Shown here in pieces: positions 1 through 64,000 of a stretch of DNA of 64,000 bases. Position numbers and translations under genes: made by a program. Where the stretch lies: positions 186,001 through 250,000 of the forward strand of contig CP142729.1 of NCBI GenBank assembly GCA_036630325.1. Direction: 5' to 3'. How positions within the stretch are numbered: position 1 is the first letter of the stretch; each line of letters begins with the position of its first letter. Source of the stretch: Vairimorpha necatrix (taxonomy: Eukaryota). The notes beneath the pieces were generated by a model. It saw only the letters and a list, made by a program, of their open reading frames with translations. It ran no database searches and was not told the DNA's origin.

Positions 1-705
1 TTTAAATTCATCCTCAATTGCTATGTTGACCAAGCTATTAACGTCTTTATTGTCAATTTCGTTCAAATTAAATTCAAATAGGTAACAAATATTGTTTTTC
101 TCAATACAAAATCTAATATAGTAAATATTGGTATAACCGCCATAATAGAAAGATATTGGGATGTCTGGTATACGCAACTTATATTTGTTATATTTATTAA
201 AATTTTCTATTTCATCAAGTATTTTGTTTAGGTGACAACCTAAAAAAGAAATGTTTTTGTAAAAAATTTTATCTGTATTCTTTTCACTTCTACTTTTATT
301 ATTTTCTTTTATTTTTTCGATAATTTGTTTCGCAAACGAACTATACGTGCAATCATAAAGGCTATAAACCAATACAATGTTTTTATCGTACGATGAATTT
401 ATTATTTTAATTATATTTTCTTCTAAAATCTTGATATTATCATTAATTGATTTTCCTTCATACTTAAAACTAAAATTTTCCGTGTGTTGTTTTTTTCCGT
501 CAATACTTATATCTTTTAATGTGCAGTTTATTTCTTTATTATAATCGTGTACACGTAGAAATACTCTGATATAATCTTTGTTTGAATCATAAACTGTATA
601 ATCATCTTTTTTAAACGCATTAAAAAGGTTGTCTTTTATCCTTCTATAATATATTTGATTAGATCTTACAAAAAAAATAGCAAAAAATATTTTGAGTAAC
701 TTCAT
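1..705 (-). CDS. Hypothetical secreted protein, 5' part (runs off window start)
   Basis: CCCCA directly before ATG at 705. Translates MKLLKIFFAIFFVRSNQIYYRRIKDNLFNAFKKDDYTVYDS..., a hydrophobic signal-peptide-like start. Probably missing from the ORF track because the stop lies outside the window. Confidence 0.7.
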   Translation of the reverse strand, partial: MKLLKIFFAIFFVRSNQIYYRRIKDNLFNAFKKDDYTVYDSNKDYIRVFLRVHDYNKEINCTLKDISIDGKKQHTENFSFKYEGKSINDNIKILEENIIKIINSSYDKNIVLVYSLYDCTYSSFAKQIIEKIKENNKSRSEKNTDKIFYKNISFLGCHLNKILDEIENFNKYNKYKLRIPDIPISFYYGGYTNIYYIRFCIEKNNICYLFEFNLNEIDNKDVNSLVNIAIEDEFK

Positions 706-1339
706 TGGGGTAAAAAGAAGTTAAGTATATTTATATGAAAAAATTTAAAAGGAGAAAATTACTATGTTCATTTAACTATAGTAATGTCACAAATTCGTAC
801 AAATTTATAAATTTTTAACTAAATGTCAAATGTCTTCTTTTTTAGCGATGTGTGTCAAAAAACTCAGTAAAATGTCACTGCCCCTATTTTCTGCTATTGT
901 GAACATATTGAATCGCAATAATTATAGAAGAATAATATTTAGGCATTTATAAATATGTCACCGATTAAAAATTAAGAACTTTTTGTGGAAATATAAATTT
1001 TTTATATAATTGCAATGTACGCAAATTTTCTCCTAAAGCCGACATTAGCCAATCATTTTAATTTAGTAAAACAACTTTTTACATTTGCAATTTTTGCTTA
1101 CTTAAATTTGATTTTGACATAGCATATTTTATCTTTAAAAATTTTATACTATTTATGGAGACTTATTACTATAAATAATTGATGTGTTGTGCAATATAAG
1201 GCATTAATTGTGTTTTACAAATAGTTATCTAAAGCTTCCATTTTTTAAACGAACTTTTGTATAATGTTTTAAGATTTGGTGATTACGTTTTTTAAGAAGA
1301 AAAGTATTACGTAGCATCATGATTAATATAAGAAATTTT

Positions 1340-2351
1340 GGCTAAAGTTAGCTTTAGCTAACAAAAATGCATATAGGGTTTTTTTTCTTTTTTTTGCCCC
1401 TTTTTTTAAAAAATGGAGGAGACAATTATGACTAGAGCAGAAATGGAAACAGTCTATAATATTTTATTTGACAAAAAAAGAAACAGTTATCCAAAGTGTG
1501 TAACGGTAGAATGAGGTTGCTTAGTAAACAGGTCACTATCTTAAAATGTACTTGAAGAACTGTAAGAAGACATTTCAATGTGGAAAGGCACATTCTTTGA
1601 ACTTTAGACTCGATCATATCACAATTTTGCAGATACTTAATTTGTGGCTTCTAGGATATCCTCGTTAGTATATTAGCCAAATTTTATGTTGTTCAAAACC
1701 TTCAAAATCGTTTAATTTAAAAAGCTAAAGCAAATAGACATTTATGATAAATATTTATCATCTTTGGACAAGATGGGCGGGGAAAATATTATATTAGAAA
1801 TAGATGAAACTAAAATTGGAAAAATAAGTATAATAGAAGTAAACTAGTGAAAGGGTTTTGGTGTTTTGGAATGATAGAGCGTTTTTTAAAACGAACTATA
1901 ATAATTACGTATATTAAAAAAAGAGATAAAAAAGCACTTACTGACCTTTTATTTAAATATGTGAGCACGGAAAGTACTATATACAGCGATATGTGGAAGG
2001 CTTACCGTTCCTTGGGTAATGATTTCGAGCAACATCACATGGTCAACCACTCATTACACTTTCGAGATCCTAATACTGGGGTTCATACCAATACCATAGA
2101 AGGTAATTGAGATCACTCAAAAATTCTATACCTAACCGAAATAGGTCTGCAAATAGTGCCAAATTTTATTTATTAGGTATACTTCGAAGAAATGCATCTA
2201 ATTCTGTTTTTGATGCATTTTAAATTTATTGTTCTGATTTTTGTTTTTGTTCCTTCCTCATCGTTTTCTCTCCTCCATTTTTTAAAAAAAGGGGCAAAAA
2301 AAAGAAAAAAAACCCTATATGCATTTTTGTTAGCTAAAGCTAACTTTAGCC
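1340..2351 (+). mobile_element. Merlin (IS1595/IS1016-like) DNA transposon with frameshifted transposase
   Basis: 83-bp TIRs starting GG (1340-1422 / 2269-2351). Perfect 8-bp TSD GAAATTTT (1332-1339, 2352-2359). Motifs LEIDETKIG, IYSDMWKAY and HTNTIEG are split by stops and frameshifts. Confidence 0.95.
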
Positions 2352-2584
2352 GAAATTTTACAAATAACAACAACAAAATTGAATTAATTTTGTGATGTTG
2401 GTGCCTACATGACAATGACAGATGTTATAAATGTCGCCTGTCATATATTTTTATGAACCTGTCAGATACCCCCTATGGCCAATCAAATTGTGTCATATGA
2501 ACAAACAAAAAAAAGAAGTTGTATTGTTGGTAAAGCATCGAAAGCCACCAATGTTGTATTTTTTTAAAATATAACAGGAGCTAT

Positions 2585-3545
2585 GGCAGTCTGGTGGCCA
2601 AAAATCCCTTAAAAGGAATTTTTAAAAAAATCACCCCAAAAATGAAAAGTCAAGAGGAAAAACTTTTTGAAATTTTTTTAAAATATATTGAAAAAACAAG
2701 CAAATCATCTATAAAATGTGGTTCTATAAGTACAAAATATAATGAAAATTTTATTTTTCGATGTACTTGGTCTAAATGTAGAAGTAAATGGTCTTTATTA
2801 AAAAACACTCCATTCTACAATAACAAGCTTGGAATTAATACTATGTTATTAATTATTAAATCATGGTCTGTTAATGTAAAGTATAAAGCTATTGCGGAAT
2901 TTCTTGGAATTAGCATTAAAAGTGTAAGAAAAATCATTTCTTTAACAGTAAATTCCATCGAAAATTCTGTTTACGTCGAAACAGGTATAATAGGAGAACC
3001 TGGGATTGTTGTGGAAATAGATGAAAGTAAGTTTGGTAAATTAAAATGCCATAGAGGCCATGGGTAGAAGAGTTTGGATTTTCGGAATGGTAGAAAGAAC
3101 ACCTCAAACGAAAACTGTGTTTGTTCCTGTTGATAATAGAAGAGCAACTACACTAGAAGAACTTTTAAAAAAAATATGTTAACCCAGAATCTATCATACA
3201 TAGTGATTGCTTCTCTTCAAATTCTAGGTTGTGTTCAATTTTTCAACAACATAAGACGGTTAATCATTCAAAAGAATTTGTTAATAAAAATAATTCATGC
3301 CATACTAATACTATCGAAGGTAATTGGAGCGCTGTTAAAAGTGAAACTTCCATAAGGCATAGAACAAAAAAATTAATAAAGAGTTCTTTGTTAAGATTTA
3401 TGCTTAGAAGAAATTTTGAAGAAAATTTGTTTGATAAAATTATTAAAATGATTTTTAAGTTTTTATTTTTTTCCTCTTGACTTTTCATTTTTGGGGTGGT
3501 TTTTTTAAAAATTCCTTTTAAGGGATTTTTGGCCACCAGACTGCC
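2585..3545 (+). mobile_element. Merlin DNA transposon, second family
   Basis: 78-bp TIRs GGCAGTCTGG... (2585-2662 / 3468-3545, one mismatch). Encodes VEIDESKFGK, IIHSD and HTNTIEGNW. No matching TSD. Confidence 0.93.
2642..3480 (+). pseudogene. Merlin DDE transposase, frameshifted
   Basis: ATG at 2642 after CACCCC. ORF pieces 2594-3067 and 3229-3480 are joined by frameshifts near 3065 and 3175. N-terminal Cys motif (CTWSKC) and DDE motifs present. Confidence 0.88.
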
Positions 3546-6500
3546 CTTTAACCAATATAACATAATAGAAAGTATGATTAAAAGAACAGGATGATCGGAG
3601 AAACTAAGTAAAAGAGCTGCGCTGAGAATGCCAACAAATATGTTGACAAACTCTATATATATATATATGAATTTTTGTGGAAATCTAATACAATAATAGT
3701 AAAGTCCCTGTGATACATAACACTACTTGCTTTAGTTAAAATTGAAAAAATATAATTTTTATAAGTCAAATATAGAAAGTGAAATAAAAAAACTTTATAA
3801 TTTTTTTTTATTTTTTAGCATAATGTTTATAGATATATAGACGAGCTAGAGCTTTTACAATTGAAAACAGGGGTATGATCCCGTCGAATGTAGTATACGT
3901 AGAAAAGTTTTATGATTATAATTACCATTTATAGATATACAATAGATAATTAATTATTTTATTTATGGAACAAATTATTCCCAAGGTACAATTTGTTTTT
4001 TTTTCTAAACAAATAAAAAAATTATTAACCAGTCTTCATAATCATTCGTATACATTTATAAACCACTTTGGTTTAATTACTGCTTAAATTTAGAAGTACA
4101 AAAAAAAGTTGAAACATTTGAGTCAGAAAATATAAATAAATAACTTTTTTTATTTGAGGTTAAATGGTTATGTTTTTAAAAAAAGATTTGATGTTTAGCA
4201 TAGAGCAACTGGTCTATTTAACGACAATATCCCCTTTAAAAATTAAAATAGTAATTATTCCCTAAAAACTTTTTGTTTTTATACCTTGGCTGTTTATAAT
4301 CTATTTCATTCTTTTAAAACATATAAAATAATGATTTTCTGTCTTTCAAACACAATTTTCTCTTTAATATTCCAAAAACATTAAAATACGAATGATGCGT
4401 GATTTATACAGAAAAGCCAATGCTGTTATTAATTTTACTAAAATATAATAAATTATTTGTTTTCATACAAGAATCTTTGAATACAGAAATTTATATGATT
4501 TTAACTTACGTGCAATGAAAACTCTAGCATATATGAATAATATTTGAAGCTGTAAATGTCTTTTATATTTTAAACATAATATTAAAGATCATCTTGTCCT
4601 CATTTATTGTATCCTTGATCGTGTAAAGTTCCAATTTTTAATCTACTTAATGGGAAGCCTTTGTACGTTCTATGCTTCCTCCGTATTATTTTTGTTTCTA
4701 TGATCGTAACATCTCGAAAGAGACCAATTATTATCATTAGATTGTCATTATCGCAGTATTTTAGACAAAAATATACACATATTACGTTTTTATCATATTG
4801 ATGCCTGAAAGGATTCAAACTCATCTATAAAAGTAAAAAAGCAACAAAATTATTTTATGACGATCGATTCATAAATTATATGATTATTGCGACACTAAAG
4901 ACAATAAAGTGCAACAATATGAGCACTCATATACTTTTTAAAAAGCAGGAGTAGAAAAATAAAATTATCATCATTATGACATGTAGGATATTTCTTAGTG
5001 TTTGTTTTGATTAAAAATTTCGATATAGAATTTAGACATTTTGAAAATTAAGCATTGTGTACTAACTGGTTTGTAAAATGTATGCGGATATATACATATA
5101 GACAAATTCCCTAAATTTTTTTACGGCACGAAAAGAAAGCCTTAAAAAAATAGTAATCAGTAGACGTCAATTCCGACTAAAACATATAGAATACGAGGAC
5201 ATGACTAAAAGATTTAGTAGCTCGATTGCTGATATACGACCAAAGCCATTGTTTTTAAAGCCGAAAAGAAGAAATATATAAAATTATTTGTATTTAAGAG
5301 TAATAATGATAATTCATTATTTCCAAAACAATCATTAGAGTATTATCATGTGGTAAAAACATCAAGCTCTTTATTGGCAAAGCTTATCAAAATAACTAAA
5401 AAACTATCAATAGATTTTCGTTTCATTTTTTTTGTTATGCTCAAAAATATAGAAATGAAATATTAAAACAGAAAAAAAACATAGATAGCAGTAGAAGCGT
5501 TAAAAAAACATTTGATCATATGGAAAATAATGAATATAGATAAAATTTTATATTTTTATACGTAAATTAATAAGCATTTACAAAAAAAATTTATTAAGTA
5601 CTTTGACAATTTTTTCGATGCAAGAATGGATATCTTTGTGATTGTACCGATATACTCGACTTTTACATATATATATAAACCTCATAAAAATAAATTAAAT
5701 TAGTATACGTATTTAAAAGGATAACATTTTAAGCAGAATATATAATGAAATTATGGGTTTAGAGTATACTTCAACCTTTATTACGAAAGCCAAACTAACT
5801 TATTTCATGTAATAATGGATGTATTGAGATGCACTTGGACACTAAACCCTCACTATAAAACAATAATTTAAACTAAATATATCTGCATATATGTGCACTA
5901 ACATAGTTAGACTTTGTATTTTGGTAACATAATATCAAAAACAGGGTTCCAGTATCTGTAGCACAACAATCAACCAACAGCAAAATCCTCAACTAAAATT
6001 CATATAATAACTGGAAGTAATATCCATGATATTTCCTAAATAAAGAAGTCAAACACACGTTAAATTTAAAAAAATAAACATTCAATCAAAATGTGTATTT
6101 ATATTTTTTTAAAATAATTCATATCTTTGATGTGAAGCTAAAACCTCTGGAGCATTTTACATATTTATATAATATGGATCTTATGTACGGAAATTTTAAC
6201 ATAATCATTGGCAAGGATAGATGGGAGTCACGATAAATTTACAAATACTTACATCAATAAATACATATATGGATATTAAAAGGTAAAAATCGATAAATTG
6301 CATTTGATCTGCACATTAATTTGATATCAAAATCACTATTTAATGGAATTACATAATGTCTCTGTAATGCACCAGCGACTTTGTAAGGACAATTAATAAA
6401 GCGCCACATCAGAATTGTGCCTGTTTATTGTAGCCTTTATTACACATAAAACCGAATAGAGAATATTTAACTATCGGGTCTTGTATGAAAAGCAATTTGC

Positions 6501-7999
6501 ATAGCAGAACTTAAGATATATGATATAATAATCGAGTCAAATGAAACTAACATCATTACAGAAATAATTATTTAAAACTTCTTTCAAACAAACCTGAAAT
6601 ATTAGGAACCATAGTATCAATTACAAATGGTCGAGTTTTAAATAATACGCTATAAAGTTAAGACGGTTCATATTGATTTAATAAAAGCAAAATTTATCAG
6701 AAATTCATAAAGGTTAAAACATGTTATGCTACGATCAGTTTTTTAGTAAAATTTTAGCTTAGTAAAAAAACGTTAGGAGTAGGCCTGTGTGGGGAAAAAT
6801 TACATAGCAACCTACACTCCAAAATAGAATGTGATATTTTGGAGTGTATTAGACGTGTTTAACTAGCATGTTTAAGAGTTTCATTTAGATTTTATAAAAA
6901 TTTCACACAAACAAAATTAATTTTAGTTTCAAAAGGTCAAAACCTTTTGCACTATCTTTGACTAAAAATCTTATTACAATCTGTTGCCGAGCGATAATTT
7001 TTTTTTAAAACTCAAAAACCTACTACAGGAATATTAAATGCAAATTTAAAATCATAAATACACCTATATTATGTTTAAATAAAAGACGAGTTTAATTATG
7101 AAGACAAAAATGTAAAAATAATCTTTTGCATAGACGCAAATTTTACCTAAATTATGAGTAAAAAACAGGCATGAAATTTTTTAGAATAATATATGATATT
7201 GTATTGGCATTAGAAAATTATGAGATGGCAATACTTTAATAAGGCGCTTAAAATGTCATCTTATCTATTTTAGGACACAATTCCAATTTTTTATTTATCC
7301 TTTATATTTATCTTTTTACAAAAAATATGAGATTTGTAATTTATCGATAATAAAATCAGCTAAATAAGGATATATAAATATTGTTGAATAAGAAACTTCT
7401 TTTCTTGTTAAATATAACACCTGCAAATTCAAGCGATTTAATTATTTAGTAAAAAGAATTTTCACTCTGAATAGATGCAAAAAGGTTATTTCAAGAAAAA
7501 AATTTTAAAATACTACAATCTGACCATTTTATAAGTTTATACCAAAATTAATGTGTCTGGTTGCTGGGACACGCATAAAAATTTATAATTAGCCGCTTAT
7601 AAAATATGAGAAGATTGGTAAAAAAAATTTGTTGAACAGATGCCTTTTTTGCAAAAAAAATGTTTTTGATAAAAGATAATAATGTAAATTTAATTTTCAA
7701 AAGCTTAAAGATGCTAATTAAAGGGTGTCTTTCTGGAATTTAGCTTTTGATAAAAAACAGCTTGCTTGTATTGATGAAACTCTGAAAGACCATTAGAATT
7801 TGTTAGAAGAATTCACTATCAGAAAAATATATTTGATAAGTAAAAGAGCGTGTACAGCTAATTCTAATGAAAAAAAGATTCTATTTTTGAAAAAAATAAG
7901 TTAAGTTCATGAAAAGTTATAAGTATGATTTTAGTTATATGTATTTGTGTTTTTTTTCAATAAGCAATTGATATTAAAGTAGTCAGAACTCCCGTAAGT

Positions 8000-8560
8000 A
8001 CAACGATTTGTTTTGCATAAAACGCATAACAAGGAATGACTAATAATAGTCAGATTGTGGTAGGGATTTTGAGTCGCATCCTGAAGTAGCGCAAATCGAC
8101 GTGTATATATTTTTTCTCGCCAAATATAATCGCGGCGATCATACGTTTGGTCGATTGTATGTGTTAAAAGTGGAAAATAGTTTCAAAAGACCTTTTTTAT
8201 TCATTAAGCTAGTAAAATTACTGCTAATCTACTTATGCTAATACAAATAATGTAAAACTTGGTTATATTGTGATCTTTGATCAATAGAGAGCATATTATG
8301 CCGCACGTAGACAAATTATTTCGATGGAGCACAGGTACAATAATCAACTAAATAATTAGTAAACCTTAGCGATCCTGACAAGCATACACAACAGATAGGG
8401 ATTTTGGTCTTTTTCCGAAAAAAAAAGTTTATATGATAATAAATTAGGCAAACCGATTACATTAGTACCTTTACAGTTAATCTGACCTTATCAAATACCT
8501 AAAGAATTAATGTATATATTATCTTCTTTTTTAAAGCAGTTTAAATCATGAAAAAAAAAT
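8000..8560 (+). mobile_element. Highly decayed Merlin transposase remnant
   Basis: Fragments read QID..., PKYNRG, KLGYIVIFDQ*RAY and VNLSDPDKHTQQI in Merlin motif order. Boundaries approximate. Confidence 0.55.
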
Positions 8561-9675
8561 TTTATAATTCTTTTAATTTTCACTTTTCTTTTTTTTATTG
8601 CGAATTCAAAATGGTAGACACCAATAAAAGTTAAAGTAAAACTTCATTTACAACTATTTATGGGAGGCGGTGCAGACTTTATATAATTATCAGGCAACAA
8701 AATATAGTTTTTAATCATTAATCAAAATTTACTTTAATAAAAAATAAAATAGAAAGAATTAAAGAAAATAAACATAACATATTTAATAATTTTCAATAGA
8801 CTGTCATATTCAAAGGGTTGACAAAAATAATGAATTTTTTAAAGGCTACAGAAATTGTAAAATCATTTAAAAAAATTTATAGAAATCTGAAACAATTTTA
8901 TCTGATTGCGTATATGGAAGTTTAATCACGAAAGCCTCTAAAGTCAAAAACCAGGCACATAACTTACTTCTTTTATGCATTAATAAAGAACCAAAAGAGT
9001 TGTAAGACGCATGATTTAAACACTTATGAAATAAAATAGGTCGTTAAAATGACATAACTTAAAGTAAAATATTTCAGAAAATATTTTTTTCCTACACAGA
9101 GCTATCACGGCAAGCTAATTATATATACAACACGTAAATTAATTAAATAAAATTTTGACTATAAAATTATACCAAAAAAAGTGTTCTAATAGCCAAAAAT
9201 AAGACAAGAAAAAAGGCTTTAAAACAATAACAACAAACATTAAAAAAAAAGAACCTGGGATTTTTTAAAAAGAAATAAGACATATTGATTAAGAATACTT
9301 GAAAAAAATGAAATACAAGAGGATCTCGTTAAAATTGATGCAAACCCCTTCAATCTATCAATAGTTATAAGAATGTTTGAACTTAAAAAACGTGAATAGA
9401 GACAGTTTTTAAAAGGCCGTGGAAGTTAATTATGTCCAAACAAATCATTATTATGCTATTTCTTGTTTGAAAACTTTTTTAGAATTTGTTCCGCAAATAA
9501 ATAGAAAAAAATAAAATAAAATATATATATATAATTACCATAAAATATTTGAAATTTTATATTTATTTGTAAATAAAATGTCGCGCGCGCGGGGCGCACG
9601 TGCGCCCAGCCCGCACACGGCCCAATTCCCGCTTTTTGAGCCATTTTTCATTTTTTTAAGGGTGCTTATGAAAAA

Positions 9676-9757
9676 TGGCTCGCGCGGGGATCGAACCCTT
9701 CCTCTTAAAATTTGACCAGTTCGTTTCAGAATTTCTGACCGCTGAGCTAAACTCAGT
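9676..9757 (-). ncRNA. tRNA-like Pol III unit inside the Ginger-like element (not a canonical tRNA)
   Basis: Minus strand has A box TAGCTCAGCGG, B box GGTTCGATCCC, then ...GAGCCA and TTTTT. Acceptor stem does not pair and T stem is only partial. Confidence 0.55.
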
Positions 9758-9831
9758 TATAAAAAAACCTTAAAAATATAAATAAGTTAAAAACAACACC
9801 ATTTTAAAAAATATTTCATAACATCCCTCAA

Positions 9832-11120
9832 ATGGTCTTACCTGTGAAAAACTCGGAAGAATATAAAAATATTCTAGATATTATTGTAGAAAACAAAGTC
9901 GTAAAATATATTTCGAGGTTTTCTTTGGCGAGATTAAGGAAAAAGGCTGAACACTTTACAATTGTAGATAATCATCTTTACTTAAGAGGTATCGACAATC
10001 TACATTTAAAGGTTTTTGCACAAACGGATATTTGTGCGATGAAGTTAGAAATGCAAAAACTTCACGTAGATGGGCATTTAGGTCAGAATGCCCTATACCT
10101 AAAAAGTAAATGTTTTTTTTTTCAATCCCAAGGGAATTGATACGTGATGTTGTACGTGAATGTAAAATTTGCGCTCAATGTCAGCCTTTGAAGACAAAGG
10201 AAAAAATGAAACATATTACAGCAGAATTTCCATGGGAACGCCTAATGATAGATCTTATTGATATGAGATCATACAAGGAGTTTAACGATGGGTATTGCTG
10301 GATATTATCTATTTTGGATGTATATTCAAAATTTGCCAGAACATATCCATTAAAAGGTAAGACAGCTGAGTGTGTTATAGAGTGTTTGGAGGATTTATTT
10401 GAACATTATGGTGTACCTGGGATCATTCAAAGTGATAATGGTAAGGAGTTTAGGAACAAATTGATGTATGATCTTGCATCAAAATATAAAATCCTTCTAA
10501 TAAACGGGAGACCTAGACATCCACAGACACAGGGTCAGGTGGAACGGTTTAACCAAACAATCACAAGGTTATTATCAAAAAAATTAATGGACGAAGAAAC
10601 ATCAGAACGAAGTGAAAGGTGGATTGATTGTCTAAAAAAGGTTACTAGTGTTTATAATCAAGCAGTTCATTCTGCGACTTCTTTTACTCCATTTGAGAAA
10701 ATGTTTAACAGAGCTGGTTACAACACAGTAGTTCGTAAAAATTTAGAACCTGAGAATAAAGTGTCTTTAGAGTTAGATAGAGAAATATGTCCTGTGTCTG
10801 TTGATAATGAAATCGATTGTGTTAAAAAGGAAGAAAAATCTAAAGAAGACTGTGTATTTTCGAGTTACCAAAAAAAATACTTTGCACGAATGGATAGACG
10901 CGCGGTACACAATTCTATTTATGATTTTGAAGTAGGTGATACTGTTTTATTGAAAAAAGATTTTGATAATAATAAAAAAACTAAGAAAAAAAAACTTGAA
11001 TCTTTCTATCATAAAGAGTCTATAGTAATAGAAATTTTATCTAACAATCGAGTAAAGTTAAATTTAGAAGGAAATGAAGTTATAGTAGATTTAAATTTGA
11101 TTAAAAAAATAAAAAATTAG
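9832..11120 (+). CDS. Retroviral-type integrase/transposase (H2C2 + rve DDE core), one frameshift at T10 run 10113-10122
   Basis: HVDGHLG in ORF 9832-10140; CKIC, MIDLID, QSDNGKEF and PQTQGQVERFN in ORF 10110-11120. CCC just upstream of the ATG. Confidence 0.88.
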
Positions 11121-12459
11121 TTTATATATTTTGTCAGTACTTTTACTTATAAGGATTCCCGAACCCAACATATTATCTTGAGTTTAAAAAGATTCCAATA
11201 TCAAAAATATTCCCATGCAAAGAAAAACTTCTGTAAATCTAAACAATTTAATTATCTTTTTAAAGTAAAACAAATCTATTATTTTTTATTCCTTAATTTT
11301 CCTTCGGAAAAAAAAATTGTTCTCACTGCGCTCGAACCCGGCAAAAACTTCGTTTTTGTGCGGGCCGGGCGCACGTGCGCCCTGGGCGCTTGACAGTTAA
11401 TAAATGTTTTTTTAATTTTTTTATGAAAAAAAACTAAAATTAATGAGAAAAGAACAAAAAAATTTAGAATTGTTGTATATATTAAAAAAGTATGTATTTG
11501 AACAAATCAAATATCATTTTCGTTTTGTTAATTTACTCTAAATCGAAAAAAAACTATGAATGCATTTATATAAAAACCTATCTTAAATAAGATATAAAGG
11601 GGAAGAATGGAACATATAACGTAACTTAAATAATACCTTTTTAGATTTGAATGAAACGAGAATTGAAAACTCACTACCAAAGTCTGAAGATTAATAAATA
11701 TTATTGGAATCTGGTTTTTATAATGAAATATGAGGTATTATAGCGACGGGGAAACAACATTGAAAAGCTCATGTGCACTTTAAACAATTATTTTGAGTTA
11801 TGTTTGCCTTTTGAAGAATTTTTTTTATTAGACATAAATGTGCATTTTTTAACATTTACACGTTTTCGTTTTATTACAACCTCTTTTTTTCAAATCAATA
11901 ATTCACGTAAATCACAATTTGTTCGTTTTTACAACGCAAATCTTTAATATTTTTTTATAGACAAAATTTAGTGTTTTTTATTGTCTATATACAAGATTTT
12001 CTGAAATATTTTAAAATATTTAAATTTATAATGACCAAAAACAATTTAGACAATTAAATTCTATGAGGTTATTTATTTATTTTTATGTACTAGACATGCG
12101 TTATAAAGATCAGCCTTTCATCATTTTTCTTATTTTTGCACATATAATTTTCTTTTTTTAATTTTTTTTTTAACGTGACTTTTGTTTCTCGTACCTTAAG
12201 TTCAATGTCGATATCTCTGTCTGCTAGACATCTATAATCATAAATTTTTTTTGTTTTAATTTTACTAATATTGCGCTAGATCATTTATCTAAACCTTCTA
12301 GTCTGTCTAAATTATTTTTACACAGTTGAATTAAACGACTTATTTTTTTTTTAAAAAATTGTTTTTAGTGGCTTTAGTCATAATGAAATTTTTTTACTAC
12401 TTTTTATAATTTTAATGTGCCATTTTTTTTTAATAATCTTATATTAGTAAATTTTTTTT

Positions 12460-13185
12460 TTATTTTAGTATGTCTTTAAATCTCGCCGTATTTATTTGTC
12501 TCCTCCCATTTACTACATCTCTACTTAGACTTCTTACTAAGTCTTGAATCCTGTACTTTACCCTAGGCTTCTCTTCTATTTCCATTTCTTTCCCTTCGCT
12601 CTCTACTCCTATATATATTACTTTATTTCCTACTTCTTTATATTCTTCTACTACTACACACATCTTGTCGCTATATTCTTCCTTATATTCTTCGTCTACC
12701 ATACATTCTATATTTAGTATCTCACAGAATAAGACCATCTTCTTATAATTTTTACATAATATTACTATATCTTTATATTTAAGATACATTAGATATAAAT
12801 AGTAGAAGTAGTCATTATTAGCACACTTGATTATATATTTATTAAAATTTAATATATTAGTACATTTTATTGTATTATTTTTTAGATATATAAAGTTAAA
12901 GCCCAAATTTTTAATATTAGATAAATGGTCTTTATAGCCGAATGTAGCCATAAGATCATAATCCTCTACTACTAAATGACTTGTTTTATGATCATTTAAT
13001 TGGGACTTTATAAAGTCTTTTGGGGTTATTTTTATGTACCCAGTGTTAGACTTCTTATAGACTTCTAAAATGTAAGGAATATTAGAAGATTGTGATTTAT
13101 GGGGAGTTAAGACTATGAGAAGAGATTTGAGATTATTCTGTAGAGTCTCAATACTATGATTTGTAGAATAATCAACCAACTTCAT
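12460..13185 (-). CDS. DBP9: Highly reduced Dbp9/DDX56-like DEAD-box protein (probably inactive)
   Basis: LVVEDYDLMATFGYKDHL resembles the Dbp9 motif II region as I recall it (LVVDEVDLVLTFGYQDDL). FYYLYLMYLK...MVLFCEILNI and KYRIQDLVRSLS match DDX56-type segments. CCCC upstream. Confidence 0.65.
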   Translation of the reverse strand: MKLVDYSTNHSIETLQNNLKSLLIVLTPHKSQSSNIPYILEVYKKSNTGYIKITPKDFIKSQLNDHKTSHLVVEDYDLMATFGYKDHLSNIKNLGFNFIYLKNNTIKCTNILNFNKYIIKCANNDYFYYLYLMYLKYKDIVILCKNYKKMVLFCEILNIECMVDEEYKEEYSDKMCVVVEEYKEVGNKVIYIGVESEGKEMEIEEKPRVKYRIQDLVRSLSRDVVNGRRQINTARFKDILK

Positions 13186-13439
13186 AAAAAAAATAAGGGG
13201 GCAAAAAATTATTAGCGACGAATGAATTGATTTTTAAAAACATTGAAGTTTGCATTTGTTAAAAAAATTAAAATTGACAAATAATATATTTAAAAAGACT
13301 GTATAAAATTTGTAAAAAACATTAAAGCGATTAATTTTTGATTTAAAAGATTATAAATCAACATATGCTTAAAAATTAAACAAAAAATTTTAATATTTTA
13401 TTTACTAGAGCTTTTATTGGTCTAGTCTTTAATTTTACC

Positions 13440-13735
13440 TCACTGCCGCGCGCATCTGGCCACACCACAAATCAATTGCCTCTACTAAGTTCTTGGTTTA
13501 GATCCTTCCTCGGCGAATCCCACTGGGTTCAAAGGAGATGCTCTCTAATGTCTTCTTTATAATTCTCATTTGAGGATACCTTCAGTACTAGGCCGATGGC
13601 ATTAACATAATTGCTGTGGTATTTTTCTTATGTCATGACGTATGGTATTATTTAATATATTTGTACATTAGGCCCAATTCATTTGCTAAGATATCGTACT
13701 TTCTAAGTTTTTCCTGTTCAACTTTCTGTATAAAA
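13440..13735 (-). mobile_element. 3' fragment of an RLE-type non-LTR retrotransposon
   Basis: Reads QKVEQEKLRKYDILANELGLMY..IPYVMT...IIKKTLESISFE, homologous to the copies at 24.2, 38.3 and 46 kb. Multiple stops. Confidence 0.65.
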
Positions 13736-13978
13736 TTATACATAATTTAAACTATTCATTATAAAAGATTTATTGAGTTAATTTATCATTAAGATTAGAT
13801 ATTCATAGCACAGCTTTCCCCGATATCGCTCATGGGATTCAGATCTTCACAGACGTTAATTTCTGTGGAATTATTAATGTTTTCCAACTTCGCTTTTCCA
13901 ACTTCATTCCCTTTTGAATAAGATTATGCTTAAACAAAATATTAAATAAAATTATGCATAAAATAAAATAATTTTCAA

Positions 13979-15967
13979 TTAAATGTTTAATTTCTCATTT
14001 ACTTCCTCACATATTTGCTCTTCATTAAATTCTTCCTCATTTATTTCTCTCAAATTAAGTTGACTTAAATTTTCTATAAATTTCTCAAGCTTATATTCCT
14101 TCTGTTTATTATTAATCCTCACATTTATACTTTCATTTTCTGCTTCTTTTTTTCCTATCACGCATACAAAACTGTATCCTTTCTTTATCAATATTCTCAG
14201 ATTTTTATTTAGTGTATTATTATCTCTTAATATTTCACATTTAAAATCTTTAAATTTTTCCCTTACTTTCTCCGTATATTTTTCATCCGCCAAAGAGACA
14301 ATCCCGACTTGTCTCGGGTTAATCCAAAAAGGCAAATTCTTCCCATAACTCTCTAAGAGTATGGCTATAAATCTTTCTACTGAACCCAAAATGGCTCTAT
14401 GAATTATAACAGGAGTCTTTTGATTTCCTTCGTCACTTCTGTATTTCAGTTTAAATCTTTGTGGTAATTGGAAATCTAATTGTATTGTCCCACATTGTAT
14501 TTTTCTACCTAAGGCATCTTGTAAAATTATATCAATTTTCGGGCCATAAAATGCCCCATCTCCTTCATTAATTTGATAATCGAAATTACATGCTTTTATT
14601 GCTTCTTCTAGAGATTTCTCGGCTTGATTCCATTCTTCAATTTCGCCTATAAATTTCTCGGGTCTGGTGCTCAAAAACAAAGAAAACTTGAAATTGAATA
14701 TTTCGTAAATGAATTTCAAGAAATCTAAACACCCAATAATTTCATTTTTGACTTGTTCTTTAGTACAAAAAATATGAGCATCATCTTGTTGAAACCTCCT
14801 GACTCTTGTTAAGCCTGTTAGTGCCCCACTTAGTTCATTCCTATGTAAAACACCAAAATCGGCGTATCTAATAGGCAAATCTCTAAAAGAATGATCAAAA
14901 TTCTTGAACATTAAACAATGTCCAGGGCAATTCATAGGTTTCATAGCCATATTTTCATTTTCTAAAATGAAAATATTATCTTTATAATTTTCATAATGTC
15001 CTGATTCTTTCCACAAATCAATACTAAAAATATTTGGACTTATAACTTCTTTGAAACCTCTTTTTTTATATTCTGATTTCATTAAATCCACTAATTTATT
15101 ATAAATAAAAGTACCATTTGGTAAGAAAAAACAAGACCCAGGACTATATTCATGAAAAAAAAATAAATCTAATTCTTTACCTATTTTCCTATGATCTTTA
15201 TTTTTTGCTTCTTCATTTAATTTTATAAAATTTTTCAATAATTCTTTATTTGGAAATGTTATTCCGTAAATTCTTTGTACTTGATTTTCGTTATGATGAA
15301 CTGAAGAATTTTTCAATATTTTTACAGCTTTAATTTTCCCAGTACTAAAAATGTGTGGACCTTTACAAAGATCAAAAAAATCCCCATTTTTATAAACAGT
15401 TGAGCCTTCTGAAACTTTTGTATTTACAAAATGTAATTTGTATGGATTATTTTTATACATTTCTAGTAGATCTGATTTTTTATAATAAATTTTCTGAAAT
15501 TTATAATCTTTTTTGATTATTTTATACATTTCATTTTCTATATTTTTATAATCTTCTTGAGATATTGTTTTTTCTATGTCTATGTCATAAAAAAAGCCAT
15601 TTTCTAAGGGGGGACCCTTTATGAGCTTACAATTAGGAAATAAGTTTACTAGAGCCATGCCGAGGACATGGGCAGAACTGTGCCAGAAGATGTCTTTACA
15701 TTCTTCGAATGTGCAGAATGACAACTTGTTATCATTCTGTAAGATAGTAGAGAGATCAGAGAAATCTCCATTTATTTTACACATGAGAATATCAGAGAGA
15801 TCAGTGAATTTATTAAGGAAATCATAAGCAGAGAAATTTGACTTAATTTCGTATATTTTATTATTATAAGATATTTTAATAATATCTGATATTCCAGAAT
15901 TCAAGCTTTGTAGATTTGATTGAGACAAATTTAAATTTGATTTAGACATTTCACACGGTTCAGACAT
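13979..15967 (-). CDS. THS1: Threonyl-tRNA synthetase
   Basis: TGS and editing domains (FWHSSAHVLG, DLCKGPH), MKPMNCPGHC, LHRNELSG, RRFQQDDAH, GAFYGPKID, IHRAILGSVERF. Start placed at the ATG following CCCC (15967) rather than the upstream GTG. Confidence 0.97.
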   Translation of the reverse strand: MSEPCEMSKSNLNLSQSNLQSLNSGISDIIKISYNNKIYEIKSNFSAYDFLNKFTDLSDILMCKINGDFSDLSTILQNDNKLSFCTFEECKDIFWHSSAHVLGMALVNLFPNCKLIKGPPLENGFFYDIDIEKTISQEDYKNIENEMYKIIKKDYKFQKIYYKKSDLLEMYKNNPYKLHFVNTKVSEGSTVYKNGDFFDLCKGPHIFSTGKIKAVKILKNSSVHHNENQVQRIYGITFPNKELLKNFIKLNEEAKNKDHRKIGKELDLFFFHEYSPGSCFFLPNGTFIYNKLVDLMKSEYKKRGFKEVISPNIFSIDLWKESGHYENYKDNIFILENENMAMKPMNCPGHCLMFKNFDHSFRDLPIRYADFGVLHRNELSGALTGLTRVRRFQQDDAHIFCTKEQVKNEIIGCLDFLKFIYEIFNFKFSLFLSTRPEKFIGEIEEWNQAEKSLEEAIKACNFDYQINEGDGAFYGPKIDIILQDALGRKIQCGTIQLDFQLPQRFKLKYRSDEGNQKTPVIIHRAILGSVERFIAILLESYGKNLPFWINPRQVGIVSLADEKYTEKVREKFKDFKCEILRDNNTLNKNLRILIKKGYSFVCVIGKKEAENESINVRINNKQKEYKLEKFIENLSQLNLREINEEEFNEEQICEEVNEKLNI

Positions 15968-16583
15968 TTTATTAAGGGGCCAAGAAAAAAAAGAATTTAA
16001 ATAATTACGAAACACGTAACAAAAATAAAAAAAATATCAATTTTATAATGAATTATATTAGATTGATCTTTAGAAACATTCACTCTATTAAAATATGAAC
16101 ATATTTTCCTATGATGTAGTGCGCTTTTATATTGTTTCTTTTTAGAACTAATACTTACAATTTTATTAAATGTCAAAAAATGATTTATATTAATTAACAA
16201 ACAAATTTGAAAGAAAGCAGAAGATTGAACACTTATGAGATTTGCATAAAAAACATAAGGTTTTATTGTACTCAAAAGTATGATTTATCATCAACCAGTA
16301 TCGACTTACTACACTTTTTTTTTGCAAATTAGTTATAATAAATAATCATGTCTAATTGACCAATAGACAAGAATATAATCAGAGTGTTTTTTTCATTTTA
16401 TACTTGTTTTTTTTTTTGGAAGTCATGCCCACGAGAAAGAAGTTTCTCTCTTCGGTCTGCATTTAATCCGAAACTTGAAAGATAAAAACAAAAAGTATAT
16501 TTATCGTAGGATGCTTGTGTAAATAATACATTACTAATAATTTTCTTATATGTTATATATAAATGACATCATTTATTCTTTAT

Positions 16584-17069
16584 TTATATGGGACCAAAGG
16601 AGTTTATACAGTCTATCTCAGATTCTAATGTCCTTATTAAATTGTCATGTAGACCTTTTATTTTTGTGTGTAAACTTTTAGATTCTTTTTTATTCATCGA
16701 AACAGACTGATGACATTTCGATGTATCAGTCTGTTGATTTGCCGCTTTCTTTATTTCGTTTATTATCTCCTCTATCTTCGTCTTTAGTTCTAAGTTTGTT
16801 ATCATTTCTGAAGTTATCGTCAATACTTGAAAATTTTTATCATTAAATTCCAAATATTCTTTTATCTTTTCTTCTACCTTCCTAAATCTAGTGTCTTCTT
16901 TATAATGTTCTCTTATCTTTTCTTTATAGTCTTTTAGTGCTTGTAAATTGACTTCGTGTATTATTATGAAATCATTTAAGAGATCTTTTGCTTCAAATGA
17001 CTCTGATACTATTTTCCATATGAAACAAGTAAAGATCATTGTAAGAAACCAGAATATAAATTTAAACAT
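16584..17069 (-). CDS. Hypothetical protein with N-terminal signal/anchor and helical body
   Basis: 161-aa ORF with a hydrophobic N-terminus, 24 bp downstream of the acetyltransferase stop. Confidence 0.7.
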   Translation of the reverse strand: MFKFIFWFLTMIFTCFIWKIVSESFEAKDLLNDFIIIHEVNLQALKDYKEKIREHYKEDTRFRKVEEKIKEYLEFNDKNFQVLTITSEMITNLELKTKIEEIINEIKKAANQQTDTSKCHQSVSMNKKESKSLHTKIKGLHDNLIRTLESEIDCINSFGPI

Positions 17070-17093
17070 ATAAAAAAGGAGATAGCTCCTTTT

Positions 17094-17555
17094 TTATATG
17101 TTTAAATTTGTATATTTCATTAGTAAAGCTAGTGCTCCATTTTCATAATATGACACCTCTTTTATAATCTCAAATCCTTGTTTAATATAAAATTCTTTAG
17201 CTTGTAAGTTACTTGATCTTACATATAGACTTATACTCCTTATATTTAAGGAGGTGGCTTCTTCCTTGACTATCTCCATTAATCTTGTACCAATACCATT
17301 TGTCCTGTATGGGAAGTCTACACAGAGAACATGACACTGTAAAACGGTGTCATGTTCTCTAGTATCTTGTATAGTACAAGAAATATTGCCTATTACTTTA
17401 TTATTGTGGAGACAGACATAATGAAATCTTCCGGAAGTATCAAATAGATCATTAAGGAATATTAATGGGACGAGATTCTCCTCAAGATTCCTATTTATAA
17501 GATTTATAACATTATTAATATCAGACAAGATCATCTTTCTGAACTTAATAAACAT
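17094..17555 (-). CDS. GNAT N-terminal acetyltransferase (NAA10/20/30-like catalytic subunit)
   Basis: LCVDFPYRTNGIGTRLM (acetyl-CoA motif A), LYVRSSNLQAKEFY, YYENG. Start at CCCATG (17555). Confidence 0.85.
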   Translation of the reverse strand: MFIKFRKMILSDINNVINLINRNLEENLVPLIFLNDLFDTSGRFHYVCLHNNKVIGNISCTIQDTREHDTVLQCHVLCVDFPYRTNGIGTRLMEIVKEEATSLNIRSISLYVRSSNLQAKEFYIKQGFEIIKEVSYYENGALALLMKYTNLNI

Positions 17556-17767
17556 GGGTAAATCATTCAAAATGTTATATAGTACCAATATATTAATAAG
17601 ATATATTGTACTAATATTATCTAGTTATATATACAATATTATTTTACTATTAAAATTTTTTTTTTTATTTGTGCATTTTTTTACTAATATTTAGTTCATA
17701 ATAATGTACCAATAAGATACTTGTTTCATATAAATTTACATATAAAAATATCATTTCTCTTTATAAA

Positions 17768-18085
17768 ATGGTATGTTGCATTCTATGTGGAGCAAGAAGT
17801 GAATCAAAAAGAATAGGAAAACCAGAAGGATTTCCAGACGCACCAGAGAAAATATTATGTCCGAGATGCGGGACTATAGCAGAAGGAGAATATAGGAAAG
17901 CATACGATAGATTCTGTGTTTGTATAATCCCATGTTGCTGTAAATGTAACAAAACAGAGCCATTTGTGGCTTGCTCGAATTGTCATGAGCCTATAGGCGT
18001 CATAACAGGGAACAAATGCAGGCAATGTTCAGTGGCCACGTCTTTTAGATCGCAGAACTGCCCGAACTGCGGAGCAAGAAAGTAG
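17768..18085 (+). CDS. Small cysteine-rich zinc-ribbon protein
   Basis: CPRCG, FCVCIIPCCC, CSNC, CRQC, CPNCG; G+C higher than flanks. Confidence 0.8.
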   Translation: MVCCILCGARSESKRIGKPEGFPDAPEKILCPRCGTIAEGEYRKAYDRFCVCIIPCCCKCNKTEPFVACSNCHEPIGVITGNKCRQCSVATSFRSQNCPNCGARK

Positions 18086-18374
18086 AAATAAAAAATAAAA
18101 AATAAAGCATTTTTATATACACCAACAATTTAGATTAGATCTAATTTATATATATTTTATTCTATAATTTCTAAATCTAATTTTTATAATACAGTCAAAT
18201 TATAACTTTTGTTATACATATTTAATATGTCAAATATGATATCTTATCAAATTTTGTCGTATATTGAGTTATATCTTATATGATCTATCTATCAAATTTA
18301 TTATGTATGATCTATCTATATTATTTATTATATATTTTATAATCTCTTAGTGTAATCATCTCTTTATAATATTT

Positions 18375-19259
18375 CTACTTGTGGGGCTCATTCTTGTGGC
18401 TCATGTACTTGGCCACCACATGATAAAACTCGGCGAGAGTAAAAGGCTTCTTAATAAAATCTGTCACTCCTATAGAATAAACATCAAAATCTAAATTATC
18501 ATATCCAAGATAAATTACGGGTGTCATAAAATCAAATCTCCTTATAAATCTCATAACTTCTTTAAGTAAAATACTATTCCCCCCTAAAACTATAAAATCA
18601 AACTTAATACTCTTTAAAACACTAAACAAATTATTCTTATTCTCAATAATCATAATATTAATCTTCTTATTCTTTAACAAATTATAAATATGTATTGACA
18701 TACTTGTATCCTCATCAAAAACAATAACTGACATATAAAAAACTTTCTCTTCTTTAAATAACTTATTCTTAATCTCATTAATATTATCAACTAATAAACT
18801 AAACTTCTCTGATAAATCTTTAATATTTTCAATAATATGACCCTGAAAAAGCTTATATGACTCAATACCAGGCAACAACTCAAAATCTTTACTGGCTGCT
18901 TCATGAGATGAACTCTTTCTTTTAATTTTATACAATTGATTCCTTTTTCCTCTTTGGAAATACATATGCTCAAATTCAAGTACTTGTTTTCCATATTGAG
19001 AAATTAAAAATTTACTACTTTTTATCTTATGGAAATCATACTTGTTAAGTTGTCTAATAAAAGAAGACAAATTTTTATGTCTAAAAAAAGACTGTAAAAT
19101 AACATCAGCAAACCCTTGGGGATTGACAATTATAAATGAATGACCAGTCATATTCCAGACTATAAAGTCTTTGTTATTGACATCTTCTAAAATGTCATAT
19201 AATTTTTTCACAAATTCTTTGGTTTCTTTGGGTTGCATTTTGAAAAGATTGGGATTCAT
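18375..19259 (-). CDS. HSF-type DNA-binding protein with C-terminal receiver-like domain (Skn7/Prr1-like)
   Basis: FVKKLYDILED...FRHKNLSSFIRQLNKYDFHK...HMYFQRG; short coiled coil; receiver fold ending GVTDFIKKPFT. Confidence 0.9.
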   Translation of the reverse strand: MNPNLFKMQPKETKEFVKKLYDILEDVNNKDFIVWNMTGHSFIIVNPQGFADVILQSFFRHKNLSSFIRQLNKYDFHKIKSSKFLISQYGKQVLEFEHMYFQRGKRNQLYKIKRKSSSHEAASKDFELLPGIESYKLFQGHIIENIKDLSEKFSLLVDNINEIKNKLFKEEKVFYMSVIVFDEDTSMSIHIYNLLKNKKINIMIIENKNNLFSVLKSIKFDFIVLGGNSILLKEVMRFIRRFDFMTPVIYLGYDNLDFDVYSIGVTDFIKKPFTLAEFYHVVAKYMSHKNEPHK

Positions 19260-19875
19260 GCAGGAAAAAAAAATATTTTTTATTTATGTAGGAGAATTTG
19301 TTGGTTAACAAACAAACTCATGAGATATGTCAAACTAGAAAAAAATGAATAATTAATTTGAGTGAAAAATGACAAAATTTATATAAATATTATTTTGTAT
19401 GACTCGATGATATAATACTAGTAACGTGATTTGATCAAAAAATTATTTAGTTTAATGACAATATTTGACGGAAAATTTATTTCATTTTTGTGTTTTAATA
19501 TATTTGAAAAAATTTAAAAATGAATTCGAGTTATACTTGGCATTTAAGCTAGTAACTTGGTCGATATGCGTCAAATATATCAAATGCCCCGTCATAAATC
19601 ATAAAAATATTGCCAATTAAAACAAAATTATTTTTATTTTGAAAATTTAAAGAATAAGTGGTGCTAGGATAAAAACTTGGTCTACTTAGTGCAAAATAAA
19701 AAGAAACGACATGTCAAATGCATCAAAACGATGACACATCTATTTGACATGTGTAGAACCTTTTAGAAAAGAAGCAGAAAAGTATAATTATATATGGAAA
19801 TTATTATTTGTTATAATTTTTCTTTAATTTTAAGCATGTATGGAAAATAAATGCCAAATGATTAACGAGTGACCC

Positions 19876-21365
19876 TGTTCGTGCGCGATCGAATTTTTTT
19901 CTATTTTTAGATCCTAACTACAATTTTTAACATTTAATTTCGGTATTTGTATTTATACAAATAATTGTATATTTATTTAAATTAACTATTTATGATTTTA
20001 TTCAATTACTTAGATTTAATTTATCGATCCCTAAATAAATTTTTGACTCGTCGGGATTCGAACCAGTGACTTTCGAAAAAACGAAGTCCCATAACAACCA
20101 CTTACCAAGTTAGATTATGAACAATTTTTGTATTTATTTATAATTTAGTGCTAAAATTTAAAGCCAGATTTACTTTTTTAACCCATTGAAAGAAGTAAAG
20201 GACTAATTTTAACATTGTCCGCTTGTGAATACACTTAAATGAAATAGAAAAGCCTGGAAATTGACAAAAATTCTAAATAACAGCTAAAAAAGGAATACCA
20301 AAGTTTTAATCAGGTAGACAACATTCTTTTCTTGAAAAATGTATAGGCTAACACAAACGAGTATTTGTGAGTACCATAGTCCAATCTATAAAATAAAAGT
20401 CCCAGGATGTCATTAGAAGCATCGTTTTGGCGCGAACCACCTCTACGATAAGTGTAAAGAAAATTACTTTAGTATATCTAGGTGTTTTGTAAGTGAGGAT
20501 TGCAAAGAATGCAATATAAGCATGCAAGCACAACGCCTAAAAAGATTAGTTTTAGCACATTATCGCTAAGAGACCTTTTGAAAGATTTATTATTGATCTT
20601 ATTGCAATGAGGGCTTATAGTCGTTAAAATGATGGTTTTAGTTGGATACTGACAGAAATAGATTTATTTTTTACATATTCTTTTATCTCTGCTTTGAAAA
20701 CATAATTCGCCGTGGAAGTCGGATCAAGATTAGAATACAAATTTCAAACGTAAAATATTCTTGCTATACTTCAATGTGACAGCGGCAAAGAGTTTAAAAT
20801 GAAACATTAGTCGAATTTTGCTCATTTATGGCAGCCCTTGTCATCTCCTGAGTCAGAACAAGTTGAGAGGGTTAATCAACGTCTATACGTTACCTGAAAA
20901 AAACATTTTACGGAAAATATTATATCAATAAGAACTATCTATCATTCATTTAAAGTTGTTTATGATTATAACACTGCTGTACACACTGCTACAAAAAAGT
21001 CTCTTTCAATTTATCGGCACGGAAGCCTCGGATACAATTTTTGTCTGAGGGATAATGATGATTTTACTGATGAGAATGAAACAAAATCAAACACGATTCC
21101 GGCATGAAATTTAGTGAGTAATAAAAATTGCCTAGCTGTAATCGACAGAAATGTGTATATAATTCTCAGTTGATTTTTCTATTGGGGATTTAGTAGTCGT
21201 AAAAAAAAATTATGACACTGAAATTAAGACAAAAAACTAAAATTAAGTTTTTTTATAGTGAGCCAAGGAAAATAATAGAAATTATATTAAATAACCGAGT
21301 AAGGCTAAAATACGACGGTAATGAAAAAAAGGATCAATGAATTTAGTTTAAAAATTAAAAAAATA
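19876..21365 (+). mobile_element. Decayed second family of Ginger-like integrase transposon
   Basis: Left end TGTTCGTGCGCGATC. Pseudo-integrase GANHLYDKCKENYFSISR..CKEC, IIDLI, QCDSGKEF, QVERVN is colinear with 9832-11120. Right end may be ...ATCGCGCGACA at 22386. Confidence 0.78.
20043..20122 (-). promoter_or_regulatory. tRNA-like B-box unit in the second Ginger-like element
   Basis: Minus strand GGTTCGAATCCCGACGAGTCA, a perfect B box, at the same position and orientation relative to the integrase as 9676-9757. Confidence 0.55.
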
Positions 21366-22449
21366 TGTCTTCGGATAGGTTATACTTTGTGTTATATCAT
21401 AAATTTTGATTTTTATAATCTTTATTAATATACTTTGCATATTAAAAACGGCATTTAGTGTTTTTATTTATAAGTAATAGTTTGTTTTGAACAAGGAATG
21501 TTTCTGTAAAAACGATAAGACTAATGCAGTTTTTCTTATATAAATCAATTTTTATAATATACATGTTGTGCGATCCTCTATAGAAAAAAGTGCAAAAATA
21601 GCAAATAACAACTTACTTGCAAAATATTCTTTCTTAATTGGAATCTTTGTATACTTTTAATTACTGAGTATCGTATACGTAATCTTAAAAAGATTATAAG
21701 ACGCTTACATAAACTAAAATGAAGTTTTGTGAACTCAAAATTATTCATTTCATTATCTAAAACTTTGTATATGAACATCACTTCATGTATACATTTCTTG
21801 TTTTTTCAATTTATTTAGAAAGATAATAAATACTCGAGGTTAAAGCTGTTACGTTTAAGCAAAAAATTGTTTTTAGTTTATATATATAAAGTCCTTACCT
21901 TTCTTTTATATTGTTTATGAAAATTCTTGAAAATTGGCTTTTAATTAAATTCTAAGAATTTCAGAAGCTAATTTAAAAAAAACAAACGGGAAAGTGAGCT
22001 AACTGAGTAAAATATAAGAAAAAGCTGAAATTTATTATACTTATAACTTTGTAAAAATAATATTATAACATATAAATGTAACTTAGTAGGTTATAGAATA
22101 ATCAGACATCAGCTCTCTGTTATGATCTTTTGCACTCATATAAGTTAAAAAACGTGGCCAATTTGACAAATCCCTACTTTGTATCCAAAAATCTATTTTA
22201 ATGTTTTATATGTTCATAATGTAAGTGGGCGTGGCGCTAGTAGAGTGTTTCTATATAGATAAGGTCTTTTTGTATAAAATTTGTTTATAATACATTTAAC
22301 CCCCAAAATAGAAGTTAAATTGATTACACTATATGCTGTATACCGATTTTGTTAAAATTCTTCCGGTTGCGCGCCATCGCGCGACAATAATTAGACAATT
22401 TTAATCTTACTCTTTTTAGATTAGCAAATAAATAGTCAATGTTCTTATT

Positions 22450-23228
22450 AATTTCAATAAATCCCCCTGGTATTTTATTATTATTGTTTTAACTGAAATT
22501 ACAGCGATACCGATACTCTAAAATGTTTTAAGTGTCTTAAATTTCATGACTACCTGAAATTATTCTACCAATTTAATCATTCTAACTGGCCAAGTACTAT
22601 AGAATCTTATTATTTTGTAGCTATTACTTTATAATAATAATAATGTCCAGTACTATTACTTTTAATAAAAATCAAAGATTATAATAAAAAAATAGATTCC
22701 ATCCTTATACTTCTCCAAGTGTTCATCAAAAACAATATCTTTCTTTGCCGTCTTAATTGCATTAAAGTGATCATATATTTATATAAAAATCAACTTACAC
22801 ATATTTTATATTTCATATTTAGCATCGTTTAAATTTTAAAAATTGTTTTTTATAATTTTTTATACAAAATTTGTTTTTATTTTTGTTTAAGTGTTCTTGA
22901 TTCCAAATATTAATCTGATCAATAATTTTTTTTTTCAATGATTTATTATCTTTTGCAATTTGTTGATATTTGCCGTCCCTTTGTTTGCATTTTTTTTCTT
23001 TGTTAATATTATATACATATGAAGTTTATCGTCTTTTTTGTATGATCTGATGTATCGTTATTTTGATTTTTTTATTACAACCATAGTAAGATAGTAATCA
23101 TCATTATGCCTTCAAATTTAATTTTGTCTTTTATGTTTTCTTGTTTATGATAATCTTACGGGCATAAACTAACCTCATTGGTTGTAGTCATCGCCTCGGA
23201 ATATATTAATAAAAAAATAAATATAACA
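22450..23228 (-). pseudogene. Decayed secreted-protein gene
   Basis: MLYLFFLLIYSEAMTTTNEVSLCP* signal-like start followed by a broken K/N-rich frame. Boundaries approximate. Confidence 0.35.
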
Positions 23229-24229
23229 TTTATGTTTCTAAAAAATTTGTGCAATCAAAGAAAAAATTATATGAGAGTTTTATAACACTTTACTAAAATA
23301 ATTCAAGTTTAAGTATTAAAATAACTTAATTATAAATATTTTCATTTAAATGTATTAAAATACTATATGTATATCTTAAGAAAAGAAGAGACACACAATA
23401 AAATTTAAAATTAAAAACTGACGTTTACTTTGATCGCATGATTAAATTTTTACAATTAGTTGTCATGTGTATATGTTAAATAATTGTATTGATTACAAAA
23501 TAAAAACTATAGAAATATTAACAAGAAAATATAAATTTTGAATATAATATTGATGTTTAACTTTTAGGCATCAATATGATTTTGACAAAGTTTTAATTTT
23601 AATATTATAAATATTAAGCTCAACCTTTTCTATTTAAAAATTCTAAAATGATGAAGTCTTATATTTAAGAATAAAAACATTGTTAATTAGTTTGCAAACT
23701 ATAAAATAGTTTCAAAAGCGTATATATGAAAGTAATATATTTTTATTACTGTTGTTATCGTAATAAATGCAGACCAAGGAGATAAATAAATTTTTTTACA
23801 TAAGATTAGTAGATTTTTAGTCTGCATTTAAAATTGAGTTGTTTTTACTAAAATTTTAATAGAAAAAAATTGTCATCAACCCCTTATACATATTGCAAAA
23901 TTATATATGCGAATATAAACATTAGGGAAAAAAGCTTTATGTAATGTGTGTAGCCGTTCATATACTTACCAATCATATTCTTACAAATGGACAGATTTGA
24001 TTGGCTACAAAAAGTATTATAAAACATTATCGAAAGAGAAGATGGAAATTCTTATAAAACGTTTGACATAATGTATAAAATTAATTATAATATATAGTTA
24101 AGAATCTAAAAAATATATATAATTTTTCATCATTGATGGTCCATTCAAATGTGACTGATTCTATAAAATACTATTCGATAAATATTTATAAAAAACAATT
24201 TTATTCTATATTTGTCATTAAGAAAGATA

Positions 24230-24655
24230 TAAAGATCGAACACAACAGACGAGATCATGAAGTTATAGACATAAAAAACGAAATACCTATAATTGAAATC
24301 GGTGTCCCTTCAATTGATAACCTTAAGCAGGTGGAAACAGAGAATCTCAGAAAGTTGAAATCTTTGCCAATGAAATGTCACTAATGTATGGCTTCAAATG
24401 TAATAATACTTCGTTGTATAAACATGAGAAGGCGTGGTTACCAAATACTATTAAACTACCGAAGAAGGCTTGATATGCCTAAACCGTTGAGGCGTATATT
24501 CAATCTCTTGTATTGATAAAGACTCATAAAAAATTGTGAGATCTCGGAAGTGATGAAGAACGACGAGAGACGGTGGGTCTAATCATCTCCACTCACAAAG
24601 AGATGCATATGAAGAGGGAAATAGAGACATACGAATAAGAAAGCTGCTTCATTGA
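24230..24655 (+). mobile_element. 5'-truncated RLE-type non-LTR retrotransposon
   Basis: HNRRDHEVID..IIEIGVPSIDNLKQVETE resembles the RPD..IIEVG..EK.RKY restriction-like endonuclease. Shared 3' end ...GCTTCATT. Confidence 0.75.
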
Positions 24656-24976
24656 TAATCTTCATTTATAATATGAAGCAAACATTTTACTGTAATTTTA
24701 TGTTGATATTGTATTTAAATTTTCTCGTTTACTACTGATTTTTGTTTTTTTTATTGATGATCGTTTTTTGTATAATTTAATAAAGCTCAATAACAGAAAT
24801 GTTTCTTAAAAATACTATCAATTCTTGTATTTGTTAGACATTTATTGTTGGTTCAATCTCCCCATTTTATACATGCAATAAATTTATTAAAAAAAGAGGT
24901 TTTGCGAATTTCTTCTATTAATATTGTCTAAATTGGAATACCTGATTCCAATGAGACATATTTTGATAATTATAGG

Positions 24977-25177
24977 TGTTACCAGAAGGAGAGCTGGTTA
25001 TTGAAGAAGGCTTTTTATTAGAAGAAGAACTATATTTATTTGGCATGTTTATTCTATTTAAGATTTCTTAAATAGTTTTAGTTTCGGATCTGAAACAATC
25101 ATGTTTCAGATCATTATGATTTGTTTCATCTTTCAGTTTTAGTCTGATTATTGGTGTGTGCAACACAGCCGGTAACA
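24977..25177 (-). repeat. 3' LTR
   Basis: Identical by eye to 27143-27343; preceded by a polypurine tract on the minus strand. Confidence 0.95.
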
Positions 25178-27212
25178 CTCTCCCCTCCTTAGAACAAGGC
25201 TTCACTTCCAGGGAAGATGTTATATTCTCCAATATATCGTCGTCTTTCTTATATACTACAAAATCATTTCGGTTTATAGAGTGTTCTATTCCATCTTCAA
25301 GACTCCTTACTTCATAGGCTCCTTTTAGTTTGTTTTTTGTGACTATGTAGGGTCCTATATAAATTTTATCCAATCTTTCATTTCTATATAATGTATGGTA
25401 AGACATTAGGAACTTTTTACGTGGCTTCTTGAGGATATTGTACGTTATTCTTTTTAACCTTTTTCTCGAGTTATCTAATCCATAGGGGATGATATTCCAC
25501 AGTAATTTTCCTGTAAATTTCGGCCTAAAAACAACATCATTTTTTGGCACGATTGATGCGTGAGCGCTTCGAGCGACCGTATCTTCCTCGCTCGCCACGC
25601 TTTTAAATGGTCGTATAGGGATTTCTTTATTTCCTTCATACCCACTTAATTCCTTTCTCAAGGGTATCTGATAGTATCTGTTTTCCAGGTCGAGCTGTTG
25701 GTTTATTTTCGTGCTACTTAGATAAACCCAACGCGCAGTTAATCCAGATTTGGCCTTGTTGTACTTTGTTCCATTAAACTCTTTAAAATCTATGCATAGT
25801 TGCATACAGTCGACCCCTTCCGTTGCGATTACAGCGGGTGTTTGGTAGTATCGCCTTTCCGGGTCGAGCTGGCGGTTCAATTTCACTGTACTCAAATATG
25901 TAAAAGATTCTTCAAACAACTGAGGTTGACATACTTCTTCAATCATGGTTTCTTTTGCTTTTGTATCTTCATTGCATAGGCGCACACCATCGTCTCTTTT
26001 CGTTACGATCGATTTTAATGAGTCCTTGGTGCTCGTATAGTCGTCTCTTCCCGCGCTTTTATTTACTTGCGCAATGTTTGGGTGGTTTCCATCGTGTCCA
26101 AGTATGTTCTTTTGCAAGCAAACAATATGCCTGCTGGTCGATGCACTCATCTCGGTTAATCTCGGATTTCGATACTGAAGTGAGATCTGAGCTGTTTCTG
26201 TACTTGCTCTTTTTTTAATCCGCATATCTTCTTGTTTTGACACTCTTTTGTCTATACTCTGTGGATAGTTTCGAATGCATTGGCCTCCTTTAGCCCTTCT
26301 TAGTTTCTTTCTATTAACTAAGGTTTTATCAACAAATGAGTTAAATTCACCTGATCCCAGGCGCATTCTTACTACATCGCCATTAACGGTTCCTTCGACT
26401 GTAGTATCGTTCGTGTCTCTTGACACCGGATCTGCCTCGATTAAAAACACCTCTATTTCCTCGTGTTTATTGCAGTCCTTAAGCAAGTGCTCACCTCCGC
26501 ACTTATAGCATACTACCTTTCTCAGACTCTCTTTCGTCCGTGTAGTATCTGGCCTCGAAGTCCTTGCTTCCCTTGGCCTATTCTGTTCAGGTCTCTGCCT
26601 TGAACTCTCAATAAATTTATGATTTCTCTCATAAATCTTTAGTACAACGTCCCATGACGTTGCCTCTTCCACCTTTTCTTTAAGTGACGGTGGGAAATAT
26701 CTAGCCAACTCCTCCGTAATTTCAGACACGCTAACTCCTGCTTTCTTGTTAAGCTTCATTAGTTCGTATATAAAGTTTTCAATTTTCATATTTACAGGTC
26801 CAGAGTATAGTCTCTTATAAAGCATTTTAATGGGATTAATTCCCTCCCGGAATTCTTCTTTCCCATATTTTGTTAGAAATTTCTGTTTGAATTCCATATA
26901 TCCTTCCACCTCGTCTTCAATTACAGCCTCATACCATAGGAGAGCTGATTCCCCTAAGTATCTCTTAATGTAGTTGAGCAGTTTTATATCATTCCATTCT
27001 CCCTCGAGGTATTTAAATTGATTAATCCAGACCCATGCATTCTCGCCTTGGGTACCGTTGAATTTCACCATTGTGTTAGTAGATATCCCTAATTTTTCTA
27101 GTAGGTGGCCCAATTCGTTGGATTTCGAATAGTTGTCGCCAGTGTTACCAGAAGGAGAGCTGGTTATTGAAGAAGGCTTTTTATTAGAAGAAGAACTATA
27201 TTTATTTGGCAT
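25068..27212 (-). CDS. Gag-like protein fused to dead protease, RT and integrase remnants
   Basis: Zinc knuckle CYKCGGEHLLKDC; LGSG in place of LDSG; RT-like LCIDFKEFN, LDLENRYYQIP and IPYGLDN; no YxDD; GPY motif. Confidence 0.85.
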   Translation of the reverse strand: MPNKYSSSSNKKPSSITSSPSGNTGDNYSKSNELGHLLEKLGISTNTMVKFNGTQGENAWVWINQFKYLEGEWNDIKLLNYIKRYLGESALLWYEAVIEDEVEGYMEFKQKFLTKYGKEEFREGINPIKMLYKRLYSGPVNMKIENFIYELMKLNKKAGVSVSEITEELARYFPPSLKEKVEEATSWDVVLKIYERNHKFIESSRQRPEQNRPREARTSRPDTTRTKESLRKVVCYKCGGEHLLKDCNKHEEIEVFLIEADPVSRDTNDTTVEGTVNGDVVRMRLGSGEFNSFVDKTLVNRKKLRRAKGGQCIRNYPQSIDKRVSKQEDMRIKKRASTETAQISLQYRNPRLTEMSASTSRHIVCLQKNILGHDGNHPNIAQVNKSAGRDDYTSTKDSLKSIVTKRDDGVRLCNEDTKAKETMIEEVCQPQLFEESFTYLSTVKLNRQLDPERRYYQTPAVIATEGVDCMQLCIDFKEFNGTKYNKAKSGLTARWVYLSSTKINQQLDLENRYYQIPLRKELSGYEGNKEIPIRPFKSVASEEDTVARSAHASIVPKNDVVFRPKFTGKLLWNIIPYGLDNSRKRLKRITYNILKKPRKKFLMSYHTLYRNERLDKIYIGPYIVTKNKLKGAYEVRSLEDGIEHSINRNDFVVYKKDDDILENITSSLEVKPCSKEGRVLPAVLHTPIIRLKLKDETNHNDLKHDCFRSETKTI

Positions 27213-27343
27213 GTTTATTCTATTTAAGATTTCTTAAATAGTTTTAGTTTCGGATCTGAAACAATCATGTTTCAGATCATTATGATTTGTTTCATCTTTC
27301 AGTTTTAGTCTGATTATTGGTGTGTGCAACACAGCCGGTAACA
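27143..27343 (-). repeat. 5' LTR
   Basis: Followed on the minus strand by PBS TGGCGACAACT (27141-27131). Confidence 0.95.
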
Positions 27344-27752
27344 ATAGGCACTTTATTAACATACTACGCTAGTCGAGCGTATTATTAATTATATGATAAT
27401 TTTTTTTAAAAATAAATATGTAGTAAAAAAAACTATAAAGTTTGTGAAATTTTAGATTTCACAATTAATAAAGAATTTAGTTTATGTTTGGTCATCTTTT
27501 CGTGCCTTTATTCAGTAATATTGGTATTCATTATTAAAAAAATATATACATTTAAAAGTTTGCTTCATAACTATGTTTTTAAATTATAATATAGATTTTT
27601 TTAAGGACAAGAGTCTATAACGATCGATAATACCATGTAGACCTTTACTATATTATGTTGACACATTATTGCTGCCATTAAAAACAGAGAATTTATTTAG
27701 TGGAACATCATGTTCAGTTTTAACATAAAAATTTTATAATATTATTTTTTTA

Positions 27753-28697
27753 TTAATTTTTAAGATTATTTTTTTTGTTATGTTTATATAGTTTGTTGGC
27801 AATGATTAGTAAATTATCCACTACAATGGTTTGGTTATTGCTCATATCCTGTATCATTAATACATTATCATTATATGTCTTAGTCAGTATATCTTTCCTT
27901 AGTAAATTCAGTATCGCCACCCCGATATACACTAGTATGCTATTTATATCTTTATAAGATAATATATTTGTAAAAATTTTCATATAATCCTGATATTGAA
28001 ATTCTCTGAAAAATATGCAATTAAACCACCTAAAACTAAATACATGAAATTCTAAGCCTATTTCATGTAAATAATCACACAGGACAGGATCTATATTTTC
28101 CATTTCTTCTCTAAATCTTAAGATAAGATTTCCCTGTAAATTAATTATATTAAATTCTATTTTTTTGATAAAATCTAAGTATAAGAAATAGGCCTGGTAC
28201 TCAGGACAATTAAGAACAAATGGCACCAGAAAATCAGCCATACCTTGTACATATCCTAACTTATATCTTTTATGAGATATTAATAATAAAATATTTATGT
28301 ATGATTTAGATATATCTTTACCCTTTACAAGTGTGTAATTAGTATTCAATCTTTTTATATCTATTTGTATTTGATGAAGTATTTTTTTATCTATAGGAAT
28401 TTTGTTATGAAATGGTAAATTATTTTTTTTAATAAAGTCAAGAATATTACCATTAAATGCCAATGAAAAATCATAAGAATCATTATCCTTGAATGATATA
28501 TCATTATTAAACAATACATTATTATTAAAAGACATATTTAGTAATGTAAGATATTCTTCATAAGATCCATTCTTTAATAAAAGGGACCAAATATCTGGCC
28601 CAAATATTGATCTGGACTTTTTTATGAATTTCCTTAGTTTAACTTCATCTATTATTCTATGAGATAATATTCTTTGTAGTTTGCTTTTGTTTGTCAT
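27753..28697 (-). CDS. GYP1: TBC-domain Rab GTPase-activating protein (Gyp1/TBC1D22-like)
   Basis: IQIDIKR (arginine finger), GYVQGMADF (glutamine finger), FSFRWFNCIFFREF. CCCCTCCC upstream of ATG 28697. Confidence 0.88.
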   Translation of the reverse strand: MTNKSKLQRILSHRIIDEVKLRKFIKKSRSIFGPDIWSLLLKNGSYEEYLTLLNMSFNNNVLFNNDISFKDNDSYDFSLAFNGNILDFIKKNNLPFHNKIPIDKKILHQIQIDIKRLNTNYTLVKGKDISKSYINILLLISHKRYKLGYVQGMADFLVPFVLNCPEYQAYFLYLDFIKKIEFNIINLQGNLILRFREEMENIDPVLCDYLHEIGLEFHVFSFRWFNCIFFREFQYQDYMKIFTNILSYKDINSILVYIGVAILNLLRKDILTKTYNDNVLMIQDMSNNQTIVVDNLLIIANKLYKHNKKNNLKN

Positions 28698-29735
28698 CAA
28701 GGGAGGGGAAAAAACAAAACATTTTTTGCTTCAAGTTGTAAAAATAAAAATCATAATTTTTATTTAATTTACAATAAGAGATGCTAGAGAAAATATCTTA
28801 ACAATTTTCTTTCATAAAATTATGAACTGCCAAGATGAAATATTTCACATATTGTCAAATCATTGTACGTTATTGCTTTTATGACCATTGTGCAAGATAA
28901 AAGCCTTATAAGTCCTTTGCAAAAATACAAAAAGTTTACACAACATTTTAATAAAACATGGCACAACACAGCCGTTTGTATTCTAAAAAAATTTAACTCA
29001 AAAATGGAACTTATAGAGTTACGAAGAAGAACAACAGCCGTAGATTACGAAGTCAATTTTTTATGAACTTTGAAGATACACAATTTGAACTTATTGAGAC
29101 TTTACATAATAGTTTGACATTCAAAAGGGTACTATAAATAATGGGAATAGGAAACACATATAATACATTTTGAACATAAATAAGAAAAGGCGATTTTATA
29201 GCACACTATTTCCATTCTATTCTGTAATATAAAAACTTTTTTGTAATGTTTTTCTTTCAACAGCAAACTCTTTTTTATGTTGACCCAATAAGTCGCAAAT
29301 AGATTTAACGTAGAGCGTATTTTCTTTTAATGACAATTTGATCAAAGTAAGCGTATGAAGAATAAATTCGCGACCCGACGCAAAAACGTGTTTATAATTG
29401 TCTATAATTTAAAAGCCGATATTTTGATATAGCTGATCAAATTATTATATTTATAGCTAGTTATATATTATAAAAATTTTAAAACTTTTTTTAGTCTAAT
29501 GATTTCGAGATTTAAAGGCGGAGGTACATTTTTTTTTATTTATAAATTTTCCAAACATTGTATAATTCTGATTCAAAATTTCTTCTTGTTATTGTGATTT
29601 TAATTTTGACAAACATGCATATAAGGGTTATTTTATTAATTTATATATATTCAATAAATACAATATTAAAAACAAAGTTTGTTCTGTAAAAATAACAATA
29701 GATTAAAAACAAAAGCATTTGAAGCATTTAAACTA

Positions 29736-30914
29736 CTAAATTTTATTTTTTCTGCGAACCACTTTTACTATCAGATATATAAATAGCGCTTGAATACAAA
29801 AAAAGAAGAACTGTATAAGAATGAAATTCCTATGTCCGTTATTGGATGAATTTTTATCTCCTCTATTTGCTGGATCTTCATTTTTATCATTCCCTTTCTG
29901 AGTATTATCTTCATCACTTTTATCATTCCTTTTATTGGTACTACCTCCATTACTTTCACCATTCCCTTTATTAGTATTATATTCATCACTTTTATTATTC
30001 GTTTTATTATCTTCATTACTTTTATCATTCGTTTTATTATCTTCATTACTTTTATCATTCCCTTCATCTTTAACAAATTGTAGTCTTCTTTTGACTCTTT
30101 TATTACTTAAATCTTTATTTTCAATCGTTTTTTTATTTTTAAAATTCTTTTTATTTATTATCTTTGTGCTATTTAAATATGCCATTTCATTTGGTCCTTG
30201 AATTTTGTACGTTTTATTTAAATTTTTATTTTTAAGTGATTTTTGTGTGTTATTTTTTGTTTTATTTGTTCCGTTTTTACTTATGTTCATTTTATTCTTT
30301 TCATTAGTTTTTTTCTTTTCGTTAATACTTTCATTTTCATCTAAATCTTCACAATCTAATGATTTTAGAAAATAAAAATTATCTTCATAATCTAAAGAAA
30401 GTATTATATTCTTATTTTTGATGTCTTCATCTTCTACATACAAATTTTAAATTATAAACTTTAGATTCACGAGATGCTTTAAATTAGCCAGATTTCCATA
30501 TTTTTTCAATTTTGTGTTTATTTTCACTATTTATTAAAACCATAAAATATTTTTTAGCATCATCGATTTTAAAATTTACTCTAAAAATTCTTTTGCACTT
30601 CATAAACACTTCTTTGATGTATGTACGATGTGGAAAAGCATAATTTATATTTTTTATCATAATGTCGTCAAACTCACACGGGGTTAATTTATCTTTTCTT
30701 GCGTCATAATTTAGTTTATTCTGTTTATTTATCAGTTTATACGTCGAATCAGTATTTTTATTTTGTTTTAACAGATTACACATATAATATCCTGTTTTTA
30801 AGTCATTTGTAAATCCCAAATAAAGAAATAATCATTTTTACTTTTAATTGATAGTAACATTGCGTCTTCGACTGCTGTAATTTTCAGTATAAAGACGATA
30901 ATTGCAAAAAACAT
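29736..30914 (-). pseudogene. Signal-peptide/C-terminal TM family protein, two frameshifts
   Basis: CCCCATG; MFFAIIVFILKITAVEDAMLLSI / YLGFTNDLKTGYY homologous to 40482-41477; NDKSNEDNKT repeats; C-terminal TM segment plus basic tail. Confidence 0.75.
29980..30062. repeat. 30-bp coding tandem repeat (~3 units)
   Basis: TCATTACTTTTATCATTCGTTTTATTATCT repeated; encodes NDKSNEDNKT. Confidence 0.85.
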
Positions 30915-33485
30915 GGGGCATAAAATTAGTAGAAATTTATTGAAAATTGGTCTTTATATTGATTTTTGACATTTCCAATGATAAATATAAAATGTTTTTT
31001 TCGTGATTTAAGGCGGCTTTATATTATTAAAAATGTTATAATGTAAATAGTAATATATGACGTAAAATCTATCGAATTTATATAGTAAAATTTTAAAATT
31101 TATGTATCTTACATCATTTGTTGTCAATAATAAATTAAAGGATATAACGTAAGAAAAATAAAAAAATAAGTTACAAAATTATTTAAACAACACTTAGATG
31201 TTTATGTAGTGCATGAAAGAGCAAAAGCGGCAGTTAAAAAAAATCACTTCTCTTTGTTGTTAGTGTCACTTACTATGTTCCACGCCCTAATAATAAAACT
31301 GAAACTGTGAGATGGAACTACTTTTAATGATCTTTAACTTTAAACTATTTAAAGATTTTTAATAGAACAAAAATACAAAACAAATATAATTCTCGCTTAA
31401 ATAACAAGCTTTATTCATCCCAAGCTTTACTTCTAGTAACAGTCATTTGAGCTAAATTTATAAAAAAATACTTGTACTTTATTCTCAACGTTACTTGAAC
31501 AACTCAAAGTTATGACGTCTAAAGTTTAGTTCTAGTACAAAATAATTGCAAATGAAAACAATGTTTTGCGATAATTATTACATAGAGACTGTTGAAGTGT
31601 ATTACAAATACCATGTAATATCGAAAGTTGTGGAATTTGATCCAAATGAAAAAATGTACAAATGTCATAAAATAATTTAAATAATTTCATCATAGAACTT
31701 TACTCGAATTTGATTTTTAAATTGTTCTAGAATAGGTTTTTGTGCAACGAATAAATTCAGAAATACTTGAGTTTACGTATAAATATAATAAAAAAATTTA
31801 AGTTTTTTGAAGCTTATTGCTTAGAAGCACGAAAATCAAATTAGAAAATTTGCAAAGTTTCGCTTTAAGAAAGAATCGACAGATAAAAAAGAACTTTACT
31901 AGGCAACAATGCCAATACGCTGTTAGAAAATTCCGGAAGGACCAGTCCATTCGGGCCGGTCGCATAATTTTCATTTTATAAGTATAACGCCTAAAAAATC
32001 TAATAAACAAGTTTTGTTAGTAAAGTTATTTTTTAATAAACAAATGTTGAGATAAAAAACTATTAATAGTAGTTGTCAATTATTTTTTTAATTGATTAAA
32101 GCGACTTATTTACACGATATAATGTTAAATAAAATCAAATTAGATTATTAGGTTAGCATATATAGAATACCTAATAACAAATTGTCATAATACCATTATT
32201 AATGAAGAGATTACAACAAATTTTTTTTCACACAATTTCAATCATTTTAGCAATTTACAAATGCAGATAAAAAACAAAAACATGTTTATTTATACGTTTA
32301 GAATTTTTAAATCTTTAGTTATGTTCTTCGGTCCGTTTTGAAAAATTTTGTTATATTTTTCTATACGCGTAATATTTTCAAATCATTAAAATTTCACATA
32401 TAAAGAATAAAATTTTGTCAACGCCAATTTGCTTTTGAATTCATATAATAGTTGAAGTATATATTTTGTTTTAGATCGCTTTAAGAAGTACATAAAGCAT
32501 AAAAAAGAAATAACTATAAATTTGAATGATTACCTACTTGTGCTGTATTTGTCGTAATCAACATGAAACTACAGCTCAGAAAAATTTGCGATGTTTAAAT
32601 ATAACTACCCCATACTTAAACTTATTAATCACACATTCAGAAATTTTATCTGTCCATAAAACAAATAGATACATTACATTTTTGGTTTACTTAGCTATAA
32701 TAATTCCAAAAGATGTTATCTATTTGAGTGAAACGCGTTTTATTTTCTTTTACTCTCAAATCTAGCTTTCAATCTGTATAAATATCCTTCAGATACGTTT
32801 TGAAAAGATTTCTGATTTTATATAATCAAATTTTGTCGCTTATTTCGTGCTCCTTAAATTTTGAAACTACGTGCTAGTCTTGATACCATCCAATAATATC
32901 ATTTATACTTTTGATATTTCTAATCTTTCATAAATTTATCAGTGTAAAGTTAAAATAATCTACAAAAAACATCTTTTAATATATATTAGCTCCGAATCAC
33001 AAAGAACAATCACTGATTGCTGATTATAAAATATTTTTTTAAAATCTTTAGTCTGTTGCTTCTTATATGCCTTGTCTACACTATAAATTGAAATTTACTA
33101 ATTTAACTTTATATAAAATATAAAACATTTGTTTAATCAAAAATTTTATTGAGTTCGTAAATTTTTAGCGCCTCAATTATTATGATTATAAATACGTTGA
33201 AATGGCAAATTTACATAAAAACGCCATACCACGTCCTTTATCGAGTGGACTGTCTTCGCCTCCATCTATATGTTTTTGTTTTTTTTGTATTTGTATTATT
33301 AATTTACTCATTTACTTTTATTTTATCTAATATTTCCAGTTCATTTATTCTTTTCTCTTATAGTGCTTGTAGATCTATAAAATAATGTCTTTTAATGATG
33401 CTCTTCAACTCTACTCGCCTTTCCTCGATATCTTCTTGAGATAGAAGGTTGTTTGTAAAAGTTGATTATCAATTTTTTTTTGCAA

Positions 33486-33855
33486 TTGTCATGTATCCTG
33501 GGCACATGGCCATTTTTATAATATTTTTCTAAATAGTTTTTGATATTAATAGTTTTATTAAATTTATGGTAATCTTTATTTTGATTATTTAATCCATCTC
33601 TCTTGATCATTTCCGCGTACCCTTCTCAGCCATATTTCTTTTATAGTTTATTTTTAATTTAAAGATTGTTGTCAACACTAAACTACAAACATTGGCGTAC
33701 TTACGAATGTAGTAACGACCATCCAACTTTCGTTTGTTTGTTTGTTTGTGTGACTCATCTTGACATGTAACTTGAAATGCTTGACATGTCGTTGGACATC
33801 GGCGACAGATGACATATTTGACATCTGTTCATGTGATGTAGCAATGTACATCACA
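33486..33855. repeat. Dispersed repeat of unknown class, copy 1
   Basis: Colinear with 46711-47058; identical 25-nt block TTGATCATTTCCGCGTACCCTTCTC. Confidence 0.85.
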
Positions 33856-33949
33856 GCAATTCTATCCGTTTTCCATATAACATATATAAATATTATTTTA
33901 AGAATAAACTAAAACTATAAACTATCTTCTTTCGGAATTAAAATTAAAT

Positions 33950-34505
33950 TTTAATTTAAAAAAAATTTTGCATTTGAAAAAATCTCTTTCCTGTAATGCT
34001 CATATTCATCGTCAATATTATCGTTCTCGCATTCATCATCATTATTATCATCCTCCAATTTGCTTTCAATATAAATAAAAATGCCAAAATTAGAAATATA
34101 ATCATCAATGCTTTTACATTTATATTATCATCCTCGCGTTCAAATTGTATTATCATCTTCGCATTCATCATTTATGTTATCATCCTCGCATTCATCATAA
34201 TCATTCTCATCTTTATAATTCTTTTTATTAGCAGTATTGTCAGATTTTATCAAAATATCATCATGTCTGCAAAATATAAAAAGGATAATAGAATGGATCA
34301 AAGTTTAATTTTCAATCTTTGTTATCATTTTGATCTTATTTCTTTCCAGTTCGACATCTGCTAAGTAACACATATAATTTTCAATTTCTAGATTGGTTTT
34401 AAATCCTAGATAGATCATATACATTGTTTTATTTTTAACTTATAGCATCATAGCATTTTCTTCAAACTTTCCACATAATATTAAACCGATAACAGCAAAA
34501 AACAT
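33950..34505 (-). pseudogene. Decayed paralog of the 40482-41477 family
   Basis: CCCATG; MFFAVIGLILCGKFEENAMML*VKNKTMYMIYLGFKTNLE; acidic DDN/DECE repeats downstream. Confidence 0.65.
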
Positions 34506-36349
34506 GGGTGAAAATTTTTAAACATTATTTGCAAAATGACGCGATTATATTGAGAGTTGGCATTTTAAATAAAAATATTTTTTTACTAATCTATTTGATT
34601 GAATTAACATTTGTTTCATGCATTTTAGAATTTATAACAACGATAGATTCCTTTGATTATTTTTAATTATATTATTCTATTGTTAAAATATTAGTAAACA
34701 CACAAATTATATTCAAACTTATGTTTTTTCAACAAATAAAAATTTAAAAGACGAACAGAAAAAAATTTAAGGACAATTTTAATTCTAAATAGCTATTTCT
34801 AATCTAATATATTATAAATCATACACTTTTTTGTATTTAACAACATCTAAATCTATATTTCAAAAAAAAAAAAAAATACCGAGTACTAAAAATAAAAATT
34901 GACATAGTGAAAGTCAATCACGTTTTATAAATTAGTCGTTTATAGCTCTGTATAATTTTAAGAACGGTAAAATCAAAAAATACAATTAAACGGTAGATTA
35001 CCAAAATGATAACTAAAAACTATGTTTTTATTAATACAAAACACACAAACAGCAGGTATTCAAGTACAGAGGAAAAATAATATACAAGATTATCCTTTTC
35101 TTTTCAGAAAAATTGCACTGATAAATTACAGATATACATCTGATTATAAGAAGGACTATTTTTTAATTCTTAGTGGCGTAAAAAATATATTGCTCGCAGA
35201 AATGTACGTTTTAACCATGTGTTTTTATTACTGCCGCCTATAACATAAGTATATTCTGCTATCATATAAAAATTGCTTATTGTATGCCGTAGTTTTATCA
35301 GGTATTACATAGCCAATGTTGATATTAGCATCGAATACCTAATACTTAACTTTGATATGATGCCAATATGTAATTATCTGTCTTTTTACTAGTACTTTGC
35401 CTAATGAAAACACCTATATAGCTTTAAAATTATTCTCGTTTGATTTAATATTAAAGATGCCGATGATAAATCGTAACATTTTTATAAATAAAGTGGTATT
35501 GAATCAACTCGCACCCAAGTCAATGCAGAAGCGATTGTCTTTTATTTAAATTTATAAAGTAAGAACTTTGTTGTAAGTAGAAGGTTCTTCCTAAATGTTT
35601 CTTAATTTTGAGTTAATAATTCTATAGAAGTAAATTCAATCGGGGTGTGCAATGTATTAGCGCAAAGTTTTACAAAAAAAATATTACTATTTATATATAG
35701 CTTCGTTTGAATTGTAATTTTATTTGACAGCAGAGTGTATTTAAGCCTTATTTTTAAATGAGATGAGTGTGACTTAACGTGAGAAAAAATCTATATATTG
35801 TTGAAGAGCAGAATGGTTGCAGACATTTAAAGCAACAGCATCTGCATAAATAATCAATAATTAAAATAATATTAGCAAGTAAAGATCTTATAAAATATAA
35901 TTATTTAATATGAATGATTTGTAACGCGAAAAAAAGATACAATACTTCAGCTTTGAACAATTAGACGATTAAAAAGTTTGAAAATACAGCGAATCAAAGG
36001 GGGTTTTGCTTAAATACATGACGGGGCCTTAAGTAAATTGTTAAAAATAGATATATGTTAAATGTCAAACTTATTTATTTACTGCGAAAAAGTTCACTAT
36101 CAAGAAATAACTATGATTAACATAAAAAAAGCGCTTTTTACTAAAAAATCCATACCTCGTTTTTTATTGCTAGAATTCATTACTTTTATTTGCTTTATAT
36201 TTATTTTTTAGTCTTTAATTAATCAGATGTTTAGATCATGGGCATTATAAGACATATTTTTGTCGTATAATACCATTAAAAATATTTTTTATATATCCAC
36301 AAGAAAATATGAAATAGAACTTCATGATTATAACAAATTTTGTCATTAG

Positions 36350-37130
36350 AAGCTCTGAGATAGTAAATAAAAGATTTTAAGAAAAAAAAAACTTATTATT
36401 TCCTTGTTTTAATTGTATTATTGCCATGAATATATGTCGACTGGAGTTACAGAAGATGCAATTGACAGAACTTGGGTGTGTTAAAGAATTTTAAACACAT
36501 ATCAATGCACTAATTCTTTCTTTAAACAATTTTAAATTGAGTCTATCTGACGTCTAAACAGTTATAATTATGTGGTTGAAAAACAAAAATATAATGTCAG
36601 ATCTGAATAATTATGGAATCAATTGAAAACCGTCTCAAAAATATACCTAAATTACGTATTTAGTTTCAGAATACTTATTAAATGACCTTATTTTGTTAGA
36701 ACTAACGGAATTTATATGCCTAGGGGGGGAGTTTGCTTATTTCCACAAGCAAAAAAATCATCTTGATAAGGTTTCAAATCATCAATTATTGGTATTCTGT
36801 ATTGTCTATGAGACTTTATACCACCAAAAGGATTTATGGGGGTGTAACTAATAGACCTGCTGAAACTCTGTTACATCTTATAAAAGCTATTTGTAAAGAG
36901 AGGACTATTTTATACTGCGACAATGGGCTGCTTACAAAAGTTCGGAAAATATTAGGCGGTGAACATCACACAGAAAATCATTTTCTTAATTTTGCGAATC
37001 CCAACACAAGAGTTTATACTAAACATGTGTAATCATACTGGCTAAGCAAAAATATCACAAAAAAAATGAAAGGTATAAAAAAAAAGATTACTGCAATATT
37101 ATCTTGTAGAAGTATGTTTAAAGCTAAATT
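36350..37130 (+). mobile_element. Decayed Merlin transposase remnant
   Basis: VTNRPAETLLHLIKAICKERTILYCD...HHTENHFLNFANPNTRVYTKHV*SYW. Boundaries approximate. Confidence 0.7.
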
Positions 37131-38259
37131 TGACGAGCTCTATAATTATAATCTAGGGTATTGTCTGTTTTTGAATAAATATCTTGATTTTATTAGTTTT
37201 TACCTCGGTCTGCGAAATCTTTATTTTTTTTTATATATGTCGTATAATATCCATATATAAATTCTTTTTATGCGCCAATATTTTTAGTTTTTTTGAGTTT
37301 TGATTAATAAAACAGTTTAGGTTCTTCATTTATATTCGTTGCTTTAACATTGACCGAACACGAAGATTCCTAGGATATTATCACAGTATCTGAATCTTTG
37401 CTTTCTCTTGTTGATCCTCTTAATTATTATATTTATCTTCTTTTATGCATTTATAATCTGCTAAATAAAAATTGTATATTCTCATTATAAATGTTGGGAA
37501 GTATTATTCGCATACTCGATTTATTTTTTCTCTTAATTCATACTTAATTTTTAAGAGACGACTTAAATTTTACATTAAATTTAGCAGTTTTATAATTTAT
37601 CTAGTACTATTAATCTTTAGTGTATATTATGTATACATAGAAGTAAATTTAAGTTTGATAACTTGCAGGTGGTTTTGAAAATTTTATACTAAAAAAAAAT
37701 TTGCCTTTCATATCATTACAATATGGATGTAAGTCTTTACTGAATTTTCAATCTATCTTCTGGTTGAGAAAGTGTGTATATTGGGCTGTTGATAGCATCA
37801 TAATTCAATGTTTTTTTCTTATTTATCAATTTGATTGAGCCCTTTTTGCATGACTATTATATTACACATATAACATCATGTTTTAAGTTCTTCTACAAAC
37901 CCTATATATATTGTATAATTCTCTTTATTTTTAATTCAAACCATAATTGTATCGTTTGTGATCGATATTTCAAATAGAAAAAAGTTAACACCAAAATACA
38001 TAGGCTTATTATAAAAAGAAATTTATATGAAATCATTAGGTGTATATCAAGTAAAAAAATTATTGATGATGATTTAATATATTTATGATTCATGCTGTCG
38101 ATGATGAGCACTTTAAAACAAATTCTCTCGGAAACTTAAACACAATTTTTTTAGGAGAACAAGCGAAAAAAAAGTTATGTAAAAATTAGTGAATTAAACT
38201 TTTTTAGCTAATAAATTTGCAAAAAAATACATTTATATTTGTATTACTTGAAAAATTTT

Positions 38260-38530
38260 CCTATGTATTAACATAGGACGGCGTAGTTACAAAATATTAT
38301 GGAATGCACTGAAGAAGGCTTCATATAACAATATTCGTGAGGAGTATATTCAATCAGTGTTCCGAAAAAGACTCTTAAAAGTATCTCTTTGAAAAATAGG
38401 CAAACAGAAGATCTTGGAAGTGATGAAGAAAGACGAGAGATGGAGAATATAATCATCTCTACTTACAAAGAGAGACACATGAAAACTGAAATAAGACATA
38501 AGAAGAGAAATAATGCTTCATTATAGAAAA
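38260..38530 (+). mobile_element. Short 3' fragment of the RLE non-LTR family
   Basis: PYVLT*DGVVTKYY..., nucleotide similarity to 24410-24655 and 46080-46345. Confidence 0.75.
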
Positions 38531-40481
38531 ATTTAGCAACTTAAAAATAAACCCATTTAATTTTTTATAATTTTTCTTTATTAGAAATCAAATAGTGGTT
38601 AACAAAGAGAAAATTAGACCAATAGTTGCAAAGGAGTTAGTTTATGTATAAACAAAGATTAATAACATTAATGTGAAAGTTGCTTATGTTGTGTAATAAT
38701 TTAAAGTAAACCTAGAGTCACTACCATTCAGTTGGTCGTAGAGTTTATGTATTGTGATTAAAGTATCGTAAATTATTACTTGCATGTAATTTTTCCCTTG
38801 TTTCTTACAAAACTAAAGAATTAATAAAAAATTAGCTATGTTTTCTATATTTATAATGAGAAGTTTATACTTGTTTAACATTCATAAGATGTATAAATTA
38901 TGTAAAACAATACTAAAAAAATAAGTAAATAAAAATCTAGAAACAAAAATAAACAGCAAAGAACCTAAAGATTTAATTTTGGTAAGATTATTTCGAAAAA
39001 ATTTTTAATGTTTATTGTATCATATAGATATAGTGAAATAATCAATCTTTGGCTGTAAAAGTATAATTATTTAGCTCGGCTTTGCTTTTTATCTGATTGA
39101 CCTACTAAATGATCTAGAAAAAAATTGTATATAAACATTGAGCGAGTAAAATTCAATTGGTCAATATTTGTCACATATTATGTGTAAAGTGTTTTATACT
39201 TTGATAAATGTTTAAAAATTCCTTAAACTTTTAAGCGTTGATAAATTCTAAGCTTTTTGACAACTCCTTGACTTTAAAACGTTAAAGATTTTAATTAAAA
39301 TATAAATCAAGAAATCAGATCTGTCCTCGTTAGACGCATTTGTTAGGACTTGAATAAGGCCTTGACAAGAAATGCATTCAAATTTTATGGATACAAATCT
39401 CCCATACACATTGTTTTAATTCTTCTATATAAAACATTGTCAGCCGCAGCGAATAAATTGTCAAATCCACGAAAGTGCATATTGCAGTACAAAACAAGCG
39501 AAACTTTTGTTACTTCTTTCATATTTTAGATAATGTTAAGATTAATTTAGAGAAAAATATGGCATAGAAATGAAACAAAATGTACAGTTATATATGTTTC
39601 GCCATAATATACTGATACTATTGTTGTTAGACAAATTTATATTTATACAATAGAATTAAAAATTAAACAAACAGTAATAAATGAAAATAATTCTAAATTT
39701 GTCAATTTGAGCAGTTTTATATTAATAACTTAGATATTAATTTATAATATAACCTTCTGCAAACGATCATAGTAATTGAAATTCTAGTAGTTTATTATTT
39801 GTCTTTTTTTTTGAAAACGGTTGAATAGTTGGTGCTAAGCTAACTGTGAGATTGATTTATATCCTGCAATATTTTAATATGATGTGAAAATAGTTAAGTA
39901 AAATAAAATTTTTTGTTATCTAAAGTGTCACAATATCATCATCGTTTTTTTACATCCATTCTTGTTAATTTTTGCACTAAATATTTTATTCATAGTAAAC
40001 ATTAAGACGAAAGTACAAAAATAATAATAAGGAATCATGAATTATCATTTTATGCCAAACGATAGTTTCTATATTATGGTTTAAATTTTATTTCATCTCC
40101 TTAATTGCGATTGTTACAGTCTAAATTTAACGAGCCATGTCATAAAAATACAAGATTTATATTTTTATTATTTTAATCTCATTTGATAATACTAGATGGC
40201 TTAAATTACTTATTGGGTTGTAATGTCTATTTAAAATGAAAATTATACAATTAGATACTTATAATTTTTGAAGTAATGAATTAGATTACATGGCAAAAAA
40301 ACCAAAAAAATATGCGGAAAACTCCAAAAAGCATCTTTCAACTTTATGCTTCATAATGGAAATTAACACGTAAAAAATTGCAGAACACAATAATTGAAAA
40401 ATTAAAAGATTATATTTTAAAAAGTAGTTAAAGCAAAATATACATAATAAACAGCAAACATTCAAAAAAAAAATTTATTGA

Positions 40482-41477
40482 TTAGCTCGAAAGTTTTTTG
40501 ACTATCCAATATATAATGCACGTTGAAATGCCAATAACAATGATCGCTTCTGTGTATGTTGGATCATTAATTTTATTATCATCATCATTTCCTCCCTTTT
40601 TTTCTTGATACTTATCTGATTGCTGCGAAGAATCATAATCATCATTTTCGCTAGAATCTTTTATTGAATAAAAATCATCATTTTCGCTCGAATCTATTGG
40701 AGAACAAAAATCTTTAGAATCCCAGGAATCTCTTAAATTATTGGAATCTTCAATATTGCTATAATCCTGTGTTGAATGGAAATCTTCAAGATCCCAGGAA
40801 TCACTTAAATTATTTAAAGCATCAAAATTATTCAATTTTTTCGGGTTATATGAATTTTTGTTTTCAGTATTATCTTTCTTATACATGCCTTCTATTCCAA
40901 CGATTTCTTTTGTTTTGTCCAAATCTTTAGTTTCTGGAAATTTATCATTAAGATTTAATTTAAGCATTTTGTTTTCGTTTGTGAAATGATTTTTATCTAT
41001 AAACTTAATTCTTAAGGGATTTTTTATATCGTTTAATGTTAATGTTTTAGTGCGCAACTTTTTTATATTATCTTCTTTGTTTGTCAATAATTCTATTGAA
41101 ATATAATAATTTTTAGTGTAATCTAATTCTAAATTCGCTTTTAAAAAAAATTTATACATAAAAAATTCTTTTTTTCCATCATCGTCATTTTTAAAAGCTT
41201 CATATATAGATTTTATTTCTGTATGATCTAATTTGCGAAAGATAAGATTAGTTTTTATAAAGAGACCATTACTCAAATTTTCTAGGTTGGTGACCCTACA
41301 AATTCCCGAAGTATCCTTTTGATTGCTTTCTATTATATTGGACACATAGTATTTAGTTTCTAGATCATGTGTAAGTCCCAGATAAATTGTAAAATCAGAT
41401 TCATTTTCAATTGGCACTAATATGGCCTCTTTATTAGCTACTATTTTGGATATTAAAACGATAACTATTAAAAACAT
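40482..41477 (-). CDS. Type I membrane/secreted protein, intact member of a local gene family
   Basis: CCCCATG at 41477; signal peptide, acidic S/D repeats, C-terminal TM (AIIVIGISTCIIYWIV-KK). Confidence 0.85.
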   Translation of the reverse strand: MFLIVIVLISKIVANKEAILVPIENESDFTIYLGLTHDLETKYYVSNIIESNQKDTSGICRVTNLENLSNGLFIKTNLIFRKLDHTEIKSIYEAFKNDDDGKKEFFMYKFFLKANLELDYTKNYYISIELLTNKEDNIKKLRTKTLTLNDIKNPLRIKFIDKNHFTNENKMLKLNLNDKFPETKDLDKTKEIVGIEGMYKKDNTENKNSYNPKKLNNFDALNNLSDSWDLEDFHSTQDYSNIEDSNNLRDSWDSKDFCSPIDSSENDDFYSIKDSSENDDYDSSQQSDKYQEKKGGNDDDNKINDPTYTEAIIVIGISTCIIYWIVKKLSS

Positions 41478-43199
41478 GGGGTTATATATTAACTGAAATT
41501 TATATAAAAAAAACACATCAATTTATTGATAGATGACACGTCACAATAATTTTAATAAATTACTGATTTATGGATTGAACACTAATTTCTAATAAAACTG
41601 TTGTTATTCTAATTATATTGTGAATGTTACATTCTTATTTTATGTAAAAATATATGAACACATATTAAACACACAGAAAAATATTTAAGCATGGACTTAC
41701 ATCATATATAATCGCACATCGAAGAAAAAATAATTAGATAAATAATACAAGTAATCATGATAAATGTATTTTTTTCAAAAATAATAGAATGTCAAACCAC
41801 TAAAAGTTGAGATAATGAAGAATAAAAAAATCATTATTAAAAACAAAAAAAGCCCCTTAAATTGAGTATAGTACGTCTTCGTTTTTCAATATATGCTATG
41901 ACATAAATTTATACTGCGAGTCAGCACATTGCGTATTTACGTACTTAGATTAATTTAGAAGTATTATATGAGAATTATTACGTGTCAAGAGTTGTAATAT
42001 AATCAGTTGTTAAATGTATTGTTTATGTCTAAAGCATTATAAGACTTATGCTTAAATAAGTTACAAGGCAAAGTTGTCTATAATTGAGGCTCACAAAAGT
42101 AATAAAAGAGCGTTAAAAGATATTTAATTTTTACATCTATTTAAATTAAATTTTGATGTAAAATTATATTATAAATAATTTTTCACTTTATTTAAAACTT
42201 GCAAATTGCTCTAAAATTATAAGTTATAATTTTTTTATACAAAATTAAGCACCTGGTACAACATATTCTTATAGATACGTTAAATATTTAAATTGCTTTA
42301 TATTCTTGCTATCCAGAATAGTATTCAGATGTGAACAATAACGTACAATCGAAGTGGTGTGAATACAAACAATTAATAGGCGCGAACTAGATCAAAATTA
42401 TTGATATTTTTATACTAGTATGACAACATTTAAATTTTCTTTCTTGCAATTGTATATACTTTCTTGTAAAATATATTTTTAGACTGCGGAAAGTGCTTTT
42501 TTCTTCTGTAATGCTAAATGCTGTTGTTTATGAGAAGTCGACTTTTTTGTGGATTATGGATCAAAAAAGACTCAAAATTAGATAAAGGTTATTTTTATGT
42601 ATAGAAGAATTTAAGAGATTTATACTATTTGAAATGTTTACATGAATCATTAAGATAGGATAAAGAGTTTTTTATGTTCGGTATTAAGAATAAAATATCA
42701 AATAATAAAAAAATTTATATTACTTAAGTTCATAATGAACATCAATAACATAACAATTAAACAATCATACTATATACGATTAGAGATTTCGATTTCTAAC
42801 TAAATTTTATACATAAGAGTAAGGTTCTATTAGAAATAAAAAGAGTTAATTTATTTTTTTTCATAGATATGACGTTGTAGAGAAGAAAACATGCATTTTT
42901 GATTTTATTGTAAAATTCAAATATAACGTGTTAGATGATTAAATATAATCCTTTATCTGATAATATAATGCAATATTCATATATATCATGTTTTCTGATA
43001 ACAACTACTAAAGTAATAATCTTTTATATTTTCATAATTTTATCGTCATTTATGTAGTACTAAGCATATTACATAATTTTAGATTTCAAAATGATAAAAT
43101 ATTATGGAAGTTGTGAAAGTTATAAATTTATGTCTAAAAGCTATATTACCTTACATACTAACGCTAAAATGAGCAATTAAATTCTTTTGTGAAAAACAT

Positions 43200-43923
43200 G
43201 CTTTATTATTTTGAAAACATTAAAATTAGTTATAATGTAATCAAGAACATATATAAAAATTTATTTTTACTATTTTTTGTAAAATTAAAATTTGCTTGTT
43301 GTTACGATGGTTTACAAGTTTTACTTTATGATTATGTCATTTTGTTAAATTTACTTTTTTCAATGTATTCCGGATCTGTAACATTTGTAAAAACTAACTC
43401 ATTTTTATGATCTAATGTACATCTTATATTTAAGTAAATAAAATCATTTTCTTTATCGACTTCTGTATTTTTAATAGCAAAGTTTTATTTTTTAAAATAT
43501 CATGTACGATCTTTATATCTTATCAATTATTTGATTATTTTTAGATAATATTATTGGTATATTGTACATTTTAGTATCATTAAAATAAAATATTCTTTAA
43601 AATTTTTTATGCCATAAAAATTCTTTTTTTTCTCTTATTCTTGTTCTTTGAATGAGCATTATATAAAGATTCTTTAAAGTATCGCCATCTTACAAAATTG
43701 AATTTAGTATCATGAAAGGTTCATGCTTCAATTTATTTTGTTTTGATAACAATATTTTCTTGACTTTTCATTTTTTTTTAAAAAAAATGCTTTAAAATAT
43801 CCAGTTTTTGATATATGATTTAATCCTAAATGTATAGTATAGTAATATATTTTTTCTGCAAATATAATGGGATTTTCTCAGGATGGTATTTAAAATATAA
43901 AATCAATGAGTATGAATAACATG
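43200..43923 (-). pseudogene. Decayed secreted-protein-like gene
   Basis: TACCCCCATG start (MLFILIDFIF*) followed by broken coding-like frames. 3' boundary approximate. Confidence 0.35.
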
Positions 43924-44849
43924 GGGGTATTTGTATTTGAAAATTAATATAAAAATGTTGAAGACTTAACGACTTTAATAATGTTTATTTTATTATTGTT
44001 GCTATTTATGATTTTTTTACTTTCGCTTTATTATTGCAGTTTAATATTTTTACTTCTTTAGAAGTATTATCTACGTTTTAAAAACTTGATAACGTAATAT
44101 CTGGAGTTTTTTGACATTACAATCAGTTTTTTAGTGTATTTTATAGATATTTTTTGAAGCTTTTTATGAGAATTTCAGAAATTTACTATTAAATCATGAG
44201 TTTTTATCTGTTAACTTATAATTTAGATCAACAAAGAACAAAGAAATTTTAATGTTGATCTGCAACAAACAGAAACATTCAACTATAGTAATCAAGACTA
44301 GCAAGGTGTATTGATAGTAGGTGCACTAAAAGAAATAATTTAAGGCACGGAACAGCATTAATATAACAAAAACACTATAAATCCATTGTGTTTATTTTTT
44401 TGCGAAAATATAATCTGGTTCTCATATAAATATTGATTAATTAGTTATAATAGTTTATGGGTTTGTTTGTCTGTATTTTATGAAGAATTTTAAATGCAAG
44501 ATATTAGTTTAATACATTATTTGAATTTCATATAAATAATAGATTGAATGAATTCATAATGATGTCGCCATAATGATAATTTTTTTTTGAGGGATGATAT
44601 TGACAAAAACTTTTTTATATAGCTGTGTATTGACAAATTTAGCTGATTGTGAGTAATTATTTAGACACGACCTCTGCTATAAATATACGAAATTTAATTA
44701 AGTAATCTAATAATTTAAATACATAGTCTCAACTCGCAAAGAAAAAGTGTCATATAATACAATTAACATAGAACTTGTTTGATTTGTTATGATAAAAAAT
44801 GCATTGTTAGCAAGATATATACGTTAAGAAACAATATAGTTTGTGCGTA

Positions 44850-45450
44850 AATAATTTTAGATTTAAAATCAAAGACATGAATCTTTTGCATGGTTTGCAT
44901 TGTATACGGTTATAAATCATTTATAATATTTTTAATGATAAGGTTTCTATTTTACTGTTATATTCCTCTATACACAACTTTATTCAGCTGTTATTTTTCT
45001 ACATAGTGCAATTAAGCTAGCCATTATTCAATATACAGCATCACTTTTTGTATCCTTCTTTTTGATTTATAAGATATATTCTGATTTCTTTTTTTTGAAG
45101 AGTATAACAGATTTTACTTGAGGAAACTATGGTTTTCTAAATTTTTTATGAAATTTTTGTAATATTTTGTTATAATCCAAACATGTTAACTTACGGAATA
45201 GTTATTTTCTGCATCACACCCAAATTATTTGCAAGAGATTATGATAATAAACTTTTTCTCGGCATAGTGAGTCGATCGTAATTGGTTTTCATCTCTCACT
45301 ATTATTACAGGGGTTTGCATTTTTATAGCCACTTTTTTAAAAAAAAACATTTTTTATACCTAGAAATGAGAAAGCAGTCACACAGGACTGCAAATTTTTA
45401 TCATTAAAAAGAAGTTTCAGGATAAATAAGAGAAGTGGGCATTTCTTATG
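44850..45450 (-). mobile_element. Possible heavily decayed rve integrase remnant
   Basis: Scattered fragments (C..DC, QTP, FPQ, LNKVVY..YN) in integrase order. Confidence 0.3.
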
Positions 45451-45934
45451 CTTTTTTCCTCCATATTTACAACAGCTTAGTAATATTGGAGAATTTTTTA
45501 TATTAAAATTTAGATTTTGTGCAAGAAAATAAAATAATACAGTAGAAACGAATTTTGAACAAGTTCTAAAACTGATTTTAGCTTATCGTGTAATTGATTC
45601 TACACTATTATAGTATGGTGTTTTAAATTGTAAGGCGAAACATAAATTTATCTAAGTCAATGAGATTGTATATTATTTTACACATATTTCTATTGATGTT
45701 TCGTGATATATCAAATTCTATTTTTTAATATATTTTAAAAAAAATTGACTATAAAAATTCAACCCCTGTAGTATTTTTTCTTTACTCTTGTCAAATACAA
45801 GAATATCAAACTTATGGTGGTTGGCTACATTTTTTAATTTTCTTTATTGTGATATTTCAGATCAATACTTTTCTACAGTCTCTTGTACTTAGAACTAAGT
45901 GCTTCCTTGTTTTTTTGATCTTACATTTACATAT

Positions 45935-46350
45935 AACAGAGATAAATACATTTAATTGCCTTGTTGATCGGTGTCATCTCAATTGATAATCTCAAGCAGG
46001 TGGAAAGTCAGAAGTTAGAAAGTAGATGTTCTTGCCAATGAAATATTACTGATGCATGACTTTAAATGTAATATTCTTCTGTATGTATTAACATGGGACT
46101 GCGTGGTTACCAAATACCATGAAATGCACCGAAGAAGGCTTAAATTAACATTCGCCCAGTTGTATATCCAATTTCTGTTGCTGAAAAAGACCCGTGAAAA
46201 TTTCTTTACAGAATATAGATGATCAGGAGATCCAGTAAGTGATGGGGAAAGACGGGAGACGGAAATTTAATCATCTCTACCTACAAAGAGATGCAATTTA
46301 AGATTTAAATAGGGACATAAGAAGAGAAAAGATGCTTCATTAAATAAAAA
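45935..46350 (+). mobile_element. 5'-truncated RLE non-LTR retrotransposon copy
   Basis: IGVISIDNLKQVESQKL..LANEILLM..LYVLTWDCVVTKYH..LKKT; ends GCTTCATTAAATAAAAA. Confidence 0.78.
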
Positions 46351-46710
46351 TTTACACTGCATTGTTGGATCTTTTCATACAATAAAATCCCAAATTTGAT
46401 CTCATTTATCACTAATGAGTCTACAATTTTTCTACGAGACTTTTATGAGTAAGTTATTTCTCTTCTAAAATTTTACTTTTTTAGCTGTAGAAAAGTTTAA
46501 ATTGTTTCGGTCCTAATGTGAGTGTTTTCTCAGATTAGCAAAATAAAATATATATTGATGCTTATAAATCATTTCCCTCCTAATAACAAATTTATTTTGT
46601 TTGTTCTGAAATATGTTAAATTTTAATGTTTCTTATTAATTTATATTGGCTTCTTATAGTTTATGTCAACAAGATACATATCTACTCATTAGTAATTCTT
46701 TTTTATCTTC

Positions 46711-47058
46711 TTGTCATGTATCCAGGGGACATGGCACTTTATATAATAAAACTCTAAATAGTTTTTAATGTAATTAGTTTTATTATGTTTTTTATAATCT
46801 TTATTGTTATTATTTAATGAGTCTCTTTTGATCATTTCCGCGTACCCTTCTCTGCAAGTTTTCTTTTATATTTTATTTTTAATTTATTATTCTTTTTCAA
46901 CACTAAACACAAACATTGGCGTACCTACGAATATAGAAACGACCATGCAACTTTCGTTTGAAGAGTTGAATGTGTGACTGTTCTTGACAGGCCACCTGAG
47001 ACGTTCACCGGCCGATAGTTTTGACGGCTGATTATGTGGTGTAGTGATGTACATCACA
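46711..47058. repeat. Dispersed repeat of unknown class, copy 2
   Basis: Colinear with 33486-33855, same orientation. Confidence 0.85.
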
Positions 47059-47178
47059 CTTCTTAATGCTATTTTTGCTCATTATTTCCATTTTAGTATC
47101 ACTTTTCGTATTTTTAATATATTTTACAACTCATCAAAAAAGAAACTTTTTAGAATTAAAAAAATATTTTTTACCCCC

Positions 47179-47817
47179 ATGTATCTTCCATTAATGCTTA
47201 ATATTTTAGAAATTGATGGGGAAACGCTTCAAATACTCTTATCATTAAAACATAACAATGTATGTAATCTAACTATACCTCTTGATGTTAATGAATCAGA
47301 TGTAGGATGTTACGTTTATATATTAAGAGAAGTACCAAATATTTTGAATACTAGTAATCATTTAAATTATAAAAAAATGGAATCATATACATTTTCGTAT
47401 TTTAAATATAGTTGGTCTGGTCACTACATAACCAATGAATTTAGTAAATCTTTTCTAGATTAAGAAGAATCTTTTTCATGCAAAAAAAGATATGTTGACG
47501 ATAAAATTTTTATTGAAAATAATATTGTCTTTGATTCCACAAAAAACTATTATATAGTGGGAATGTATTCTAATGATTATAAAACAATAACATATTTATA
47601 TAGAACATCAGAAATATCATTCGACAAAAAAATACCAATTTATGACGTGAATTATGATTACATTATACCACAAGATTCAAGGAATAAAATACGAATTCCC
47701 GAGTTCCATTATCCTTTTCTAATACAACCTCATAAGATACAGGAGGTTCAAAAAAAATTCGAAGCAAATAATATCAATTTTTCAAGGAAAATTATATTAA
47801 ATAATAAAAAGTTTTAA
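47179..47817 (+). pseudogene. Hypothetical protein with one in-frame TAA (47461-47463)
   Basis: CCCCCATG at 47179. ORFs 47044-47463 and 47557-47817 are in the same frame and the interval between them is open. Confidence 0.7.
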
Positions 47818-50369
47818 TTTATTGAAAATTTTTTTATATTTCTTCGGAATGTATGCTTATAATTATGTATATTTAAGTTTTACACTTCCTTGAGGTTGAA
47901 CTTCAAAAACTTTGTAAAATATACACTGTGTTCTACTAGGTGAATATGCAGCGTTAAAAGCCTAAAAAGAACAATATGACATAAAAATATTAAAAAAGAG
48001 CGCAACTGTCTACGCCCAGACTTTCATTGTTTTTTTACATACCAAATCCAGGCTCCTACCCATACAGTTGGAAAATGTTTTTTTGCGAATCATGTGCCAA
48101 GAAGTTAAAATTTAAAGATTTATATAAAAAATATTTCTTGAGTTATAAACATTTTTTGTTTTGAATGATTTTGCAATGAAAATTTTGCCCTTATGGTATG
48201 TCTGAAACCTCTCGGCAACATGTGAATAACATTTTAAGATTCATAAGACAGTATTGGCTAATAGATGAAATCTACTAAAAAAGGAATGTACAAAATATCA
48301 GGAATAATTAGATTATCTCTGTACAATTTGCACCTTGACTGCTACAGGTTTGAATTTAAGGATGGGGTGGGACGTAACTTCAACGGGAGTTTTTGATGGA
48401 ACTTCATTTTCTACTCTAAAAGATACCTAACATAAAAATTTGTATCTTCTGTACCCATTCACAGAAAAACAGTTCATAGTAAACCCAAACAAAAATTCTG
48501 TTTGTCAGCTTTAGGGTCGTTAGGTTTTTAAAAATAATTTTCAATTACTTTGAAAGAAAAAAAATGAGAAAAAAAATAATAATTTTAAAGAGGTGACACA
48601 AACCAACGAAACGGGAATTGTAATGAGGAAATTTGAGTATTACTGTCGAAAAGATATGATACAGTCGAACCCCTTAATTGGTTGGGATAAAGGTATAGAA
48701 CATTAGAACTGATAACTAAAATAGTACAACCCCATACTATACTACAACTATGGGATTCTAATAAAGCACATAAAAAATTTGAACAACACGTTAAACGGAA
48801 TAGCTTTAGCTTATCTCGAAGCAGTCGAATCTATCAACGATAAACGTCGTGTTAATTTACATATTGTAGCTTTATAGCGAAGCAGGAGAGACTTTTTATT
48901 TTTTTAAAAAATCTTTTCACATCTTAAATATGGTATTATACCTAGAAATTGAATTTTAAATTTTCTAAAAAGATAGATGCTGAGGAAGATTTACAATCTA
49001 TGAAAATATCCTGTGTGACACGAATTTTATTGGAATTATTATAGTTTTTAGAAAATAAACTTTTATAATTTTTGTTTCTCCCTAAGAAAGAAAAAAGGTC
49101 TGGTCTTAACCCGCCGCCATTAATGTCAATGGTTTCTTTAGTAAATTTTTATCGAATTACGATACTTTAAGTGTATAAAAATTGAAATTATTGCTACATT
49201 GACAATTTATCATCGATGAATTTAATTAAGATCTATCATGAAAAAAAAATCGTGTTTTAAAAACATAAGTGACAATGAAATTTTAACACAAGTTGTCATT
49301 TATTCTTGTATATATCATAGAAAATTTATGGATCACTAGATATCTTGCTGTTATAAGAAGTCATAAAAATCGTAGATCAAAATTTCAAGGAATACAAATA
49401 TGCTTTTGACATACTATCTCGATTCTGAAGACACAAAAATCTGCAATTTTATAAAACACATAGGTCAAAACTGCCATTAAAAATTATTTTTTTTGGAAAG
49501 TAGTAAAGCGAATCCATCAGTAGTAAAATAATAACCTCGGAAAATCTAGGTTCTAAACTGCATAAAATAATACTGTTTTGCAGTCAATTGGTATAATCAA
49601 GACTGCATTTGCATATACTATAGAGAAATTATGAAAAAAATTAATGAAGGGGATCTCAAAATATTTTTAAGAATCTAACATAGCTTAAAAATTTTGAGTA
49701 AATAGTAAAAGTATTTTCATTAGTAGAAAATGATTTTTTTTCATATCCCGATTTAAATTCTTAATAACTTAATACACCGGATTCTACTATATAAAGCGCT
49801 TATGTAAAAGTAATTCAATTACAAAACAAAGTAACTTGTACACGAATTTGTATTTCCAAAAATTGTACAGAAAGGAAAAGTTTTTTGAGAGAAAAAATTA
49901 GAAAAAATAAAGAATATATTTTAGCCTATAAAATGCTTTGCTTGACTCATCTCGTAATGTAACATTTTTAGGATCCTTTTAAATTAAGGAAATCTAAAAA
50001 AATATGAGATCTTTAAAAATTTGTTTTGAATTCCTAAATTACGAACGTAATACTAATTCTGTATATCACACTCTTTAAATTGACGATAAAATTCTTTTTA
50101 AAAACATCTTTATAGTATAATTATTGAAGGATTTGATTTTAACAAAAAAAAGATTATTTATCAATTAAAATCAGCAGATTGAGTTTATACCAGATTCGAT
50201 TTATCAAAAAAATGAAATTGATATCATACAAAAATGTAATAAAATAATAAGAATGTTTATGGCTATTAAGTTTTTTATGTCATCGTCCTTTTGGTTCCAC
50301 TAGAAAAATACCCCCTAAAAAATCATTAAATTTATTAAATATTTTTTAAATAACTAAATATTTTTGTAA

Positions 50370-51200
50370 AAAAAAAGCAAAGGCATAGGGAATGGAATAT
50401 TTTTTTTTTCTATATAAAGACTGTCTCTTCGCCATAAAAATCTTTTAAAAAGTTAGCGATACGATCACGATTTGACACAATTATTTTTCTTTGATCGTGT
50501 TTTAATTGCTAAAGAATGTTTCGATCTAATTTGTATGTTCAACCTCGCTGTTTTCTAATCCTTTGCCATGGTTTACTATCTCATGCGAAGATCCAAAATT
50601 AGCCACGGCTTAAGGTTATGGTGGATATCCGTCAATAAAATAATAGTTCCTGAGAGTAAATGTTTTTTAAACTCTTTCTATGAAATTTCATGTTTTCTGC
50701 TAGGAATTAATGTAACAAAAAAAATCGTTCCATACCCTTCTACAACTCCACAAGTATCCAAGTATATTAGAAGTATTGTCGTGTAAAGACGACGGAATAT
50801 CAATCACCGGGTCATTGCATATGTCCGTTTCATCGACTTGTACCCTTGTATTTTCTCCCTTATCTTTTCTATATCTGATGGAGTCTAGCTTTTAATGTCC
50901 ATAAATATATTTTTAATTCAATGTACATTGACTCGGATATTTTGCAAAAATTTATAGCTTAGTAGTTCGAGGAAGAAAATACCCAACAATATAAACTCAA
51001 AAGAATCTTTCATATTAAATGGAAATTTTATTAATTTCGTGCTTTTTTTAAAATACATTTTATTTATTTCGTGCTTTTTTAAAATACATTACATTTTGCA
51101 TTTTTTACATACATCTGAACCATTCCCATCGAAAAAGAAAGAAACGCTTGCAATAGACATGTTTCAGTGAAATTACTTTGAAAAAATGGAATGATGGGCT
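50370..51200 (-). mobile_element. Decayed Merlin/ISXO2-like transposase
   Basis: GENTRVQVDETDIC, GVVEG, FVTLIPSRK, KKHLLSGTII..DGYP. Boundaries approximate. Confidence 0.7.
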
Positions 51201-51269
51201 TTATCACATCTAATTCTAATAAAACAGTAATTGTGAGATTATCAAATTATAACTTAGAATTGCAAGATT

Positions 51270-52245
51270 AAGTTCTCTGACCTTTTCCAAAATTCCTGCT
51301 GGCATGAAGAGTAAGAAAAATGTGAAAGAAAAGGGGAAAAGACCATAGCTTGGAAGATCGCCCCCCTAGAAACAAAAATAAGAAACGAGAGGGGTTTTTT
51401 GATTTTAGAAAATTAAGTTTTTTTGATATGCTTTGGTTGAGTGAGGCGATTTTCTTAGTAGCGCCGGATTTTTTCAATTTAATAGATGTTTTGATTTTTT
51501 TTTTACAGCGTCGTGTTCTTCAAAATTGTTATATATACTAGAACTTACAGCGTCGCTTAAATTTTTCTTTTTAATTGATCTCCTTCGTTTTTTCTTCGTC
51601 GGTGTGATTTTAAATTTTAAATTATCTAAATATTCATTTTCCCCAACTTTTGTTTTATTTGAGTTTTCATTTTCTTCAAACATTCAAAATCTATGATATA
51701 TATATAATATACATTTTCATTATAATCCAGAGATGTTTTATTTCATTGTTTTTAATATCTTCTTCTCTTGCAATAAAACATATATTTAAAAATATTGGCT
51801 CTGCTCATAAATTAAAATATACTGTTTTTCATATTTTATTCACTAAAAGTTTGTTTTTAGAATATACTAGGGACATGAAATAACCTTTAGTATTATCAAA
51901 TTTAGAACTAGCTTTAAAAAACTTACACTCAAAAAAAAACTTCTTTCATGAAAGTATCGTGTGTATATGCATAATTTATTGATTTTATCATTTAACGACA
52001 TTTTCGCACCATGAAAATTCCTTATTTTAGACATAATAGTTTAACTTATTTTTTCTATTTATCAATTTAAATACCGATTTTATATTTTTGTTAATTACTA
52101 ATAAATTACACAAATAGTTCCAGTTTTTAGTTCGTTTGTAGGCCCTAGAAAAATTGTATAAACTGATTCTTTTTTAATAGATACTATAATAGACTCTTTG
52201 TTGGCTGTTGTTTTTAAAACGAAAATTATAAATGAAAAAAAACAT
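51270..52245 (-). pseudogene. Decayed paralog of the 40482-41477 family
   Basis: CCCATG at 52245; KTTANKESIIVSIKKESVYTIFLGPTNELKTG matches ANKEAILVPIENESDFTIYLGLTHDLET. 3' boundary approximate. Confidence 0.65.
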
Positions 52246-53649
52246 GGGTTAAATGGAAATTTATTATTGTAATTTTACTGAGGTATATGTCACATATGAC
52301 AAAAATAATACAACTAGGTCGTTACAAAAACGTATCTTATTTTTTAGTTTTTACAAAATTTAAAATGGCCATAAGAGCCAAAAATTAAATAAGAGTGTCA
52401 CGTGTATACGTCTAAACATATTACACAAACTATAATTTACTCCTATAAAATATAATTCTAGTATATTATAATTGTTTCGCTTGTTTTCTGTAAAAATTAT
52501 TATATGCGATTATTTAAATTAAATAGTAATGTACATCAACTCACACATGCAAGTTAAATATATAAAAATTGAGCTTAAATATTATTTATTTTTACTAGAC
52601 GTACCAAAAGACTGTGCAACAGAATATAACTTGGGTTTAGAATGCATAGTTTCATTAAAATAGTATTGTTTTTAGTTTAAGTATATTCTTAAATATGAAG
52701 TTGAAAAAAAGCATTTTACTCCTAGGAAAGTCTAGTAGAGCATTTATATATAGTACTTGAGTAGAAAATGGAATTAAACCCAGTCATAAAAAACATATTG
52801 TATGATTTTAGACCTAAAACAAATGTGTTTTCAACTCCAAAAAAAAAATTTGTAAGTGGGAAATTTGTTATTGTAATAATAAGTTTATTGTTTATAAACG
52901 ATATAAGCATTCAATCGTGTTATGCCTTTGATTTAAATGTTTTTAACATGATTTTATTAGAATAATAAAATCGTGAATACGTGTTCTTGCATGTATATTA
53001 TTATAAAAATTAGATTGAGTGTAAACTGTTGTTTATTTTAAATAAAACTTCGTTCAAGTTTATCATTATTGTTCTTGATAAACATGACGAATGAGCAATT
53101 ATAAAATGTAAGAAGGTTGAAGGTATTTTATTGTTTGAAAAATTAATATAACAAAAAAAATAAAAGATGAAAAGTAATCATAATACAAAAATACATTCAA
53201 TATTAGAGGCTTTAAGTCTTCTATTGTTGTCCTATAAAATAGTAAGAATTGGCTTCAAAATTGGTTCCGTATATAAAAGCCATTTATTCAATGTATGTTA
53301 TGATATTTTTTTGTATAATATAATCTATCCTTTTTTATTTTAAAACTATTTAGATAATAATATTCTTGGTGCAATAATAAATAGTAACACACATATGAAC
53401 TAAATAAAAATTTCGACATTTATATATAATTTTAGGCATAACAGGTTATTATACAAATGAATAATGAAAATATTTTTATGTTATATGTATGTATTAGTTT
53501 CTTTATCTCCACTTATAAACTCATAGAACATAAATCCAATCGAAAAATACATTCTTTTTATAAACTTTAAAAATAAAAAAAGAATTGTCATAAAACAAAT
53601 AATCTTTAATTGCGTTTGATTGCAGTATATTAAAAAAAATTATTTCCTT

Positions 53650-54195
53650 TTAGCTCTTAGTAGCGTTTTTTCGCATTCTAATTCCATAAAAATTCTTTTT
53701 AAGGTGTAAATCTTCTTGTATTTCATCTACACTTTTTTGAAAACTTTTACTTTTTTGCTTCATTGATTTTTCGTATTTCTTTTTGGTTGATAATAAATAA
53801 TTAACTAAATCCCTTTCCCCTCCTTTAATCTTTTTCTTATTATATTTGTATATCCTCAGTGATTTTATTTTGTTATTTATCTCATCAAATGCATATTTCT
53901 TAATCTTATTATACAAAAAATTCTCATAATATATGAATTTTTCAACTTCTTTTTCGAATCTTATTTTCCAAACATTTTGAAAGACAATAAATTCCTTTAA
54001 ATCATATTCTTCTTTGGTATATTTCTCTATTAAAGGAGTTTCAGTGTGACAAATTTCTTTTAATAAATTACTTAAAATTTCTTCTGGATCAATTTCGTTA
54101 AAGATTCCTTTTAACCTCTGTCTTATATCTCGAGATATTGGATCACTTAGTTTAACAAATTCTAATAAAATAAAAAACCAATTTACAACGTTCAT
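53650..54195 (-). CDS. Hypothetical secreted basic protein
   Basis: GCCCATAAATG start, signal-peptide-like N-terminus, 181 aa. Confidence 0.78.
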   Translation of the reverse strand: MNVVNWFFILLEFVKLSDPISRDIRQRLKGIFNEIDPEEILSNLLKEICHTETPLIEKYTKEEYDLKEFIVFQNVWKIRFEKEVEKFIYYENFLYNKIKKYAFDEINNKIKSLRIYKYNKKKIKGGERDLVNYLLSTKKKYEKSMKQKSKSFQKSVDEIQEDLHLKKNFYGIRMRKNATKS

Positions 54196-56543
54196 TTATG
54201 GGCAGAAAAATATTTTCGATTTTTGAAAATTGTTTGCTTATATTTTGTTTAAACTGTTATTAATTTGTCTATTGAGTAATTCCTGTTTATTTATGGAGAG
54301 ATCTTCAAAAATAGTGACTAAAGAATAATATTTAATATGTATATATTTTGTATTCAAATATAATTTTATGTTATGTTTTGTTAGTTGTTTTTGAAGCTTT
54401 ATATATTAATGATATGATATATAATTTTTTTAAAATTATGATCAACGGAAAATTTCAATCGAAAATCGAAGAAAATAGTTGTATGTAAAACGAAGATAAC
54501 GGCCATTAGTACGTACACGAAGATTATACTTAATTCTCTATATTTTCTGTCATTGTTCGACAATTGTTTTTTTATAATAGATATGTGGAATCAATTAAAA
54601 TGATATATTTATGATATAACTTTAACACATAGAATGTTTATATTTCTGACAAATAAAATTTTATTAGTTTATAAATAAAAATTATGCTTTATTATGTACC
54701 ATTTTTCTCAGATTATCATTATTTAGGGGCTGTTATGTTTATCAAAACGAAAACTGCAGGAGGGATATTTTTTTATTTTTCTTATTAAATTCAAAAAAGT
54801 TCACATTGTCGAAAATGTAACAATATATTCTTTAATTTTTCATACACCTAATTAATTAAATGTGTGTTATAATTGTTCGTTAAATGTATTTCATGAAAAT
54901 TTTGCCTGGTCATTTGTCACTACATCATTCGGGATAAGTAAAAATGTACTCAAATATATTTGTACTTATACTAACTGTAAAAATCAGTGTTCTATATGAA
55001 CATTAACATGGATTAAGAGTCTTAATAATGATTATAAAAAATTGATATGATGTTTAGACAAGTATATCTTAGTTGCAAGCTAAAACTCGTAACAAAAAGT
55101 GTGAAATAAAAACAAAAAAAAACAAATAGAGTTATTAAAAAGAATTCGATTGTGTGAAATTAGATGTTACCATCCAGAGCAGGATTATGTGATTATAAAA
55201 AAATAAGTATAAATTTATTTAAATATATTTAAACTATTATATATATGCTTGAAAGATAAATTTATAATTTAGATAATAGTTTTTTAATGAAAAGTTTATT
55301 TTTAAATTTTGATTATACTTATTTATTACAGCACATTTAATTAGAAAAGTTCTATTAAAAATTATATCTTTCTACTTTGTGCTAAATAATTTCATGTATT
55401 ATTTTGATCACTACATTAAACCCTTGCCTGCCTATTAAATTTGCAAATGAATATAACATGTATAGTAGCTGAAATATGAAATGTAGATGATCCACATTTG
55501 AATATTTTTGAAGTAATGTATTTTAATGTTTTAACTAGGATATATTTTACTTTTTAAACGTGTGGCATTTTATTTTAATTGTTCATTTAACTATTAAAAT
55601 AAATTTATACATTCGAAAAAATGTCAATTATTTACGTTTTTTCATTTTTTAAAATTTTTGAGATCCATTTTGTGTATTAAAATTTCAGATTTTAATTATG
55701 CTTTTGATTTTGTGAAAAAAATATTTAATACAAAGTCGGTGTATTCGCCTTAAATTTTATTTTTTTGATATTTTTTGCAGCTACTACAAAAAGCTTTTAT
55801 TTCATTACTATTTATCTTGGAGTTATAATCAATTTATGCAATATGATAATAGAAAAACGAAGTTATTTGATTTTGACGTTGTGATAATTAGTTATATTAT
55901 ATGTCGAGCCTTTGTACAATTGTTATAACATTACCACACGATCTATAAAATTTTTCGTTTGTTAATATTCAAATATTGTCGCATTATAATTTTTCAAAGA
56001 TATCATATTTATCAATATGACACCTTCGCTGTTAACTAGGCCTAATTAACATCTATACATATTATAAATGTATTTTCAGGTGTTTTTAATATATGCTCTT
56101 TTGCTATACTCATAAAATTGATATTTTTTCGTTTAAATTTTATTTCTTCGCTATCATTTGTCAGGTTAAATGCAAAAGGTTTAACAATTTATCTTGCTTA
56201 AGTAAATTTAACACATAGTGATATACATATATTGAATAATGTTTTGTGTAGTTACAATATTGAAATCCGGCCTCTAAGCTATTTTATGTCAAACTTTATA
56301 TATTGTATTGGCTCTTGGAAAATCAAACATTATCTCTATTTTGTATACGAAAATAAATTAATTGCATCAATATTACCGCAAATTTATTATTACTAAACAT
56401 TACAAGCCTTTCTAATATAATCGAGAATTTATATTAAATTCGGCGAAAAGTTATAACGTCGATTTTTATTGCTACAATCAAATTTTCTATATTCGCTACA
56501 GTATTGATAACCAATTCTGGGTAATTATAACCCCCCCCCCCAA

Positions 56544-56582
<39 letters not shown>

Positions 56583-58232
56583 CATTTCGGTTCTTTACAT
56601 CTTATTTTCAGGTATTAATGTACATTTGTTTATTGTTAGAAGAATTTTTACATCTTTAATAAATACGTATCAAAGTTTTACAAACATTAATATTGATGAA
56701 TTTGAAATTTTTTATACATGCTAACATTTTATGATAATTAGAACAAATCTATACTTGTGGCATTTATTCGTGACTTCTAAGTTGCCATGTCTAAAATTTA
56801 GATATCGATAGAATTATATGATTGTAGATGTAGCATCTGTATGTTTTAAGTCAAGAATATACAATAAAGCTAAGATAAACATTTCAAATATTCGCAATCT
56901 CTTTTTTGACACTAAAATCCCTTACAACAATTAAACTTTATCTTAGGTGTTTTCAAGTCTTAAAAAAAATCACTTCGTATCATTTCGTTCCCAATGCTTT
57001 TTAAATTTGGTAAACTTTTCGATTTAATTATTCCTTCCTTATTTCGAAGAAAATCTTCTAATTTTTTATATACAAACTTTAAACATTCTACTTTTGTAAA
57101 TTAATAAATAATATCAGTAAAAAAAGTCATATTAGTAATTAACTTGTACATTTATAATGTTAAATTTTCCTTAGTCAACATTTTTGCGAAATCTAGTTAC
57201 CTACCCCCATAGTTTTGGTATTTTTCGCAGTGAAATTTTCCATATAAAAATTAGCATGTTAACTAATTTACATATTTATACGTGTAACTTCTATGACTTT
57301 CGAAACTTAAATGATGGGAGTTCTCTTCTCACAAATAAACTTTTCACGCTATCTTCTAACACCACCCTTAAATTTATCGACTAGGATTCAAAGAGATACT
57401 ATCAAATATTTCATAGACACTATTAAGAATCTACTTTGTAAAAAAAAATGAAGAAGAACTAGTTTTTTAACAGAAAAATTTATTATAAACTATTTATACC
57501 TGCCACATTTACAATTTCGTTATATGAGAAATGGCATATGGCTCCATTTATACTAGATTAATTAATTAAGTTAAAATTATCTGTGTACGATTACAGTTTC
57601 TCGTAATTCAAAAAAATATAAATAAAGTCTTTGTAAGAGTTTTTTTTTCTTTTTAAAAATCGAGTATAGTTTTTATGTTAGAAACAGTAAAAGAATTAAA
57701 ATATATCTTATCTATCTAGATAGCATTTATATATAAAATATCATTAAGATTAATTAAATACCTTTAGTAATTTCATAAATGTCATGTAAAAATCCTTCAA
57801 TAAAAATTATTGAGCGTTAGTCGAAAGTTATAATCAACTTCAAAACACTAATAATGATTGTTGAGAATTCAAATACAGGAATACACTGTAAATGAAAAGC
57901 TTATGTAGAAAACTCTGAATAAAATTAATGATTATGCTTCGTGGCCGAATCTGGCCGGGCATATATCTAAATTGAAGAAAATACTACAGGAAAACATTAA
58001 AAAAAGTATGACATGATTATGCTTTTTTGTAAACGAATTTCATATTATGTCATATAACTTAATCAATTCCACAATAAAAAGAAAATGTAAAACTTTAAAA
58101 TTGAACTGTTTTTGCGGGATCAAAAAAATATTTTATGACGCAAGTAATAAATCAATAATTTTTAAAATGGATTAGTAATATTAAAGTTTTATAAAAAATT
58201 TAATAAGAAGTAGTAAATCTATTAAAAGTAGT

Positions 58233-59021
58233 CTATGGAATTTCAGAATGTTTTTTCTGTTTATCATCTAAATTAACACTTTTATAATTCTTCCAATTTT
58301 TTAAAAAAAAGTAACAAAACACCCCTATAACGAATATTACTAATGCTATTATTCCTGCAATTATATTAGATGTATAATTGGTCTTATTATTAACTAATTC
58401 ATCTTTTGAGGAGTTATGAGTCAAACAATAATTATGTTTAATTTGATTTGTGTGAAATTCATGTATTCCTTCAACATAACTATCTTCTTTTTCATTAAAA
58501 CATAACCCATAATATGGCTCAAGCCCAGGACACAGTTTAAAAACAACTGACAGCGATCCATCTTTATTTATTATAAAACATACATATTTATTAATAAATT
58601 TTTCTAAGCCATCGTCATGATTCCCAGGCTTATTAAATATTGATGGATCACATACAGGTCCACCTTTGAAAAAAGATTTCGCGATTTCTATAACATCATC
58701 AATAAATCGAATTTCGCTTTTACTCATCTTTATTCTACTTATTTTTCCAACATCATCTCCCAAGTTCAAAGCTTTCATACCTTTTAGTAAATAAACATGC
58801 TGTAGTTTAGTTTCCGAAGTATCGAATCGTGCATTGTGTATAGAATTTTTTTTTTTTAAGACCAATTTCCAGATTTTAATTAATATCTGATGTACTAATT
58901 TTTTATCAAACAGTGGTGCTTTTTTGAAATTATCTAAGCTGTTGCAAAACTCTGTATTGTTATAGACACCACTTGTTTTTATTATTAAAAGTAATTGTAT
59001 TAAAATGAGAGCAGCATTCAT
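58233..59021 (-). CDS. Hypothetical type I membrane protein
   Basis: ACCCTAAATG start, signal peptide, six ectodomain Cys, C-terminal TM (IIAGIIALVIFVIGVFCYFFL). Confidence 0.85.
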   Translation of the reverse strand: MNAALILIQLLLIIKTSGVYNNTEFCNSLDNFKKAPLFDKKLVHQILIKIWKLVLKKKNSIHNARFDTSETKLQHVYLLKGMKALNLGDDVGKISRIKMSKSEIRFIDDVIEIAKSFFKGGPVCDPSIFNKPGNHDDGLEKFINKYVCFIINKDGSLSVVFKLCPGLEPYYGLCFNEKEDSYVEGIHEFHTNQIKHNYCLTHNSSKDELVNNKTNYTSNIIAGIIALVIFVIGVFCYFFLKNWKNYKSVNLDDKQKKHSEIP

Positions 59022-59718
59022 TTAGGGTAAAAAATTATTTTTTTTTAGAATATTAATTAACAAACTAATACACTTTTTTTGATTTTAATATTTACTATTA
59101 TGGGATAATAGAATTTTAAAAGAGATTAAAAATTTGTAAAAGGACACTAAGAAAGATAATAACAAAATTTTTAATTTTTATATTTACTATTTGCGTAAAA
59201 AAAATAACCACTCAAAAAAAATATCATCATGAGAGCAAACAATTTGTTGGTTGAAAAAATTTATCATTAATATCACTGTGAGAACTCACAATTTTTACAA
59301 AAAAATACATATTAAATATCCCCATGTGAATATTGCTCTTGTGACGTAGTTCAAAAAGTTTAGCATTTTATTTTTCTTTTTATCCCTTATTTTTTGGCCC
59401 TCGATTTATAATATAGAAAATACAAAATGCGGCTCTTGTTATTTTATTAATTATGGGCAAATTGTTTTTCAAACAAAAAATAACATTTTTTACTGTACTT
59501 GAATGCTCGATGTTTAGTGTAAAACAGAAGCAAGTTTTCTATATAGTTTATTTGTAAGATTATGTAAGAACAAGTTATTTATTCTTAGAATTATTGTGTT
59601 AAGAAGTTTAAAAAATATAATATTATTTTTTTTCAGACCATATTTTAATCAAAAATACATTTTAACAAAAATAAAATATTTTTAAGATAAAAATTTTTTA
59701 GATATTTTAGATTTTATT

Positions 59719-59947
59719 TGTGGATGTCAAGGGACAGATCTCCAGTGGTTTTAAGATGATCTAGAGATCGGAGAATACTTTTCTATAAGTATTCTCCTCC
59801 TTCTGACCGTATCGGTTTTGAGGGGAAATGTACAATATTTTCCCTCCGATAAACATAAAAGAAACTTAATCTAGGAGGGTATGAAGGATAATAAAAAACT
59901 TAATTTAAAACATTCTTCCCGGACTGATGAAAAACGATCAGTCCACA
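59719..59947. other. Multi-hairpin non-coding element (structured RNA, solo LTR or MITE)
   Basis: At least four stems in 229 bp, bounded by TGTGGA...TCCACA. Confidence 0.45.
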
Positions 59948-60126
59948 GCATATTTTTATACCTATAATTTATGCCATTTTTTTATGCAATAATTTATATG
60001 ATATATTTAAAGTTAAAAATTAACTGTAAAGCGAAAAATCCGATAACGTATGTATAAAAATTGAAAAATAACACTTAAATTATAAATTAATGACAAAAAG
60101 TCAACTTTAAAATTAATAAGATTTGT

Positions 60127-60693
60127 GGTACACGGCCGTTTGGAATCCGCTTTGAAAATTATAAAAAAAGGGGGGAAATATAAAAAAATACTTGGCAATT
60201 TGTTTTTGATAATAAAAGATGATGGTCTATAGGTCGATTTTTAGCTATTTATTAAGATCAAAGGAACAGTTAAAGGTACTTATTGTCTTGTCCTGGTTTG
60301 TTCCTTGCCTAAAACGCATATTTTCTTGGAAAGAAACTAAAATCTCTCAATTTGTATAGTATTGTGTTTTAGGATCGTTAAAGTTTACGAAACCAATGAC
60401 GCGATTTACAGTCCTGTACTCCATCATGCGATTTGTATTGTGCGGCATCAATGTTACCATTGATAATAAATACAATAGAACTGGTGACACATATTGTTCC
60501 CCTCAAGGAAAATAGCCGCATTTCTACTAGATACAGGACAAATAAGGCACACGCTTGTTATGCATTTCTCCAATTTTTATAAAATGATCTTCAAAAAATT
60601 TCCATTTTCAAAAAGACTGCATTTTTAACAAATTTTGTATTTTATTTAGGACTCCATTCATTTTTCCAAAGCGGTTTCAAACAACCATGTACC
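60127..60693 (-). mobile_element. Internally deleted Merlin element
   Basis: Imperfect ~32-bp TIRs GGTACA(C/T)GG...; 8-bp TSD AGATTTGT/AGATTTTT; transposase remnants PVSSRNA, EYRTVN, FVNFNDPKT..IQIER. Confidence 0.8.
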
Positions 60694-63600
60694 AGATTTT
60701 TTTCTTGAAGAAAACTAAAACAAAAAATTCAAAAATATTGTTCTTTGTTGAGTATTATCTATTGTTTCTGTTTTTGGTTTAATTTCTTTTGCTGTTATGA
60801 TGTACTGAGTTTTAGAAAACCCATTTTTCTGTTAGAATGAAAACATGGGTTTTTTATTATTAACTTATCAAATCATCGACACACATATTTGAAATGTGTA
60901 GCTTTTCCTACAATTTAAAAATTTAATCTAAAGCTTGACTAAACTTTGATGTTGTAATTTATTGATTTTTACTATATCTCCAATCATTTATAGAGCAAGA
61001 TGCATCAAAATCTTCCTTTCCAGCATAATATTACAATAAAACCACTCTAAACTGATATTCTTCTTTTATAATTACAAATTAACGAAGTATTTTTATAATT
61101 TTTTTCGGAGAGTAAAAAAATAAGCGAGAAATGGTCAGTATATAAATTTAAAATCATCAAAGTGGTTAGAAAACCATAGATTAAAGATGAATGGCGCGTC
61201 TAATTGCCGTCTTTCTAAATTTTGCTGGTTGTCTTTCTAAAAGACCAGCATGGATTTTTTTTCTTTATTACTAACATAATTCATGTTGCAATTCAAGTCG
61301 ATATTTTGTCACTAATAATTCATAAATATTAGAAAAGACAATTTATTAGCCCTGTTTTATTTGTATATTACTTCTCTCGAAATTAGCAAGAAAATGAGTA
61401 GAGTCTTTTCTAAATCAACGGGTATTATAGTAGCAATACTTATAATTTCATATTTAGTTTTTCTGCTTATAAGACCTTTTTTTAATTCCATTCTTTAGAT
61501 ATTACGATATAGTTACATTCCAGTCAAAGTCTTCAAAAAACAGGACAAATTATGTAATGTTTTACTAGTATGCTTTTTATATGTTTTATTATGATTCAGA
61601 TTTTATTTGTCTTTTTTCTTCTTTTGCCTTTAAATTTTTTTTACTGAAATTAGAATTTAGTAGAATTTTTGTAATTTTTTCTCATGTCTATAGATAAAAA
61701 AAAGAATTATATCTCTTTAATGAAATTTAGATCCTCTTTTACTTCATGTTACATTGATTTTGTTTGGTTGAGATTGATAATGTGTCTTCAAAATCTCCAA
61801 GTTTGTTTACTATCATTTTTATAGTGTTTTTTTTAAATGTATTTTAACTTTAGTGGTCTTTTTTACACCAGAATTGTTCAGCTTTTAATACAAACAAAAA
61901 TAAAAGTGTTGGTTTTTTGCACAATATTAAAAAACAAAGTTTTAAATCACTTTCTAATTTAACACGATGGCATATGTCAAAACTAGCGCCGTGTTCAATA
62001 AACTACAGTCATAATTATTACCTACAGGTTATTTCCATAACTAATTTGGTAGAACAGATGTCCCGATGTCGTTCATGGGATTCAGATTTTCATAGCTATA
62101 AATCTAGCTTATTGTTTATGTATTAAGTTTTAGGCCGTTTGTTCAATACATATACCTCTTCTAAATATTTTGCGGGCTATTTACTGCACTCTATGTAATA
62201 TATTCTTCCTCTCCAGCATATTCCTGTGGCGACCCAAAAGATATTTAGTCTTTTTAAGCACAACCCATAAAATGGATGCTTCAATGAACATAGTCTTGTT
62301 TTTTGGTGTATTTTATGTGATATTTGGTAACCATTCTTTTAAATGTCAATACATAAAATACTATTTCTGTCAGATAAATGTAAATGCTCTTGGTAATATG
62401 ATTTTTACAATGTTAAGTCGATTAAAGTTATTAGTCCAACTTCAACTAAATTATTTCTTTTAACTCAAGAGTATCATATGATCATGTGCGATATTTATAT
62501 TTGTAGATACCTTCGTATCTCCTTTTATCTCCGCACGATCAATTTTCATAATTTTAATATCAGGTTCCCGCTTATCAATCAATACCATATTAAATACATA
62601 GTAAGAGTTGGAAGGTCTTAACTACCTCGTTGTATCTTTTCATAAAATCTTAGTTCCATTCGATCCCACTTGGTATCTAAATGATATACAGTCTTTATAT
62701 AAGATTCATAACGAAAATATGTTCAAAATTGTCCACAGAGAAACAAAAATTCATAAAATTTATTTTGAACTTGACGATTCTCTGATTTTTTTACATTTGA
62801 TGATCTACCCCAATTCAAAAGCTCAAGATATAAAAATATAAAGAAAAGATGTTTTCGGTAAATTTTACTGAAAACTAGTCTATCTAGAACCTTTTATTTC
62901 TCTGAGTTATAATAATTTTCGATAAAATTAACATGTCGTAGAAAGACAGTCTACACTAAATATCTACTCGCCAAACTCAGGACATCTTATTGCTTGTTTT
63001 AAAATTAAAACCTGATGCTAATTAAATGTGTGATATTTCTGAGCTCACACATATATTTACAAAAATGTATTTGACACAATAAAATGCATTAAAGAAAAAA
63101 AAACAATTATTAACAATGCAATAACTACTCTGTTCAATAAGACTAAACTATATAGAAGATGCATATTACATATCCCATACAGAACAAGATGCCAAATCTG
63201 AAATGCGTGATTTTGGGTTGTTTATAGCGTCAAACAGTTTTCTATAAATTACACAATTAAATTGTACCTTTTAAGGACAGGGCTAATTAAGAAATGTGTC
63301 TTATAAAATATTACTACAAAATTTATGTTTATAATCATACCTTTCTTTACTATGACTTTGTAAAATATGCTTTGACAAAGTTTGGCACATTTGTCAATAT
63401 TTAGGTATGAATACAGTATTTCTATCTTGTATATTTTTCTAACCCTGTGATTTTGAATTTAAGGAACGGATATTTGATTTGTAAACATTTTTCAGTTTTA
63501 AAAAGTCACTTATTATTTATCTGATTGAATTGATTCTTATATAAGAAAGCACAAATTTTTTCTTGAATATATCTCAAATGATATTTTTGTTTTAGTAAAT

Positions 63601-64000
63601 TTCTATTTGTTTATGCTCATTAAATTTTAAACATCTTTAAATTGCATGTTAAATTTCTTTTTGTTAATTTAAACACTGATCTAGAGTGGCTAGATGGTTT
63701 TCAAGTCTTTTATAAACTTGTCTTTCCCGATATACATCTAAATCTTCTCTCATTGGTCATTCAATTTATTTTCTCATTAAATTGACAATATCTATCTTGG
63801 CCTTGTTTTTTTTATTTTTCTCTACACTCAGTTATATTTTAAATTATAAATATTTCTGTTTTACTAGATTACATTCTACTTCTCTTTCTCATGATATCCT
63901 CTTTGTTTCTTTGTGTTTCATGTTTTTATTTGTCTTTTTTTTTATATTTATTTTTCTTTGATTATTTTTTTATACCATGATATCTCAAAACGAAAGAAAA

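Follow-up and report, generated by a model that had tools for sequence, protein, structure and literature searches.

Why should a DNA transposon of only 1.8 kb carry, antisense to its single gene and just upstream of it, a sequence laid out like a tRNA gene? The transposon in question, element 1, lies in the window, as we call the whole 64-kb stretch of DNA that was analysed; its features and those of a second, decayed relative are collected in Table 1. The original prediction of an integrase-only transposon with inverted ends is confirmed by the repeat pair and by a Pfam rve match, and the termini follow the Ginger-type TGTNR pattern. In the repeat analysis of the window the arms 9573-9617 and 11357-11401 are 84% complementary, and the core GGGCGCACGTGCGCCC occurs twice, once in each inverted end, and nowhere else. 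At its outer side the left inverted repeat is similar to the complement of an acceptor sequence (77% identity over 22 nt). For the boundaries we used contigs from four public runs (X1, X2, X7 and X16). Loose ends "before 9579" in X16 contigs and a changed flank in an X2 contig place the left end of the element at 9579, and on the right an X7 loose end reads ...TTGACA before entering a different flank. The window copy is flanked by AAAA and GTTA, with no target duplication, and the other flanks in the runs are AT-rich. One left flank in X2 and one right flank in X7 have the 5 bp ATATT in common; these flanks are unpaired and come from separate runs.

Table 1. Features of element 1 and of the decayed second element in the window.
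Feature	Position	Strand	Description
Element 1	9579-11395		1.8 kb, integrase-only; inverted ends of 39 bp, termini TGTCG/TGTCA
Left terminal inverted repeat	9579-9617	+	Begins TGTCG; GC-rich palindromic core
Copy B	9619-9657	+	Decayed inverted copy of the unit 3' half, then T runs; B-box-like sequence 9619-9629; GAGCCATTTTTCAT 9638-9651
T5 run	9671-9675	-	Adjoins the discriminator position; placed as a Pol III terminator would be
tRNA-gene-derived unit	9676-9756	-	81 nt, without cloverleaf
B box	9687-9697	-	GGTTCGATCCC, perfect consensus match
A box	9739-9749	-	TAGCTCAGCGG, perfect consensus match
AT-rich spacer	9757-9831	.	75 nt, from unit 5' end to integrase ATG
Integrase, N-terminal reading frame	9832-10140	+	H-x3-H half of zinc finger
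Integrase, main reading frame	10110-11120	+	C-x2-C zinc-finger half, D-D-E core, C-terminal SH3-like part
T10 run	10113-10122	+	Frame break; insertions behind 10112 and 10117 in variant table
Copy C	11308-11338	-	GGTTCGA, 15 nt, T9; reads inward from right inverted repeat
Right terminal inverted repeat	11357-11395	+	Terminates ...TGACA
Relic tRNA-like unit	20043-20115	-	Canonical 73-nt geometry, without T5 run
Relic B box	20054-20064	-	Perfect
Relic A-box-like sequence	20098-20108	-	9/11 match
Relic integrase	20182-21330	+	Start extrapolated; many stops and frameshifts; different lineage of same family

Element 1 codes for a single H2C2-DDE integrase of roughly 430 aa, broken by one frameshift in a T10 run at which copies from each of the four runs have one extra base. 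The main frame matches Pfam rve (E 1.9e-13), and the motifs HVDGH...CKICAQC, IDLID, SDNG and VERFN are all present. An alignment of homologues defines a family of roughly 420-aa proteins with a conserved, SH3-like C-terminal block (KLxSFY...), for which Pfam gives no match in the window protein; PF24626 was found on one relative, P0025. The closest homologues (P0001-P0018) are 42-55% identical and lie on contigs of 1.4-2.9 kb, while the nearest long relatives are either rve-only (35-38% identity) or combine rve with Peptidase_C48 (30-35%), RT-bearing polyproteins being weaker matches. Proteins of Nosema granulosis, Dictyocoela muelleri and Enteropsectra breve are among the homologues (P0005, P0017, P0020, P0022, P0034, P0035, P0040 and P0050). 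Of the relatives, only the longer P0109 and P0110 showed Ulp1. Element 1 itself has neither RT nor RNase H, judged by its ORFs and by Pfam, and Pfam matched no Ulp1 or OTU protease domain in it, the protein stopping after the integrase part. Several variant copies with other flanks are present among the run contigs and, together with the extra base at the frameshift site, they indicate that the family is live or recently live.

How closely does the upstream unit resemble a tRNA gene? Both boxes, the 15 nt of the 3' end and the TTTTT that had been quoted from the minus strand are each found there, and in the order of a tRNA gene: the A box at tRNA position 8, the B box near position 52, and a T-run after position 73. 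Exactly 15 nt follow GGTTCGA, ending in ...GAGCCA at 9676, and the T5 run (9675 to 9671) comes immediately next. Read in this way from the sequence, the layout matches a tRNA gene rather than a mature tRNA. The letters CCA at the 3' end, which had been pointed out earlier, are indeed there, but they are not an encoded CCA tail; by tRNA numbering they represent acceptor positions 71-72 and the discriminator 73, as they would in a eukaryotic tRNA gene. The unit, previously put at about 80 nt, measures 81 nt, with 8 nt more between the boxes than in a canonical tRNA.

The type 2 promoter and terminator geometry thus proposed is upheld, and its motifs exceed chance expectation. GGTTCRANNCC occurs twice on the two strands of the 64 kb, against 0.22 expected, TRGCNNAGNGG twice in the window against 0.46, and GGTTCGA-N15-TTTT twice against 0.05, both times within element 1; the 22-nt 3' stretch occurs once, against an expectation of 0. 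Three of the four GGTTCGA heptamers in the window belong to element 1 and the relic, all of them antisense to the integrase. The fourth, at 48665, has no tRNA context around it, and a further A-box match at 56271 has no B box near. A 45-aa frame that crosses the unit (9578-9712) is spurious, with no candidate in a protein search, and a scan for bacterial-type promoters and terminators was uninformative.

Could the unit nevertheless encode a tRNA, or another structured RNA? ARAGORN finds no tRNA in the 64-kb window, Rfam gives no tRNA match to the unit at E<=10, and the 5' CTGAGTT is unable to pair with the 3' GCGAGCC. A canonical tRNA gene is rejected on these grounds, and the absence of a cloverleaf, as predicted, is borne out. 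The sole Pol III-type match, Vault RNA (RF00006), was also rejected, at 18.5 bits against a gathering score of 34 (E 0.28); across the whole window no Rfam family reaches its gathering score. Both of the small hairpins proposed in place of the cloverleaf can form. The predicted fold of the whole 81-nt RNA, however, is no better than that of its shuffles (z -0.41), and natural variants that disrupt pairing in the TCAGAA/TTCTGA stem occur at 9726, 9727 and 9734. These variants are uncompensated in the public runs, so that the stem covariation suggested as a check is absent. Given the z score and the stem-breaking variants, the RNA structure of the unit does not look selected.

The variants bear on the boxes as well. 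None of those listed from the four runs touches the A box, the B box or the acceptor part at the 3' end, which is weak evidence, as one contig type has 14-15 differences across 9600-9767 of which only about six are among the variants listed, leaving room for changes in the boxes. A well-covered variant at 9675 (A>C on the + strand), present in X7 and X16, reduces the T5 run to T4. Contig ends in the runs cannot show transcript ends, and none of the runs listed is recorded as RNA; the contig ends in X16, which may be an RNA run, match those in X7, which may be a DNA run, and are thus assembly break points.

The anatomy of element 1 had been described as having two components, an integrase and a putative Pol III RNA or TFIIIC landing pad. 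An integrase and a tRNA-like unit are present, but the description understates the case, for the tRNA 3' half occurs three times: in the unit and once beside each inverted end (copies B and C). Copy B forms a 14/14 palindrome with 9668-9681, and with the unit 3' half it is predicted to form an imperfect 26-bp hairpin (z -4.25).

Is the unit an accident of one copy? The second element argues that it is not. Its integrase is 35% identical to that of element 1 and is decayed, with no ORF of at least 60 aa on the + strand; the alignment enters at residue 26 of P0012 (position 20257) and continues up to about 21328. Just upstream, antisense to the relic integrase, lies the second of the two GGTTCRANNCC matches. 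The distance from the unit 5' end to the integrase start is about 66 nt here and 76 nt in element 1, and in a hand alignment the 3' ends of the two units are alike at 17 of 22 positions. By arithmetic from the motif expectation, a B box would arise by chance in a 100-nt, one-strand target with a probability of about 2e-4. A B box followed by an acceptor-like 3' end, matching those of element 1 in relative position and in strand, argues that the unit is an inherited part of the lineage. The parallel rests on motif plus position and was spotted after the fact; a local alignment of the two units alone scores 17, which is equalled by 782 of 1979 random segments and is not significant, and the 5' regions are otherwise unalignable. 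The relic unit gives neither an Rfam tRNA match nor a fold signal, and no inverted ends were found for the relic.

How far does the unit extend beyond this lineage? The 113 loci fetched are those of more distant relatives; relatives from the metagenome scan are 25-47% identical, the viral scans yielded two weak loci each, and the GTDB scan yielded 29, a few of which look like eukaryotic contaminants, the remainder being bacterial. A unit with A and B boxes beside a eukaryote-type integrase was found at none of the 113 loci (ARAGORN, run on 88 of them, found no tRNA; the regular-expression scan included the other 25). The proposal that A/B-box conservation be sought among integrase homologues therefore has a negative outcome at this distance: the boxes are not general to integrase-only elements. 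One relative without the unit, L083, has inverted repeats with TGTCG termini. B-box matches in L094, L097-L099 and L110 were discarded as unrelated bacterial records, several of them with tRNA-like flanks, and blastn-short of the non-coding parts of element 1 against L001-L082 returned chance-level matches only. As far as our literature searches show, supplements aside, no tRNA-like unit has been described for Ginger elements or for the DNA transposons of microsporidia, and the sections of PMC7313128 consulted make no mention of Ginger, integrase, tRNA or LTR.

We tentatively favour the view that the unit is a lineage-specific, tRNA-gene-derived Pol III/TFIIIC cassette that has been kept for its DNA boxes rather than for its RNA. 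It would represent the remnant of a tRNA gene, fixed inside one lineage of minimal Ginger-like, cut-and-paste, integrase-only microsporidian transposons, which has lost the tRNA fold but retained the signals that the Pol III machinery reads in DNA: the A box, a B box suitably spaced from it, and a terminator-like T-run exactly where a tRNA gene has one. The presence of its trace at the same place in a second, dead relative nearby suggests that the unit is probably a working part of element 1. We envisage that TFIIIC would bind the B and A boxes and bring TFIIIB to the 75-nt spacer that the unit, standing head to head with the integrase, shares with the integrase start. The TFIIIB site and the promoter of the integrase would then both lie in this spacer. 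Pol III could then produce an unstructured RNA of about 85-90 nt with its 3' end at 9675-9671, but the property under selection would be the protein-DNA complex and not this RNA. Such a complex could serve as a portable nucleosome-free boundary or as a promoter helper, making the integrase gene expressible wherever the element lands, and the half-copies with B boxes beside both inverted ends may add TFIIIC sites at the element edges. Several observations weigh against the cassette: the relic A box has two mismatches and the relic has no T5 run, the T5 run of element 1 itself varies to T4, the more distant integrase-only relatives have no unit at all, and three copies of the 3' half suit a role as DNA repeats equally with a Pol III role.

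Of the alternatives, the one that survives best is that an ancestral element took up a tRNA gene or pseudogene on a single occasion, and that this sequence has been decaying ever since, with no role for element or host. This would account for the loss of the cloverleaf, for two units that both fold no better than shuffles, for an inter-box region that varies among the copies in the run contigs, for the degraded A box and terminator of the relic, and for the absence of the unit from more distant relatives. We nevertheless consider it unlikely. The trace is common to elements whose integrases are only about 35% identical and whose other non-coding DNA is unalignable, a distance at which a neutral stretch should have disappeared, and the GC-rich boxes are intact despite a genome of 26% GC.

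The repeated 3' halves raise another possibility, that the tRNA 3'-half sequence serves as a subterminal binding site for the integrase, or for an architectural host factor, during synapsis of the ends, its tRNA ancestry being incidental. The distribution of the copies (one per inverted end plus the full unit), the 26-bp palindrome that joins copy B to the unit and the acceptor-like outer part of the left inverted repeat all fit such a role. What it leaves unexplained is a perfect A box at the right distance and the exact geometry of 15 nt plus T-run. Moreover, the B box of copy B is decayed, with three of nine specified positions wrong, no palindrome like that of copy B and the unit was detected in the relic, and the 14-bp palindrome is made weaker by variants at 9638 and 9651, with no compensating change among the variants listed. 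We regard this explanation as distinctly improbable.

Might the unit instead be an independent tRNA-derived SINE or MITE, inserted into the integrase element or recombined with it? Summed contig depth peaks in the bin 9705-9785 (178 in X2 and 157 in X7, against 20-40 in the integrase), and beyond 9793/9794 the contigs with the unit in common run on into two or more other sequences. Contig-summed depth is not copy number, however, and depth peaks at both ends would equally fit internally deleted derivatives of element 1. No direct repeat flanks the unit in the window, the relic has a unit at the same position, and contigs from three of the four runs (X1, X7 and X16) connect the inverted-repeat core with the unit, which is thus internal to the element, as had been claimed. 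An independent insertion is therefore very unlikely. Finally, there is the idea that TGGCTCGCGCGGGGATCGAACCC on the + strand is the tRNA primer site of an LTR-retrotransposon ancestor. In favour of it, the stretch opens with TGG, shows complementarity to the 3' end of a tRNA and precedes the integrase on the same strand. The idea is nevertheless close to refuted, since in a mature tRNA, CCA counted, 18 nt follow GGTTCGA where here there are 15 and then a terminator, the stretch lies 58 nt from the repeat end and not adjacent to it, an A box is present at tRNA distance, the repeats are inverted rather than direct, element 1 has no RT or RNase H, and its nearest long relatives are not RT-bearing polyproteins.

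How does element 1 compare with known systems? Ginger1 elements are 2.6-7 kb long, with inverted repeats of about 40-270 bp and TGTNR termini, and at the target they duplicate 4 bp, either CCGG or CCGT (Bao, Kapitonov & Jurka 2010, PMC2836005). Element 1 shares with them the TGTNR inverted termini and a Gypsy-like H2C2-DDE integrase as transposase, and the rve plus Peptidase_C48 (Ulp1) architecture of Ginger1 is found among the nearest long relatives of its integrase. It differs in its length of only 1.8 kb, in having no Ulp1 or OTU and no CCGG/CCGT duplication at the window copy, and in its internal tRNA-gene-like unit, the term "tRNA" occurring nowhere in the main text of PMC2836005. Ginger2/Tdd elements likewise have TGTNR termini, and they duplicate 4-5 bp in AT-rich targets (PMC2836005); the run flanks of element 1 are AT-rich too, and a duplication of 4-5 bp may be possible for it. 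The integrases of Ginger2 are without the GPY/F part found in Ginger1, for which the conserved C-terminal SH3-like block in the family of element 1 is a candidate. With tRNA-derived SINEs the unit shares an internal type 2 Pol III promoter of tRNA origin, carried on a mobile element, and the loss of tRNA function. SINEs, in contrast, arise by retroposition of an RNA, have duplications of their own and end in a tail that is LINE-related or rich in A, whereas this unit lies inside a cut-and-paste element, antisense to the transposase, and has a terminator of the tRNA-gene type.

The chromatin boundaries of yeast provide a second kind of parallel. Yeast tDNAs and ETC (B-box-only) sites act as boundaries through bound TFIIIC, which works on the DNA independently of any RNA; this DNA-level action is the mode that we propose for the unit, although those are host loci and the present candidate site is borne by a transposon. 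A third parallel is found in Ty3, Ty1, DGLT-A and TRE5-A, which target Pol III genes (PMC8632968, PMC10050235, PMC6101501, PMC5391098). Like element 1 they have Gypsy-type integrases or inhabit compact genomes, and they are functionally tied to the TFIIIB/TFIIIC/Pol III complex, but they insert beside host tRNA genes and carry none. As the window contains no tRNA gene by ARAGORN, there is no sign of tRNA targeting here.

What would the unit mean for these transposons? A stronger form of the cassette proposal is that a minimal Ginger1-like microsporidian lineage carries an obligatory cis-acting Pol III/TFIIIC site, with B-box half-sites beside both ends, and so brings a boundary or landing pad to every insertion. 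We hold this to be conceivable but doubtful; if true, element 1 would be the first known case of a cut-and-paste element that relies on Pol III machinery in such a manner. Even as a neutral relic, the unit would be a clean marker for tracing a transposon lineage among microsporidia. Gypsy-type integrases are already tied to Pol III genes by their choice of target, as in Ty3 and DGLT-A. If the cassette is real, it would represent a different solution in a very compact genome, in which an open and safe locus is brought along and not sought, and it would offer a natural tRNA gene reduced to its DNA-level signals, helping us to ask what A and B boxes do beyond the making of tRNA.

Element 1, the transposon at 9579-11395, is a compact mobile element set in very AT-rich surroundings (26% GC). 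It has the integrase-only form originally predicted: between 39-bp inverted repeats lies a single gene, an integrase (Pfam rve, E 1.9e-13) whose H-x3-H...C-x2-C zinc finger and D, D and E residues are seen in translation and alignment. The repeat arms as computed, 9573-9617 and 11357-11401, are 84% complementary; their palindromic core has no further occurrence in the 64 kb. The element terminates in TGTCG on one strand and TGTCA on the other. The reading frame breaks at exactly the point where aligned homologues stay in frame, and copies from all four of the public sequencing runs compared carry one extra base there, implying that the window copy is a broken or mis-assembled one (either a recent pseudogene or a homopolymer assembly error) and that the integrase family was recently intact. 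Target duplication is absent at this copy, with flanks of AAAA and GTTA. Elsewhere in the window, the only 30-nt stretches of at least 70% GC apart from both inverted ends lie at 13437-13468 and 31933-31963, with no Rfam match at gathering score there or anywhere in the window, and a 28-nt inverted repeat at 17054-17113 (96% complementary, 4-nt loop) lies directly 3' of a minus-strand ORF, 17094-17588.

Features of element 1 and of the relic, a decayed second integrase element (window coordinates)
Feature	Position	Strand	Description
Terminal inverted repeats, element 1	9579-9617 and 11357-11395		39 bp, GC-rich
Copy B	9619-9657	+	Decayed inverted copy of tRNA 3' half, adjoining left inverted repeat
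tRNA-like unit	9756->9676	-	Perfect A box, perfect B box, GGTTCGA plus exactly 15 nt, then T5
Integrase reading frames, element 1	9832-10140 and 10110-11120		Split by single frameshift
Frameshift site, element 1	10113-10122		T10 homopolymer
Copy C	11338->11308	-	Second GGTTCGA-N15-TTTT match; 18 nt inside right inverted repeat, reads inward
Relic integrase	~20182-21330	+	Heavily decayed; tblastn

The predicted tRNA-gene geometry of the unit is borne out, by motifs whose occurrence is far above chance in the window. The A box sits where tRNA nucleotide 8 is expected, and by our count the 15 nt after GGTTCGA comprise two of the T loop, five of the T stem, seven of the acceptor and one discriminator. 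The 'CCA' end that had been pointed out is thus present, as gene-encoded acceptor plus discriminator, and the terminator follows directly, which is the arrangement of eukaryotic tRNA genes. The unit is nevertheless not a tRNA. The absence of a cloverleaf is confirmed: ARAGORN finds no tRNAs in the window, Rfam yields no tRNA at a cut-off as loose as E<=10 (its only Pol III-type match, to Vault, is sub-threshold), and the seven bases at the 5' end are not complementary to the 3' acceptor strand. Spacing between the boxes also exceeds that of a canonical tRNA by 8 nt. The proposed TCAGAA/TTCTGA hairpin is not supported: variants at 9726, 9727 and 9734 disrupt its stem without compensation, and the 81-nt RNA has no fold signal over shuffled sequence (z -0.41).

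The 3' half of this unit is repeated within element 1. The window has two matches to GGTTCGA-N15-TTTT where 0.05 would be expected, and both lie on one strand of element 1. The final 14 nt of copy B are perfectly palindromic with the 3' end of the unit and its terminator, and copy B and the unit make up an imperfect hairpin of 26 bp (z -4.25). Element 1 thus holds three copies of the tRNA 3' half: one reading inward from each end, and a third within the full unit. These copies adjoin both ends of the element, so that the integrase or an architectural factor might bind them; we keep this as a live rival reading of low probability. At its outer edge (9573-9594) the left inverted end is similar, at 77% over 22 nt, to the complement of the 3' acceptor strand of the unit (9668-9689), and the ends of the element may themselves be descended from the tRNA-like sequence.

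A single further match to the B-box consensus exists in the window, at 20054-20064 on the minus strand, just upstream of the relic integrase. That integrase is 35% identical to the one in element 1, and its aligned segments show 23-67% identity to members of the protein family. Taken as a tRNA gene, this relic unit has canonical geometry over 73 nt, with a 9/11 A-box-like match at position 8 and the B box at position 52; it has no Rfam tRNA match and no fold signal. From unit 5' end to integrase start is ~66 nt in the relic, its N-terminus being extrapolated from residue 26 of the homologue P0012, aligned at 20257, and 76 nt in element 1. Hand alignment of the units' 3' parts, with two gaps, gives matches at 17 of 22 positions, and outside these parts the upstream regions are unalignable. 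Plain local alignment of the units is not significant by itself, so that the statistical weight rests on motif and position: a B box has a probability of ~2e-4 of occurring by chance in a 100-nt one-strand target, although this argument was spotted after the fact and is based on one extra element. Three of the window's four GGTTCGA heptamers fall in element 1 and the relic, all antisense to the integrase. Neutral capture of a tRNA gene is hard to square with these data: the GC-rich boxes have persisted in matching positions in both lineages, across a divergence that has left the integrases ~35% identical and the rest of the non-coding DNA beyond alignment.

Parts of element 1 are present in 20 listed runs from 10 studies, none recorded as RNA. 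Comparison of 9300-11700 with Logan contigs from four of them (at least 80% alike) gives several variant copies; their flanking sequences, on both sides unlike those in the window, fix the ends of element 1 at 9579 and 11395. A shorter-ended variant copy has loose ends at 9594 (run X2) and 11372 (run X7); its left flank ends in ATATT and its right flank starts with ATATT, an unproven 5-bp target duplication if these flanks, from different runs, belong to one insertion. The variants listed over 9638-9763 lie at 9638, 9651, 9657 (a deletion), 9663, 9675 (shortening T5 to T4), 9705, 9726, 9727, 9734 and 9763. None falls in the A box, B box or 3' acceptor part, which is weak evidence because a further 76 entries stand outside this listing, and one contig type has 14-15 differences over 9600-9767 of which only ~6 are among those listed. 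Depth summed over contigs, which is not copy number, peaks over 9705-9785 and again towards the right end, and contigs sharing the unit diverge beyond 9793/9794; this fits either sub-families and deletion derivatives with the ends retained, or a unit that has spread independently. A nested SINE is unlikely, as the unit lacks flanking repeats, is joined to the inverted-repeat core in several runs and has a counterpart at the same place in the relic. A primer-binding-site relic was rejected because of the unit's geometry and its distance from the repeat, because the repeats are inverted and not direct, and because there is no RT.

The integrase is one of a family of ~420-aa stand-alone proteins, 42-55% identical to it and encoded on 1.4-2.9 kb contigs, with named members in the microsporidia Nosema granulosis, Dictyocoela muelleri and Enteropsectra breve. 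The nearest longer proteins are rve-only (35-38% identical) or rve plus Peptidase_C48 (30-35%), and RT-bearing Gypsy polyproteins are more distant. As Ginger-type transposons are described in excerpts of Bao et al. 2010 (PMC2836005), element 1 shares their inverted terminal repeats, TGTNR termini and Gypsy-like integrase, but differs from Ginger1 in size and in having no Ulp1/OTU domain and no CCGG duplication. No unit with A and B boxes was found beside a eukaryote-type integrase in the 113 loci examined, which are more distant relatives (25-47% identity) or bacterial. These include a 2.2-kb integrase-only element (L083:226-2394) with 26-30-bp inverted ends starting TGTCG and no tRNA-like unit in its ~530-nt upstream region; its contig is assigned to a bacterial MAG (Sphingobacteriales) but probably represents a eukaryotic contaminant of that bin. 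The unit thus appears to be lineage-specific rather than a Ginger hallmark. In the literature searched, supplements aside, no tRNA-gene-like unit is described for Ginger elements or for microsporidian DNA transposons, and its occurrence in a Ginger-type element is apparently undescribed.

How, then, is the unit to be read? We tentatively favour a reading in which selection would maintain Pol III signals at the DNA level, the B box best of all, with the RNA left to decay. The unit would be a cassette for TFIIIC, TFIIIB and Pol III, head to head with the integrase start, and any short unstructured RNA made from it would be a by-product. Its most likely role may be that of a portable open-chromatin boundary or promoter helper, carried by the element itself.

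Follow-up and report, generated by a model that had tools for sequence, protein, structure and literature searches.

Ginger2/Tdd DNA transposons are described as carrying an integrase-only ORF with an H2C2 finger and a DDE core, together with TGT termini, terminal inverted repeats (TIRs) and AT-rich targets (Bao et al. 2010, PMC2836005), and the main text of that paper contains none of the terms ‘tRNA’, ‘promoter’ or ‘microsporid’. In the Leishmania U2 system, as described in PMC4950102, divergent tRNA-like A/B boxes without a cloverleaf drive the neighbouring gene, and yeast TFIIIC sites have been described as insulators and barriers (PMC3395662). Among retroelements, which depend on an RNA copy, captured RNA polymerase III (Pol III) promoters are known. 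Here we analyse a 64-kb stretch of the microsporidian Vairimorpha necatrix (CP142729.1, positions 186,001 to 250,000; hereafter the window, whose coordinates are used throughout), from an AT-rich genome of 15.0 Mb in 12 contigs. Two integrase-coding elements in it carry a pair of tRNA-type A and B boxes upstream of, and antisense to, the transposase gene.

Integrase-coding elements and their families

The window holds a young and a decayed element, designated element 1 and element 2, with the following parts.

9579..11395, plus strand: element 1, a young F2 copy with TGT..ACA ends and a 39-bp TIR
9832..11120, plus strand: transposase gene of element 1, with H2C2 zinc finger and rve core, frameshifted (Pfam rve, E 1.9e-13)
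19852..22386, plus strand: element 2, a decayed full-length Ginger2/Tdd-like transposon of family F3, 2535 bp, delimited by global alignment to the F3 copy L015; right end CGCGCGACA
19852..19896, plus strand: left TIR of element 2, decayed, 66% identical to the left end of L015, 19/33 G/C sites kept
20186..21366 (end approximate), plus strand: rve-type integrase/transposase remains of element 2, with many stops and frameshifts (tblastn pieces 20348–21325)
22342..22386, plus strand: right TIR of element 2, ending in ACA

Element 2 is flanked by ATAAA and ATAAT, a target duplication matching at 4/5 positions, and its 5′ end is ~70% identical to its nearest relatives. Element 1 is without the 5-bp target duplication of most sister copies (9574–9578 / 11396–11400) and is frameshifted early in the transposase; in seven sister copies this frame is open over 437 aa. 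Its family, F2, comprises 13 loci, most of them 98–100% identical at the protein level.

A protein search of the genome with the transposase gave 132 matches, and the closest named homologues among the protein matches were from Nosema granulosis, Dictyocoela and Enteropsectra. For the family survey we took 30 loci from the protein search, 60 further regions and element 2, setting aside most long-ORF gypsy-type matches, the duplicates L014 and L019, and L140. The 89 surveyed loci cluster into F0 (32), F1 (15), F2 (13), F3 (9, including element 2), F4 (7), F5 (7) and singletons (6). Both ends were located for 48 elements, all of which have TGT..ACA termini and TIRs, many reading TGTCG or TGTGG, within or near TGTNR. 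An AT-rich 5-bp target duplication flanks 33 of 41 F0–F4 elements, and a 4-bp duplication 6 of 7 F5 elements. F0–F4 measure 1.7–2.6 kb with TIRs mostly of 20–48 bp, between which lies a single transposase ORF of about 430 aa that matches Pfam rve, is without RT or RNase H, and has H78, H82, C111, C114, D144, D202 and E238 as invariant residues (H2C2 finger and DDE core).

Because the TGT..ACA ends, the TIRs and the 5-bp or 4-bp AT-rich duplications match the description in PMC2836005, F0–F4 and F5 fit Ginger2/Tdd-like DNA transposons by their described hallmarks, our trees being built from the sequences gathered here. The 5-bp duplications of F0–F4 are as in TDD-4 and TDD-5, and those of F5 are 4 bp (PMC2836005). 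Membership of Ginger1 was ruled out, since the targets are AT-rich and not a CCGG/CCGT duplication. Integrase cores are 40–66% identical across the four box-carrying families F1–F4 and 51–54% identical between F2 and F3, the families of elements 1 and 2, which bears out the earlier statement that the two integrases are well diverged. The young F5 family (L096–L102; 2.75 kb, TIRs up to 155 bp, TATA-like 4-bp duplications) groups in the tree with rotifer proteins and not with the other families in the genome, so that horizontal acquisition from an animal is possible.

The window contains further repeats. At 24976–27343, two identical 202-bp direct repeats flank a 721-aa minus-strand ORF with no Pfam match, which looks like a young non-autonomous LTR element. 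Inverted-repeat-bounded units with 93-nt and 78-nt arms, 98–99% complementary, lie at 1333–2358 and 2585–3545, the latter overlapping a transposase-like fragment with an IDESKFG motif that we take to be Merlin/IS1595-like. Between 30700 and 41500, paralogous units recur every ~3.5 kb (repeat families D4 and D14), apparently a tandemly arranged family of lineage-specific genes encoding acidic tails.

Survey of the A and B boxes

We scored box pairs with A- and B-box matrices trained on 47/48 distinct host tRNA sequences, for which the joint score is 18.4–41.6. The survey window was a fixed antisense stretch upstream of the integrase, and a joint A+B score of at least 17 was counted as high. The parts of the two units are listed below.

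9638..9681, no strand: 14-bp inverted repeat after the unit of element 1, with a T5 run, F2 only
9686..9697, minus strand: motif GGTTCGATCCCC of element 1, with its B-box GGTTCGATCCC at 9687..9697
9739..9749, minus strand: A-box TAGCTCAGCGG of element 1, joint score 40.2
11328..11338, minus strand: weak B-box look-alike GGTTCGAGCGC near the right end of element 1, with a B score of 14.6 and a joint score of 16.0, without the invariant C61
20044..20114, minus strand: A+B box unit of element 2, putatively tRNA-derived, facing the left tip and away from the transposase
20053..20064, minus strand: motif GGTTCGAATCCC of element 2, with its B-box GGTTCGAATCC at 20054..20064
20068..20088, minus strand: imperfect hairpin GACTTCG-TTTTTT-CGAAAGTC, private to element 2
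20098..20107, minus strand: A-box TGGTAAGTGG of element 2, one base deleted relative to the family form TGGCACAGTGG
20182..20188, plus strand: CCC motif and start codon of element 2, decayed to TTG (20186), aligning in register with CCCTCTATG of F3 copies

A high score was obtained for 33 of 44 copies of F1–F4 (F1 8/15, F2 11/13, F3 9/9, F4 5/7), the remaining two F4 copies scoring 13.6 and 16.6, and upstream of the integrase in 0/32 F0, 0/7 F5 and 0/6 singleton loci. The B-box is weakened in the main lineage of F4 (scores 0.2–11.3). In F0a a B-box without an A-box was found in 11/11 copies, and outward-facing B-boxes lie at both ends, 52–69 and 80–82 bp from the tips; F0b has a 5′ unit in 0/21 copies and a single B-box at the right end only. 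The A-to-B spacing of the units is 41–46 or 52 nt, compared with 42–45 and 53–54 in the host, and their scores are within the host range. The 52 nt of element 1 are near the host Leu/Ser-type spacing of 53–54. The look-alike GGTTCGAGCGC probably stands outside the module.

As background we used the 64-kb window and ten stretches picked at round coordinates (161 kb, 1,066 windows, both strands), in which only elements 1 and 2 exceeded 20 and four windows reached at least 15. When the 64-kb window was taken alone, with up to 2 mismatches allowed, at least 2 matches occurred in 22/100 shuffles; two motif matches in the window are thus weak evidence, and it is the family survey that carries the argument. 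Counted over the whole genome, the B-box pattern is present 249 times and its reverse 50 times, much of the excess being tRNA genes and a separate SINE family. This high-copy tRNA-headed SINE (L122–L135, L137, L138, L140 and genome-wide) has at least 40 scored copies at 93–100% among 283 candidates, with older subfamilies also present and copies inside L022 and L028. L022 and L028 each seemed to have a second full tRNA-like unit at their 3′ end; this is in fact an insertion of that SINE, and was discarded as an element part. A further A/B-like unit (L121:1511, minus strand) lies in a repeat common to the near-contig-end loci L086, L090 and L101 that matches neither the integrase nor the main SINE.

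The unit is neither a functional tRNA gene nor an inserted SINE copy. ARAGORN found 0 tRNA genes in the 64-kb window, and Rfam gave no tRNA match at E≤5 for 9000–22000 or at E≤1 at six other element loci; the stems are unpaired, so that there is no cloverleaf. There is likewise no SINE body behind the units, in contrast to the genuine SINE insertions of L022 and L028, and no SINE-head likeness outside the boxes. In element 2 the joint score is 23.6, within the host range, and the four stems pair at 2/7, 4/4, 3/5 and 3/5 positions. Its B-box is the commonest host tRNA B-box (11/47) and is identical to that of L015 at 11/11 positions, with G/C sites kept at 6/6 compared with about two thirds elsewhere, a difference not significant alone. 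No TTTT follows the unit.

These results bear on much of the initial annotation, whose two minus-strand motifs are both present at the positions listed. It had named as refutations a family that lacks the motif and a motif equally common in unrelated DNA; the motif is in 9/9 F3 copies, and the background held no further window above 20. Its term ‘tRNA-like’ is apt for the promoter boxes, and does not extend to a folded tRNA-like RNA (ARAGORN, Rfam, stem pairing). The hairpin that it reported exists at 20068–20088, but is imperfect and copy-specific. Its position is occupied by other letters in F3 relatives, its final five letters AAGTC (20072–20068) descend from AGGTC of the tRNA variable loop, and folding of the 76-nt unit is on a par with shuffled sequence (z = +0.49; 133/200 fold as well), which rules the hairpin out as part of the module. 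The A-box at 20098–20107 and the element ends at 19852 and 22386 are additions to that account.

In F2 the unit is CCA-ended and directly followed by T5 plus the hairpin, and the 146-nt region of element 1 has a folding z of −4.74. This ending, with a complete A+B promoter, is what a gene for a short functional RNA would look like. We consider such a gene highly improbable, as across the families there is no common fold, sequence or terminator, and no Rfam match. The plus strand of F2 reads TGG followed by the complement of a tRNA 3′ end, as would a left-over retroelement primer-binding site; that, however, needs no A-box, the CCA end occurs only in F2, and the elements have TIRs and no RT. 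Equally, Pol III might transcribe the transposase itself, as with trypanosomatid U2, the distance from A-box to start (66–92 bp) being comparable to that in Crithidia U2, for which 105 bp is cited. Against this, the coding strands contain 10–12 runs of at least four T, the first within 87–119 nt. Either of the last two readings is hardly credible, and with a coding strand so full of T runs the transposase is presumably transcribed by Pol II.

Conservation, position and possible role of the unit

With boxes picked by score, which inflates identity contrasts, representatives of F1, F2, F3 and F4 are 76% identical in the A-box and 79% in the B-box, compared with 27% and 22% in the spacer and 35–40% in the AT-rich flanks. 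Comparison of four sister-lineage pairs gave matches at 73/88 box sites and at 447/719 other positions (Fisher p 8e-5), an effect overstated by the high scores of the copies chosen. The A-box of F1 alternates between two host-type forms, TGGTCGAG and TAGTCTAG. The units have 9–13 of 21 stem positions paired, whereas host tRNAs have at least 19. TTTT follows 60/60 host tRNA genes; it is found within 40 nt of the F2, F4 (L112) and F0 units and is absent after those of F1, F3, L095 and the coral-type elements described below. Conserved boxes amid scrambled spacer and stems point to a selected module, and their conservation without a conserved RNA fold or end suggests a protein-binding DNA element. 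From these comparisons of sequence, the unit is very probably a selected, tRNA-derived box pair.

Outside the boxes, likeness to host tRNAs or to the SINE was no better than for shuffles in 7/8 tests, the exception being F1 L024 against tRNA-Pro (4/200 shuffles), and there is thus no support for a recent origin of the unit from any one host tRNA or from the SINE. The variable-loop motif AGGYC, which 12/48 host tRNA sequences have at that place and which occurs at 0.05% of background sites, is kept exactly beside the B-box in F3, F1b, the left end of F0a and the three coral units shown (3/3), and its survival there marks tRNA ancestry. As non-box tRNA sequence that has persisted, it would also fit the passive, functionless persistence of an old tRNA or SINE-head insertion, as would the many copies and whole families without a unit and the abundance of tRNA-SINEs in the genome. 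Such a neutral relic is nevertheless rather unlikely: between families the boxes remain 76–79% identical and the spacer and stems are randomised, likeness to host tRNA or SINE outside them is absent bar the one F1 case, and position and strand recur in corals. Were it true, the unit would be a footnote on Ginger2 anatomy in microsporidia.

From G52 of the B-box, the start codon lies 135 bp away in element 1 and, decayed to TTG, 122 bp away in element 2; the initial annotation, which described the antisense, divergent placement, gave ~125–140 bp. The G52-to-start distance is 107–135 bp in 22 of 23 copies from five lineages, the remaining copy having no recognisable start, whereas the distance from tip to G52 ranges over 52–391 bp overall and 118–391 bp in F1–F4. 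A fixed distance to the start codon and a variable one to the tip suggest that the unit is tied to the transposase promoter. Between A-box and start codon lies an AT-rich gap of 65–90 bp, and nearly all copies have a CCC or GGG run ahead of the start codon, which is described as an initiation motif (PMC5499648). In the F1 copies L021, L065 and L076, a common foreign insertion ~75 bp upstream of the ATG, partly tandem, displaces the A/B unit; its end (a hairpin, then CTAG) is presumably Helitron-like.

The same distances bear on a role in transposition, in which end-bound TFIIIC would aid transpososome assembly or recruit the gypsy-like integrase. The integrase of Ty3 is recruited by Pol III factors, and the outward B-boxes at both ends of F0a and at the right end of F0b would suit such a cofactor. 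In F1–F4, however, it is the tip distance that varies and the ATG distance that is fixed. Nor do insertions lie near tRNA genes (0/62 loci within 5 kb of 63 Rfam tRNA matches), and targeting of tRNA genes was ruled out, as median distances are also no shorter than random. We judge a cofactor role quite improbable.

A cut-and-paste transposon needs no RNA copy, and its conserved A/B boxes therefore point to a role at the DNA level, namely promoter opening, insulation or repression. We propose that an ancestor would have captured a tRNA gene or tRNA-SINE head in opposite orientation directly upstream of its transposase gene, and that selection would have retained only the type-2 Pol III promoter boxes. 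At type-2 genes, TFIIIB takes up a position immediately upstream. Host TFIIIC would thus bind the boxes and set TFIIIB/TBP in the AT-rich gap between A-box and CCC-ATG, and the result would be a portable open promoter and/or boundary that allows expression of the Pol II transposase gene at whatever site the element enters, with a short unstable antisense RNA as a possible by-product. That the unit is a candidate TFIIIC/TFIIIB landing site opening or shielding the transposase promoter we hold to be an even chance. Tau95 and BRF1 are encoded in the host genome; a search of it for the B-block-binding subunit of TFIIIC (PF04182) gave no match, which divergence may explain, and host tRNA B-boxes are canonical despite this.

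Several observations count against the promoter-opening reading. The A-box of element 2 is damaged, and the main lineage of F4 is weak. The F2 copies L002 and L005 share a broken B-box and have intact 437-aa frames, so that this variant seems to have moved without a B-box. F0b, F5 and the outside relatives L192 and L272 have no 5′ unit, PF04182 was not detected, and the B-boxes without A-boxes at both ends of F0a fit an end function as well. Lastly, the trypanosomatid precedent, an analogy, drives a Pol III gene and not a Pol II gene.

The broken-B-box variant, found at two loci with intact frames, would also suit self-restraint, in which a Pol III complex dampens the transposase promoter, or antisense RNA feeds a host Argonaute pathway, and activity is kept tolerable. 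Yeast tRNA genes silence nearby Pol II promoters, the host has a Piwi-domain protein, and the anatomy and the tie to the ATG would be the same. We nonetheless regard self-restraint as unlikely, since F2, the youngest family and the most uniform, has a unit that is among the strongest, and since the unit faces away from the coding region, so that its RNA would not be antisense to the transposase mRNA.

Relatives outside the genome and comparison with known systems

Alignment-based scans gave 136 outside loci, 89 with a locatable core and upstream DNA. Four of the 89 scored at least 17, antisense in 4/4 and none sense, while among long pol-like outside loci the count was 0/31. A single-protein scan of metagenome contigs and coral-alignment scans of genome and viral contigs gave no matches. 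The coral-type units are as follows.

L202:79, minus strand: coral-type unit, first family
L203:994, minus strand: coral-type unit, first family
L210:622, minus strand: coral-type unit, second family
L217:811, minus strand: coral-type unit, second family

The cores of the two families are 59% identical, and L217 has TG..CA inverted ends. The units are antisense, lie 166–180 bp upstream of the ATG and are without a cloverleaf. The integrases are 23–26% identical to those of the microsporidian families, with protein relatives in Nematostella, Porites, Montipora and Acropora. In the closer outside relatives L192 and L272 the unit is absent. In a tree of 32 sequences gathered here, from which five missed by the motif search were omitted, the coral clade, F5 and rotifer proteins group together (UFB 96), apart from microsporidian F0–F3 (UFB 100), with weak deeper nodes.

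The unit is likely ancestral for F1–F4. Beyond these families repeated capture is as plausible as one origin with losses, because F0b and F5 have no 5′ unit and the coral clade is on another branch. Animal genomes are rich in tRNA-SINEs and the background was measured outside corals, so that the coral recurrence is suggestive as support for the module. Recurrence of the unit at one position and on one strand, in a parasite related to fungi and in elements of coral type with such distant integrases, suggests a repeated solution. The initial annotation had inferred an ancestral functional module from positional conservation; of this, the selected box pair and a likely ancestry within F1–F4 hold, support for ancestry ends with F1–F4, and the function is our proposal.

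More tentatively, and with the balance of probability somewhat against it, Ginger2/Tdd elements may have taken up a pared-down tRNA promoter as a chromatin module that travels with them, at least twice (in microsporidia and in corals) or since an early eukaryotic ancestor, with TFIIIC/TFIIIB, assembled head-to-head with the transposase gene, licensing its Pol II transcription at any site. If true, this would be a general, undescribed route by which cut-and-paste elements escape position effects, and natural evidence of Pol III factors serving a divergent Pol II promoter. The unit would offer a compact, testable model for the effect of TFIIIC on Pol II genes next to it, and the design of insulated transposon vectors may profit from it.

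Our literature search turned up no account of A/B boxes in Ginger elements or in TIR transposons of other kinds, although Repbase annotations, subscription papers and supplements (e.g. of PMC4202319) could hold one; the accessible text of PMC2836005, PMC4202319, PMC3845634 and PMC5753468 makes no link between Ginger elements and tRNA boxes. As described, Helenus/TRIMp3 is likewise a mobile element whose Pol III promoter derives from a small RNA, with sequence conservation at the A and B boxes and no functional tRNA fold (Kojima 2024, PMC10886601, whose main text contains neither ‘DNA transposon’ nor ‘Ginger’), and Cassandra likewise captured such a promoter (10.1101/2023.07.14.548913). Both differ in being retroelements, in which the Pol III promoter presumably serves to produce the template RNA, whereas the elements here are autonomous TIR DNA transposons that need no RNA copy and whose unit faces away from the coding region. 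Membership of Helenus/TRIMp3 (LTRs, PBS and PPT, non-autonomous) is ruled out for TIR-bounded, integrase-coding elements.

The trypanosomatid snRNA promoters, in the account of PMC4950102, share the head-to-head arrangement and conserved A/B boxes ~100 bp from the neighbour's start. Their neighbour, however, is a host Pol III snRNA that needs the boxes, while here it is a T-rich transposase gene with a putative dependence. Yeast ETC sites and tDNA insulators, as described in PMC3395662, are similarly TFIIIC-binding B-boxes that lie apart from functional tRNA genes and shield Pol II genes or regulate them, and the B-only ends of F0a resemble ETC sites. Those, in contrast, are fixed host loci and not transposon-borne, and most units here also have an A-box. 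In anatomy, the A/B-box unit of these TIR DNA transposons is comparable to the divergent promoter of Leishmania U2 and to yeast ETC sites, and as a captured Pol III promoter in a mobile element it has parallels in Helenus and Cassandra; we regard it as a member of none of them.
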